A stretch of DNA of 64,000 bases from Kondoa subrosea (lineage: Eukaryota). Each line of letters begins with the position of its first letter. Within the stretch, counting starts at the first letter, position 1. Location of the stretch: positions 1,472,604-1,536,603 of the forward strand of contig BCIN01000001.1 in assembly GCA_039545335.1 (NCBI GenBank). The letters run 5' to 3'. Both the position numbers and the translations under genes were made by a program. Positions 1-64,000 of the stretch are shown here, piece after piece. The notes under the pieces are model-generated. The model was not told the origin of the DNA. It saw nothing but the letters and a program-made list of their open reading frames with translations, and did not search any database.

Positions 1-1387
1 ATTCTAGCTCTCGCTTTCGAAGCTCCTTTCCCTCGTCCTCTGCGCCAAACTACGCGCGATCAGATCATTGCTAGACAGAATCAGCATCATCGTTTGGCTA
101 GACGAAGTGAAGCTAGTCCTGTCTCTTGTCCAAACGGGTCAGCGAATCTCACTACGAAAGTTGACATACGACTGATTTCTGTCACCTTTCAGCTTCCGAG
201 ACGTCTCCAGTAACACTTGTTGTGCTTCTGGTGTTGGTCAAACGGATGGTAGCTGTTGCGACGTCAAAGGTATGTTAGATCAGCTTTGTTGAAAAGCAAA
301 TACTGACTCATTATGCAGACGTCAATCAGAACACTGAACCCAAAAGCTGTTGTTCGTCTGGAACGACCTTTGCTGGTGGAGAATGCTGTGCTTCTTCTGA
401 GGTTTATAATACCGTTTGTGGGCTGGAATGTTGCACGAATGGTCAAGTTTATCGACCTGTAAGTGAAGTACATGCAGTTCAGACATACAACTGATTCGCC
501 GCGATCTTTACTTGCAGACTCCCGCTGCCGATCGAGACTGTTGCCCTTCTGGCTCTACCGTTGTGACTGCTGAAGATGGGACACAACAATGCTGCGGAGC
601 GTCTAGTACATACATGCAGGACGGGTAAGTAGTATCTTCATCTGAATGAAAGAGGTCTGATCTATCTTGAGTAGCGTCGCCAAATGCTGCCCAGGCGGTG
701 GAACAGCTATTTCCGACGGAAGCGCATCCAGTTGCTGCGCAAATGGCGGGGACATCAAGCCGTATCAAGGTCATCAGATTTGCTGCCCTCCTGATTCTGA
801 TGATACTCGCTGTCCACCCGAGGAAGCTTCGCCTAACCCTGGTCGCAAACGCGAACTAAGTCCCTCTTCCCCTGACTTCTTCTCCTCCGCCGAAAAACCA
901 GCAATGTCTTCCCATGGTCATCGAACACTTCTCAATGCTGAATTAGCTGCTCAGTATTTGCTCAATGGTGGATCTTTCGAACACGATGGCAAGTCTTATC
1001 AAGACGAATACGAGAAAAGGAAGACCGTGTCTGCTTGGAAGCGAGTTTTGTCTACTGGTGGGAATGCTTTAGCAAAGTATGCTTTCCAAGGCCCTTTGTT
1101 TTGCAAGGGATTCATCAGAGTCAGTCCCTTTCCGTTGTCTGCGATCGGCGCATCGGAGCTAATTTAGTTTCTTGCAGAACATTGAGGAAGAGCGACCTAT
1201 GGCTTTAAGTCCATTGTTCAGCTTCCACACTCGCGATATTCCCGAAATTTGGGCAAGACTCTCAGCTCGAGACGATTTTGATGGCATTCTTTACAAAGGT
1301 GTTCACTTTACTCGCAACACCATCGATAGCTTGGCCGCGCTTCATCCCAGATTCAATGCAAGTCTGGTTGAAGAGTACAAGAAGTGA
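1..1387 (+). CDS. 5'-truncated, probably secreted Cys-rich (CC-repeat) protein with a non-Cys C-terminal domain
   Basis: Spliced frame ILALAFEAP...RRSEASPVSCPNG|FRDVSSNTCCASG...; 10 vicinal CC pairs; then GRKR and a ~150-aa domain ending ...LVEEYKK* (1387). GT-AG introns near 138-192, 270-318, 459-517, 625-674 and 1120-1177. Confidence 0.7.
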
Positions 1388-1565
1388 AACATCCGGACAA
1401 GTGATCGAATCAAATGCTAAACAGGTATTATCATGAAGTAATCCGTGCGCCGAAAAAGCAGTATAGTAGCATAAGTATGAAGAAATGACGAGCCTTTTCG
1501 CTATCTTTTCGCAGTTTCTCCAAACCCCACGTTTGTCAAAAAGTTTTACTCACTGATAGACCACG

Positions 1566-4500
1566 ATGCCAGCGATATTTGGGCACTTGCCATTCTTGCC
1601 AGTCATTGCCAAGGATGAAGCAAACCAGCTACCCAGCGAAGATCTGTTGCTGCCTTTGGCTAGAATTGCGCCTATTGTGATTCCGACAGCAGCGCTTCGA
1701 TCAGTCCTCAATGTCCTGCCTGCGACATCCGAATACTGGGTCTTGGTCGAACCTGGTCTGCACTTGGATGTGATTGTAGCTCTTCTAGATGCTGGCGCTT
1801 CTCGTTTGGTTACATCGGACTTTTCATTACTTGGTCAAATACCTGCAGAACGACTGGTTCTCGCTCTGAATCCAGACTCAATACAATCTCTGTCTGCTCA
1901 CAAAGATGCTACATCGCTGGCTCAAGCTGTATCGGGCATCTTCCTCGAAACTCCGTTGAATCAAGATTCGGAAGGTTTCGATAAGAACCTGATATCGACT
2001 GCAAGGACTTTGCTGGGTGGGAAAGCAAGCAGAGAAGCTAAAGATATCTATGTCCTACCTTTTGGCAATGCTCAACCTACTTTGGATCAGCTCGAAGCAC
2101 TTTCAGCAATGCGTTTAGGAACAGTCGCTTGCCTTCCTACAACAATCCTTTCAGCAACTCCTCCTCCTATTGAATCTACAACAACAGCAGAGACTTCCCT
2201 TCCACCTCGAACTAAGAATGGCTATCATCTACCTATAGACGTTCTTTTCCTTTCTTCCCTGTCAACGGATCGAGACGACGCTCTATACGCAACATTAGTC
2301 ACAGCTCAAGGCGAACCACCTCTTGGCTTGGTCTACTCTTCACCACTCTCGATATCTTTATCCATCATCACTTCCAACGCAACTTATCACTCTCGTTCTC
2401 GAAACGCGCTTTGGGTGAAAGGAGCAACATCAGGAGCAACGCAACAAGTCGTCGCTATTCGTCGGGATTGCGATGGCGATGCATTAGAATTCATCATTGA
2501 TCAAAAACCCGGAACTGGGTTCTGTCATACACCTAAATCAGCTTCTTGTTTCGGTCCGGATCTTGGTCTGGGTACATTGGAAAAGACAATCAGACAAAGA
2601 CAAGCGGAAGCACCTCTTGGAAGTTACACCAAGAGACTGTTTGATGATGCCAATATGTTGGAAGCTAAGATTAGAGAGGAAGCGGAAGAAGTATGTCAGG
2701 CTCAGAGCTGGGAGGATACAAGGGCGGAAGCGGCGGATCTGCTTTATTTCCTGCTTGTGCGTTGAGAGCTGCTTCTAGACTATCCGGTCCTAAGTAAATG
2801 GTCTTGGGGTACAGGTTCGTTGCGCAGCAAAGAATGTATCATTAGCGGACGTGAAAGCTATCCTGGATCTACGAGCAGGCAAAGTCACTCGAAGACCAGG
2901 AAACGCCAAACCTGCCTTCATCAAGCCTTCAAGCAATGGCAAATCGAATGGCATAACCAATGGATCACCTGCTTCTTCCACTGCTGCTCTCGAAGCCACA
3001 AGTACGAAACTTCCGGCCAAGCTTGCGGGTATTCCTGCTGCAGAAGATGCTCAGATTAAGGAAGATGAAATTATTCCACCTGTATTTGACTTGGCGATGC
3101 TGCAAACGGAACAGAGAGCAGCACTACTCAAGAGACCGCTGATAGACAGTAAGGAGATGCTGGCGAAAGTTCAGCCTATTCTTGATCAAGTGTGCGTGAG
3201 ATGGTACTTCTTTGTCACAATTGAGACTTAGGAAATTTCCATCTGCCTACAGCAAATCTAATGGCGACGATGCACTACGGAAATTTGTCTCTACTCTAGA
3301 TCGATGTACAGCAGCAACAGAAATGAGCAAAACCAACAAGCCTTGGGACGTTGTTCTACGCGCGCCCTTCTCTCAAGATCTCATGACTCTATCCGATGAA
3401 ACAAGGAAAGCGATCGATACTGCCTTTGCAAACATTCATATGTTCCACTCGAAACAAGTGCGTGTGAGACATCAATGCTTAGCTTTGGTCTGATCCACAT
3501 ATTCCATATGTACAGATGGACAAAGAATCCACCGTTCTTCGAGTAGAAACCATGCCAGGAATAGTATGCACTCGTTTCGCCCGAGCAATAGACCACGTTG
3601 GTCTCTACATCCCAGGCGGTACTGCTGTTCTTCCTTCAACGATGATGATGTTGGGTATTCCTGCTTCGATCGCTGGTTGCAGACATATTTCCGTCGCTAC
3701 GCCTGCTGATAAAGATGGCAATGTCCGACCTGAAATCGTTTATATCGCTCAAAAGTGCGGAGTGAAAGAAATCGTTCGAGCTGTGAGTGTTGTCAATGTC
3801 TGCTCATTTACGGAGCTGAGGACTCGGCTTTCGCTCACAGGGAGGTGCTCATGCTGTTGCTTCAATGGCTTACGGAACAGAATCAGTCACTAAAGTAGAT
3901 AAGATCTTTGGACCTGGTAATCAATGGGTGACGGCAGCTAAAATGGCCGTGAGCATGGATTCTGGATCAAATGTATCTATCGATATGCCCGCTGGACCAA
4001 GTGAAGTTCTAGTGAGTATCTCCCTGCTTCCTGAACACCTGCATGTGCTAATTTGTATTTCAGGTCATTGCGGATCACACTTCCAATCCAGTCTTTGTAG
4101 CGGCCGACCTATTATCACAAGCAGAACATGGACCAGATTCGCAAGTCGTACTACTCGCAGCAGCACTAGAAGAAGATCACCTAGAACAAATCAAAGCAGA
4201 AATCTCCAAACAAGCTTTGGCTCTCCCTCGAGTGGATATCGTTCGAACATGTATCAGTAAATCACTCATTGTCAAAGTTGGTTCAAGGGAAGAAGCGTTG
4301 GAGTTCAGTAATGATTATGCACCGGAACATCTAATCTTGCATTTGGAAGACGCGGAAAGCGCTTTAGGACAGGTTAGGAATGCTGGCAGTGTGTTTGTTG
4401 GCGAATGGAGTCCAGAAAGGTGAGTGCAAGACATCAGAATGCATGCTAGATTATGGCTTAGAACGATCGCATCATTCACAGTTTGGGAGATTACGCTTCT

Positions 4501-4704
4501 GGCACAAATCATACTTTACCTACTTATGGCTATGCTCGGCAATACTCTGGAGTATCTACTTCTTCTTTCCTCAAGCACATTACTTCGCAAAAGCTAACAA
4601 AAGAAGGTCTTCAATTACTTGGTCCAACAGTCGATCATCTTGCTCGAGTAGAAGGATTGGACGCTCATGCAAGAGCTGTGACCCTTCGTTTAGCGACATT
4701 GTAG
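1566..4704 (+). CDS. HIS4: Trifunctional histidine biosynthesis protein (PR-AMP cyclohydrolase / PR-ATP pyrophosphatase / histidinol dehydrogenase)
   Basis: Motifs [84 protein letters not shown] and [13 protein letters not shown]; several GT-AG introns. Confidence 0.97.
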
Positions 4705-4773
4705 GACTCAAAGATGCTTAGGTATGTAACAGAATGCGGTGAATGTACAAGTGTTGTTACAATGCCTCTTTCC

Positions 4774-5163
4774 TTATGCCCTTCGTTTGCCTTTGGCTTT
4801 TGCGATTTCTCCTTCTGAGGCCTTTGGTAATATTTTGAGCGATCCATTCCCATCTGCTTTGCCCACAATCTATATCAACACCCAATGAACTTCATTTCAA
4901 GCATTTCTGTCGAAGCAGGAAATAACAAACAAGTCTTTCTATCGTTTGAGGTGTTGCCATTTTTCTCGTAGCTGACACTCTAGTCTTATCCGCTATCGTA
5001 GCTTTCTTATTAGGTGCAAATGTTCTCGCTATTCCACGCATATTTGAGTTTTTCAGAATTCTGCAATTGCCCATTGCTAACCTCCTTTGGTGACTGGTTT
5101 CGCTTTGACATGAGTAACCTTCTTTGGATCTTTCTTAGGAGCTGCTTTGAAACCTTGCGCCAT
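4774..5163 (-). CDS. Small basic UPF0390/DUF2462 (C19orf53, Leydig 10 kDa-like) protein
   Basis: 3 exons give MAQGFKAAPKKDPKKVTHVKAKPVTKGARTFAPNKK...IERLIVGKADGNGSLKILPK...KRRA*; the MAQG start and KG.R..AP.K pattern fit the family. Confidence 0.7.
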
Positions 5164-5236
5164 TATTGGTAATAACGGCCGTTTCTCGATGACCCAATTA
5201 TTTCATTCTCTCTTCCATTGACTTCAACCTTCAAAA

Positions 5237-6803
5237 ATGGTAGAAAGCAAGTACTGGATTCTAGCTAATCCAATAGAAAAAGAAAGTGAGTGCCTAGCTG
5301 CTTTGTATTTGCAGACTGAACGAAGCACTGATAATGCGCAATGTTATAGTCAAGGACGATAGTTTCCAACTCAAGACTGAGACTTTGCCAGAATTACAAG
5401 ATGGTCAAATCTTACTCAAGACTATTTACTTGTCTAATGATCCAGTAAGAGTCCCATTCCCCTCAAGGCTTTTGCTGACCAAGATGATGATGACGCGCAG
5501 GCTCAAAGAGGTTGGTGTCAAAAGGACGTAGATCCTAAAAGACTCTACGTTAGACCAGTTTATGGTGGTGAAACTATGCGAGCTGGAAGTGTTGCCAGAG
5601 TTGAAGAGAGTAAATCAGATAAATTAAAGAAAGGCGATCGTAGGTCTTCCCGCGTTATTGTATTTCAATACATATACTGAGAGGATAGTTGATGGATAAA
5701 CAGTCGTTTCCGCTCAAAGTGGATGGCGAGAATATCAAATCGTGAAAGCTGAAGAAGTCAAACCAATTAGAACTATCAAGGGAGTGAATCCATCAGTCTT
5801 TGTAGGTAGCTTAGGTGGACCTGGGTGAGCTTCTCTCTGGCTCTTATGATCTACTTTCTTTGATTTGTTGGCTAATGATATTCTTTGGGCAGACTTACGG
5901 CCTATTTCGGTTTGAAAGATGTGCTCGACTTCAAGAAAGGTCAAAGCATAGTCATTTCAGGAGCAGCTGGGTCCATTCTTCCTCTCCTACTTATCCTTAA
6001 ACGACGTGCTAATATCGCTATTGGTACAGAGCGGTAGGCAATGTAGTCTGTCAATTAGCCAAATCTATGGGAGCGAGCAAGATCATCTGTATTGCCGGAT
6101 CGGATGATAAATGCCAATGGCTCAAAACACTCGGAGCGGATGAAGCTATCAACTACAAGAATGCTGATTTCGAAGAGAAATTGATGAAAGCTACTGAAGA
6201 CGAAGTGGATTGCTATTTCGATAAGTATGTTCTATCTGTATATGTAGCGTGGGATTTGCGATTTATGAAATTTAAAACAGTGTTGGAGGACCGATCTTGG
6301 ATCTAATGCTCAAGAGAATCAAGAAACATGGTATTGTTGCTGCATGCGGAGCAATTTCAAGTTGGTCTCACATCTGTACCAAATTATACAGTCTAAGAGC
6401 TTCTTTTCTCGCCAGGCTACAATGATCCCAAAAATACTCGCTTGACAAATTGGTTCGAGATAAGTCTCTTCTCTTCTGTGTGATGATACCAAGCTCATAG
6501 CCTTGAGAATATCTACGTCATAGCCAATTCTTTGCAGATCAGAGGGTTCATCGTTATCAACTATTTACACCGCGCTGGTGAAGCCATTGAAGCTCTTTCG
6601 AAAGCTATCGAGAATGGTGATCTCAAGCTAGAAGGTGCAGAGACTGTCAAAGAAGTACCGTTTGAAAAGATTGTAAGTGCTTCCCTTCGTTGGTCAGTCG
6701 CGCCTAACTAATGAAACTTGCTTGATCAAAGCCCGAAACTTGGAAAGGATTGTTCTCTGGTGTGAATCAAGGCAAACTGGTTACTCAGATTGCTAAATTG
6801 TAG
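5237..6803 (+). CDS. NADP-dependent MDR-family oxidoreductase (prostaglandin reductase / 2-alkenal reductase-like) with C-terminal PTS1 AKL
   Basis: Spliced motifs YLSNDPAQRGW, LGGPGLTAYFGL, ISGAAGAVG, IAGSDDKC, YFDNVGG, CGAISSYN, IRGFIV and GKLVTQIAKL*. Confidence 0.9.
6460..6516 (+). other. Candidate AT-AC intron (U2-type consensus)
   Basis: GAG|ATAAGT...CTAC|GTC; removal gives NWFEVIANSLQIRGF. Confidence 0.55.
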
Positions 6804-6930
6804 AAAGTCATATGCAAATATTTGAAATACAAGTCTCCCAAACAACGAAAGTCGCTCGAGTAGTATACAACATAGTCATGCAAGGGAAAAGGTACAAGAA
6901 AGTACAAGAGAGAATTACAAGCGCTCCTTC

Positions 6931-8412
6931 TCATTGAGTATGTACATCAACCATCGACCAACCCTCTTCATCGCCCGATTCGATTTTGGGAGCGCTAGAA
7001 GCTAATGCAGCTAAATTCTGTTTGGTCAACTCTTCGAAATCCATTGATCCAGCATAGGATAAATCGAGACGTTGGTCAAACGTTGTTGCATGGGATTTAC
7101 TGTTGCATAAGATTAGCTTCTAGCAAAATGGAGACAGAAGAAACGAGACGAACCACTTGAGATCAGGTTGTGATAATGCTCCAAGTAATGCCTGTAGCGC
7201 TTCGTCCGATATCTTCATTGGTCGACCAACAGCGTAACATATGTAAGCAATATTGTACGTAAGCATAGAAAGACCAGTGATGAACGGCACGAGAAGTCGA
7301 TCGGTTTGGGTTGAAGTGGTAAATTGCGTCAGAGCGGAAGTAGCTGATGCAGATGTTACTGATGAGGATATATAAAGAGGGTATCGAGCTGAGTATCTAG
7401 AAGATCAATCAGCTAGATAGATGAAGCCCTGGCATAGAAACCACTTGTTCAGCCACACAGTCAATGGTGCAGCCCTGATACTAATCTTCGGGCCGGTGTT
7501 GATGATGAATGGTAATCGTAAACCGAGATACATAGCTACTAGACGAACGAGATGCGTAGTATGAGAAACAGCGGCTGAAATTTCGTCTGGCGGATAACCT
7601 GAGATGAAAGGTTAGCAACAACTACTGAATCGTTGGCTATCATTCCTTACGCTTGATGTCTGCTATTGAAGGCAATATCGCACCACCTATTCGATACAGC
7701 AAGACCTCCTTTGCATTTGCGTCCTCTTTGAGCGCTTGTTCTTCCGCATCGACAGCTTGAATAGCATACACGCCCAACATTTCTTCTAGTAGTACCTTTC
7801 TTGTATACTGCGTTCTTTTCTCTAGATCGTGCCATTGAGTTGCGAGGTGTGCGACTTCTGCTCGCGCGAATTGTACTTGGTTTGAGCCACTCTTTGATGG
7901 AGTACGAGGTGAAGAGAGGAATGGACTATCATTGACGTTCGTACCAGAGCTGAGTTTGGCACGAGCGGCTGCCAGATTCACCTTGCGAGCAGATAGTTGT
8001 TCTTTCCGTTTCCTGATTTCCTCTCGAGCTGTCCAATGGAAAGGTACTTTAGCTGAATCACAGCACACAAATACCCTCTTACGGACCTGCTGCAGCCTGT
8101 GTACGAGCAAGACTGGTAGAGCTGTATAATGCCTTCAAGTTCTCTTGACGGTGATGTTCTTCCGCACGCTGCAGTCGCAAAACATCTCCTCCTGGACCAG
8201 CCAAGTAGGTAGTAGCTTTGTTCTTGAGTGTTTGTAGTGAAGTAGAATAGCGTCCGACCAGATTGGTGTGTGCTCGTAATCTGCATATTTAACAGTCTGA
8301 ATGAGTTCCCGCTAATCATAGCTGGAACCGCTCTCGCTCACCCTTTGTGTAGACATTGATCACATATAAAAGATCGCTTATCAGTCTCGAGGCATAAGCC
8401 GCACTCGATCAT
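6931..8412 (-). CDS. ATG14: ATG14/Vps38 (UVRAG-like) PI3K complex subunit
   Basis: N-terminal CGLC...CDQC, coiled coil, YPPDEISAAVSHTTHLVRLVAMYLGLRLPF, FITGLSMLTYNIAYIC; C-terminus EEGWSMVDVHTQ*. Confidence 0.75.
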
Positions 8413-8503
8413 AGTTCATAACAAGCCTTGAAAGACAATATTCGCAAGCGCGCGTCGACTGGGGAAATGTGACACATTGATGATTGCATATCTGCATGCA
8501 ACA

Positions 8504-10120
8504 TCACCCGATATATTTAGGTGGTACGTTCCTCCTCTTTGCTGAAGAAGGCATCTCTTCTTCCGCCAACTGAACATGAATACTTCCAATACCCCTTGTT
8601 CCAGCCGTTTCAGTCAAGACCACAGGTCCTTTACTTGTTGGAAACCCTCCTGCGAAATCATCTGGTAGATCCGAAGGTGGTAAAGCATCCGTTTTGGATT
8701 GATAGATTTTGGTTGGTTTGAGATCACCGCTTGCATAACGATGTTGCTGTTTCTCCAGGGCATGCTACTCTTTCGTCAGGAGATACGTCGTATGTAAGGG
8801 ATTAGAAGGAAACTTACAGCCCACATTGCAGCACTTTCCGACATCGGATTAGCGATATCTTAGCTTCTCAGTCAACGAGACCCTTACCCAATTCTATTTG
8901 ATATACTAAAGACCAAACCAAATACTGGCACTCTCTCAAGTAAAGCAGCTAAAAACCCGAATGCTACACCACCATCAGTTGTTTCTCTTTTCGAATGAAT
9001 GCAAGGGCTTACATCGATACTCAAATTGTCTTTCGACCATGAAGAGTTCTTGTTGATAATTACTACTCACCCCCTTCAGCTAACAACGTATGATTATGCA
9101 AAGAAAAGACAAACCTCATATTCTTGCTCTTGAAATAAGGCTGATGAAGGATTTTGGCCATAGTCAGACTTCTTAGAAAGGCAGATATGAACATCCCGAG
9201 AAATGGAATAAAGGAAAGAGGTAGCAATAGAGCTGTTGTACCGCTGTATACGTTAAGACGTGTTTCTAATTGACTAGGTATTGACTGACTCCTGATCACT
9301 AGCATGCGGATGATCGGGCTGTTGATGCGTTCATGCCATTGAGACTTGGCTGAATAAGTTAAATCAGTCTCCTGTAACTGAGATAGAGAGGTTGACTGAC
9401 CAGCTGCTCGTTTTGCACGTTCAAGAGGCGGTTCTGCCCATTCTTCGACATACGGGATCTGAGGCAATGAATTCGACAAATTCTACTGCAACGAAACGAG
9501 ACGCAGCTTACCCAAAATGACGCATCTTTCCCTCTTGAAATTACTGTCATGTCATAGGCATGTTTTCTTGCGGCTTTCATCTTTTTGCCCAGAAAGTACT
9601 CGAAAACCATAGAGCATTGCTATCCCGTAATTGGGGACCTTGTCTATGGGCAGAAGGATAGACTTACACTTAAGACAAACATGATGGAAGCATAAGTGAT
9701 GACGCTGCAGAAATGGCTTCAGAGACAGCTAGTAAGACAAAGCAAAAGATTGAATTCACTTGAAGCCAAAGAGTTTGCTCTTCTCGTCATAGCGTGAGTA
9801 ATTGATTTTGCTGCCAAAGTGCTGAACGAAGAAGCGAGTGCTTCGAGAGGATCATTCGAGTAAACATATCAGGTAAGCACAAGATTGGAAGGATGCCACA
9901 CCAGGGATAAGAGATCAAGGCCTGAAAGTGCACGAATGAGCTCCGTTTGATATTATGTCTGCACCTAGCTGACCCAGAATACTGCAACGATCCCTCCACG
10001 AAAGACCGCTTTTGAGCAGTCATCCAAAATCGGTTTGCTGATGGTCTTGTCGGTCAGGAGTCGATAGATACCGACGATTAGGAAGATAGGAGCTGCAGAA
10101 AGCTCCGTAGCATGTGGCAT
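8504..10120 (-). CDS. Multi-pass membrane protein, EI24/RRT8-Lds-like
   Basis: IVGIYRLLTD, ARKHAYDMTVISRGK..FW, PYVEEW, LLLPLSFIPFLG, LHQPYFKSK, GFLAALLERVPVFGLVFSISNRIG, LEKQQH; multi-exon, internal boundaries approximate. Confidence 0.65.
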
Positions 10121-10560
10121 GGCCGTGTACGGATGAGACACGTCTTCCAAGCTCTTCTCTCAAATAAACCATGATGTCGCTTAAAACACACAGAGAAGCT
10201 CTAGCTGCGCCAAGCCTCAATGAGCTCTGATAGGCTATACAAGCTCCCAGCTACCGGTTACATGTATCTGTATATCTATCTCGCTTTATCAGATTCTGCG
10301 TTAAGCCGCTTGGAAGCGTTCTGGAAGCGCCATGTGAGGCTTCCATCGTTCTCTAATCATCACTAGTCGATTATTGTGCTCCTTTTAACCGCGGCCGTGG
10401 GCTCACTGTGGACCAGTTTTGCTTCTTTTCTCTATCCACTACTGTTCTCATACCGTTTCCCAGCATAATCCCTTGCATTGGTTCCTGAGCTCTCTGCTAC
10501 TTCTCCTTTTCAAACATTTTCGCCCGCTGCGTCATCCAGGCTCTTTTATTCCCTCATTAT

Positions 10561-12352
10561 ATGGGTTCTCAAGCTCTCTTCGACGGCTCTTCAACTTCTC
10601 AGACTATGCTCAAACCACAAGAAATCCTACATGGGTCAACGATCTTGGTCAGGTAAGTGCCTGAAGCATTTTTCCGATCCTAACTCATTTGATAATTGTA
10701 TTAACATTGCTCAGCGGAGGTACGTATAACAAACTGAAGTGACACAAGTGGCTCAGACGCTATTCTAGGGGCTGGATTCGTCGCTTCCCAACTCATTCAA
10801 CGTTTGCTACAACCCGATTTCGGTATCAAACGCATCTATACGATAATTCGTTCGAAACCTGGTCAATCTTCCGCTTCCCGTTTACCCAAATATATGCAGA
10901 AATATGTGGCTGAACGATTAGATGATGAGCACTGGTCAGATATGCCCTTGGTCGTGCTGGATGGGGATTGCGCAAAAGAGAATTTCGGTTTGGGCATGAG
11001 TGATTGGGCATTGATGGATGAAGTAGAAATTGTCGTACATCCAGGTAAGCAATCGTACGCTGCTCTTCGTATTGACCCACTCATTGACTTCTACAGCTGC
11101 CAATACTTCCTTCACTGAACCAATGCCGTACATGTTAAAGACCGTGTAAGTCAATAACCGGCGAATCGAGTTTCCAGATCGCTGACATGTGCGTAGTGTC
11201 GATTTGGCATACTATATGGCTGCTTTCTCTCTCAGCAAACCAAAAGTTAAAGTTCATATTCATATCAGTACTTGTTTCGTAGGCTGGAACTTGAAGCAAG
11301 GCGAGATTTCATATGAAGAACCTTTGAAGCCAACTACTGCTGCTTATGATAACAATTGTGAGTTCATCCTCGCGATTCCACTATGCGATAAGTGTCTGAA
11401 TTTGCAAGTAGATTTCCAAGTCCGTCTCTCTCGTCACTTGTGGTCACATCGACTGAAGTATATAATAGGTCAAAGCGATCAGCGAAGGATTTCTTCAGAC
11501 AATGGGTGCTCAGCCTTGCGAAAATAATGCTATCTTCCGGTTAGTCCAGAATCACTGCTACATCTCTCTCGCTCACAAAATCGCAGGATTTGTCGGTTGC
11601 CTATCGTTGGGCCAGCTTTGAAATTCCCTTTTGTCGCAGCAGGCGCAGGCGCTGCTAGTCCAATTGCAGCTTTGGTCTCTGCTGAAGTCTTACCGGAAAA
11701 TCTGATAGATCCAAACGGTCTTTTCGATGGTAGGTTACTCTGCTTCGTGTCTTTGGCCATGCCCTCACGCTCTCTTTCAGTCCTCCCGGTCGATGTCTGC
11801 TGTGATCAGCTTCTAGCAGTCACAGCTTCTTCTCTCCTTACCGCTCAAGAAACAGAAACTATAAACAAACCACGTCAGGTTCAGATTTACAATCTAGCAG
11901 TGGGTTCAGATAAGAAAGCTTTGCTGCCGCGCCATATTATGAACGATAAGAAATACAAGGTTTCAAAAACTTCAATCTCCCATGAGGTACGCTTTCGGTT
12001 TGTACTATTTGTAACTGTATACCGACGAGCCTGTTTGTAGGTGTTCTTCAATGCTTATGATCGGATCTTCAACAAAGTGAGCCTTTGATTCCAAAAAGCG
12101 TCTTATACTGACTTTGAATGGAATTCACAGAGCGTTCTCTTCGACACTTCGTGCGCTCAATATGTTTGCGGTCTCTCGTCCTCAGCCAAAGAAAGAACAA
12201 TCGATAAGCCGGTCGACTGCTCTTCTTTACAAGTCAATTTCAAGCAGGCTATGGAAGACTATAACGGTTGGGATGGCTATCTTTGCGCTGTTCGCGACTT
12301 CATGGAGAAAGGTCTTCAAGCACAAGCGAGACGCAGGAAGGCGAAGCTCTGA
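10561..12352 (+). CDS. Fatty acyl-CoA reductase-like extended SDR (NAD_binding_4), copy 1, PTS1 AKL
   Basis: Spliced SGGAGFVAS, IYTIIRSKPG, LDGD..FGL, VVHPAANTSF, HISTCF, NNYFQVK (YxxxK), DVLPVD; ends RRRKAKL*. 10 introns. Start is ATG 10561 or the in-frame ATG at 10606. Confidence 0.85.
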
Positions 12353-12892
12353 TGAGGCGTATGACATTATAAAAGTGCGATTTATGCAATGCATAGCACG
12401 AGTTGGTACGGGCTGACGAAAGATTCGGAATAGCATGCTTGCTGAATAGCAGCTTCGCTCCCCCTTTCGAACTCTACTTTGCCCGCTTGTCTGCTCAAAC
12501 CTGACGACGAAGCAGTGTACCTGTCCGTGGACCGTGACATTATTCTGCTTTTTACTGCTCGCCGCTACTGTATCTCGGATGCAATGGCGAATAAATTTTT
12601 CGCCCCACGCCCTAACGCCATGCTCTTTATCTCAATACATTTGCAATCGAAGCCATCTTCTTTTCTTACTAATTCTTACTACGTCTATTGTTGGCCTGAT
12701 ATTGATGCAGCTCCCATTGTGTGGCCGAAGTCCAGGTCTTGTTCTACGCTCTCGTTATACTCTTGCTCTGCCTGCCTTTCCGCTTTGCGCCGATTTGCAG
12801 TGCTATCTAGTTGTGGGGCCTTGTCGTTGTACTAGTTTATACCCGCGTCCTTTCCCTCTCTAAGCTACCTTCATCCTGGTCTCTTTCAAGCA

Positions 12893-14428
12893 ATGCCCCG
12901 ATCCCCTCAAGCCATTTTACATGGATCAACGATTCTCATTTCGTATGTCCGATAATCCACTTCAAGACTGTCCTGACCTTCTTGAATGACAGCGGGGGTG
13001 CAGGTTTCGTCTCTTCGCACCTTATTGAGCGTCTTCTTGACCCTATATTCGGAACCAAAAAAATCTACACCATTGTCCGAAGCAAACCTGGACAAACATC
13101 GGCTTCTCGCCTCCCTCGTACTCTGCAACCGCTGATAGCTACGAGGCTTGAAGATGGTCGCTTTTCGGAAGGTCCTTTGGTAGTATTGAGCGGCGATTGC
13201 GGCGAAACCCACTTTGGCTTGGACGCACAAGATTGGGCTCTTTTGGACAAGATCGATATCGTCATACACCCTGCTGCGAATACGAACTTTGGCGAAAGTC
13301 TTTCGCACATGTTGAAAACAGTAGTTCCGTTTACATTTTGAGATCTCTTTGGGCCAATGCTGAATCTGGTCATCAATATAGGCCAGTCTAGCGTACAATA
13401 TGGCTTGCTTCACTTTGACCAAGCCGAATGTGAAGGTGCACATGCATGTCAGTACAACCTACACAGGCTGGAATCAAGAGAAAGGCTCTGTCTTATATGA
13501 AGAGCCTTTGAAGCCTTCAATCGTGCCGCACGTCAACAGCTGTAAGTTGCCTCATCAAAAGTGTTGTCTCGCGTCTCGTACAATCGTGATAGACTTTCAG
13601 ACGAAGGCCATCGCGGAATCTTTCATGGAAGTGTTGGCGCCCACAACCTGCGCAAAAGCTGTCTTTCGAATTGCACGCCTGAGTATAATCGGTCCTGCTA
13701 TGTATCATCCATTTCTCGGAAGTGGTGCGGGCCCAGCAGTATGTCTGATTACATTTTCAGCTGTGCAGAATCTGATCAGCCACGCATCAGAGTCCAATAG
13801 CTGCAATGATCTCAGCTGAAAAAATATCAGATGAATTGGTAGACCAAAAGGGAGTGTTTGACGGTTCGCTTGTGTCTGTTGGGGGATTATGCGGCAAATC
13901 TGAGCATTGGCATACAGTTCTGCCTGTCGATTTCTGCGTGGATCAACTGATCGCCATCACTGCTTCCTCTCTTCTGACCTCACAGAAACCGATTGCATCT
14001 CCGCGTCAAGTTCAGGTTTACAATCTAGCAGCGGGTGCAGACAGATCAGATCTCGTGCCAGTTGACATCATGAATGGTGTACAATACAAGATCTCCAAAC
14101 CGGTCATACCTAGTGCAGTAGCCTTTAGGGCATATGACAGTATCTTCAATCATGTGAGTGACACCTATGTCTGATATTCGATGCAGGACAACTGACTCTG
14201 CCGCGACAGAGTGTGCTATTCGACAACAAAAAGACGATGTACGTCTGTGGCATTACAAAGTCAGGGATGTCGGTAGACGAACCTGTCGACTGCACAAATT
14301 TGCAAGTGGACTTCCAGCAAGCGTTGAAACAGTTTGGCGGATGGGAAGCATATTATCTGGCTGTAAGAGATCACATACAAAAGCACCGAGACATGAGAGA
14401 ACGGAAGAGCAAGAAGTCGAAGTTATAG
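12893..14428 (+). CDS. Fatty acyl-CoA reductase-like extended SDR, copy 2, PTS1 SKL
   Basis: SGGAGFVSS, IYTIVRSKPG, HPAANTNF, HVSTTY, NSYFQTK, VLPVDFC; ends KSKKSKL*. 6 introns. Confidence 0.85.
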
Positions 14429-14680
14429 GCAGCCTATCGATTGTGCTGCGATTACGAATGGGTTGTTTTATGCAAAGTAATTCAATTTCATTGCGCTATT
14501 TGACATTATTGCCTTTTTGATACATATATACACACAAAAGAGCAGCCGACAACTCTTGAAGAAACCATGCCATAAAACCCTTTGAGAACGATAAATTGAC
14601 GGAGTGATGAAAAGCTGCAAGCAGACTATTAGCTTCCTCCGTCAGTGTATACTAGAGATATGACTTACTTGTGAAGATCT

Positions 14681-15189
14681 TCACGAACGCTGCATAGTTT
14701 CGCTGGACAGTGCCAACGAAGACCATGGGCTTGCTTGCCAAGTACTTGCAAACAGCACAGCTCGTTCCAATCTCTCATCCAACTCCTCTTGTCCTTCATC
14801 TCTCTCTATTCTTTCAGACCTTGTCAAGACTAAGGACTCTTCTGGCACAGAGAAGTTGACGAAAGAACCCAATTGATGAGAAGAAGGGAAAAGAGCTGCC
14901 AATCTTTGTTCTCGCTGCACCTGTTCCGCAGACGTTTGCGATGATGAACCTTGAGGACAGACCGAGAGATGAGCGAAGTGATGATAGATGTCTTGGAAGA
15001 GGTGTTTCGCTGATTTAGCTGAACGGGAAGATTTGCTCGACTTAGTTGAAGAGGAAGAGCTATCAGAGCCATAACCGGAGCTGCACAGTATGGATCAGCG
15101 AATGAGTCATAGAAGCAATGGCACGACACTTACTCTGATACTGAAGGGAAGCGCTGTAGACTTTTGGTTGAGTTGCGTTTGAAAAGCAT
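14681..15189 (-). CDS. Hypothetical Ser-rich protein (~151 aa, 2 exons)
   Basis: MLFKRNSTKSLQRFPSVS|DSGYGS...; intron 15081-15133 (GTAAGT..CTGAT..CAG); TATA-like TATATAAA near 15255-15262 on the minus strand. Confidence 0.6.
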
Positions 15190-16207
15190 GATTAAAGCAA
15201 ACACTCTTGAGAGCGGATGTGGATGAGAAAGAGGAAGAGAGATTGCGTTAACGCTTTATATATGCATGTCGCCCGTACTACGCTGCTGACTCGCCCGTTT
15301 CGGCTGAATAAGCAAGATCGTCAGCACATCGGCCTAGCGAAGCGCGCATTCGGCCTATGCGCATACAGCACGCAGATGAAAGATAGAGTAGGCCGAGAGG
15401 TATAGAGCACAGTCGAGAGAGTTGCGGCAACATGCGAGACCAAGCCTGTCTTCCATAATTGCAACCTTTGTAGATTAAAGGCATAATCAATCTGCACAGC
15501 GTGTATAATGCAGCTTCAATAGAGGTGTACTTTGCTAAAGATCACTATTCGGTCGTGCTGAACGAAAAGTCATTCTGAAGCAGCCTCCAGACTCGCTTTG
15601 GTTTCTTCCGGCTGCCAGCCTGCACGATGGACAAAAGTGAATACAGGCTCCTCAATATTCAATCTTTCTGTTGCCAACGCCCGAACATTGGGTTTCCAAA
15701 GATGCTTGAAGGGTTTTCACGACCTGCTTTTCAAGGCTAATGCTCGATTTCTCTCTATATCCTTCTCTATCTATGTGTAGTTTATCGTAGAGTACTGGTA
15801 ATCGTCGAACATCGCAAGGGGCTTCTTTTTCAAAGCAACATGCACTTTGCGTGCCAATGTACATGTCCGCAACCGCTCTTTCCTTTCTCTTCTGTGCAAA
15901 GCTACAGATAACAAATTCTCCAACGAATCTAGAGCCTTTTAAGCATCCACGAGCGTGGTGTCTTGCAGTATCGCTCGAACGCTTTCTCGTGCAGAATACT
16001 AGCGAATGACCATCTCGTATGGCTAACTATGCTCGGCTTATCAGCAGACTTCATGTATTATACCTGGGAGGCTCTCTTCTGATCTTTTGAATGCACTTCA
16101 ATCAATCATATATCTCCGCACTTCGACCTCTGAACTGATTTAAAGTAGATACCTCATGCTTTCATTTTCGCTTCGCCTCTCTTTTCTTCACATTCGCAAA
16201 AGCTATA

Positions 16208-17748
16208 ATGTCCTTATCTCATTCTTCCCAAGCTATCCTTCAGGGTTCAGTTATCCTCATCTCGTATGTTTGGCTTTCGTCCGGCCTGCTGTTGCTCAGT
16301 AGATATAGTGGTGGAGCCGGATTCGTCTCATCACACTTGATACAGCGTCTTCTCGACCCGATCTTCGGCATCACAAGAATTTTCACTATCGTTAGAAGCA
16401 AGCCTGGCGTCACATCAGCTTCTCGTCTTCCTCGTGCTCTTCATCCTTTTGTAGCTACAGAACTGAGTGATGCGGCCTTATCGGAAGGGCGTCTGGTCGT
16501 ATTGGATGGCGACTGTAGCAAGGACCGCTTTGGGTTGGCTGGGAAAGACTGGGATCTGCTGGATCAAGTCGACATCGTTGTCCATCCTGCAGCCAATACG
16601 AGCTTCCCCGAAAAACTTCTCCATATGCTGAAAACAGTAGTGAGTATTCCCCCTTCACTCTCCAAGTGAATTTTGCCGATCCTCATAATGTAGGCCGATC
16701 TAGCCTACAATATGGCTTGTTTCACTTTGACTAAGCCGAACGTCAAGCTACATCTGCATATTTCTTCCACCTACGCTGGTTGGAGTCAGCCCAGGGATGC
16801 CATAGTTCGGGAAGAGCCCTTCGAAGCCACGATTACACCTCATGACATGCCTGTAAGATTTTTACCTGCTCGTACTGTAGGCTCACTGAATGTCTCTTGG
16901 CAGACTTCGAAGTCAAAGCAATGGTGTTATCCTTTCTTGCAGGAGTCAGCATCATGCCTAGTGCCCAAGCTGTTTTCAGAATAGCAAGACTCAGCATCGT
17001 CGGACCTGCTATGCACCATCCATTTACTGCCAGTGGAGCGGTAGGAGCTTCTGTAAGCCTTTGATAACAAAATGTGCCTCTTCCTTCAACTAATCCATCA
17101 GCCGAACAGAGTCCCATCGCAGCTATGATTTCAGCCCATCCTATCCCGGATCACCTCATGAACACAGCAGGCGTATCTGATGGTACGTACAGCCATTCAT
17201 CTCATGCTAAGTATTCTCAATCTTGTCTCCTTTTCTTTGGACAGTCATTCCTATAGATTTCTGCGTGGACCAACTCATTGCAATCACGGCATCGTCTCTT
17301 CTCACCGCTCGCAAGCCAATCACTGCACCTCGTCCAATTCAAATCTATACTGTAGCTGCCGGTGCAGATAGGCAAGATCTTCTTCCATTGCGAATTGTTA
17401 ACAGCCCAAAGTTCAAGCTTGCCAAACCTTACATACCGTACAAGGTGGTCTTGTCGGTATACGAAAACATCTTCAATCATGTGAGACGCCCACCTGTCAC
17501 GAGAGTCCCGCCGCTGAAACTCTCGAGCAGAGCGTTTTGTTTGACAATAGCAAAACCAAATATATTTGCGGAATTGACCTTTCTGAATGCTCAGTAGATG
17601 AGAGTATTGATTGTTCTGATCTATATGTGGATTTCAAGAAAGCTTTGGCAGATTTGGGAGGATGGGAAGCGTATTATAACGCAATTAGAGATCACATGCA
17701 AAAGCAAGTAGATGTAAAAGGCAAGAAGGAAAGAAGTCAAAGCTCTGA
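16208..17748 (+). pseudogene. Fatty acyl-CoA reductase-like copy 3, with two apparent 1-nt deletions
   Basis: Same 6-intron layout as copy 2. It is 1 nt short just before the catalytic Tyr (~16847) and 1 nt short before KKSKL* (~17714-17730); KKSKL-TGA lies in the -1 frame, ending at 17748. Confidence 0.6.
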
Positions 17749-17818
17749 AGTGCAGGGATTCGAGCATAATACACAATTGGTAGAATCCAATGCAAGAAGG
17801 AAATTAGATGCGTGGGAT

Positions 17819-19315
17819 CTAGACTTTTTGATAATCTGTCGGCAAAAATGAGTTAATGACTCTTCAGAAAGAGAAGAAGAGCCCTGACCGGAACTTGACT
17901 CGTGCTTTTTGGCTTCTTGAAGCTTCCTCGCTGCCTTGTTCAAGTCATCTTGCACAATGTAATCTCTCTCATCTCGAATCGCGAACATTCCCGCTTCAGT
18001 AGCCACATTTCTCAAATCCGCACCATTGAAACCTTCAGACAATTTGACAATAGCTTCATAATCTATTTCTCCAGATTTCTTGACTGGCCCGCAGTGAATC
18101 TTGAGAATTTCTAAACGAGCAACTTCGTTAGGTAGAGGGATTTCAATCTTTCGATCTAATCTTCCTGGTCGAAGAAGAGCTGGATCGAGTGTGTCTGGTC
18201 TGTTTGTAGCCATAATAACTTTAGTTTTACCAAGGATATCGAAACCATCCATTTGATTGAGTAGCTGTATATTCCATCGCTCAGAATGACTATGCAAGAC
18301 AATCAGAGCAATGAACACATACCTCCATTAACGTCCGCTGAATTTCTCGATCTGCACTCGTCCCTTCACTAAATCTTCTTCCACCAATAGCATCGATTTC
18401 GTCCATGAAGATAATGCAAGGTTCATGTTCTTTTGCATAACCAAACATTTCCCTGATTAATCTCGCCGATTCACCAATATACTTGTCAACAATAGCAGAA
18501 GAAACGACTTTGAGGAAATTGACACCCATTGTAGTTGCAACAGCTTTAGCTAACAAAGTCTTGCCTGTTCCAGGTGGACCGTAAAGTAAGACACCTTTTG
18601 GAGGTTTGATACCAACGCGTAGAAAGAGTTCTGGGTTTTGTAATGGTAGTTCAATAACTTCTCTCAATTCCCTCACTTGTTCTCCTAAACCACCAATACC
18701 TGCAAATGTAACATTGCCTGGATCTTCCATTGACATATTGTAAACCATTGGATCCACTTCTCGAGGTAAGATTCGCATGATAGTTAGAGTAGTCATATCC
18801 AATGCTACCCGAACGTTTGGCTTAAGTTTGCTGACTTGTACTGAGTTACGACATCCAACTACATATCGAGGACCAGCAGAGGACTTGACAATGACTGTCA
18901 ATAGAAACTTAGAGTTGTATCATCGTGTGTAACCAAAGATTGAATACTAACATCGTTCGTCTGGTAGCTGTCTCAATACTTCGCCTATTATCTGTCCCAC
19001 GGATTGTAAAGCTTTGATGTCGTCCTCTGACTTCTCAAAATCGTTCTCCAGTGAGATGATGGACTTGCGCACTGTTTCGAAACATTCAGCTCAAGATCAT
19101 CCTATCCCAAGCAGCACTGACGCTTCTTGAGATTCTCTGCCATGTCCTCATGCTCCTTGATTTTCTGTGATTCCTAGTCAGCCTCACTGCGAACAAGATC
19201 ATCGAACGAATGCCCTAACCTTCTGATATGCTTGAATAGCTAGATCTTTAGGTGTAGGGGCTGCTGGCGGCTGCTCGGGTTGCGCTGTAGAGCTTGAGGC
19301 TACTGGTTCAGACAT
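17819..19315 (-). CDS. RPT4: 26S proteasome AAA-ATPase subunit Rpt4 (PSMC6)
   Basis: [58 protein letters not shown]-terminus DYQKV*. Confidence 0.96.
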
Positions 19316-20397
19316 GTTTGCACGCAAAGGGTCGTTGATGCGTCGCAAGCGCGAAATATGATATTATATGTCATTCGCTTTCAAATGCTACGACAGCTGG
19401 ATTACAGAGTACATGTGCAGCTTCGAATGAGTCTACGCCGCAATCAGCGATTCTGAACGAAAGCTCGTGTTTCGGCTTTCGCTGTGGAATCTGTCCAAAG
19501 AAGCATTTCTCTCTCGAACCGTTCCAGCTATACAAGCCTCTATCCTGTTCGATTCCCTGGCCAATACAGTGCAAGCGTGTACCATTGCAGTCTTGCTGCC
19601 CTAAATATTGGTTGGCTTTGATGAAAGAGAAAACACCTTTTCGGAAATTGTGCTTCGATTCATGCACACAGCCGCGAGATTTCCTGGCAGTCACATATTC
19701 TATGCTTGTTGCGGCAGCGATATAGGAACGCGCTTCTCTGTCCAACTGCTGCCAGCATTATGCTTATCTCAACAAGTTCTCACACGACTCGAGTCGGAGA
19801 TTAGGAATGCACAGTCCAGTATGCTTCTTCGTTTTCATTCGGCTATTCATTTCCTTCTCGCAACGTTCGGCCATTCCCTTTTACAGTTGCGAAGATTAAG
19901 ATGAGGCCCTCTTGTCATTCATTTTTATCTTGTCTTGACTTTCAATGTGATACCTTCTCTTGGACGGTTGCCTTACGCAATTCCTTTGCTGGCAACGGAC
20001 TCTTTGCTTGCGAACTTCGCACTGCTGTGTTCTTGCATTTATCTCCGTGGCTAATAGCACTGCTGCCTTTAGTGGTTCCTTATTAGTGATCCGCATTGCT
20101 GTGCATCCGTTGCTATAGTAAGCTCAAGTCTAATGAACTATGCCTCGGTCATTCATTACTGTTAAAGCAGCAAATCGTCCAACTCGCACGAAACGACAAC
20201 TAATTTTTGGACATCGCTCTGTCTTTCCCCCCTTCAGCGGCAGCGCACAGCTTCAGATCAATCAGAACACCGCATATCGCAACTACCCAGCCAGCCCAAA
20301 GCACTTTCTGCTCAAAGAGCTTTTCTTCTGATCTATCACTTCATTAGCTTGCGCAATTCAATTAGGCAATTGTGTGTGATCTACTCCCAACATACCA

Positions 20398-22289
20398 ATG
20401 ACCTCAGTCATGAGTCCTTTGACTCCCTTCTCTCAAGAAGCCTCTTCCTCCACTCAAGCTACTTTCCCTTCCTACAACAGCCCCGCAACTTCAAGCTTCG
20501 AGTATGCTTTCAACACACCTAAACAAATCATCCAGCAGAGCTCTTCTAGTCCTGACCATTCCTCCCCAACTGCACAAGTTCAGACCGAAGGCTCTGACAT
20601 GGCACCGCCTCAGATAGCTATGACCAATAGCACCCCAGTCGTGTTTCCAGAGGTGGATGCTTTACTCTGCGCTTTGTATGTTCTTCTTGTTATTAGATTT
20701 GGGATCAAATCCTCATAGCTGTGTCAGCGTCGATGGTTTTTTGGTAGCAAGTCACAAAGATGATGGCACGGCTTCTTGGACTCCCGTATCTTGGCCATCT
20801 TTCTTACAATTTGTCTGTAACGAAGCTAATGTTGGACATCTACCACCTAAACACCCAATGCGACTCTTTGCCAAAATTGTAAGAGGTCAGCTTCCTGCCT
20901 TTCTCTGGATAGGAAACAGTCTTCTGAGTAGACTTATGTCCAGACAATTCACTTCAATCTCGTTTATCGCCAGTACAGCAGCAACAGCAACAGCCAATGG
21001 GTCTCTTACCACATCAAATGATAGCTCAGAATGGAATGCAAAACTATTCTTATTCACCTCAATCAACTTTGCATCGCTCTGTATCAGCACAGCATGCTGT
21101 TCCTCGTTCACCGAGATACAACCCAATTGCAGGAAGACCTCAATCCGCTCGAGCTGTGCTTAATTCAGGTCAATTCCAATCTCAGCAACTCGATTCCCCT
21201 TCTTACCCATACTCTCATCAAGCTCGTTATGGTCAATCTTCACAAGGTGCAACAAAGAGGAAGACTGTCGAATTGAATTCGCAAGACGATGCTTATATCT
21301 GGAGCGCGCAAGATAAGAGGTTGTATCTTTTCGGAAGCAAAGAAAGTGAAAACGCAATGGGAAGACCAGAGAACACTGTTATTGTCTTTCCTGCTTTTAC
21401 TACTAGAGAAACAAAGGAGAAAGATGGAAGCAGAGCTTTACCTTGCTGGACCTCTTCTTGGCCTAATTCGAACGAGTTTCTCAAGAATCAAGCTTGTGGA
21501 AGAGGTTGCTCACACAATAATGGGTTTGGGCAGAAGGTAACTTATGCTTTTGCTTTCATGAAGCTCAGTGCTAATGCCATTGCTTTAGCGACCTGTACTT
21601 ATTAGAGAACATCTTCGGAGATGCCCTCATCTGCCTTCGAACCATCCTCTGAAGGTCAATAGTGTCAGAGTAATTCAGGGTTTTGCTAAATGCGAAGCAG
21701 GTTCTCTCTACGCTCGAATTGGAAGCGCTCTCGAAATCTCAATGGGCTGAAAGGCAACTCAAACGCAAAAGAATGGATTTGACTGTTAGTCATACTGCTC
21801 TACGAAGTTTGAACATTTTAACGCGACTGCATGTAGGTTTCGACTGCATCTAGCAAACAAGGTTCTCCTACAATGACGCCCACACCTAGTATCAGCACTC
21901 AGCAATGGAGTATGGATCTTACTTCTCTGCCTCCTCCTATTGCCTACTCTCCCATGGATCAATCGCAGCCTTTTGCCCCGTTCCCTCAGCAAGGTGATAT
22001 TAAGATCGAAGAACAGCCTGCTATCTTGTCTGCGACTGCACCTACCCTGACTCAAATTGATACTTCTTATTCGAACAACAGCGCTTTTGCAACACCTTCT
22101 CCGAGCATGACCAGCAATAGCGATTTACCTCCTCAATCCGCGGACTCTAGTTCTGTTTCTCCTCAAGTTAATGCTCAGGCTGGACCTACAGTATCGGGCT
22201 ACAACGTGCTCAGCAACGAAGAGTTTGAAGATATACTGTCCATGTTTGGCCAGAACAGTGACGATAACATGGGTCGGAGCGATATGTGA
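20398..22289 (+). CDS. Hypothetical protein, possible transcription factor (Q/S/P-rich, CxxxC...HxxxC motif, acidic C-terminus)
   Basis: Spliced QACGRGCSHNNGFGQK|RPVLIREHLRRCPH, basic LKRKR, C-terminal NEEFEDILSMF; about 5 introns. Confidence 0.6.
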
Positions 22290-22432
22290 ATGAAGATACC
22301 AGCTCTAAACGCGTGTACTTGTTTCCTCTTATCTGTGAGATTGGCTTCTTGTAAATCGGTTCCGAAATTGTCAAAGGGGACTGTTGAATTTGGGCAATGG
22401 ATGAGAATGTCTGAATGAAATAGTCCTATGTA

Positions 22433-23066
22433 TTACTCTCGACTTCTATACGATGGCGGTCTATCTGAACCTTTCCTCTTGAGACTACCCTTCTCCGATG
22501 AATAGTAAGAGGCAGAAGATCGAGAATTGCCTTTGAAACCTGCAAGCGACAATCATGTTCATTTCGCATCTTTGCCATGCCCAGTACTAGCCTACCTTGC
22601 TCGTCATCCGTTAGTCCTAGTCTTCGAGCTTTCCTAGCTTTGGCTGCTTGACTTCTGTTGTTTGCAAGGTAAAGTCGCCAACAGCATAACAGGACGAAGA
22701 TTGAGATCCAAACGATCCAGCTACTTTATTGCTCAGATTATCGAGTATAAGAGAGACTAGAATGTACTATGCCATCCAGCCATGTTTCCATGTCCCTCCG
22801 AATCGAGCTTCGATTTGTTCTTTGGTCGGTAGATCTTGCGAGATAGATTTGATTGGTTTCGATGATCCCGAAGTTGAAGCAGCAGCAGCCAGAGTCTTAG
22901 ATCTCCGATCGGTTACGGCTCGATCTGAAGCATTGCTAGGCTGAGGCCCCGGCGAAGCGGATTTGGAAGGCGCGACTGTGATTGTTATTTCGTCGTCGAT
23001 AGCTGACAAAGATGAAGTAGAGGACAAAGCGTCATCAGAAGGAGAAGATGAGAGAGCGCTGGCCAT
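22433..23066 (-). CDS. Single-pass membrane protein with C-terminal PPSY motif (~176 aa)
   Basis: 3 exons: Ser-rich N-terminus, TM segment AYWIVWISIFVLLCCW, tail ...DRPPSYRSRE*; introns 22721-22767 and 22540-22595. Confidence 0.55.
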
Positions 23067-23301
23067 ATAGTAATAGTATATAGCTGACAGTAGTGAGGAA
23101 GTTGAAGAAAGCAGAACAAAGGGGAAGATTTCATGACAGCTAGAGGAGAGACTGTCTTCAGCAGAGCCAAGAAGCAGATGCAACGATTGAGAACGGGAGA
23201 AAGGAAGGGAAACGAACACAGCACAAAAGGAGAAGAATAAAAAGATAAATTATGAGTCACTTGAAATAGGTCTTGCCAATCTTATACCGCACGCAGGAGT
23301 A

Positions 23302-23703
23302 TCAGTGCCTAGCTAATAAGCCGCTCTCTTCCTCTTCTTCATCCATTGAAGCTTTTCTCCTCAAAAAAGCGGGTTTCATCTTCTTGATCTGCCCAGTCTT
23401 TTCCCATGGTTTCTTCTTCCTGCTCTTCTTCCTGCTTCCTCTACTACTATTCTCTTCTCTTTCCATGTTATTACTGCCTTTCCGCTTATCATCATCGTTG
23501 TCCCTGAAAAACAAGTAGTGCTCTTTGCCAATACGGTCTGGGATAGTTCTACTTCTGCTTCTATATCTAGCAGCGAGATAGACAAGAGCGATCAGTAGCA
23601 AGAGACCTCCAGCTACTCCTCTGGAATGAAGACGTCAGCTAGTAACGAAAGGGAAAGGGAAAAGAACAGACCCAAAGATTGCGTATTGAGTTGTTGAGGG
23701 CAT
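23302..23703 (-). CDS. Small N-terminally anchored membrane protein with charged tail
   Basis: MPSTTQYAIFG|GVAGGLLLLIALVYLAARYRSR...; one intron with a CTGAC branch point. Confidence 0.55.
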
Positions 23704-24012
23704 GGATCACATCACCTGATCGCCTGAACGAAGAGGAACAGCTATGGAAGAACAAGAGAGAGAAAGAGAGCAGAAGGTAAGATCAAAGCCAATGACAATG
23801 CATAGCCATCGAGGCAAGGCGCAACATAGTCATCAATATAGAAGGAGTAAATGCAGCAAAATCCAACAGCAGCCAGTGAATATCATGACGGCCAAGAACA
23901 ATGAATAGGCGGAGCAAGACATTTTGGTCTTTTCTGATTTTGGATAATGCAAATGCGAAGATTCCATCCCTCTCTTCCTTGAGCAAGACATTACTCCGAA
24001 TAGTGCAAGCGA

Positions 24013-24851
24013 TCAATCTTTCCTGGTTGAAAGGGTACCATCGAACTGTGATCGAGGGTTCAACAGTAAGCAAATGTACTCGCTCAACATGCAACGTCCG
24101 ACTCACTCTCTGCTTGAACCAAGCCTGGCTCTCTTCCTTTGTCAAACGGTGAGGAGCTCCCACCCTTGACTTGCATCTCCTTCGTCGGGCAACTCTTGCG
24201 CCTGGTCGGCCTAAGCAGCAGAAGAAATCCATTCCGAAAATCTGTAGACGTCCCACCGTCTAAGTCAGTCCAAGCCGACTTGATAGGCAATGATCACCTA
24301 CACCAATTCCAGGATCGTACTTGAGTCCCAAATCAATGTGTTCTAGAATCACACTTCTCAGCTGATGCCAACCGCACAACGTCTTTCGAAACTGACCCTG
24401 AATACCGAAACCAAAGTTACCAGTTGCTGAAAAGTTTCTCTTCTTCAACTCGTATTCCTTGACTTTCAAACCACGTTCCAAAATTTCCTCAGCTTTAGGT
24501 CCACGAATGGTTACATGAACAGCGATTTTTTCGTTACGTCTGATACCGAATGATCTGACAGTATAGCGAGCTTTTGAAGTGACTGGTGATTGACCGGTTA
24601 ACTGTTCCAAGACTTTGGATGCTCTTGTAAGTCTGTCTCCTGATTCTCCAACAGAGATGTCTGTGCAACGAAAAGTCAGGTTGTAAGTATTCCGGTATAC
24701 AGATGCACAGACTAGCACGCACTGATGACTAGCTTCTCAATACGAAGCTCCTTCATAGGATTGATTGCAGTCTTTTCCTCGGCCTGTTACAGCGAGTAGA
24801 CATCTCAGCATTTAATGTGGTGAGTACACAGATAGGCCTGAAGCGAACCAT
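24013..24851 (-). CDS. RPL11: 60S ribosomal protein L11 (uL5)
   Basis: [66 protein letters not shown]. Confidence 0.97.
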
Positions 24852-25016
24852 GACTAGAGTTTGGCGTGCGCGAGAGAAAGGAAAACCCCTTTCAAAGCCT
24901 TTCTTTTGGCACAACTCTCTTAAGTGTTAAGTATTATGTTAAGCTCCGTCTCTGCTTCTTGCAGTCTTATTCTTCCCCTTCTCCCTGGCCTGTCATATAC
25001 CCCTCCTTGGCCCAAG

Positions 25017-25923
25017 ATGTCTTCCAAGAAAGGCGGCAAAATGCTGCAACTAGTGAATTATCGACTTCGAGTGACTTTAACGGATTCTCGTTCTCTGACT
25101 GGTCAAATGTTGGCTTATGACAAACACATGAATCTGGTATTGGCAGACTGTGAGGAGTTCAGGACATTGAGGAAAAAGAAGAAGGGGTGCGCTACTCTCA
25201 TCTCATAGGCTGGGTACAGCTTTTGGTTTGCAAATGTTGATGTGCCGTGTTCTGATTGATTAGAACGACATCAGTATCGGATTTGGACGAAGGACCACAA
25301 GAGATAAAACGAACGCTTGGTCTGGTTATCCTACGTGGTGAATCTATAGTGTCATTGAGCGTCGAAGGTCCTCCGCCTGCACCGAAAGAAGACCCAACAG
25401 CTGGGGTGGGTCTACGTGCTGTCTATGCTGGTTCTCAGCTGAAAGCATCACGGATCTCACAGCTGGTCCCTGGTCCTGGTAAAGCGATGGGTGCTGGAAG
25501 AGGTTTAGCAAACATGCCTCGTTCGTTCAAGCTTTGGTTCTGTACTTTCATGTACTAAGATCAATTCTTGTTCAACAGCACCAATGATGAGAGGAGCAGC
25601 ACAACCAGCACCAGGCTTCCCTCCAGGCATGCCGGGAATGCCAGGAATGCCAGGCATGTAAGTCCAAGTCCTGCGAAATCTCATTACTTGAAGATCATTG
25701 ATCCTGCTTTGCTTGTCATACAGGCCTCCTGGTTTCGGCGGTTTTGCTCCTCCTCCAGCTGGCTTTGCTCCCCCTCCGGGCTTTGTAGGTCTAATATCAT
25801 GTTACAATTGTACTTCAACAGAACTGACTTGTATGCTTTTAGGCTCCACCTCCAGGTCATTGCCGGACAATTCGATCAATTATACAAGCTGACGTATTCT
25901 GTCCTACAGGTTTCCCTCGATAA
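25017..25923 (+). CDS. SMB1: Small nuclear ribonucleoprotein SmB/B'
   Basis: KMLQLVNYRLRVTL.D.R...GQMLAYDKHMNLVLADCEEFR, KRTLGLVILRGESIVSLSVEGPPP; Pro/Gly-rich tail. Confidence 0.95.
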
Positions 25924-26250
25924 ACAGATCGCATTCCATCAAAGGAAACAAGACCGTAAACATCAAGCTCGTAATTATCTCGAACGACACTTCTCAGGGG
26001 AAGGATGGTAATAGTATCTATAGATCTCCAGCTTGGCCTTTTCTACCATGTCAGGCAGGAACGATAAAAAAGCGTATCAAAAAATGCACAATTGTACTTT
26101 TATCATTATGCTGTGGTATCTTACTGCTTGCTTTCATCCTCTTCTCACTTCTAGTACTTGTTTGGTGGCCTTCCATTAGTGATCGTCCAAGAAGGCTCAC
26201 TACTCTTTTGCTCAGCTTCCACTCTGGCTTCATTAAATAGCAAGGACTTA

Positions 26251-28276
26251 CTAATCCGCAAAACAATCATACTGGAAATCAACCTCCCTAATCCGCTGTT
26301 TCATAGCCCCAACAAAAGTTCCCAATTCGCACCAACCATCTTTATCTTTTCCACATCCTTTCATTCCACTAGTAGGTAAAATCCCATCATTCAATAACCA
26401 TCTAATATATTCTTTGCCTGTTGTTGAGCAAGTGATGATCTGACCAATGAGGTTAGTAGCAAAGGGAGAAATATCGGCAGTGTTCCATGATAAGTTGTCG
26501 GGGATATGAGTGAGAGGTAATGATCCTGATGCACCTAAAGAAGTGAAATTCATCGCTACTAGGATCGAAGTGATATCTGTGTCGTGGCTTGCGTCCTTCA
26601 AAAACAACATGAGAAGAGGTAAAATATGGGTAAAAATGCGGCAAGCTCACAACGTAGATTGATTGATCTAAGGGAAATAGCTCAGAATCTGAAGTGATTG
26701 TACCGTTTGTCGATGAGTTATGCGTTTGGATAGGCTCTTGAATCAGGCGAGAGACCACTGCTGTACAGTCAGTATTGTTTGACCAATGGTGCGGGGAGCA
26801 ACGTACGCTCCTGCACCCAACCTATTCCCATAGCACTTGAGACTGGACTTCCGAAACCGTATGAGTAGTGGAACGATCTGGTAGCTTGTCAGGCTGTTGC
26901 CTCAACTAGACAGACATAAAGCGTACAGATCAAAGTAGTACTCGAATTTCTCCATCTCCTCCGTTGTGAACAAGGGACAAAAGGCGGAGTAGCCCAAAGC
27001 GACAGTCTCGTCTGCAAAGTCACTTTAGTAAATGCATGAAATTGAAAAGCTTGGCGAACAAGAGCATAATTCGAGCATGGAATGCACATCAACAACAGAC
27101 AACTCTACGCCTTCGATCTAAATCAAATCTTCAGTACATCACTCAGTCGCTCAAGAAGTGACTGACCTTCTCTTGTAATCTCCTGACTGTCTCTGGTAAG
27201 TATGACGCAGTCCAATTAGCGCCCGCGACCCAGCCTAAGCGATTCACAGGGGTTCCATCATTGGGGCAAGCGAAATGCGGAGCAAGAGTATTGTTGACTC
27301 CAGGAGCTTCGAGAATGTATTCTTGATGGTACTGTTCTTCAAAAGGTATGCCAAAGAACCCTGCTGCAAAGTTCAGAGCTGATTTAGCCATTCGATCTTG
27401 TGATGTTGTGCGAAAGACTGGTTTGTGAGTCATCTTGTCCAATAAGTGACCATATTTCAATCTGAAAGAAACGCCGAGCTGGAAGAGCTGTTGGCGACCA
27501 AAAGGTGTGAGTATTCTGTAAAGTTCTCATGAACAAGCTATTATATCACATTTCCTTACGAGCTTACTCGGCTCCAAGTGGGTATTTCCACTCCCCCAAG
27601 AAAGCCAATTCATCCCTGACCAAGAAGTTCTTCGCCGCCTTTAGCTTCTCAGCGAATCTAGGTGCATTCGATCCGAGCGTTGGATATCTCTAATCGTTGG
27701 GAATATGAACATGATGATCTCATAAGCTGTTCGATAGATTTTGGGACATACAGCGCCGTGCCTATGAAGCAGATGAACTTGCTTCAATTCGCATTCAGAA
27801 GGGATCGTTTCCGAAGCGTTGGCCATGCCGAAACGTTCGGAGGGAACAGACATAAAAGGAGATAAATTGCCATGAAGTCTCAATCGTTTCTGAACATCTG
27901 CATCTTCCGTATCCGGTCCCAAAGGATAGGCGTGATTCAATCTAGGCTGAGCTGGTGCTGTAGCTGCCAAATATGGCTCGATACCGGCTACGAAAGGTTT
28001 GACTTCAGCTCAACTCGCTTGTAGCACGTTTGAGCAAAGCTGACTTGGTGTAGGGCCATGGTAGGGGACACGCGAGAAAGATGGAAAGCGAGACGAGTCT
28101 GAAGAGTGCTGCACAGCAGAATTGCTCAATAATGACAGAGCTAATGCTAGAACCGCGCAGGTCATGAATCCATAGGAGAACGGTAGCAGTGTAGCTCGAT
28201 AGGACTGTCGAGATCGGATTGGGGTGTCAAGCAGCTGTTCCAGCTCATGGGTATCATCCTTCTCCTTGTACGACAT
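26251..28276 (-). CDS. Histidine acid phosphatase / phytase-like, with N-terminal membrane anchor
   Basis: HLLHRHGA|RYP (RHGxRxP), LTPFGRQQ, RMAKSALNFAAGFFG, DASHDT (HD). Confidence 0.9.
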
Positions 28277-28306
28277 GGCGGTCGAAAGTCAACAAATCAC
28301 AGCAAT

Positions 28307-29540
28307 TCATTTCGTTGATGCACCCGAAGCTCTCCAAGCTGATACAATAAGCGAAGCGACCGCATCAACGCCTTCGTGCTGTTTGGAAGGCGAAAGAGAG
28401 GTAAATATAGTTGGGCCCGAGTCACGCATCTTTGCTGCATCTCTAGCCATCACGTTTAGATCGGCGCCAACATGAGGTGCCAGATCGGTCTTATTGATAA
28501 CCAGCAGATCAGACTATGTACAGATTTTCATCAAGCATGCTCTGATTGCGAAGGAGGATCTAACCTGTGAAATTCCTGGACCGCCCTTCCTCGGTACTTT
28601 ATCTCCGCCAGCTACATCAATGACATAAATGATGAAGTCTGTCAGTCCACATCAACGCGAACTTCCTTCGTTGACGTAGATGAGCGACGTACCTGCCAAC
28701 TCTCGAGAGTAGTTTGCTGCTAGGTTGTCTCCCCCGCTTTCCACAAGAAGCAATTCACATCCGTATTCTTCTTGTAGCTCTTCAAGTACATGCAAGTTGG
28801 CCGAGATATCTTCTCTGGTAGAGTGTAAGACCAGCAGAAATTGATGTGATGCCAAATGCCTACCGAATAGCAGCGTGCGGGCATCCGCCTGTCGGGATCG
28901 TTAAAGTCTGCAGAGCTAACAGTAAGATACTAATTACCTGTCTCTACTGATCGTATTCTTCCTGGATCTGAAAGAGCTGTGGAGACATATTAGCTCGACA
29001 TGTCATCCTCTAGCGAAGGACACACCCTGATTGCGAATCAAAAATTCCTGATCCTCTCTTGTGAAGATGTCATTCGTCAGAATGGCTACGGAATATAAGC
29101 AACGCAAGTGAAGATGCAAGGACGCTACTTGCCGATATTGTACTTGTCACGGAACATTCGCGCTAGCGCTAATGTGAGAGCAGATTTTCCGCTTCCTACA
29201 GGTCCTCCAATCCCTGTCCGCAAGCACCTTGCTTTAGCATACAAGAAGTTGCTAAAGGTAAGGTCACCACGGACCGATAGTGAAAGCTCTTTCTTTCCAA
29301 TCCCTACCAGAGAAGTCTGGTTGATCTCGTTCTGCAAACTTGCCCGCATGCTCCATGATTTCATGTCTTCCAATACAAATCGCATAAACGCCCTTATCTT
29401 CTTATCGCCCGACAAGCAGGAACTCACGTATGACCATGATCTGCTGCTCCGTGTGAATGTCCTCCATGCGAATGAGAATGCGACTCTGCAGCTGCAGAAG
29501 TGGATCCGCTAGCTTCGAAAGTGCAAGTTTGGTTCGACAT
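28307..29540 (-). CDS. ureG: Urease accessory GTPase UreG
   Basis: His-rich N-terminus, [75 protein letters not shown]. Confidence 0.95.
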
Positions 29541-29610
29541 CGTGATTCGTGACATGTCTGCTTTGTGACAATCTGAATTTACTGCATGTTCTCATGCTCT
29601 ACCAGCCCGA

Positions 29611-31395
29611 TCACATCACTGATTCCCTACTATAAACAGCCTGCAATGTCTTGAGAAACCCTGAGAACGTCGAAAATTTCGTCCTACAAAACGTATCAGC
29701 ACCCAACCGGTCAATGGCAGGTGAACTCACGTTGCTATACCTACAAGTGATCGACTAGCAATCTGAGCTTCCAAGAATGGCAGCAGAAAATTTCGCAAAG
29801 GTAGACCATCCTGCTTGCTATGCAAATGTTTCAGTCTGGCCAGATCAGGTATCGAGGTAGTGAAATCGGACAAAACGAAAGTGCAAGGAAAAGTACGGAA
29901 GAAAGGTGCTAGTGCTGGGTCTTGAGTTGGATCTTTTGAATCAGAAGCCATGTAAAGATGACGGTTTAGATGAAGGAATCGAGGATCACTGTGCAGAAGT
30001 CTTCTACAGCACCAAGAAGCTTGCTGAGTAGACACTGCTTGCGATGGTTCAGGAGCGCTAAAAGTACCGTTGAGGAAAGCTCGAGTGTGATCTTCCGACA
30101 AGCCATAGACCTGCCGAGCGACAGGTCACTTTATGGGCGTCCTTATACAGAGCATAACTTACACCACCAGCCAATTGCTTGAATGTCTCAGACATGATCT
30201 CGCTTTTGTGCGTCTTCATACTCATACATCAGACTTGTTTTCTTTCTTGATGTTCCAGCTCACCTTGAAGCCCCCGTCACCAACTCGACAATGCACAGAA
30301 GCATAGCCATTCCTTCCACCCAGTCGATTAATCACTTCATCAGCCACAGCATCGACAATCTCATTCTTTATCGCGAAACTCTCCATGACTTTGTTCTTGA
30401 AAGCTCTATTCTCCTTTCTGCTCAATGACAATCTTCCTGTTCCAAACATGGATCCAAAATAAAGCAGTTTCTTGTTCTGCATTTCCGGCGTTAAAAGAGA
30501 CTCGATAGTTGTGTATTTTCTATATTTTGACTTTCTTACTGATGCTGATTCTAGCGGTGCGTCGAAGAATTGATAATCATAACGGGAAGAATAAGGGAAG
30601 ACTTGGATATCTTGAGGGTCCAATCCGAGCTCTGAAGAAAAGTAATCTTCGGCAAACGTAGTGCGGTGAATCATCTTGACCAAAGGTGCTAGACTTGTAA
30701 GATTGAACAGGAACGACCAAGTAACGTCTGTGTAATCGTTGCTCAGTCAACAGAGGAACTCTATGGGAGCAGGCAGACGAACCTGTAGATTGATCATAAC
30801 GCCAGCAATTTCCCTTCAATTTCGCACCGCTGTCATACATCGGTTTACACTCTTCTACCACTCTAGCTTTCTCTTGCTTCGTCAGCAATCTCTGCAAAGT
30901 TTCTCGAGGTTTCCAGGAAATCGCTTTACCCAATCTGACCGTAGGTATGATCACTGTCCGATTAAGCATGAAGCCCAGAGTTATAGCGTTTGCTACCGCA
31001 ATTCTTTGATTGTGAAAACCAGAATGGGGAAGATAAGCTAGATAGCGTTCCGAATGTGAATTGACCAGGACAGAGGGTAAAGATGGTTGGGTATCAATTT
31101 CCTGTGGTATCACAATACTAGATTCATCGCTTGTAGAGGTATTGGAGGAAGAAATATGCTCTTCATGCTGTACAGATGCAGAAGAAGGAACCGCTTGAGC
31201 ATAGCTAGCTTGATTTGTTGCGTGCCAAGCGTTGCTGTTGCCCAGGAATCGAGGAGCAGATAAGAGAATGGTACTGACTGCTACTCCAGCAATCAAAGAG
31301 AGAACCAGAACACGCTTGATTCTAGCAATGTCTGACAAGGCAGATCTTCTTGAGCTCCCGTCCAGCAGGAGCGAGTAGGAGTTGCGGTCAGCCAT
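29611..31395 (-). CDS. Type II membrane glycosyltransferase-like protein (CigA / O-fucosyltransferase-like)
   Basis: N-terminal TM, YLAYLPHSGFHNQRIA, LNRTVIIP, FGSMFGTGRL, HCRVGDGGF, LYMASD, FSTFS. Confidence 0.75.
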
Positions 31396-31760
31396 GGATA
31401 TGAGAGGTGACTAGCAGTCAATTTGGGGTATCATGAAGCAAGAAGAGCCGAAATAGACAACGTCAAAGCAACTTCGTCAAAGCACAGACCCTCGGTACCA
31501 GCGGCCGGCTTCCAGTTTCATGCAAGTTGGACGCAAGCACAGTCATTGGTCACAGCAAAGGATGTCATGCACAGAACCTGACTTGCAATTGGTTGGAGAA
31601 GAAAGACCAGCAGTTTCCGGGTTCGGAGGCATCTGATTATCATGCAAGCATATGATGTTGATTCGGAAGGATCTCCTTGGCAGTACGCAGCGATATCAAT
31701 GATCTGATGATTGCTATGACAATTCAGCTCAAACCAACCCTGTAGTAAGCCTGATAGTTA

Positions 31761-33059
31761 CTACTCTTCCTCCTCTTCCTGCACTACATCCGCGACACTT
31801 GATCTTGCTCTCTTAGCCGAACCAGGACTCGGAGGTGGACCATTTGCAATTCTAGGTGTGATCTGCTGTACTGGTAATCGACCAAGATTTAATGGAGCAG
31901 GTGAGCTTTTATTCAAAGCAGAAGAGGAAGAATATGTTTGTGACTGTTGCTGTTGAGAACGAGGTTGGAATGCTGGTCGACTATTGCTGGAAGAAGAAGT
32001 ATCGATCAAGCTGACTCCGGCGTTTTCATCTTCTCCGTCTGAGGTATCGTCTTCCTCTTGTTGGTTTCTATATGAGTTGGAAGAGGAAGCCTGTCTTTGT
32101 GCTTGAGCGAGAGGAGGTGTTTGCGGTCGTTCTCGAAGTTCTTCAGCCAATTGAGCTTGAGATCGATCTTGAGGTTTCGGTATTCTATGTAGTAATCCAT
32201 ATCCTGCACTTGCGCCTAACAAACTTGCGCCATTCCCCCAATCCCTATTCGGTACTACAAAATAGATTTCAGCTATCAAGTCTACGCATTGAGCAACAGA
32301 ATGAGACTAACCTATAACCACTTCCCGTGTCACATCGAAATCCGCATTGTACACAAACAACCTCACAGGCTTATTGGCATGCTGCTCGATCAGATCATAG
32401 AAATCGCCTTCCTTCTTCAACACTCCTCCAGCGTAGCCAATCACATAATCCCCGAACGCAACCAAACCAGCAGCTTGAGCCGGACTGCCTTCCAATATAT
32501 CTAAGATGTGCCAAACTTGTTCCAAAGCTCCTTCGGGTGAACAAAGGCGGAGGGAGAGACCTAAGAGCGAAGGTTGAGCGTCTTCATGCGTTAGGACTGC
32601 TTTAGTCGGTAAAGACCAGTTCTGCGAAGGTGCGATGCGCACGTCTATTAGACCATCAGGCATCCTAAGCCACAAATGCAGCAAGGATGAGTATGGACTA
32701 ACCTCGAAGTTCTTCTCGCTTGCTAGACCAAACTTGCAAAGTGATAGTCTGTCTCCGTTGTTCTGCTTTCTCTACTTCTGCCTGGAAAGCATCCGTATCC
32801 TCTGACTGTCAGATACAAAGGCCGCCACATCAGCACTCAGACCGATACATTCCCTCAAGTACTGACCATAGCTGTTCCATTATACCCGACTATGTGATCA
32901 AAGAATGGCTCGATGCCTTCAAATACAGGTCAGCCTGGCATAGTCTGGCAAGACAGAGCTGTATGACGGACCAGCTTCTGCTGCTGGAGAGCTCTCAGCG
33001 ACGCGCAAAACATGCAAGCCCAAGTTTGTTGATGCTACTCGCGATTCGCCAGCTCCCAT
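31761..33059 (-). CDS. GRH1: GRASP55/65 Golgi reassembly-stacking protein
   Basis: MGAGES (myristoylation-type start), LHVLRVAESSPA, GIEPFFDHI, SLLGLSLRLC, VWHILDILEGSPA, VPNRDWG...LLGASAGYGLLHRIP. Confidence 0.9.
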
Positions 33060-33314
33060 CTAGGAAAGTCTGTGTATATATGTAGGTTGAAAGGAATGTG
33101 ATGGGCTGCAGTGTATCAGACGAGGACCAGAAGCAAAGTCGCGAGCCAGATGGTTGAATCAGATCAAAGAGCATTAACACATTGGTGACAGAGCTGAAGG
33201 CAAAGGTTGTGTCAGACAGTACTATACAGAAATTGCAATAACAAAGCAGCAGGAACAAATCACTATCATACAGTATTGTTTACTCTTCACCCATGGCACT
33301 TCGCATTCAGCATC

Positions 33315-34332
33315 CTATTCTTCATCCCTTCCGAGCCTCTTGAGAGCAGTACGAGAGTCCATTGTGACATCACGTAAGATATCGACGTATTCACCAGTTT
33401 CTGGATCTTTGCATTGGATTGCGCCTAAATGAAGCATTGACAATGAGCAATAAATCGCGATAGGATAGAATGTAAACGAACCTAATCCTGTAGGTTTCAT
33501 GTGCTGATAGATCGCTTCGACACCTCTTCTCGGCGCTTCGAAAGTCTGTGGAGAAATCGAACGTTGGTCAGTTGAAAGTTCAGACCGCCCGAATAGCCTG
33601 AAGGACCTCGTGGTAAAGTCCAAGGTGCTCAGTCTTAGCCGATATAGAGTTCCAGTAAGACCATCCCTCCTCTACACTCCTACATAAGCACCATGAATAC
33701 TCTTGAAGGAGGAAACAACATACTGTGTAATGGAGAATGCGCAAACTTGTGCAGATGTTCCATTGAGCGAAAGTAGAAGATGGTCATGAGTTGATTGCAG
33801 CTCGCTTCATCACGACCAATATAACCATTACTGCCAAGTAATCCATATTCGTCTGCATGACTTTCCAAATCTTTCTCCATCTTCTCGAAGTATGCACCAA
33901 TAGCTTTTGCTTCAGTAGAGAAGATGCCAAGGACACTGTAAGGCAGATCAGAATTCCCCCCGCTGACTAGGCAGACCACAGGGCTTACTGATTACTTTTG
34001 ATGCCCAAGAGAAAACAAACTACTTGTTCGGTAGATTGAGGATCTTGGTTCAGATCAGGAAAGCTTCCAGGGTATACCACGCCTTGGAGCGATTTATTTT
34101 CGACCAAATTGAGCGCAACGAGTAAAGTATTGCCAGCTCTAAACAGAGCGAGAGCGAAAGTTGGAAGCACAGCGAGTCGGAGAGGAAGGATGGAGAGAAT
34201 ACAGCACTGAAGCGTGGCTCCCAGTAGAAGCCAGCTTGTCAGCGAAAGGTGATCTCGCAAGACCGTGATTTTGGCTGCGAAGCCGGCAGCATGTGAGCGA
34301 GTTTCAAAGGGAGAACTTTGCTTGGATGACAT
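33315..34332 (-). CDS. DUF4188 / Af470-like putative monooxygenase (dimeric alpha-beta barrel)
   Basis: RDHLSLTSWLLLGA, VVCFLLGIKSNH, EYGLLG, YFRSMEHLHKFAHSPLH.EGW.YW, GLYHE.F, YQHMKPTGLG. Confidence 0.75.
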
Positions 34333-35044
34333 GGTGTATGTGAAAGAAACAGTTGAGAGCAAGAAGCAAGAGGAGAAAGACACCAGAAGGCATCGACATG
34401 TATGGGAATTCGGTATTTTGGTCGGTTTCCACTGCTTTGACTGAATAGCCGTCCTATGGTGACTGGCGCACAAGAAAGTCGTTTGTCAATCCTTGCACTG
34501 CATCTCTATTACTGTCGCTGGTTCTTGGCTGCTTTGGAAGACCCGGGAGTGTGCATTCCGGACTGGCGCTGTCTTGATACCACGACTGGTCTGTACAGTA
34601 GTCCTCTCGCCTATGTGGCTGGATCTATCGCGACTGTCCGAAGGAATGACTTGATTGAAGCCCATTTCTTCGCTTCTAAATGATGGCCATGATTTTGCAC
34701 TTCCTTTCATGGTTGTAACACTCCTTCGGCAAAGCTTGATCTTGCCTGTGGACATGTTGTATTGCTGTATCACAGAAATCCGTCGCGTCCAGCACGATTT
34801 AAATCATTTCGTCAAACTTGTGAATCGCCGTGCAATGCTTTGGGGTGAACTTCTTCTCCTCCTCTTATCTCTCTCATCTCTCTATGCGTCCATCGATTCA
34901 ACAAATTGCAAGAAGGTGATGCGATTGTTCATTCATGTTCTCGGTTTCGATCGGAATCTTATCTGTATAAATGCCACACCGACCCTCTTTGTCTCCCATA
35001 TCTCATATCTCGCGCCAGAAGTACTTCGCATCCAGCTCACAATC

Positions 35045-35443
35045 ATGAACTCTTCACTTCGCACAAGCCTTAACCGTCAGACCCCAACGAAGCTTCGATC
35101 GGCATCAATCGTGCGTGAACTTCTTTTGAATACTATCGCATATAACATTTGATTCACTCTTTCCCTCTTGCCTCAGTCAAATCATCACTTCCTTCCATCA
35201 GCACAAAACATGGGCAGCAAAGAATTTGCTTCAAACACAGCTGCCAAAGTAATGTCTCTCCTTCTGTTATATCAGACGAAAGCTGATTCTTCGCCGCAGA
35301 TGCAACCCATAACCGATCGACATCAGCTCACATGTCTAGATAGCACTGAGGTAGTGCAAATGTTGCGAGAGAAGGGGGAATCTAGCCTAGATGGAGGGAG
35401 GGAAGTAGATCGCTGGAGTTTAGGGGAAATTCTAGGCTTGTGA
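35045..35443 (+). CDS. Small hypothetical protein (93 aa, 3 exons)
   Basis: Two phase-0 GT-AG introns (35111-35176, 35249-35299) join an open frame; TATAAA near 34965. Confidence 0.45.
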
Positions 35444-35610
35444 GATAGCTGGAAGGTATAATCGGTCAGACCACACTCTGTACTAGACCCTTAGGCATTA
35501 TAGAGACTGCTGAGAATAGACGTCAGACTAGATTACGTAATGCTAGCTTATATAAAAGCTCAAAACTCTTGCTTCTTTTCCTTCGACCAGTACAAGAAGA
35601 AGCAGTCAAC

Positions 35611-36775
35611 ATGGTGAGCTACCATATAGCAGGCTCGCAATCTTGTTCCCATTCTGTGTCTTTCCTCCCTGTCTTCAGTCTGCTGTGTCGAAATCCGAGA
35701 TCAAAGCTTCGCTTGCTTCGTGCCCTGTAGAGATCATTCAGAAGATCATCTATCAAGTCACCGACTTCAGTTCTCTTGTCTCTTTGTCCCAGACTTGTTC
35801 GTCTGTACGGAAGGTCATGCTCGACGAAAGATTGTGGAACCATGCTTGCTCTCTCGCTGGATTTGGGAGAAGTCTCATTCACAAAGATGCAGGCTGGAGA
35901 GAAATGGCTGCTGCCATTCATTATCATGGTACCAATTGCGATGTCTGCTCCTTGGCTTATAAGGACACCCACAAGCCTAAAGCTTTGGAACGCGGTAAGC
36001 GACAGCTCGTGAACGCGAGTTAGGCTCATTGATATACAGAGCTCCTTGACAGACTTACCACCGTCTTAAAGAAACCCAAGAACTCTACCAAACTTTGCTC
36101 TCATCTCATCTTGGACCACAGTCGCCGCAACGATAAGAACAAGCTGTACATTGAGCTATCTGTGATGTACTGGGACGACAGGAAGGTCGAAGCCAGACCC
36201 CTCATCGAGCGCAGTGACGAGCATTGTGACAATTGGGACACTCCTCGTGGCCAACTCAACAATCACATTACTGTCGCCAGTTACCTCGGCACGAATTTGC
36301 CTGTAGCCGAGCTCACTACCATTACTACTAGCGATGTCCCGTTTGGTTTGCAGTGTTCGAATCTGTCTGGTTCGCGCTTATACTTCATTAAAGGTATGGA
36401 TCCCGAAACTGGACATCAAGCGAAGATGAGGGCATTTGCCGCGCGCGGATGCGAGCAGTTGAACGAGGTGAAGAACAAGGATGGCCTGACATGTCACGAT
36501 GTTCTTCAAGCTGCCGGCGATGTGTACGTGAAGCCTCGTTCATGTCTAAGCTCCTTGCTCATGATTGGTCGTAGGCCTTATCCTCCTGTGAGCGCAACGT
36601 AGGGACCTCCGTATGAAGCTTATTTCGTAATCCCGAGTATCCAGATGGCTAGCTGCGGTAAGTGAAGGCATCTTACCCAATCCCTTGGACTCACGCATGT
36701 TCAGGCGAGACCTTACTCTACTACGGCTGCACTCTTATGAAAGGCGGGTCAGTTGTGGTCGAGAATGTACGTTGA
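35611..36775 (+). CDS. F-box domain protein
   Basis: ATG|intron|..LASCPVEIIQKIIYQV..SLVSLSQTCSSVRKVMLDERLWNHAC (F-box pattern); TATATAAAA near 35549; 3' end approximate. Confidence 0.65.
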
Positions 36776-37042
36776 GGTGAGAACGAAGAAGGTAGAAGAA
36801 ACGGACAGATGTGAAGGGAGAGGAGAACCAAAGGACAAACATGATTCATATCTTGGACTCCAATGTGCATAATCTGCCTTATACAATCTCAAGGAATCGA
36901 AAGCCCGTCGCATGTTGTCACAGGTCTCGCTGTAATAGCACAGTGCATTGCGATTCTAATGTACAATCTTCATGACTGCAGTCAAGTCAGGTCCTTGGCG
37001 AGACAAGACCGCATACATAATCTTCCCTTCGACACAAGACGC

Positions 37043-40000
37043 TTACGCCAGGTACTAAAAACAGTCATCAGCATAGTCCAAGACCTTGCAGGCTGACTTA
37101 CAGCATAAGTGTCTCTTTGACCATCAACACGCTCCAGATATTCTTTGTCCAGCAACTATTGCCGACAGCATGAGCTTCTACGAGCTTCGTAAAGCAGGAA
37201 ACTCACAGTATCGATAGCCTTCTTGATGTCACTGACTTTCGGGTTGAAGCGAGTAGACAGTTGAGTAATAGCTTCTTGAATGAGCTGTTGGTGCTTTAAG
37301 GTCTGCAAGTAATCTGAGCTCGGTCGAGAAGTAAATAAAACGATGTTTACCTTTCGCGATTTCATAATTCGCACAATGACAGCCTGTATGCAGACAAGAT
37401 CCTCTATCAATTGAACACTAAATGTCCTCGTTGTCACTGACCTGAATGAGCAGCTTCCTGTCTTCGTCAACACTCTTTTGTACATCAGCTGCTTCGGCCT
37501 TGACTTCACTCTTGATAGGCATATTCAAGTTGACCCGGACCTGTACGGATCACAAGCTCTTAGCTTTGATGAAGCGAAAGGCTCATCGTCCGCACCTTCT
37601 TCGACTTGAACTTGAGATTAAGCTCATAGTTGCCATCCTTCTCCTCAATGACTCTCTGTTTGCACAAGAGACCCAAGTTGCCCTTCAAGTTGTTTTCATC
37701 CATCTTAGTAGCTTGCTTCAGGTCTTCGAGAGTGATGCTGTCGCCAAGATGATTGAACTGAAGCAGGATGGCGGATTGCTGTGAGCTGACTTGAAGAGTG
37801 TACTTCTGACCAGTGTAATTTGTTCGCAATTCGTTTCGAGACAGATTCCATAGCCAGGTCAGCTTCCGTCCGCTGTTCGAGAATGCGCATTCAGCCGCAA
37901 GCACATGATGCGCCAAGCCAAAAGTCCGACGAACCTGTACTTGTTGTTGTAGAAAGCCAAAAAGCGTTCGTAGGTCTTGAGAAGTTCTTGTGGAATATGC
38001 ATAGGCTCCGTTGGTGCAGTCAAAGGCCATGCAGCAGTACCAAGAACGAGAATGTGAAAGTCGACTGTCAGAATCCCGAACGATTAACGAGACAAGACAC
38101 TCATGCGACAGAGAGCAACTGACCATAAAGATCCTTGTCATCTTCATTACGTGACAGCTTCTCCTTGAACTCGTCATTCAACTCTTTGCAAACAGCAATG
38201 TCTGGGATCATCATTCAGCTATTGAAGTAATTAATTGATAACGACCAATACTGACCTCCAAACATGCGCGTCAGCTTGCTGGTGTACTCGAAACCGCAAG
38301 CGTCCTTGAGTTTTGAAATCATGTTCCCCTCAGCTTCGTCCGAAGCAGAAGCAAAGTGAATCAATCGTTTAGCCAACATCTTGGAGTAGAACTTCTGGAA
38401 GATATCTTTGTCTTCGATATATCGGAAGATAGTCATCTGTAAGATTGAAGAAGGCATCATGAGCATAATTCCCAAGCAGCACATCCATGCGTACAATACG
38501 AGTTAAAGCATTCTCCAAGTCATCTTCTTCAGCAGACTTGTTAGACTTACGCAGAAGACCATCAGAGTACTTGGAAAGGAGTTCAGGCGATTTTGAACTA
38601 GATGAACCGCAAGCTTTGTTTCGGTTGACAAATTCTCGGCAGGCCTGTTGACGATACAAGCTTATGAGCAAGAGCAGTGCATAAGGTCACGACGGACAAA
38701 CCTTGTCTAAAGAAGCGACGAAACCAGGTTCGCCCTTGAAAGCGCGTTGTACCAGTTCGTGATTCTTGCCATGTACAGCCAGCAATGCATCAACGTAGGC
38801 TTTAGGTTCCTGTGCATTTATTGTGGACTACCGATCAGCGAGAGGCTGATGGAATAGTCCTTGGAACGCACAACGTCAGCACCTTTCTCAGTTCCGCAAA
38901 TCCTCTCAACTCCTTCTGTACCCGCTCGCTTGACATGACCTTCGAAGCGTTCTCTGAGTGGATCCAAACCATTTGGAATACGGAAAAGCAAATTGTACAT
39001 TCGATTGAGATCATCTTCTTTATCCGCATCCAACAAACGTTGAAATTCTTCCTGCAAAGTTTCCGAATGATTCTTGACCAAGACGTTTTCGCAAGTGAGG
39101 ACCAATGATTTCCTAGACGAAGCATGCAAGTACATATCTACTCGATCTTCTTCTTCTTTCAGTCGAACTTCCGCTTTTACCATGTAATCCGTTACTGAGT
39201 TCTCTGCGATAAAAGTATCCGATTCGTTCTTGTAGTACATTTCTGTTGCAGTAATGAATGGTCTTTCGAAACCTTCCTTGTAAACATCCAGGTTCTGACG
39301 GTTCGCATCGTTCTCGTCAATACCCAAAGCAACAAGAGATTCGACTACACGTTCCATCAAGTTGGTATCGATCGCTTCTCCATTACGCTGTCTTTCAATT
39401 AAGCGCAAAACAGCATTGGTGAGTTTGTTCTTCTGTTGCACATGCTTGAAGAAATGATCTCGCCATTGTACTAGAGCGAGCTGTACATTTGGAAGGAAAG
39501 TCGGCATCAGAGTCCGTCTGATAACGCCACTCCAGCAAACGCACTGTGTAGACTGGATAAACATTCTTTCTCCCTTCATCTTTTTCTCGTTTGATCCAAT
39601 GTCGGTTCAAGTAAGTGAAGAGACGGTTGACGTAAGAAGCACCAGTAGTGTATCTCTTCCATTCGTCCGTGTAGTACTTGAGTAAAGGTTCATCAGCTAA
39701 TTCTTCAGCGTCCTGTCAATAATCGTCCTTTCAAGCAAAATTTGCTTGCTTTGAAGAAATATTACGAACCGATCGAACGCCTTTTAGATGAGAAGTAAAG
39801 TAAGTGTTTAGAGATTTGTACAGATCAGCGCCCATAAGGTTAGCTCCGCCTATAAATTTGTTGCGGTCTAATCAGCTTCTTCATATCACTTTCGATACGG
39901 AAGAAAATGAGACTGACTTCGTGCGTTCCCTCCTACGTCGTTGATGGAATTGGTGTTCATGCGTGAAGAGGTACAGAAGTTGTAGATGCTAGAAAAGCGA

Positions 40001-40537
40001 GATTTGGACTGCAACTAGAGGAAGACCAGGGGGTACTTACACACTGTATGGTCGGTTCACCAAGCAGAATCAGCATGAAGTAGATTACTGCACGAGCGAC
40101 ACATACGTGTATAGAGACATACTAGAAGCATATCTCATCAGAGAGAATACAAGCTGCGGTCGAACGCAAACTCACTAATCAGAGTAACTCATTCCCTCCT
40201 TGAGTCGGGTCCTGTACGAAGCACTTTAACTGAAGACAGAGCTGTCTGTCGTTAATGTGGACGTACATGATGAGTTCGACACCAGATTCGATGAAAGTCC
40301 ATGTTGCGCTTCAGAAGCGTGGCAAGGTCAGCGTGCAGAGCTTGAAAGAGGACTGGAACATACACGATGTCTGTAGCTGGTGGCATTGGCTTGCCCTGTC
40401 AATGAGTTGATTAGCAGGAGTTCTGAGCTTTGTATTATGCTCTTGAAACTTGCTTGGAATTGCATAGGTCCTGCGTAATGCATGGGTTAGCGAGAGCTAC
40501 AGCAGGCAGTGACAGCGAGGAGCTGACCTTTGCTCAT
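37043..40537 (-). CDS. CUL1: Cullin-1 (SCF scaffold)
   Basis: [82 protein letters not shown] (neddylation site), YAYLA*. Confidence 0.96.
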
Positions 40538-41193
40538 CTTGGATTGAGCTCGACTTGGTTTGGGACAAGAGGGTTGCTCCCTCTTTCACGAACGATGTCG
40601 CATGTCTGGGCCTCTGCTCTAGATAGACAGGACAGAACGCTGTCTGAATACACTATGGGCTGTTTTCTGGTGTCGCTTTTTGCGTGTTTGTACTCAGATT
40701 CAACTTGTTCAAGCTCTTCCGTTTCTCGTAGCCTTGTCTGTCTTCTAGTACTCCAAGGCTTTCCACTTCTTGCAAGTAGCTAGAATCAGATGAAGACTCA
40801 ACTGGCTAAGCATCACTTGACACAGCCCGACATCACTTTCTTCGCGTATCTCGATTCGAACATCTCGGTCCGTTCTTCTTTGCTTTTGATAGCATTGGTC
40901 TCATCAGTACAGTAGCTCGGATCTTCTCGCTCGGTCTCTGATGTATAGCGACTTCCGTGGCAGGCTGTGCGGGATCTTGATAAATTCTCGAGCTGAACCG
41001 GGTTCCTGTCGAGTTTGACTATTCTTTGATGATCGCATGATGAGAATGGTCGTCCATCCAGTCCTATCCACTATTAGAGCCAATGGAAGACATCTTCCGA
41101 ACCACTTCTTGCATATCGGCAGACTTGAGAAAATATTGTCTGCCGAGATTCCCTTGCAATGGCAGAAATAGGCAGATAATATTCACTGCCTCT

Positions 41194-42103
41194 ATGTCTA
41201 TGACCTTCGAATTCGGTGTTCTTCCTTCTTCTTTGTCTTCCATCCTATCTAATCTCTTAAACATCTCATACTCTCAAGCATGCCTATTGAAAGTGCGTTG
41301 AACCACGTCAAATGATTAAAGTTCTCACCGAGAATGATATAGGACGTCCTGTATTCGGTGGCGGTGTCGGTATATCACGTATTCTTCGAATCGGGATTTC
41401 CTCTTTCTGGTGACTTACCAGGCTTCTTCGACAACAACGTCATGATTGGCTGTTATCCGAGCTCAAATGCTACTCTTTGGGTAGATCGATGGAACACGCC
41501 TCATACTGTCGGTGAGCTAGTTCTTCTGATTTAAGCCAAGACCAGAACTCTTACAGGGTTGCGCAGTCGCAGAAAATGGCGTGCTTGGCTATCTAGTGAA
41601 CGGTGCATGGACAACTGTACCTCCCTTGAGTAGGTCCTTTTCCTTTGATCACACCTACGACTCAAAAGACCACTGCAGATCCCTCTGCAGGGACTGCCTC
41701 GCGTCAGCAGCATCCGGAGCAACTTCCTCCACGTCAACAGCATCTGGTAGTTTCAGTACGTTTATATTGGAGCTAGGGAATCCCCATTTCGATTATTAAT
41801 TGTTTCACGTAGCTGTTACGAATCAAGGCAACAAGCAAAGTCAGTCCTCAATCAATAGTCTTTCCCCAAACCACTGACTTCTAACATTTGAAGTCCATCA
41901 CGATGCTAATGGCAATAAGCTAGGACACTTCGAACATCGGCAGGGTCAACTGATTTGGGTCCCGGTTCCAGGCGGGCCTCAGCTTGCAGTGGATCGTTAC
42001 ATTCCACCTGGTATATTCAAGCTAGACTATCGTACTTACGTCGCTCAAGTTAATGATTGCGACAGGCAGCTTCAATCTTGGCAACATCCTGCGCAAAGGT
42101 TGA
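41194..42103 (+). CDS. Hypothetical multi-exon orphan protein
   Basis: A chain of canonical GT-AG introns can be joined into one open frame (MSMTFEFACLLKDVLY...GYLVNGAWTTVP...GHFEHRQGQLIWVPVP...); both ends uncertain. Confidence 0.4.
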
Positions 42104-42507
42104 TTGGCCCCTTAGCGGAGTCTACATCTACTACAAGTGCAATCCAATCATGTCTTTTTCCCTTGCTTACCTTAAAAGCTGACACTGCCTCAGCTATGTA
42201 GAAACTTTGTGCTCCTAGTCACCGTAAGAAAGATTTCGCGCTAATATACAGGCTTGTCGCGCAAATGCACGCGATTTTCACCACGTCCGATCAGACGATT
42301 ACAGTCTGCATCTTCATCAGCCAAAGCTATCGCATTGAGTGCCATTGTTTACTTTTGCAGTTTTTGGAATGAGGCTCTTCTCGTTACAGCGAACTCAAGA
42401 TTCCAGGCTTTTAACATACCCAAGCACTCTATAGACTACACGTAGTAGCTGAGTGCTGGCATTGATATCCCTTTCGTTCTCTCTGTACTTTCGTTGTCCG
42501 CTCTACA

Positions 42508-45500
42508 ATGCGAAAAGGCCACCTTTCGTACAAAGTACCTAATGTCAAGCTTCGTCCAGCACCACAAGCTGCAGCATCACAACAACGCGTAGTCAAACCT
42601 GTCACTCGAACCAAATACCTTAGACGAAAGAATAAGATCACCGAAGAAGTCGAAGAAGAGCAGCCTGTTGAAGGGCAAGAGGATGTTGAGGCAGAACAAG
42701 AAGAAGAGTTTGATGCGATTGCTCAGTCTGCTAGAGAAAGAAAACCTTTGGAAGGCAAGACAGTTTGTTTGACTGGTTTGCGCGATCAACGGGTCAGTCA
42801 TTAGCCATGCATGCATCGCCCGATGCTCATGTTTAATCGACTGACAGACTGAGTTGCAAAATATGGCTCGATCATTAGGTGCTGAAGTAGATATGGCTCT
42901 CACGCTGGACGTGACCCATTTAGTTGCTACTTCGGTCATGACACCCAAATACAAGGCGAGTAACCTGTTACTTCGTCCTCAATCACTCAACTTACAATGA
43001 TACAGGTCGCTATCGACTATGGAATCAAAGTCATGTCACCTTCTTGGCTCGAATCCATGCATGCCCAATATTTGCGCGGAGAACCAGTTGATCTTCTTCA
43101 AGCCACAGCTTTACACACACTACCTATCTTTCATGATCTTCAGATCTCAATTACTGCCATACCAGTACAACCACCTCAACCGAGAAAAGCTTTAATCGAA
43201 TCATTAGTAGAACATGGAGCTACTTTCCGCGCCAATTTTACCGACAACGTCACTCATTTACTCGTTGGTTCTGAAGTCGAAGCACAGAGCGTCTTCGCCC
43301 TAGCTAAAGTTATGAAAGCGCATGAGTTCCGGAGTACGAAAGGATCAGAAGTGAAAGTCGTTTGGAGTGAATGGTTGCAAGATTCTTTGACTATGGGAGG
43401 CGCTCTGGATGAAGTAAAGTATGATGTCAAGTTGCCTAGACCAGATCCGAACAGAATTATTGGCGTGAAATCTTGTCAGTGGTGTATCCCCCTTCGCTAT
43501 CTATGGTAGCTGAAGGCTCTTCCGTTTGACAGCGCAACAGTCTACTTCCAGTCCTAACAAGCTGCTGAGGCAGGATACCATTACCAACCTCTCAACCGAA
43601 GTGCCCGCTACAAGCAATGCCGCCTCTTCTGCCAATACTGGTATCAAACGTCAACGCAACGAAAATGGCGATGAGACCGAGGTTGTTGGAATCAAGAAAC
43701 GCGCCCGACCCAATAATACTTCTTCAGCTTTATTCGATGTCTTAGGTTACGATGCTGCTGCACCTGCCAGTATGAATCTGGACGATTTACCATCTCTGCC
43801 AGAAGTACCTACTGCACTTGCGACTAATGTCCAAACGGAGATAAAGGAAGCTTCACAGACTCAGTCAATGAGGAGATTAGCGCAAAACCGAACTGCTTCT
43901 TTCGCTTCATCTTCTAGACCTTCAGCTAAAGCACCTATTCTTCCCAAGAAAGAAGAAAATAGTGCTGTTTTGGATGATACCATCATGGCTGATGATTCTG
44001 GCTTCCAAACTACTTCTTCACCTAAAGTCAAGCCAAAGACTATACCGTCTTCTAAATTAGGCACTGCTCACGTTGATCTCGACCGGACAGAAGATATTGA
44101 TACTACTATGCAAGAAGCTGCTGAACCAGATCAAAGCCCCATAAAAGAGATTTTCAAGGATTGCAAGATCTGGTTGAGAGGTTTCGAACGTTCGAAAGCT
44201 TTGAATGCTGGTTCGGTCTGTCAAGAAGAAGGTGCTACTGTTTATATTGGTGGTGATGGCATCGGGAAAGAAGCAGAAATCGATTGGATTGTCGTTCCGT
44301 TTCTCAAGTAAGGATGTATCGGAAAGTTTGAGCCCAATCAAATTGCTCATTCGGATGACAGAGAATTACCAGAAGATATCGATGTCAACGACGAGAGAGT
44401 AGTCACGGACGCTTGGCTGGAAAGATGCTTCTTCCTTCAAGAAATCATTCCTGTTGAAAATCATTTTGCTGCAAAACATCGAGCTGCTTATCCGTTAAGA
44501 GGTGAGTTGCGTCTTTCCGCATCTTCGACACCATCCTAATACATCTGGATCCAGAATCGCAAAAGTATGAGCTCTCGCATTCTGGCTTCGATGAGTGCGA
44601 CCAAGTCAGCATCAGGCGAATATGTGAAGCCTTGGGTGGGTCGATTGGACATGTGTAAAAGCTGCAAGGACTTACGAATGCGTGAACAGGCGTTCCTCAC
44701 TCAAACAAACTTGATCTAGCAAAGACTACTCATATGCTCACAGTAGCTGAAGAAGGTCGTAAAGCTCAACGAGCAAGAGAAGCTGGTATTCCTGTTCACG
44801 GGATCGACTTCTTGCTAGATTTGGTCGATCAGTCTCGGCGTGATCAGGAAGACGAGCAGCAAGTGGTGCGGAAGGTCAAGGAAGAACAAGAAAGCCTGGC
44901 TTTGCCGCATGCAAGCGTCAAACAAAGTCAAAAGAAGACTAATGGTGAGCAATTGCTCTGTGCCTGCTGACTCCAATGTCTGACTCTTTGAACAGCTGGT
45001 GTACCCAAACCTCTTGCGGGATGCATTATCATGCACAGCAGCAAGCTACAACACCATCGACCCAAGATAATGCAACAGATTGACCAATTGGGCGGCGTAT
45101 TCGCCTACTCTTACAAGCCTCAAGTCACTCATCTTATTCACCATTCGACGCGCGATAGAGAGACATTTGGTGATTTCAAAAAAGCACGGAAAGACAAGAA
45201 ATTCATCTGTCACCCTCGTTGGCTTGAGGAATGTCTGTCCAAGAGCAGCAGGCCGGATGAGCGTGCATACCCTCACACTTGGTCTCAAAACAAGCAGCTC
45301 GCCTATGTAGTTGCTTCTGACTCGCAGGCTATCGGGTCAACTAGTCAAAGTCAAAGTCGAGCTGCTACTCCCTCGATTACTCGCCGAACTTCATCTGGAT
45401 CGCAGAAGCTTGCGGATCCTCTGTCGGACGACCTTCCACCTCCTCTCGAATTCCCTGATTCTGCAATGCCACCTCCGTCCGAAGTGGCCGTGCAGAAGGA

Positions 45501-46283
45501 GGAGATGATCCTCGATGGCTTGAACGATGCTTCTGAATTCATCATTCCCCCTGCCGCTGAGCCTGCTCCTCTTCAGGCTCAGCATACACATATTGGCAAA
45601 GAGTCACAAGATGCTCATTTCACTCAGCTGAAGTCGAGTGCTACTGTGCAAGATGATCCAGAACTTCAGCGCACTACAAGTGCAACCGTAGAAGGACCTC
45701 AGATCACTCCTCCTTTGCCAGAACATCCTCCATCAGCAGAGGGTGAGAAGGAAACACCAAACAAAAGTGTGCAAGGCGGTTTGACTGAAGGTGCTTTGGA
45801 CCATTATCGAAAAGTTTGGGGTGTTTCTGTCGATGCCGGGAACTCTTCTGGGAACAGCAGTACGGCTAGCAAGAGTAAACGGAAGATCAGACCTACTGAT
45901 CGTCGACGAGTGAGTTGTCCTCACCTCATCGAAATCTGCAGAATGTAGCTGAATCAATTTTGGCTTAGAATCAGTCTGTCGACAAACAACCTCTACCAGC
46001 TGATGCGATCGATGAAGATCGTCTCTTTGGTCATCATCCTGAGCTTCGTCGTCCACCTCGACAACCTTTCGACATGTCTCAAACTCAAGCAGTTCAATTT
46101 GATGATTTCGACAAAGAACCAGCAGAAGAATCTATGCGCATCGTCGTCATTGATCCTGCTGCAGCTGCTGCTCGAGCAGAACTCTTAGGTCAAGTTTACA
46201 AACCGGAAGTTGGTCATGTTTTGGATTTATCACCAGTTATAGATAAGCGAAGAAGTACGAGGAAAGCTGCTGAATCGAGATGA
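42508..46283 (+). CDS. DPB11: Multi-BRCT replication/checkpoint scaffold, Dpb11/Cut5/TopBP1-like
   Basis: Several BRCT repeats: PLEGKTVCLTG..VTHLVA..KYKVA..VMSPSWL, VTHLLVG..VVWSEWLQDS, VVTDAWLERC, VTHLIH..ICHPRWLEEC. Confidence 0.75.
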
Positions 46284-46504
46284 TCGAGGCAGAAGATGAC
46301 GTAGATGTCATTCAGTAGTACAGTGCAGCTGTGTATTATTAAGAATATCATTACATGTTGTCTAATACAGTACAATGCTTTTCTGACCTGCAAAGCGACT
46401 TCTTTACGCAAATACAAGCGCGACGATAAATAAGTTAAAATAAATTATGAATACAATGCGAGCAAGCCGTTCAAACCATAGTGATGTCTTCTAGCACGAT
46501 AGTC

Positions 46505-47808
46505 TTAGCAAGCGACGGATGATTTGATGAGAGGAATATTTGGTAGAGCCAGAGGGGTAAGAGTATTTCTGAGGTATAGTTCTGATTGCCTTTTGGCTAA
46601 AGGATGAGTATTGGCATGCTTCAAGATGGGGCGCGGACCGGACAGAGGTTCGACGGCGTTGGACGATATTGCTACCAAAGGGGAATCAAGTGCGAGGGAT
46701 AAAACGGGAGATATATCGACAGAAGGAGATTCAGTTAAAGAAGCTGCTTTTTCATCAGGAAGCTGGTCTTCTTCTGCTTCATCTCCGTTTTTCAAATAGG
46801 CATAGGTACTATATGGAAGAGCAGATTGAAGGAATTCTTCATCGCCAAGAAGTTCATCTAATATGATATCGTCTAGTTCGTCTTCGTCCGAGCCATCCTC
46901 AGAATTATCGCCAAAGAGGTCCGAATTGCCCAAAGGTTCTTCCACAATTGAAGTGCTTGTTGCTTCCGCTGAAGGTAATGGCGGCAGCTGTTCCTGGAGG
47001 TTTGGAGAGAGCGGCTCCTCTGTTGAAGTGCTACAGAGGGGTTCAGGTAAGATGGGTGATATAGTAGTGGTGCGTGACCAAGCTGCGCGAGACATATCAT
47101 AAATGATGACGCGTTTCGAAAGGTCAAGAAAAAGACTAACCGTTCCATGCGACGAATTTTCGCAATTTGAGACAACTTTCGCCCTGTTGCTGACCGCCTA
47201 AACGTAATCTCAAAGCGGATATAAGCTGAATCTTCAAAGCAGCTTGATTGGCAACAAATTGACTTTCTTCTGATCTATGATCTGGCGGAGCTGATGCGCT
47301 ACGAGTAGTTCTTGTGAAGAAGTGTTTGACTTCTCCAGCTGGCGTATTTCGGGGTAGGATAGGAAGGCTTGATCTTTTCAATGACGGTCTATTCTTTGGC
47401 CGCATGCACATTTGCTTGAAGGCTTCGTAGAGATCTGAGCTTGACTTGCCCCATTCGTCTGAATCGATCCAACAGCTGTCATTGGGCTGCATACGGCTTG
47501 GCTTCCATTGAGCAGTCGCGTGAGGTTGTACCAAAGAAGCACACAATCGTGGCTGTGAAGATTGAGAGTGACGCGGCCTTAGTAAAGCAGTAGAAGTGAT
47601 GCTGTGTCCAATCTTGCGCTTCTTGAATCGCAAATGTTCATATTGGCCTTGAGGAAAATTCCGTTTGACCGCATTACTGGAAGGCGTGGCATTGGAATTG
47701 TGCACAACAGGCTGGAAATGGTAGTGCAGAGGCGCCAGTGAAGCTAGCAACACGATTCAGCATCTGGACCGCTTATCATCTCTTTATCAGCTTTTGCTTA
47801 CCTTGCAT
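46505..47808 (-). CDS. Hypothetical low-complexity protein with possible PP1-docking motifs
   Basis: MQ|ASLAPLH...; two introns join ORFs 47136-47753 and 46505-47095; KFVAW and RPILKH motifs; acidic tract. Confidence 0.55.
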
Positions 47809-48843
47809 ATCTTGCCGAGTAATTCGGTCGAGGATTTGACACTTGGCTGCTGCGCTTCGCTACTACCAACGACCAATTCTGACGTGCTGTATTGCTCTTC
47901 AAGGTGGCTCTCAAGGATAGAGCCCTCTCTCAGGCCAAGAAATCAGACGACTCGCCGGATGTCCGGCATAATGACGATGGAAGCTAAGTCAAGGAAGACT
48001 AGTCAGCACGCTACCGTGGTAAGGTGTATACTATGGCACTGAACTGCTCACAGCCGCACTCTGCCCAGAGAAGCTTTGGTTTTGGGTCATTCTCAGGCTC
48101 CAAGTCTTGTGTGTCTTTCTATATGACTTGCACATCTCTAAAGCTGTCGTGCACCCTTGCATGTTGCTTCATTACAATTGCTCTCTTTTCCTGCGCTCAA
48201 CGAGCTAGGTCTTCTGAGGAAGTCTTTTTCATCTTCTTCACTTTTTGCTGTGGAAGCTTTCAAAGTGGTATGGATTGCAAAATTTTCGCAGTATTGGTAT
48301 CATCGCGGGCCTAGATGGCTGTTCTTGAGACTGCCGCTACAATTGCTTACACTATTGCTTGATTACTGGCTTTCCGGTGCTGATTGATGCAGCGTCTTTC
48401 CAAGGTTTTCTTGTTTGCCCATCTCTTGGCTCGCGTGATGTTTGAAAACTGGCAATTTGACATCCGTGAGGCTGTGAGTTGTTCGTGCCTCGCTGCGAAT
48501 AGAAGTCCTAAACATATCGACCTAGTCCAGAATGTGCCGTAACGCCGTAACCCCGTATACATGACACAAACACGTCGACCTTGACTTTTCCTGCTCCTCG
48601 CTCCCTCTCTTGTCCTGCCTGACTAGACGCGAACAACTTTACCCGTCGGATTGATCATCAACCTAATCAATAGTCCCGACCCGCACGTTTGTCTCTCTGA
48701 TTTGTGAACCCCACATATACCGACCATACTTTTGGTTTGAAACGTGTCTGTCCTGCTTCCTCTTGATCGTTATTATCAAGACTCATTGCATCTGCGCTCT
48801 ACAGAACGCTCTGCGCGGTTTGGGCAAAAATAGATACTGCAAG

Positions 48844-50269
48844 ATGTTGAGGAGCCAGTCTTTGGGTCGCAGTCGAAGTCACAATTCACTATCATCGCTC
48901 ACTCAAGAGGAGACTGTCAGCTTAATACGTCAAGGTTGCCATCGAACAGATACTGGCATTTCAATGGATTCCGAATGCAACTTCGCGGCTGGAGAAATGC
49001 ATGGAGCAGAAAGGAAACACGAAACCAACTATGCTTTTCCATCTTACGCGTCCTCTGCACTTGATCTAGAAAAACTCGGACCAATTCATCTCGAATCACC
49101 AGTTCATCTAAATTTTACTCACAAGGCTAAACGAAGCTGGTCTTCTTTTAGACTCACAAGGCGACATATTCCACTTGTGGCTCTGCATCTTTTAGGCTTC
49201 TTGTGGTTCTTGTCCTTCATATTACCTTCTCCTGTCAAACATCAAACCTGGAGCCGACTCTACGGAAGAGCTTCACCTTCTAGTCCGCTATATCAAAATA
49301 TCCCAATCACTTTAGGTGTAGTGCCGAAGCTAGTGCATTCACATAACGATTGTATGTTCTTCCCTTGTCGTCATATGAACCAGCTGACGTTCCCATCCTC
49401 AGATGAACAACCAGTTCCTTTGTATGCTGCTTTGGCTTTTGGCGCAAGTTCGGTAGAAGCAGATGTCTGGCTGATAGATGGTGAAGTACGAGTGAGTGAT
49501 ACATATGTGCTGGAATGCATTACCAGAATAACAGGACACGTGCAGGTTGGTCATCATTATTGGTCAACAAGACCAGGAAAGACTTTGAAGAGCATGTATG
49601 TGGATCCTTTAGTGGACATGTTGCAGAAGAGCAATTCGTGAGTCGATCAAACCCCCATAACGCGAATTAGATCTAACTGTGAAAACGCAGATCTTGTATT
49701 TTCCCTTTGGCGCCAAAAGTCTCGCTGCAATTTCTGATCGATTTCAAAGAAGGTTCAAAAGAGTACGTCGTGCCATCAGCGAAGGAGCTACAGCTGACAA
49801 TTCCTTCGGCAGACTGTACGAAGCTGTTCTTGCGGAATTGGAACCTTTGCGATCACAAGGTTGGCTAACGACGTACGATGGAGAAATGAAATCTTCCGCA
49901 ATCACTATCGTTGGATCAGGTGAAGCAAGACTGGATCTCATCAGCGCTGCACCAAAACGCGATCTCTTCTTTGACGCGAAACTCGATCTGCTTTCATCTC
50001 CTGCATACAAAAATATTACAGCTTACATCAGTCCAATGGCTTCTGTTGATATTAACAAGACTGGCTACAATTTGTTCTTCTTCTGGCGATCGAGTCCTTA
50101 TGAAGTGATGCAAAGTTGGATTGACCAAGCTCATTCTAGAGGTATCGCTGCAAGATTCTGGGGAGGTCCAAAGCCCGCCTGGTTGAGGAGAAAGATTTGG
50201 TTCGGTTTAGTTGCAAGAGGGTTGGATTGGCTCAACAGCGATCATCTGGAAGAGGCAACAATGTGGTGA
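48844..50269 (+). CDS. AIM6: AIM6-like PLC/GDPD-type phosphodiesterase, membrane anchored
   Basis: TM segment, VHSHND|YEQPVPLYAALAFGASSVEADVW, TLKSMYVDPL, LQFLIDFK, GIAARFWG, LDWLNSD. Confidence 0.75.
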
Positions 50270-50588
50270 AAAAGGTGACATTGAAGGGACACTGTAATTT
50301 ATTGAAGTGTTGTAACAGACGGACCTTGAGTTCAGTTGTATGTAGAGATCATCATTGCATTCTTACCATATCCAATCTTTGTATGTTCAGCTGATGGAGC
50401 ATGTGATTTCCAATGTGCATCCCCGGATTCGCCTCTTTTCCTCTTCTACCATTAGCTAGCTGCGCAAGCATCCTATCTACGCGTTAGAGGATACAAGCAT
50501 ACAAGTCAAGAAACACCGCATCTGCCCGCTAGCTGCTCGCCTAGAACATCACTCATTTCCCTATAACTCCTGTTTTTCAGCATACATA

Positions 50589-53178
50589 ATGAGCAAACAA
50601 TACACTCGTGAGGAGGTTGCAAAGGTCAGCAGCATCAAATTGCTGCACTCTCATTGGCTCACGAATGTCTCTTATTGCTCAGCACAACAAGGCTGGAGAT
50701 GTTTGGAGTGAATTCTCGTTTGCCATCAGTCCAGATACAGTACTGATCTTCTCTCATAAGTTGTGGTTGATACGGTTGTATACGACTTGAGCAAGTTCGT
50801 GACCTTTTCAGTCAGCTTGTACGATTCCAGCTAATTGCTATGCTATGATTCAGATTCGTGGACCTTCACCCCGGTGGTGCATACGTTCTTCTCGTAAGTA
50901 ATTTTGTCTCGTATGACGTCTAAATCTGCTGACCACATGTCCAGGACAAGGATGTAGCCGGCCAAGAGTGCTCAGAATCATTCTTTGGACTTCACAAGGC
51001 GGAGATCTTGACTAAATACAAGCGTCTTGCTATCGGTACCATCTCCAACGAGAAGCCTCAGTGGATTTTACCAGAGAACGGCAAGCTATCTCAAGTTCCT
51101 TATGCCGAACCCGCTTGGCTTTCTCGAGGATACTTTTCACCTTACTACAATGAATCCCATCATGCTCTTCAGAAATTCATGCGTGATTGGGTTGATAGAA
51201 AAGTCAAACCAGAAGCTATTAGCGCAGAAGAGTCAGGCAAGCGTCCTTCAGTTGCTTTGGTACAAGAAGCTGGTGAACTCGGCATTAATGCCTTGAGAAT
51301 GGGTCCTGGTGTTCATCTAAAAGGAGTCAAGCTACCTGCTGGTCTAAAACCAGACAAAGTCGATTACTTCCACGAACTCGTATGTATCTGTGACTGCTAC
51401 TTTTTGTGATCGACTGATGATCTTTCAGGTTGTCAATCAAGAACTCGCTAGAGCTGGTATGAGAGGTTTTGGAGACGGTTTCCAGGTGTGTTGAGTTTCT
51501 AATGGCCGATGAAGTAGTCTAATCTGCGTTTCAGGGAGGAATGGTTATTGGACTACCGCCTGTTTGTGTGTAGTCGTAGTGCTCAGATTTTTTCCCGGCT
51601 AATTCAGCTTGAAGTCAACTTTGGTAACGACGAGCTCAAGAAACGCATTGTGCCCGAAGTTCTCGCTGGTCGCAAATTCATCGCTCTGGCTATCACAGAA
51701 GCTTTCGCTGGTTCCGATGTTGCTGGTCTACGATGTGTTGCTGAGAAGACTCCTGACGGAAAGCACTGGATCGTCAATGGTACAAAGAAGGTCAGATATC
51801 TCAGACTTGAGGACGGTCACCATATACTAAACAATCGCTTAGTGGATCACCAACGGAACTTTTGCAGACTACTTTTCAACCGGTACGCAAGATGTGAGAT
51901 AGACTAATCTCAGAGCTCACGCAATCTATAGGTTGCAGAACTGGTCCCAACGAATTGACTATGATTTTGATCGAACGAACCGATGATGTGGACACCAAGC
52001 AGATCAAGACCTCGTATTCTACCACTGCTGGAACAGGTAGGCTTATATCTCTGCAAATTTTCAGCCCACGTATGCTAATGAATCTGATAGCGTACATCAC
52101 TTTCGACAATGTCAAAGTTCCTGTTGAAAACACTTTGGGCAAAGTTGGCGACGGTCTCAAAGTCATCTTATCGTAAGGCTACAATCTCTTACGGTATCAC
52201 TGGTCACTCATGCTTCCGCACGTAGCAATTTCAACCACGAGCGATATGTTATGGCTACTGGATCTGTTGCCGCCAGTCGTTTGGTTACTGAACAATGCTT
52301 TGTCTGGGCTCACGTTCGCAAGTTCGTAATATTGCTTTCTGTATGTGCGATATGCTGAAGTGATGCACAGGGCTTTCGGCAAATCCCTCATGACCCAACC
52401 GTACGTGCTATTGGCCTTTTGTATGTCCGATAATCTAAAATGATGAATAGTGTGATTCGCCAGAAACTTGCACAGTAAGTGTCTGTCAAATCGGAGACTG
52501 AATTTGTCTTATATCTTGCCCAAGGATGTTCGCTCAAGTCGAGTCTGCGCAAGCATGGCTGGAGCATGTGAGTGGCTTTGAACAACTCCTTAGTTATTGG
52601 TGTTTATCGATACAATCATTCGCAGATTGGTTACCAAATGTGCAAGATGACTTATGCTCAGCAGTCTGCACTACTGGCCGGACAGATCGTATGTCGCACT
52701 GAGATATGACGTACTGCAGCTAACGTCTATTGTAGGGCATTCTCAAATCTCTGTGTACCAGAGTCGAGACTTTCGTTTCAGACAATGCAGTCAGTACAGA
52801 TATTAGGGGTTCGAGGTATCACTAAAGGCGGTCTAGGTACAAATATTAGGGGGTCGAGGTATCACTAAAGGCGGTCTAGGTGGCGGAGTTGAGATGCATC
52901 AGGTAAGATCTCGTACTTCTGACGACTAGACTCACTAAAAAGGTCTTCTTCGATGTTTATAGAGATCATTCAAGTTTAATTCCATCTTGGGAGGGGCTGA
53001 AGAGGTGACATCACCTTTTGAAAGGTCTCGAAGTATTCTGACCGTTATTGGTATAGGTTCTGAACGACTTGGCTGTCAAGCAGGCCATGAAGATGATGCC
53101 AAACAAAGGCAGAGTGAGTAATCTATCGTCTGAGACATCTTCTGACACTTACGTCTTGTCAAGGTCGCCATGGGATGA
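50589..53178 (+). CDS. Acyl-CoA dehydrogenase with N-terminal cytochrome b5-like domain (~20 introns)
   Basis: YTREEVAKH, VYDLSKFVDLHPGG, VPYAEP, LAITEAFAGSDVAG, NGTKKWITNG, NFNHER, VQILGGRGITKGG, ILGGAEEVL; last exon uncertain. Confidence 0.92.
52794..52879 (+). repeat. 43-bp tandem direct repeat (2 copies, 2 mismatches); copy 1 is intronic, copy 2 exonic
   Basis: GTACAGATATTAGGGGTTCGAGGTATCACTAAAGGCGGTCTAG / GTACAAATATTAGGGGGTCGAGGTATCACTAAAGGCGGTCTAG. Confidence 0.97.
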
Positions 53179-53427
53179 TCTCAATGAACTTGTCTTTGGA
53201 CTACTGGCTGCCTCCTATCACTGTACATTATGCATTGTCTGTGATCATGATCTGTATTGCATGTTTTCCGCGAACACCTGGCTGCATGCTCTGCACCTTG
53301 AGAAGCAGGATTCGCAGATCTGCTGACTAATTTTGCCACGAGTCCCTTTTTCGCCCATGTCTCAGAAAGTAAGCGCATTACGAGCCGCTGTAAGTCCTTG
53401 GCGCAAGATGTGCTGTACAATAATCAA

Positions 53428-55845
53428 TCACACGCGAACGATATCAATTCTACACCTCTCATATACTCTGTTTTCTGTAACATGTTGATCCGCTGCCATT
53501 GCTGCTTTGCTCAATTCCGTACGTAGCTCATCTTTGCTGAATGGATGCACTGCGATGCGAGTGAATGTTCCGCCATTAGACCCTCTTGTCAGATATGATG
53601 GGTTGACGACGATTGTACTGTCGACAGTCTACGAACTAAATCAGCAGAGTCCAGCCAAGTAAGGATAAAGATTTACCTTGACGAAATGTTTCCCTAAAGT
53701 GCTCGGAAGAACGACGATATCCGCACCAAACCCGTCAAACTTGAGTAAATCCGAATGCGTCACATCAAGGTTAATGCCCTCTATGCCAGCACCTGGTAAC
53801 GGTGGAGGGAAAATAGGATAGAAACTTCTTTGACGCAGAACGTGTCGGCACACTCTGCCTATATGATCTTTGGCTGCTTCTTGATGCGATGTGACTTCAT
53901 CTGGGTTGGATGGAGGAGCTTCTTTGAGATATTCTTGTGAACGGAGAGGAAAGAGGACATCCGCTGATGAAATGGCGAAGTTGACTTCATTAATGGAGAA
54001 CGTAGCAGGATTTGGCAGCAGCTTGACTCTCTATTCAAGCGATAAAGTTAGAGGATGCACTTCCCATATAGCAAGAGAGTTTCTGACCTTTGGCAAACCC
54101 ATCTCTGGATCTCGTTCGAGTGGTGCTTGAGGGAAAACAACATGTGAACTGAGTACATCTCTATTGCTCGGAATAAGAATGATGTTGGTTCCAGGTGACG
54201 ACTCCATCAACCCGTTCAGACGAGCAGAGATTTGCATCTGGAAGATTTGAGGTGGTGAGTAAGAAATATCGCCGGATCTGATAGCTGGGTGATTTGAGTC
54301 AACAAAAGGTCCAACCTGCCTTTGTACTTAGCGCCGTTTACTAAAAGCATATCTCACTCACCAGAATGAGCGTGTCAGGTTTCGTTTTCCTCGCTTCCGC
54401 TATCAGCGCATCAAGAGGGACGTAATCGAGATTGTCCTCTGTTGTGTAAGGACCAGCAGCGAGCATGACCGAAAGAGCCCTTCCAGCAAGCTTCATGTCA
54501 GAATGATGATACTCCATGAGGTCTTTTGGCATGCTAGCGGGTAGGTACATAGGTGGCATCTGCCTTCAGCTTCAGCTTCAACCGAACAATGGATCGCGCG
54601 CGCGAAACACTCACCATCAGGATCTCGTTGACATTGAAGAATTGTCCTCCAACATTCCTTCCTCTGACACCCACGATTGCGCCTGGAAACAGACCAGCAC
54701 CTCCATCCCCAACTTCACTTCCTCTCACTTTTACGTCCTGATCAAACCGCAATTCTATCCTAGCACCAGCTCCCATCAACCTAGAACTCTCAAACCAAAC
54801 CGAGTTCTTCTTCTTATCAACCGCATCTTGAAGTTTAGCAGCATACAAATCAGTGCAAATCCTTCCAACACAAATCATATCTTCTTGACTATCTAAACCA
54901 GGATCACCTAATTCTTCTTCCAATTCATAATATTGTTTCATGAGTTCTGAAAGTTCATCAATCCTGTTATCCAGACTTTCTGATCGATCAACAAGTTTCT
55001 CAAACATATATCTGTAAGCGTAAGATTTTGGGTTGGTGTTTGAAGCTAGTTTCACTCTTGGGTTTAAAGAGGAAACGGGAATAGGAAGATCTAGATGTGC
55101 GTTGAGGGATTCGACGATTGTTAATGCGTTTGTACGGGATTCGAATTGCGAAGGTTGAGGAGTTGTGAAGAATGGCTTGTTGATAGAAGAAGGGGATAAA
55201 GCTGTTGGACTTGTAGCTCTACCTGAATTTGCTGATGGGGAAAGTTGAAGTTTGTCTGGAGTAGTTTGATTAGCTCGAGGTGTTGCTGCTGATAGAGTTG
55301 AAGGGCGAGGAGTATAATTTGATGGAATACCATTGACTGTTGATGGACTTCCAATCGATCTTCTCTTGGCTGCAGGTGTAGACAGATTGTCCAGCCTAAA
55401 GATCTTCTCATCAGCCTACTGTCTTTTATCAATAGGTATTAATGTACTGACAATCCATCTAGACCACTTCGACCTAATGATTTCCTCAAAGTAGTCTTAG
55501 CAGCGGGTCCAGGTGTCCCAGCTCCATTAGCAGGTTCCAGCTTGATGGGTTTAACAGAACTCTGAATCTCCTTTCGCAATTCTCTTAAGTTGTCCAAATC
55601 AAAATCAGGTTCATCCCGTTTAGCAGAAGTATTTGTAAGTTGGAAAACGAAAGCATCCCATTTGTATTTGAGATCTTCTGCTGATAGACTATAAATTCGA
55701 CAAATGCTCATTGCTATATAAACGCGCGTTTATAAGTATAATGTTTTACGCGTTTTGTTGTAAGAGGCAGTGACTGACCTTCTGACATTACATCTGCAGG
55801 TTTTATAGCTGCTCCAAATTGAGCAATGAGTTCTTCTGAGGACAT
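53428..55845 (-). CDS. POL12: DNA polymerase alpha-primase B subunit
   Basis: ICRIYSLSAEDLKYKWDAF, YRYMFEKL, VGRIC.D, LFPGAIVGVRG.N, AAGPYT, GPFVD, PNPATFSINEV, QRSFYPIFP. Confidence 0.92.
55717..55753. promoter_or_regulatory. MCB-like elements and 18-bp palindrome inside POL12 intron 1
   Basis: TATAAACGCGCGTTTATA (55717-55734, perfect palindrome) and ACGCGT (55748-55753). Confidence 0.5.
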
Positions 55846-55879
55846 GTTTCGAAACTGGGAGGGTTGAGATAGATCAACG

Positions 55880-56690
55880 ATGTCAAGCGATTGGCCAAAG
55901 CCTGCTTATACGTTCGAAACGGCTCAAGGCTTAGCGGACGCGATTTTGGTGAAAGGAAGCAAAGCTGGAAGTGCGTTCGGCGCAGAAAGTCGCTGATATT
56001 GGTCGAAAGCGTTGACTGATGAAATTCGCAAGTCGATTATGCTGTGATCGATGTCAGGGATCAAGATTACATTGGAGGTAAACTGCTTGCTCTTCTTATG
56101 CTTCTAGGGCTCATCGTTTGTCAAGGCAACATTGTACGCATGCAGTACTATTAAAGCGAGCACTTCTGACGCACATAGCAGAAGGGTGATGCGACTGTTT
56201 TGACTTGCACAATATCTTACATTCCCTCTAGGTGCTCGCAATGTTCCCTCCGAAGGCTTTGCAGAGCAGCTACCGAAATTGCTTGAGGAGTTGAAAGATG
56301 GTCCGCTCTCTCCCATTCCCTACTGTTGCCTTCTAGCTCACGCCATTCTAACCTGCCTCTCTATACTGCAGTCCCAGTTGTCTACTTTCATTGCGCGCTA
56401 TCTCGTTTGCCTTCTTGTGATATTTCGCGACCGATCTTGACTTGTAAAGCAGAACAGAGAGGACCGACTGCAGCAGTAACGTACGCCAACGCTCGCGAAA
56501 AGACCTTCAGTACGTCTTCCTGCTTGTCATGTTTGTTTTTCAATCAACACTGATGCTTGTGCCAGCTTCAAAGGATGCGCCGATTCAGGAAATAAAGGTG
56601 CTGCGCGGAGGTTTCACTCGTTGGCAGGAACAATATCGAGACAATCCTTCTTTAGTAGAGAATTTCGATAAACGAATATGGGGATATTAA
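55880..56690 (+). CDS. YCH1: Rhodanese/Cdc25-like phosphatase / arsenate reductase (Ych1/Acr2/Ibp1 family)
   Basis: Spliced VIDVRDQDYIGGNIKGARNVPS, YFHCALSQQRGP (HCx5R), VLRGGFTRWQ, LVENFDKRIW. Confidence 0.85.
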
Positions 56691-57239
56691 ACCAATTTCC
56701 TAGTGTCTGGTTCTGGTTTCTTTGGACTAGGTTGAATTTCTTCGACAATAGGAGTGGAAGAGGAAGAAGAAGGTGTATGAGTACCAACAAAAGTACCTTT
56801 GAGAGGAGCTCGTTTCTTTTCTTTAAAAGCATCTTGAACTGCTTTCATGCGTTTCAATTCTTCTGCTCGACGAGTTCGACAATTGTACCATGCTGCAGAA
56901 GAGAGAACACCAAAAGATGCTACAGCCCAGTTGGAAGCTGACAAGACTCCTGCAGACGGAGCTCTTGAGTATGCGAGATTAATCATGGACAGTGGGAAGA
57001 AAACTTACTTCGAGATGCGATGAATCGGATCGATCCTACTGCAGCGCCACCAGAAATGCCAAACAGCAGAGCTTTCTGAGCGCAAGGCACATTAGGCAAG
57101 TTCTTGAAGTCTTTAACTAAATCAATTTGCTATTGTACACATTATAGTGAGCTAAAGTCCCTGCTCAGTCAGGCTGAGGACATACCTTGACAGCTTGCCA
57201 GAAAGGTTGAGCTGGAGCTGACTCTTCTGTTGACGACAT
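56687..57239 (-). CDS. COX20: Cytochrome c oxidase assembly protein Cox20
   Basis: DFKNLPNVPCAQKALLFGISGGAAVGSIRF, ASNWAVASF..SSAAWYNCR.RRAEE. Confidence 0.85.
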
Positions 57240-57448
57240 GACCGTTTCTTATTAAACATTTTTTGTGCATGTCTTCTTGAGCCAGCCAAGGAAGCAAGTG
57301 GCAGGTTCGCTAGATACTATACCTGAGTTGTTGGGAGATACACTGTGATCTGCTATACCTGAGCTCTTGCGATCCCCTTGCCTTTGTGCAAGCTAGAAGT
57401 TGCTTTTTTTTCTGGCATCTGGAAGAAAGCTAGGAATCTGGCTTAAAG

Positions 57449-60400
57449 ATGGATGAACATCCTCAGCAAAAGCATCGAGGGCATAGAGTCCAGAAGGATA
57501 AAGGCAAAGAGAAGCCTAATCTGTATGTCAAGAACCCTCTCACTGCACCTTTGCTCAAAGCTCATACGTATTGCTTGACATAGGAAGGGATCCAATCCAA
57601 GAGCGTTCACATCTCAAAGTGGAGCTAAAGCTGCTCGTTTAGCAAGAAGAAAAGTAGAGCAAGATCAAACGAGGTTGCATCTACCTGCTGTTGATCGAAC
57701 ATTTGGCGGTCATGCTCAAGGTCAAGGAAAGAGTTCAGTCTTGGGTGGTGCTGTCAAAGGTGCAGCGGATGCATTAGGTCCTCCTCCTGTCATTGTTGCT
57801 GTCATTGGTCCTCCTGGCGTTCGTTCTCATAAACCAAAATCATCCTCTTGTGGCTGATTTGGCCTTTCTCCAAACAAACAGGTCGGCAAATCTACTCTTA
57901 TTCGCAGCTTAATTCGCAAATACACAAAAGTCACCATGACAGATATCAAAGGACCAGTCACTGTAGTCAGCGGTATGTACCTCTTCGCCTGAACCGATTT
58001 ATGCTCATTCAGACGAACAGGTAAAACCCGTCGAGTCACCCTGATCGAATGCCCGAACGAATTGGGAGCTATTGTAGATATCGCAAAGATTGCAGATCTG
58101 GTCTTGATCATGATTGATGGTTCATTCGGGTTCGAAATGGTTCGTTCTTGGTCTTCAGATCAATAACTAGCGCTCATCAAGTATTCAGGAAACCTTTGAA
58201 GCTCTTTCAGCTATGAACGCACACGGTCTACCCAAAATCATTGCTGTTCTAACTCATCTCGACCTTATCAAATCCGCTGCTACATTGAAAGATCAGAAAA
58301 AGAAACTCAAGCATCGATTTTGGACTGAAGTCTTTGATGGAGCGAAAATGTTTTACTTGTCAGGAATCATCAACGGTCGATATCCAGATCGAGAAATCAT
58401 CAACTTATCTCGATTCATCAACGTAGCTAAATTCCGACCTTTAACTTTTCGAAATTCCCATCCTTATTTCTTGGCTGATCGAATTGAAGATCTTACACCA
58501 AAAGAAGCAACAAGAGAAGATCCTAAAATTGATAGAACCATAGCTGTTTTTGGTTATCTTCGTGGTATTCCTTTAAGACCACCAAATGGTACCAACGCAA
58601 TCCGAGTTCATATTCCTGGATCAGGTGTGGATGCATTGGAATGTTCAAAATTACTCGCTTTACCAGATCCTTGTCCTCTACCTACGAAAGAAAGCGAGAA
58701 ACGTAGGAAATTAGGTGAAAAGGATAGATTGTATCATGCACCAATGTCTGGCGGTGCTGGAGGTCAGGTCGTTTTCGATGGTGATCGAGTTTGGATCAAT
58801 ACTGCCGGAACCTTTACAAAAGCGAAAGAGGGAGAAGAAGGAAACGGTAGGTTGGCAATGTACTGAAATCAGAAAGTCGCTGATTCATAGCTATTGCCTG
58901 CTTACAGTGCCACTTGGCGAAGGGGAACAAATGATTATGGACTTGCAAGATGTCAATGGTACTCTAGCCGACGGCATTGCGAAGTCTCAAATTCGTCTTT
59001 TTGGTCATGATTCTATGCCTGTCCAAATCGGATCCTCCAAAGATCTAGAACTAGACGAAGACGCTTCTGATTTAGATGAAGACGCTTCCGATTTTGATGA
59101 AGAGGTTTACTCGGGGGAGGACGATCTGGAAGAAGAGATGGATCTTGATGAATCTTCTCGAGCACCGAAACGGAGTGGTCAACGAATAGCTTTGACTGGT
59201 CCGACTGAATCAAGCAAACCTTCGAGGAATGGGATAGCTTATGCTGAAAGTGATTCCGATCTTGGCTTTGGGTCAGATGAAGACAATATGCTGGACGAAG
59301 AAGACGATCTTGAAGACGTACCGAAATGGAAGTCAAATCTATCTCAGAAAGCTGCAGACAGTTTCGCCGCGACTTCGAATCGCCGACGACCGAATCTTAT
59401 GAAACTCATCTACAGTTCTTCTCTTACTCCCGATCAGATTGTCAAAGGCGACGAAGATGATCCAGCGGACGATATACAGCTGGACGACGACGAGCTATTC
59501 CAGCTTGCGAGACGAGGTCCAACTGGCATTGAAGAGTCGTTTAGACCACCTGTAGAAACTGCTACTCTGGCTTCAAAATACAGTGTAGATGAAGCCTTGG
59601 ATGGACTGCGGCATCTCTTCATTACTGGACAAGCCAGTGGCGCGAATAGTGCTCCTGTCATCGATCGGCAATACGAATCCGATGCTGGTAGCTTCGAAGA
59701 CCTGGAAAACGACAATGATGAGGCCGATGAAGAAGGAGAAGGAACTGCTGAAAAGTCAGAGGAGCAGAAAGCAAAAGATCTGGCTGCGAAGAAAGAAGTT
59801 CTTAAGCGAAAATTCAACGAGCAATACGATGACTCTTCAGACGAGGCAGATAAGCAAGACTTCTACACAGAACAGAAAGAAGAAATGGCGAAACGTATTG
59901 CAGCTACTCAAGCCGAATTTGTGAACGACGACGCAGAAACAAGAGCCATGGTCGAGGGTTATCGACCGGGCACATACGTCCGTATGGAGCTGCATAACGT
60001 ACCTTGTGAGCTTCTCGACAACTTCGATCCTCGCTTCCCTCTTCTTGTTGGCGGACTTCTCGGTCACGAGGAAAGTTTCGGCTACGTACAAGTACGCATC
60101 AAGAAGCATCGTTGGTTTCCCAAGATCCTGAAGACAAACGATCCTCTTATCTTCTCCATCGGTTGGCGACGCTTCCAGACTGTACCGGTATATTCTTTGG
60201 ATGACGGTACGCGGAATCGGATGCTCAAGTATACTCCTGAACACATGCATTGTCTGGCTACATTTTATGGTCCGATCTCGGCCCCGAACAGTGGCTTCTG
60301 CGCCTTCAACTCCTTCTCTGACGCAACTCGCTCTTTCCGTGTGACGGCTTCAGGCACTATTCTCGATATTGATGGCTCAAGTCAGATAGTCAAGAAGCTC

Positions 60401-61269
60401 AAATTGAATGGTGTACCTTACAAGATTTTCAAGAATACTGCTTTTATCAAAGAAATGTTCAACACTTCACTCGAAGTGGCCAAGTTCGAAGGTGCTCAAA
60501 TTCGAACAGTCTCTGGCATTCGCGGTCAAATCAAGAAGGCGCTATCAAAGCCGGAAGGATGCTATCGTGCCACCTTCGAAGATCGAGTATTGCTTAGCGA
60601 TATCGTGTTCTTGCGTTCTTGGTTCCAAGTACAGCCACGAAAGTACTACAATCCGATGTCCTCTTTATTGCTTGAGAAGAAATCAGAATGGCAAGGTATG
60701 CGTCTGACGGGTCAAGTGAGAGTCGAAGAGGGTGCAAAGACTCCCTCGAACGTGAACTCAATTTACAAGGTAAGACGGACACTATGCGTGCGCTTTGTGC
60801 TCACGACTTGCGTAGAAAATCGAACGGCCTACCCGGCGATTCAACACGCTCAAAGTTCCGCGCAAACTTCAAGCTGCTCTGCCTTATGCTTCAAAATCCA
60901 AGATCATTGCGCCTCAGAAGCAGGCTACTTACATGCAGAAGCGAGCTGTTATTATGGATCCGGCGGAACAGAAAGCACTCGGTCTACTGCAGCAGATTCA
61001 GGCAATTGAGAAGAACAAAGTCGCCAAGAGGAAAGATAAGCAGCAAGAGAGGCGAGTTGAGAAACAGAAAAAGATGGCTAAAGGTGAAGAAGCCAAAGCA
61101 GATCGCGAAAAGAGGGAGAAGAAAGAGCGTACGTTCAGCATTATATGGTCGGCTTAGATCGAGCTGATAAGATTGCACAGACTTCCGCAAGCAAGGTCAA
61201 CAAGAGAAGCGCAAAGCTGAAGCTGAAAGCAGACCTGCGAAGAAGTCCAGGCGGAACGCAGACGATTGA
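57449..61269 (+). CDS. BMS1: Ribosome biogenesis GTPase Bms1
   Basis: PPPVIVAVIGPPGVGKSTLIRSL, GPVTVVSGKTRRVTLIEC, DGSFGFEMETFE, GYRPGTYVR, RMLKYTPEHMHC, IRTVSGIRGQIKKA. Confidence 0.97.
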
Positions 61270-61334
61270 TCAATACCCCTCATTAGAACCTTATGCATTG
61301 AATGTACTACTTTGTTACTTATCGTTGATGACTT

Positions 61335-62972
61335 CTAATAGATGCCTGGTATTATCCTTGAACTAACTAATTTGCAGTACTTTGTCCAATCGTCCCCGTA
61401 TCTGACAAACATTCAGCAATGACTCTAAAGCACAAGCGAAGCGCTTACTTTGCCCTGCAATGCGCGTCATCCCTTTGCTGACGATGAACCAAAAGAATAG
61501 CGAAATAGATGACGTAAAAGTAAGGTATTGGTGTCTCGAATCCACAAGGCAAACACCAAGCCCAAGCCATGAGCCAATCCCCTAAGTAATTCGGATGCCT
61601 GCTTCGACCCCACCAACCTGAAGTCAAGAGTTTTGTTCCTCGTTTCGTTTGCATAGACGTTAAGTCTAGTCAAAGCAGTGAGCATGTGAGAGTCTGCAAG
61701 GATTACAGGTAACAAACTCTTTGGATTTCTGCCGAGTCTGAAGTTATTCTTTTCCAAATTCGAAACTCTGAAAATGTAGTAGCCGATCAGGTTCACAGCG
61801 CAAATAGCCAACGTCGCAGAGACACCCAAATCTTTGGGGAAAGATGCAAGATAGCGTGCTTGGAGAGAATAGGTAAACGGAACCCAAACTAAGTCGCCAA
61901 CGGAAAGCATGAAGCCAAATCCATCTGAAGTGATGTCCATTGTGGTAAAGATCGCTTGCTGAAGGATTCAAAATGAGCAAGAAACCTTAAGCCATAGAAA
62001 GCGAGAACTTACTTCTTGGAATACGGAATCGAACACATAAACCGATTGGAAAAGTACGACGAGAGCCATAGAGTCCGTGATGCGACCTGTGAGCAAAGCA
62101 AAGCACTAGTAAGCTCGCGAGAGCTATTACAGAGTCACCAGCTCACCTATATCAGTGTATTGCTTTGCAGCCATTGCGATATCGATAATGAACCATAGGA
62201 TCATGCCAGGACGAAGCTCATTGAAGGATTTTATATCGAACGAGCCAATTCGAGGGTTCAGTTCGCGACCAATGAACCACTACTTATTGACATGAGCTAA
62301 TTTTATGATCAATCGCGCAAAGATTTACGTTATAGAAGTGATTCTTCGTATCTCCTCCTTCTGCTAGCATCTTTCTATTGCCATAGCTCGCGAAATGTAC
62401 ATAGCAGGCCTATTTTGAGCGTCAGATGTGCAGACGATGTTGAGCTGCTTTAATTTACCTGTATAATCGAATTGAGCAGACTGGCAGTAACAAGTCCAGT
62501 CCAATGATCATAAACGAAAGTGAGAGGTTTGATGCCGAAAGCAGCTGTTCCGCCGATCAAGAGTAGAACAGTAAGAACGAAAGTTGGAAAGGCTTCAAAG
62601 CAGAAGTTAGCTCTACGAAGGTCGATGGATTGATGAGGATGGAAGCTCACCATTGAGCTTGTACTTGAGTTGCTTTCCATCCCTTAATTTGACACCTTCG
62701 ATCCATTTACCAGGCAAGATGAACCAGCAAACGACACAGAACAGATACCACAGAGCATAGACTATAGCTGCTTCTGTATCCCACAGTGAAGCCCAACCAG
62801 CTGCCGTACTGTATTTCTGCAAGCCTTCACCAAAAAACTCGTTCAAAGGTCTTGGTGTGCATCCAGCTTCTGAGCAGCCCAAGGCAAAGAAATAGGAGAA
62901 GTAGGCGACTGCGAGAGAGATTGCTAGAGTTCCTGTTGGTCCAAAGAACTCGTACTCGTGCGAGGAGCCCAT
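61335..62972 (-). CDS. ERG24: C-14 sterol reductase (ERG4/ERG24 family)
   Basis: [83 protein letters not shown]. Confidence 0.93.
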
Positions 62973-63125
62973 TTGACTGGACGACACGCGAAAAGGTTGG
63001 CAAAATGATCAAGTATGTAATAATGTTAAAATCGTCCATCGCGCATGCCTATGTACCTATATAGTAATGTACAGGTGTATTTACAGATCAACACGATCTC
63101 TTTTGCCTCAATCCATATATTCCGA

Positions 63126-63788
63126 TCAACTCAAAGTGCTTTCATCGGTAGTTGCTGCACTTGGGCGGCGAAGAGATATAGCGTCGCTGACCAAAGGCTG
63201 AGAGAGTGACTTCCTGATGATTGTAGGCCTGTTGATTCTTCTGTCGAACGAATTCACCCGGGCCAATTCTGCTTCCTCTTTCTCTTGCAGTTGTTTCCTA
63301 TAAGTGCTCAACTTCATGAATGACAATTTCCTCGGCCTCATCTTAGGTTGCGAGTCTTTGTTGAAGTGCGAGGATGAAACAGGTGAAGGTGGGGCAGATT
63401 TGACAGCAGAGGGATATAAAGGGTTGCCTGAAAACATTTCCTTTGTCTCTTCTTCTTCTGCCAACACTTCTTCTTCTGTTGTTGTTGGTAAAGGTTTGTT
63501 GATTTGCATAGTGAGCAAGTAGCAGGAAATAGCTTCCTGCAATAAATTATGTCGATACCCAGCGGAAGGTGTTCGAGCCAGTGGTTCAAATTCTTCTTCT
63601 TCAATGGGTTTCGAAACAGAAGATTGTCTGCTGTGAGAAGAGGTAGCAGGAGTGGAATAGGTCGCTTCGCTTGCAATAGAGGAAGAAGCCAAGGAAGAAT
63701 CCGAAAAGGATTGTCTGACTCTTCCGAAAGTACTAGAGATTATAGATGGTCGGCGACGAAGCGATGCGCTCCTTCTGTGGGCGAACAT
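63126..63788 (-). CDS. Hypothetical Ser/Arg-rich protein (220 aa)
   Basis: Single 220-codon ORF with ATG start; many RRxS sites; no recognisable domain. Confidence 0.5.
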   Translation of the reverse strand: MFAHRRSASLRRRPSIISSTFGRVRQSFSDSSLASSSIASEATYSTPATSSHSRQSSVSKPIEEEEFEPLARTPSAGYRHNLLQEAISCYLLTMQINKPLPTTTEEEVLAEEEETKEMFSGNPLYPSAVKSAPPSPVSSSHFNKDSQPKMRPRKLSFMKLSTYRKQLQEKEEAELARVNSFDRRINRPTIIRKSLSQPLVSDAISLRRPSAATTDESTLS

Positions 63789-64000
63789 CGTTCCTGTTTC
63801 ACTTTGATCATCTTCTGCACTTGCTATTGCGAAGTCTTGTGCAGTTGGACAAGAAAAGCTTCTTGAATGACCTGGACTAGCGTGAGCTCTAGTTGAGTGA
63901 CATTGATCAAGGGAGGACAGACCACCATTGAAGTGAGTTTTGGGAGGTAGACTGGGAGGGATTTCGAACGAGAATGATAGATCAGGCGAAGTTGGTTCTT

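Follow-up and report, generated by a model that had tools for sequence, protein, structure and literature searches.

Type II AT-AC introns are defined by a 5′ splice site that matches the U2-type consensus except at position +1, with preservation of the boundaries in orthologous genes as a supporting criterion (Sheth et al. 2006, PMC1557818). In that compilation the class amounts to 24 of ~610,000 introns from five species (human 15, mouse 6, and fly 3), and fungal cases, in xylanase genes, are mentioned there as hypothesised only. A very strong /ATAAGT consensus (the slash marks a splice junction here and below) characterises the U2-type AT-AC introns of that compilation, and U12 introns carry the highly conserved 5′ consensus /ATATCCTT (Gould et al. 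2016, PMC5029451). According to Sheth et al. 2006 (PMC1557818), a change of the first intron G to A is rescued in both yeast and human by a change of the last G to C. AT-AC splicing was engineered in yeast by Parker and Siliciano 1993, as cited in the later literature, and an endogenous example is the nested intron of yeast RPL30 (PMC5029451). In fungi more broadly, AT-AC introns made up 0.03% of introns in SnowyOwl, an RNA-seq-guided annotation of three fungi (PMC4084796), and are described as a minor class by Frey and Pucker 2020 (PMC7072748). In Ascomycota and Basidiomycota, minor introns are reported to be missing and minor snRNAs to be scarce or absent (Larue and Roy 2023).

We describe here a candidate member of this class, intron 8 of a predicted reductase gene in the window, by which we mean the whole 64-kb stretch of DNA that was analysed. 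The interval starts with AT (6460–6461) and ends with AC (6515–6516). On the evidence of sequence and homology, we put at roughly four in five the probability that 6460–6516 is a spliceosomal intron, 57 nt long and in phase 0, that belongs to the rare AT-AC class of U2 type (type II) and resides in the gene of a fungal MDR reductase. Coordinates of the gene, of the intron and of the competing splices are collected in Table 1.

Table 1. Features of the predicted reductase gene and candidate splices at intron 8, in window coordinates
Feature	Position	Strand	Description
CDS, predicted CurA/PTGR1-like MDR NADP-dependent enoyl reductase	5237..6803	+	10 exons, 342 aa, AT-AC model
Exons 1–5	5237–5285, 5350–5444, 5501–5639, 5704–5824, 5893–5970	+	
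Exons 6–10	6030–6224, 6281–6360, 6416–6459, 6517–6672, 6732–6803	+	
Exon 8	6416..6459	+	44 nt; final codons are the conserved N-W-F-E
Putative intron 8	6460..6516	+	57 nt, phase 0, AT..AC; 5′ site GAG/ATAAGT, 3′ site TATCTAC/G
TGA in the frame of the upstream exon	6481..6483	+	within intron 8; read from the sequence
Candidate branch site CTCAT	6494..6498	+	A at 6497, 19 nt upstream of the AC end; by eye
Exon 9	6517..6672	+	opens GTC ATA GCC (V-I-A), conserved [VI]-I-[STA] block
Candidate splice, AT-AC	6460–6516	+	57 nt; NWFE-VIA-NSLQ
Candidate splice, GT-AG (GTCTCT..CATAG)	6464–6523	+	60 nt; NWFE-IT-NSLQ
Candidate splice, GT-AG (GTGTGA..TGCAG)	6478–6537	+	60 nt; NWFE-ISLFSS-IRGF
Candidate splice, GT-AG	6453–6500	+	48 nt; NC-LENIY-VIANSLQ
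Candidate splice, AT-AG	6460–6507	+	48 nt; NWFE-NIY-VIANSLQ

The host gene encodes, by prediction, a CurA/PTGR1-like enoyl reductase of the MDR superfamily. Membership was judged by an ADH_zinc_N Rossmann domain following an ADH_N_2-type N-terminal domain, together with full-length similarity to the family. Exon 6 gives the Pfam ADH_zinc_N match (PF00107, E 2e-17), and homologues of the reductase carry PF00107 plus PF16884. With 6460–6516 removed, the 342-aa product aligns to its nearest relative, the 341-aa P0002, with 249 identities (73%) and without a single internal gap. The closest named relatives are Agaricomycetes, at 54–57% identity. In the gene tree the window protein and P0002 fall within an unresolved polytomy alongside basidiomycete rows, and outside a supported, mostly ascomycete clade that consists of 13 ascomycete rows, one unnamed row and a Mycena row. 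This placement is suggestive at most, and the host is probably a basidiomycete.

Apart from intron 8 the gene is intact, with an open frame and eight further introns, all GT..AG and 55–68 nt long. Their donors are GTGAGT, GTAAGA, GTAGGT, GTGAGC, GTCCAT, GTATGT, GTTGGT, and GTAAGT, and their acceptors are YAG with the exception of one AAG. The weak donor GTCCAT, which lacks G at +5, belongs to intron 5 (5971–6029, +); the boundaries of this intron are set by homology, as P0002 has the residues GAAG/AVGN unbroken, and the modelled product ranks first in the boundary test described below. The gene model is least secure at the N-terminus and intron 1 (5237–5349, +). In the only sequencing run found, X1, 5% of the words occurred, and its one matching contig, 225 nt long and ~97% identical, spans 5501–5639 and 5704–5784, with no sequence from 6416–6672. 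The contig is joined at 5639/5704, the modelled intron 3, and the gene of a very close relative is thus both transcribed and spliced.

Elsewhere in the window, a long ORF at 1560–2762 (+) has PRA-CH and PRA-PH domains and in this resembles HIS4-type genes of histidine biosynthesis. Fragments of housekeeping genes lie at 17740–18919 (−), 38821–39606 (−), 44992–45945 (+), 54537–55415 (−), and 58715–61006 (+). Pfam assigns among these five a proteasomal AAA ATPase, a cullin, a BRCT-domain protein and a DNA polymerase alpha subunit B OB domain, and an Atlas look-up adds a Bms1/Tsr1-type ribosome biogenesis protein, for which the clusters returned were broadly eukaryotic. These fragments indicate an ordinary gene-dense region of a fungal chromosome.

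On the + strand the two junctions read TGG TTC GAG/ATAAGTCTC...ATATCTAC/GTC ATA GCC AAT, with GAG at 6457–6459, ATAAGT from 6460 to 6465, and CTAC at 6513–6516 followed by GTC. The first-pass annotation had drawn attention to this site, and the letters it reported (GAG/ATAAGT and CTAC/GT) and their coordinates are exact in the sequence. We also reproduced both of its products: NWFE-VIA-NSLQIRGFIV when 6460–6516 is excised, the full junction sequence being TNWFE-VIA-NSLQIRGFIV, and NWFE-IT-NSL when the GT-AG alternative 6464–6523 is excised. The in-frame TGA makes read-through impossible, so that either an intron is needed or the gene is broken. The recognisable protein frame picks up again at 6517. 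The reverse complement of the interval runs GT..AT, and hence it is not a canonical intron read on the wrong strand. The only pyrimidine tract of intron 8 lies just past the 5′ site, at 6466–6477, and none adjoins the 3′ end. In the other introns, CTRAN branch motifs are found 15–24 nt from the 3′ ends. CTCAT matches this motif imperfectly; it may serve as the branch site, and we treat it as a non-consensus candidate that is not decisive. Compared by eye, the AT-AC and GT-AG readings both have imperfect branch-site candidates alone.

Position and protein conservation carry the case for the AT-AC boundaries. We compared the junction with a close set of 125 full-length homologues (P0002–P0126; the fragment P0001 was left out), in which the conserved N and G that serve as anchors occur in 119 and 124 sequences, respectively. 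The number of residues between them is 12 in 124 of the 125 and 13 in the remaining one; a count of 11 does not occur. The columns before the junction hold N in 119, W in 111, F in 88 and E in 104 of these homologues, and the columns after it hold V in 75 or I in 46, then I in 114, then S in 47, T in 24 or A in 22. The variable loop of the family is found upstream of the junction, where it separates the Y of the SSYN motif from the N. A diverse set was assembled by an exhaustive search with P0002, which yielded 150 representatives clustered at 50% identity; four of them end short of the anchor columns, leaving 146 that could be counted. Here the spacing is 12 in 142, 13 in three and 11 in one. 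The AT-AC model gives 12. An alignment of homologues for spacing was the check that the first-pass annotation had put forward, and its statement that the GT-AG alternative is one residue too short is borne out in both sets.

The nearest relative reads TNWFQ-VIA-NRLNLKGFIV at this position, the same in length and in VIA as the AT-AC product. The 341-aa ORF of P0002 lies on a 1131-nt contig that leaves introns no space. P0001, from a contig of 16.9 kb, is identical to P0002 in the exons they share save for one residue, and reads through an intron at GAAG/AVGN, which means that the P0001/P0002 lineage has introns. Spliced RNA is the most likely source of P0002. For P0008, P0009 and P0020 the contigs likewise barely exceed the ORFs, and the spacing is the same as in P0002. 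A metagenome scan with P0002 gave 144 pattern matches, from which a single locus was confirmed (L001, 39% identity). A query of the exon 9 protein for longer proteins returned 24 candidates, none of them significant.

We listed all in-frame, stop-free splices at the site across eleven dinucleotide combinations. This listing includes the GT-AG option 6478–6537, as well as some longer and shorter ones, that were absent from the first-pass annotation. The N-to-G spacing is 12 for AT-AC, 11 for 6464–6523 and 6478–6537, and 15 for 6453–6500 and 6460–6507. Scored against the homologue profile, six splice models gave 499.8 bits for AT-AC versus 491.4 bits for the best rival; when P0002 was withheld from the profile, the scores were 495.0 and 487.1 bits. 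Of the recognised splice pairs, AT-AC alone restores the 12-residue spacing together with the V-I-x residues.

The best-surviving competitor is that the cell splices the GT-AG pair 6464–6523, alone or beside AT-AC, with a product (NWFE-IT-NSLQ) that is shorter by one residue. This splice is in frame with canonical dinucleotides, a TTGAG motif can be seen by eye 17 nt upstream of its 3′ end, and the weakness of its donor GTCTCT is not decisive, since the gene already uses the weak donor GTCCAT at 5971. Several observations speak against it. The resulting spacing of 11 residues is absent from the 125 close homologues and occurs once among the 146 diverse ones, the product scores 8.3–8.4 bits under the AT-AC model, and its donor lacks the G at +5 that seven of the eight other introns have. 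Moreover, the letters GTC ATA G, which read as codons for the conserved V-I, would be intronic by coincidence, and in-frame GT..AG pairs arise easily here by chance, with five in the splice listing. We consider this alternative improbable.

To calibrate the profile scores, we applied a boundary test to all nine introns, in which every in-frame, stop-free boundary pair within ±12 nt, with any dinucleotides, was used to build a product that was scored against the profile. For the control introns, the modelled GT-AG product ranked first in 7 of 8, either by itself or level with shifted boundaries that encode an identical protein. Only intron 1, at the variable N-terminus, departs from this: its modelled product ranked 93 of 207 against the profile without P0002, and still matches P0002 without an internal gap. 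At intron 8 the AT..AC pair ranked first among 205 boundary variants. Only when this 57-nt interval is moved by +1 to +4 does the score stay within 0.1 bit; the moved versions give E-I-I-A and have the ends TA..CG, AA..GT, AG..TC, and GT..CA. Homology thus fixes the predicted intron at a length of 57 nt and its start within 6460–6464. The choice of AT..AC among the five starts rests on splice-site rules and not on the score: it is the sole recognised pair, and the sole one with a consensus 5′ site.

The hexamer ATAAGT by itself is not above chance, with 23 occurrences in the window, compared with 27.5 ± 5.1 after shuffling. GTAAGT is enriched, with 36 occurrences against 21.7 ± 4.8, a count that none of 100 shuffles reaches. 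What exceeds chance at intron 8 is placement, the AT standing right after the NWFE codons and the AC right before the VIA codons. A scan for ATAAGT sites that bridge to a YAC between reading frames of at least 40 open codons on each side returned 0 of the 23 sites in the window; it misses intron 8 as well, because exon 8 has only 14 codons, and the scan is too insensitive to be informative.

A second alternative is that the true ends are GT..AG at 6460 and 6516, and that the letters seen reflect sequencing or assembly errors, a rare allele, or a freshly disabled pseudogene. The accuracy of the bases at 6460 and 6516 rests on the assembly, which leaves room for such an explanation. It would, however, take two independent hits on exactly the two terminal nucleotides, which together would happen to make the known compensating A/C pair, and the ~1 kb CDS with its eight other introns remains intact. 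We regard this as highly improbable.

Judged by motif, GAG/ATAAGT is the U2-type consensus except at +1, as in the 5′ sites of type II introns. It is also the donor consensus of the gene itself, altered only at +1. An intron of the U12 type, removed by the minor spliceosome, would share the AT..AC termini, and in the U12 branch motif, which lies ~10–15 nt from the 3′ end, it would find a partial counterpart here: CCTTGAG at 6501–6507 (+) agrees with 6 of 8 positions of that consensus and places an A 10 nt from the 3′ end. At the 5′ site, however, ATAAGTCT (6460–6467) agrees with /ATATCCTT at only 4 of 8 positions and follows the /ATAAGT consensus instead, in keeping with the view of the first-pass annotation that a U12-type start is not present. 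As the 5′ site is not of the U12 type, the resemblance of CCTTGAG to a branch motif is plausibly due to chance. The nearest named relatives of the reductase are Agaricomycetes, and Ascomycota and Basidiomycota lack minor introns as reported by Larue and Roy (2023); the host likely has no minor spliceosome. An Rfam scan of the 64-kb window gave no match and no snRNA gene, a result that has little bearing on the rest of the genome. A U12-type identity is accordingly a very remote prospect, and we infer use of the major spliceosome from the motifs and the probable Dikarya origin.

An equally remote prospect is the GT-AG splice 6478–6537. It keeps the frame, and no other candidate has as good-looking an acceptor (TTTGCAG), but it leaves a spacing of 11, replaces six conserved residues and scores ~16 bits under AT-AC.

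If intron 8 is a U2-type AT-AC intron, its removal might proceed as follows. The site GAG/AUAAGU keeps the full consensus for recognition by U1 and U6 save for the A at +1, and the 3′ end has UAC where YAG is usual. The two terminal nucleotides of an intron contact each other in the major spliceosome at the second catalytic step, where A...C can take the place of the usual G...G. Splicing in the cell is inferred to join 6459/6517, and the mRNA would then encode ...TNWFE-VIA-NSLQIRGFIV.... Sheth et al. 2006 (PMC1557818) describe the rescue of a first-G-to-A change by a last-G-to-C change, which the first-pass annotation had invoked as the compensation of terminal A and C in the major spliceosome. 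As for origin, the intron at this site could once have been GT-AG and have switched to AT..AC recently and in this lineage specifically, in a fungus whose only spliceosome is the major one. The compensating pair (G to A at the first position, G to C at the last) would then have been fixed naturally by way of a poorly spliced intermediate. We offer this as a speculation that is unlikely to be right. If it were true, inefficient splicing or competition with the nearby GT-AG pair might lower reductase expression or make it more diverse.

Few intron classes are as rare as the U2-type AT-AC introns, which form the natural counterpart of the classic suppression experiments on first and last intron nucleotides. 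Intron 8 is a probable addition to this known, very rare class, with good support from protein comparison; AT-AC type II as such was already known, and our understanding of splicing is unchanged by it. A clean fungal case with a perfect /ATAAGT would suit tests of second-step proofreading, and more so if a minor spliceosome is probably absent. There is also a practical consequence, in that gene finders restricted to GT-AG would yield a one-residue deletion within a conserved block.

Intron 8 can be set beside several described systems. The type II AT-AC introns of human SCN4A/SCN5A and TAF2 (PMC1557818) share with it the AT..AC ends, the U2 consensus at all 5′ positions but +1, and the lack of a U12-type 5′ site. 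Unlike the type II set described by Sheth et al., it is fungal, very short (57 nt), located in an MDR reductase gene, and predicted from sequence and homology. With U12-type AT-AC introns it has the terminal dinucleotides in common; it differs in the 5′ site, which is not /ATATCCTT, and in the machinery, since those introns use the minor spliceosome and the likely host lineage of intron 8 is without one. The bulk counts of SnowyOwl and of Frey and Pucker concern the same dinucleotide class in genomes of Dikarya, but as reported they do not type the spliceosome intron by intron, whereas intron 8 is argued singly from protein conservation. A mechanistic parallel is AT-AC splicing in Saccharomyces cerevisiae, a fungus with only the major spliceosome in which the A/C pair compensates, as we propose here (PMC5029451). 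The nested intron of yeast RPL30 has a 5′ site unlike /ATAAGT and is spliced in ~1–2% of transcripts (PMC5029451), whereas intron 8 matches the consensus perfectly, and AT-AC splicing would have to be its main productive splice.

Follow-up and report, generated by a model that had tools for sequence, protein, structure and literature searches.

Tandem duplication of genomic DNA is a documented route to new introns. Table 1 of a 2012 review (PMC3443670) ascribes 188 events to it, together with one demonstration in vivo, and single clear cases have been described from fission yeasts, Neurospora, potato, Drosophila, and the vertebrate gene ATP2A1. The preliminary description of the DNA that we analyzed had stated that there are very few natural examples of this mechanism, which the count in the review shows to be an overstatement. 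Intron gains that can be traced are scarce: in a survey of fission yeasts, a source was identifiable for 2 of 62 gains (PMC3629103). According to PMC4974935, a known source and the phylogenetic evidence for a gain are rarely both available. (The phylogenetic criterion of Logsdon et al., as quoted in that paper, is that the site must be intron-free in outgroups or sister taxa.)

Here we describe intron 17 of a gene for a fusion of cytochrome b5 and acyl-CoA dehydrogenase, which lies in a 64-kb window (by the window we mean the whole stretch of DNA that was analyzed). We think it probable that this intron (52790-52836) is a young spliceosomal intron of the U2 type, that it arose by tandem duplication of an exon segment containing AGGT, as in the model of Rogers (1989), and that its donor site was then improved by a micro-duplication. 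If so, it would be a new and very clean case of a known route, and one that is seldom so clearly preserved: there is no ambiguity about where its sequence came from, and it is just 47 nt from end to end.

In both the Rogers model and vertebrate ATP2A1 (Hellsten et al. 2011, PMC3265369; also discussed in PMC4974935), an exon segment with AGGT is duplicated, and the GT and the AG of the two copies bound the intron, as they would at intron 17. The two cases are also alike in that, as described for ATP2A1, the coding sequence already held the branch point and the protein stays the same. However, the intron of ATP2A1 is ancient, and an experiment in a paralogue has reproduced how it was born, whereas the two copies at intron 17 are still 95% alike and are known from DNA alone. 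Intron 17 also differs from ATP2A1 as described there in that a second doubling, of 4 nt, appears to have both moved and strengthened the donor.

There are related cases in other fungi. The fission-yeast gains (PMC3629103) are likewise introns that are similar to neighboring exons and derive from tandem repeats, and there, too, the fact that the copies are not identical argues against an assembly error. Those gains involve multi-copy arrays of a 24-nt unit and AGGC proto-splice sites and are supported by ESTs, whereas intron 17 involves a single 43-nt duplication with AGGT. In Neurospora tetrasperma, the intron NCU09740T0-2 (Sun et al. 2015, PMC4317165) is highly similar to the adjoining exon and was also interpreted as gained through tandem duplication. 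That intron is 614 bp long, and its match is to the 5' exon and 100% identical; at intron 17 the match is to the 3' exon, 43 nt long, and 95% identical, and the intron has the tiny size that is normal for this genome. In Cryptococcus, which is a basidiomycete, introns of CNN00420 were gained by local DNA duplication, possibly through replication slippage (Sharpton et al. 2008, PMC2395259), but whole pre-existing introns inside the repeat were copied, while intron 17 would have been made anew from exon sequence. Finally, in the potato RdRp gene (Ma et al. 2016, PMC4974935), a recent tandem duplication also led to a new intron and activated a cryptic donor from a former exon. In potato, the duplicated segment runs across the border between an existing intron and an exon, takes its branch site and acceptor from that intron, and brings in additional exon sequence, whereas all of the signals of intron 17 would come from coding sequence, with nothing added to the protein.

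The features of the locus, by position in the window, are:

50589 to 53178, plus strand: host gene, a cytochrome-b5/acyl-CoA dehydrogenase fusion with 21 exons, 20 GT..AG introns, and a coding sequence of 1551 nt
52736 to 52789, plus strand: exon 17, 54 nt, which ends after codon 457 in phase 0
52788 to 52795, plus strand: CAGT doubling, read from the sequence, whose first GT (at 52790) begins the proposed donor GTCAGT
52790 to 52836, plus strand: proposed intron 17, 47 nt, phase 0, made up of GTCA and copy 1; the sole parse that gives the conserved peptide
52794 to 52836, plus strand: copy 1 of the 43-nt unit, intronic in the proposed parse, with a Gly-to-Val-type change at 52810
52820 to 52826, plus strand: branch-like CACTAAA in copy 1, 11 nt from the 3' splice site
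52837 to 52879, plus strand: copy 2 of the 43-nt unit, coding, the first 43 nt of exon 18 (VQILGGRG...)
52837 to 52902, plus strand: exon 18, 66 nt, from the tblastn-based model
52863 to 52879, plus strand: second CACTAAA and second TAG, in exon 18, a potential competing acceptor (predicted) whose use removes 90 nt and shifts the frame

We built the exon model of the host gene by eye from tblastn alignments of P0001 (the cDNA-derived protein of a relative) and P0002, and then checked it. The model has 516 codons and a stop, with that terminal stop as the only one, and 478 of the 516 residues are identical to P0001 with no gaps. P0001 itself matches the Pfam families Cyt-b5, Acyl-CoA_dh_N, Acyl-CoA_dh_M, and Acyl-CoA_dh_1. 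The gene is very intron-dense, with 20 introns in 1551 nt; all 20 are GT..AG introns of 47 to 60 nt (median 50.5).

The 43-nt unit is present twice, head to tail. The copies are identical at 41 of 43 positions and have no indels; the mismatches are G at 52799 in copy 1 versus A at 52842 in copy 2, and T at 52810 versus G at 52853. Tandem Repeats Finder (TRF) places the repeat at 52794-52881 (period 43, 2.0 copies, 95% matches, 0% indels, score 162), as the match runs 2 nt past copy 2 into the flank. Directly before it, across the border between exon 17 and intron 17, CAGT is present twice in tandem. Both TRF and a direct reading thus bear out the earlier claim of a 43-nt tandem duplication with two mismatches and a 4-nt micro-duplication. 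The unit has GT at its start and AG at its end, and GT follows both copies, which gives an AGGT proto-splice site. The locus has what the Rogers model describes, namely tandem homology to the adjoining exon and an AGGT in the duplicated segment that supplies both GT and AG.

This repeat is far beyond chance. Allowing up to 3 mismatches, the 43-mer occurs at two places in the 64-kb window and at none in 100 shuffles. Across the whole window, TRF gave 7 rows, and the 43-nt array is the only one with a period above 21. Our own scan of the window for tandem pairs of 30-100 nt with at least 72% identity found one cluster, as compared to zero in each of 5 shuffles.

The likeness to the neighboring exon is peculiar to intron 17. 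In a local alignment against the 80 nt downstream, intron 17 had z = 30 relative to shuffles, while 18 of the 19 other introns had z of 2.2 or less. The remaining one, intron 12, reached 9.7 solely because it resembles intron 13. (These two introns flank a 30-nt exon and are 75% identical to each other.) When intron 17 was used as a blastn-short query against the window, the adjoining exon 18 was the sole match, and a search for introner-like or transposon-derived copies found the unit at these two places alone within the 64 kb. When all 20 introns were compared to the window in this way, the only other match was one of 15 nt between intron 13 and 12943-12957, which we took to be due to chance. 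We also considered intron 18 and exon 18 as a second duplication, but they share only an 8-mer, which is the branch motif.

We scored the splice sites with a matrix that was derived from the 19 other introns of the host gene only. The donor GTCAGT at 52790 scores 5.61 bits, as compared to -1.3 to 9.06 bits for the 19 other donors (median about 5.7). The older donor, GTACAG, with its GT at 52794, scores -1.54 bits, so the doubling of CAGT, which the preliminary description had proposed as an upgrade of the donor, turns a very weak donor into an average one. The acceptor, TAG, scores 2.74 bits (-1.38 to 7.0 for the other introns). In intron 17, the branch-like CACTAAA lies 11 nt before the 3' end; nine of the other 19 introns carry a CTRAH motif at a similar distance (11-12 nt). 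The length of 47 nt, which the preliminary description had fairly called typical, is within the range for the host gene and is shared by intron 16, and another gene in the window has a 46-nt intron that is supported by a relative's cDNA. With its GT and AG ends, donor context, branch distance, length, and restoration of the frame, intron 17 would qualify as a U2-type (GT-AG) intron. (A window-wide census of introns by open-frame joining was noisy, as it recovered just 7 of the 20 introns that we had modelled by hand, and we set it aside.)

The second acceptor, the TAG that ends at 52879, has the same score as the first (2.74 bits). With both the branch site and the TAG duplicated 43 nt downstream, the two acceptors could compete, which would leave less of the correct mRNA.

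The reading frame also singles out 52790-52836. Of the single GT..AG parses, 21 leave the frame open, and this is the only one among them that gives a product of ortholog length with the conserved peptide, as the preliminary description had anticipated. When these 47 nt are removed in silico, a 30-residue segment is identical to P0001. If they are retained, there is a stop at codon 469, and the same stop results if copy 1 alone or copy 2 alone is removed; joining 52789 to 52880 causes a frameshift and a stop at codon 481. This agrees with the statement that retention, or excision of copy 2, would lead to a stop or a frameshift. The reported change from GG to GV in copy 1 is also present: the T at 52810 would turn a glycine codon into a valine codon, and that glycine (G463) is invariant in 16 of 16 aligned homologues. 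Copy 1, if freed from translation, could keep a change of this kind, which would not be tolerated in the coding copy.

We propose that the intron arose in two steps, in the following order. First, 43 nt within an exon that was then 120 nt long would have been duplicated in tandem, with GT as 2 nt of microhomology at the junction. The product would have been a GT...AG unit that already had the branch-like CACTAAA 11 nt before the TAG, and excision of either copy would have restored the message. Second, the CAGT at the border would have been doubled, which would have brought the intron to 47 nt and exchanged the donor GTACAG for GTCAGT; after this step, the frame would be restored by the 52790-52836 parse alone, and this is the segment that the spliceosome would remove. 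Because the 4 nt at the start of the intron are a perfect tandem copy of the exon-plus-donor letters, they point to a micro-duplication and not to the remnant of an older intron. Neither a single 47-nt tandem duplication nor the repair of a staggered break by fill-in, with duplication of a 4-nt target, fits the order of the letters.

If splicing of intron 17 does occur, the intron would offer a compact test in nature of whether coding sequence alone can supply a donor, a branch site, and an acceptor, and likewise a test case both for the repair of a weak newborn donor and for wasteful mis-splicing by a duplicated acceptor within an exon. We also suggest, quite tentatively, a broader reading in which the birth of one intron and the first improvement of its donor are both preserved, the 43-nt duplication having given all of the signals from coding sequence and the later 4-nt doubling having fixed a near-useless donor and given the working length of this lineage. 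Local copying (compare introns 12 and 13) might then be a continuing source of introns in this intron-dense basidiomycete lineage.

The main alternative, which we consider unlikely though well short of negligible, is a null allele: the 47 nt (43 + 4) would be an unspliced, frameshifting insertion that truncates the enzyme at codon 469, and its likeness to an intron would be an accident of the exon's own letters. If the 47 nt are retained, the stop at codon 469 of 517 falls inside the PF00441 match (residues 346-501 of P0001), which is the C-terminal acyl-CoA dehydrogenase domain. Also, some fungi have two paralogues of this gene (for example, there are two Sanghuangporus entries), so the gene might be dispensable. 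To estimate how often an exon would yield an intron look-alike, we ran a simulation of 15,774 tandem duplications, each 40-60 nt long and within an exon of the host gene. A precise GT..AG unit resulted from 7.8% of these, and 3.1% also had a branch-like motif in range, so look-alikes are not vanishingly rare. But just 30 of the 15,774 (0.19%) also had a donor of at least 5 bits, so that an arbitrary frameshifting duplication would be unlikely to show the features seen here together. At intron 17, the donor made by the extra 4 nt is of average strength and sits precisely where its use restores the frame, and both the branch distance and the intron length are at the modal values for the host gene.

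The state of the rest of the gene bears on the same question. We looked for further disabling lesions across the 516 codons and 20 introns and found none. If the two mismatches are later substitutions, then a pseudogene should have picked up damage elsewhere in the meantime. On the other hand, a single error-prone repair event could have produced the duplication, the two mismatches, and the 4-nt doubling together. The allele might then be both very young and plainly defective, and the intact rest of the gene would be uninformative, as a very young null allele would look equally intact. The age of the duplication is affected as well: the preliminary description called the gain very recent, but two substitutions in 43 nt do not mean zero age unless they were made in the duplication event, so we prefer a softer wording. 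Apart from this and the rarity of the mechanism, the anatomy of the locus and every sequence-level test that we ran fit an intron born by duplication. If the 47 nt are not spliced, then this is just a defective copy of a gene for lipid metabolism, which would hold little interest.

It is very unlikely that the duplication-born intron replaced an older one. Here, an old intron between codons 457 and 458 would have had its interior deleted after the start of the exon was duplicated, with its first 4 nt left in place. Given the intron density of the gene, it would be no great surprise if any given site had once had an old intron, and the first 4 nt of intron 17 do lie outside the 43-nt copy. But replacement needs at least two precisely placed events, and, in the intermediate, the old acceptor would still lie upstream of copy 1 and the mRNA would contain 43 extra nt. 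Furthermore, the perfect tandem repeat of CAGT across the border would have to be a coincidence.

We also looked for relatives in metagenomes with two peptide patterns. Of 585 matches, 396 encode a relative, and we kept 80 loci. Among these, the match to P0001 was unbroken at 73 loci (cDNA or intronless genes) and split into pieces at the other 7. All 7 split loci are continuous across residues 457/458, which speaks weakly against an old intron at this site, as all of them are distant and intron-poor. None of the 80 is a close, intron-rich relative; because the two patterns span introns 8 and 10 of the host gene, the scan would miss such relatives. The closest sequence (L001) is only 53% identical at third codon positions and far older than the duplication, and as an intronless cDNA contig it cannot show whether the site was intron-free. 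It is parsimony that favors a gain, at a site that would have been free of an intron, over replacement.

The duplication is not an assembler artefact, as far as the data go. In the Logan contigs of two runs, X1 and X2, the region 52300-53300 is spanned in one piece with zero differences from the window, although both runs come from one sample, which is perhaps the window's own source, so that this support is not independent. The contigs (74.7 kb and 36.0 kb) cross both copies unchanged, with word depths of 143 and 54 and no alternative contig. It is therefore extremely improbable that the true genome has one copy and that the second is due to a sequencing or assembly error or a minority haplotype: two separate runs, put together by a different (k-mer) method of assembly, speak against it, and what favors it is that the reads are from one sample, probably the one behind the window assembly. 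The two copies differ at two positions, and their longest exact in-register run in common is 28 nt, which is shorter than the 31-nt word of the k-mer assemblies, so the 31-mer graph is unambiguous at the repeat.

The cytochrome-b5/acyl-CoA dehydrogenase gene carries a 43-nt tandem repeat whose first copy, together with 4 adjacent nucleotides, is probably a young intron (intron 17) derived from the neighboring exon. The features discussed are (window positions, all on the forward strand):

50589-53178, + strand, dehydrogenase gene
52736-52789, + strand, exon 17
52788-52795, + strand, CAGT twice in tandem, immediately 5' of copy 1
52790-52836, + strand, proposed intron 17 (47 nt; GTCA plus copy 1)
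52794-52836, + strand, copy 1 of the repeat
52837-52879, + strand, copy 2
52837-52902, + strand, exon 18
60122-61288, + strand, Tsr1/Bms1-type ribosome-biogenesis gene

The gene model was built with tblastn guidance and has 21 exons, a single terminal stop, and 20 introns, all GT..AG and 47-60 nt long (median 50.5). With exon 5 (50945-51379) as the query, 48 of 330 candidates were homologues, and the full-length ones among these all have Cyt-b5 and acyl-CoA dehydrogenase domains. The top match was P0001, a cDNA-derived protein from a JGI metagenome (89% over that exon), followed by P0002 (72%); the nearest named matches were from Puccinia graminis and a Microbotryomycetes species (54% each), so the gene appears to come from a basidiomycete without near named relatives in that database. 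The model protein is identical to P0001 at 478 of 516 residues, with no gaps. The C-terminal dehydrogenase domain (Pfam) covers residues 346-501 of P0001, and the repeat lies within it, at codons 458-472. The gene is very intron-dense (20 introns per 1551-nt coding sequence), with tiny exons of 24, 25, 30, and 31 nt; exon 14 (52451-52474) is the one of merely 24 nt.

The preliminary description reported a tandem 43-nt duplication with two mismatches and a doubled CAGT, and these are real and exact, as judged by reading the sequence (52788-52881) and by Tandem Repeats Finder (TRF; period 43, 2.0 copies, 95% matches, 0 indels, score 162). The copies differ at 52799 (G) versus 52842 (A) and at 52810 (T) versus 52853 (G). 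Allowing up to 3 mismatches, the unit matches twice in the whole window and never in 100 shuffles. TRF returned 7 rows for the whole window, and only this repeat had a period above 21. Similarly, a search for tandem pairs of 30-100 nt with at least 72% identity found one cluster in the window, which is this repeat, and none in each of 5 shuffles.

We considered every single GT..AG removal of at least 30 nt from exon 17 to the end of exon 18. Twenty-one of these leave the frame open, and 20 of the 21 lose or replace conserved residues. Only the removal of 52790-52836 gives a peptide of ortholog length, with a 30-residue segment identical to P0001, so the earlier claim that this is the sole parse to restore the conserved peptide holds. 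Retaining the 47 nt leads to a stop at codon 469, as does taking out either copy by itself (failure of retention and of splicing out copy 2 had also been predicted). A junction between 52789 and 52880 causes a frameshift that runs into a stop at codon 481. At 52810, the altered letter would substitute a glycine conserved in all 16 aligned homologues; thus the derived letter in copy 1, noted previously, lies in sequence that goes untranslated under this parse.

We scored splice sites with matrices built from the gene's 19 other introns. The donor at 52790 (GTCAGT) scores 5.61 bits (others: -1.3 to 9.06, median near 5.7), and two of the 19 also start with GTCAG. The acceptor scores 2.74 bits, which is mid-range for the gene. 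CACTAAA precedes the 3' end by 11 nt; such a motif occurs at 11-12 nt in 9 of the 19. Intron 16 is also 47 nt long, and the Tsr1/Bms1-type gene has a 46-nt intron (60770-60815) that is backed by a relative's cDNA. The length is therefore typical, as the preliminary description had it, and the donor and branch-like motif are normal for this gene as well. The idea that the CAGT doubling upgraded a weak donor also agrees with the scores: the GT 4 nt downstream (GTACAG), which would have served as donor before the doubling, scores -1.54 bits, lower than any of the gene's real donors. For the GT that opens copy 2, the score is 1.35 bits.

[quoted passage not shown] First, 43 nt would have been duplicated in tandem at a GT microhomology; the exon concerned by chance already carried AGGT together with a suitably spaced branch-like motif. 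Second, doubling of CAGT would have brought the intron to 47 nt and supplied a normal donor, after which only the 52790-52836 parse would restore the frame. Given the parse and the signals, a duplication-born intron is the best-supported reading, as originally proposed; from sequence, we infer both its splicing and its gain, and we consider it probable.

The main rival, which we regard as unlikely but worth weighing, is an unspliced null allele. It becomes stronger if a single error-prone repair event produced the duplication, the extra 4 nt, and both mismatches; the intactness of the remaining gene would then be uninformative. We simulated all 15,774 tandem duplications of 40-60 nt that are possible within exons of the spliced gene: 7.8% created a unit that is bounded by GT..AG and can be removed to restore the message, in 3.1% a branch-like motif was also in range, and in 0.19% (30 cases) the donor reached at least 5 bits. 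So a plain frameshifting duplication could produce a look-alike, but uncommonly. A donor of the quality seen in intron 17 is rare and depends on the four additional nucleotides.

It is improbable that an older intron at this site was replaced. The extra 4 nt repeat the letters straddling the exon/intron border perfectly and in tandem, as a micro-duplication leaves them; in a remnant of an older intron, this would be a coincidence.

The metagenome contig of P0001 (L001) shows one copy of the segment in the message, and neither GT nor AGGT stands at the corresponding positions. Its coding region is unbroken and 80.0% identical to the spliced model at the nucleotide level (53% at third codon positions), so it is a cDNA-type contig from a fairly distant relative. 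A metagenome scan returned 80 loci: 73 had one unbroken match, and the 7 with split matches, which are distant and have few introns, were all continuous over residues 457/458. The scan's two search patterns span introns 8 and 10 of the dehydrogenase gene, so the scan would have missed intron-rich genomic relatives.

An assembly artefact, with a single copy in the real genome, is very improbable: in the two public runs that contain the locus (both DNA, from one sample, possibly the window's own source), Logan k-mer contigs (74.7 and 36.0 kb; word depths 143 and 54) span 52300-53300 unbroken, with no letter differences, indels, or alternative contigs, and the copies share at most 28 nt of exact in-register sequence, so that a 31-mer graph is unambiguous here and the duplication belongs to the reads of that sample.

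The mechanism itself is established, so intron 17 would add a new and unusually clean example of something known. ATP2A1 is a natural case consistent with the model, and its origin was reproduced experimentally in ATP2A2; cases from fission yeast and potato also exist (PMC4974935; see also PMC3265369); 2 of 62 intron gains in fission yeast were traced to tandem repeats (PMC3629103); a Neurospora intron matches its own 5' exon across 614 bp (PMC4317165); a Cryptococcus gene gained introns through repeat expansion (PMC2395259); and some novel Drosophila introns came from duplicated coding sequence with a proto-splice site (PMC2891723). A 2012 review tabulates 188 events for this mechanism (its Table 1) and terms it the sole one demonstrated in vivo (PMC3443670). 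Word searches of the open-access literature found no report of this gene and no donor-repairing micro-duplication at a duplication-born intron, which does not prove their absence; the donor-improving second step is the only feature for which we found no description.

In L001 (1789-2858), the dehydrogenase cDNA is tail to tail with the Tsr1/Bms1-type gene (Pfam RIBIOP_C), which is about 80% identical in nucleotides to its counterpart in the window. There, it lies about 7 kb downstream of the dehydrogenase on the same strand, so either the two species differ in gene order or L001 is chimeric. The relative's cDNA contig lacks the 46-nt intron of the Tsr1/Bms1-type gene, which is the shortest cDNA-supported intron seen in the window, and also a 52-nt intron (61129-61180).

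Introns 12 (52322-52370) and 13 (52401-52450) of the dehydrogenase gene, which flank the 30-nt exon 13, resemble each other along their whole length (38 of 51 aligned columns identical, 75%). This pair has a local score of 34 (z about 10), whereas the median over all 190 intron pairs is 12 and the next-best pair reaches 19. The exons around the two introns are not duplicated. The pattern looks like that of an older intron copy placed 30 nt away.
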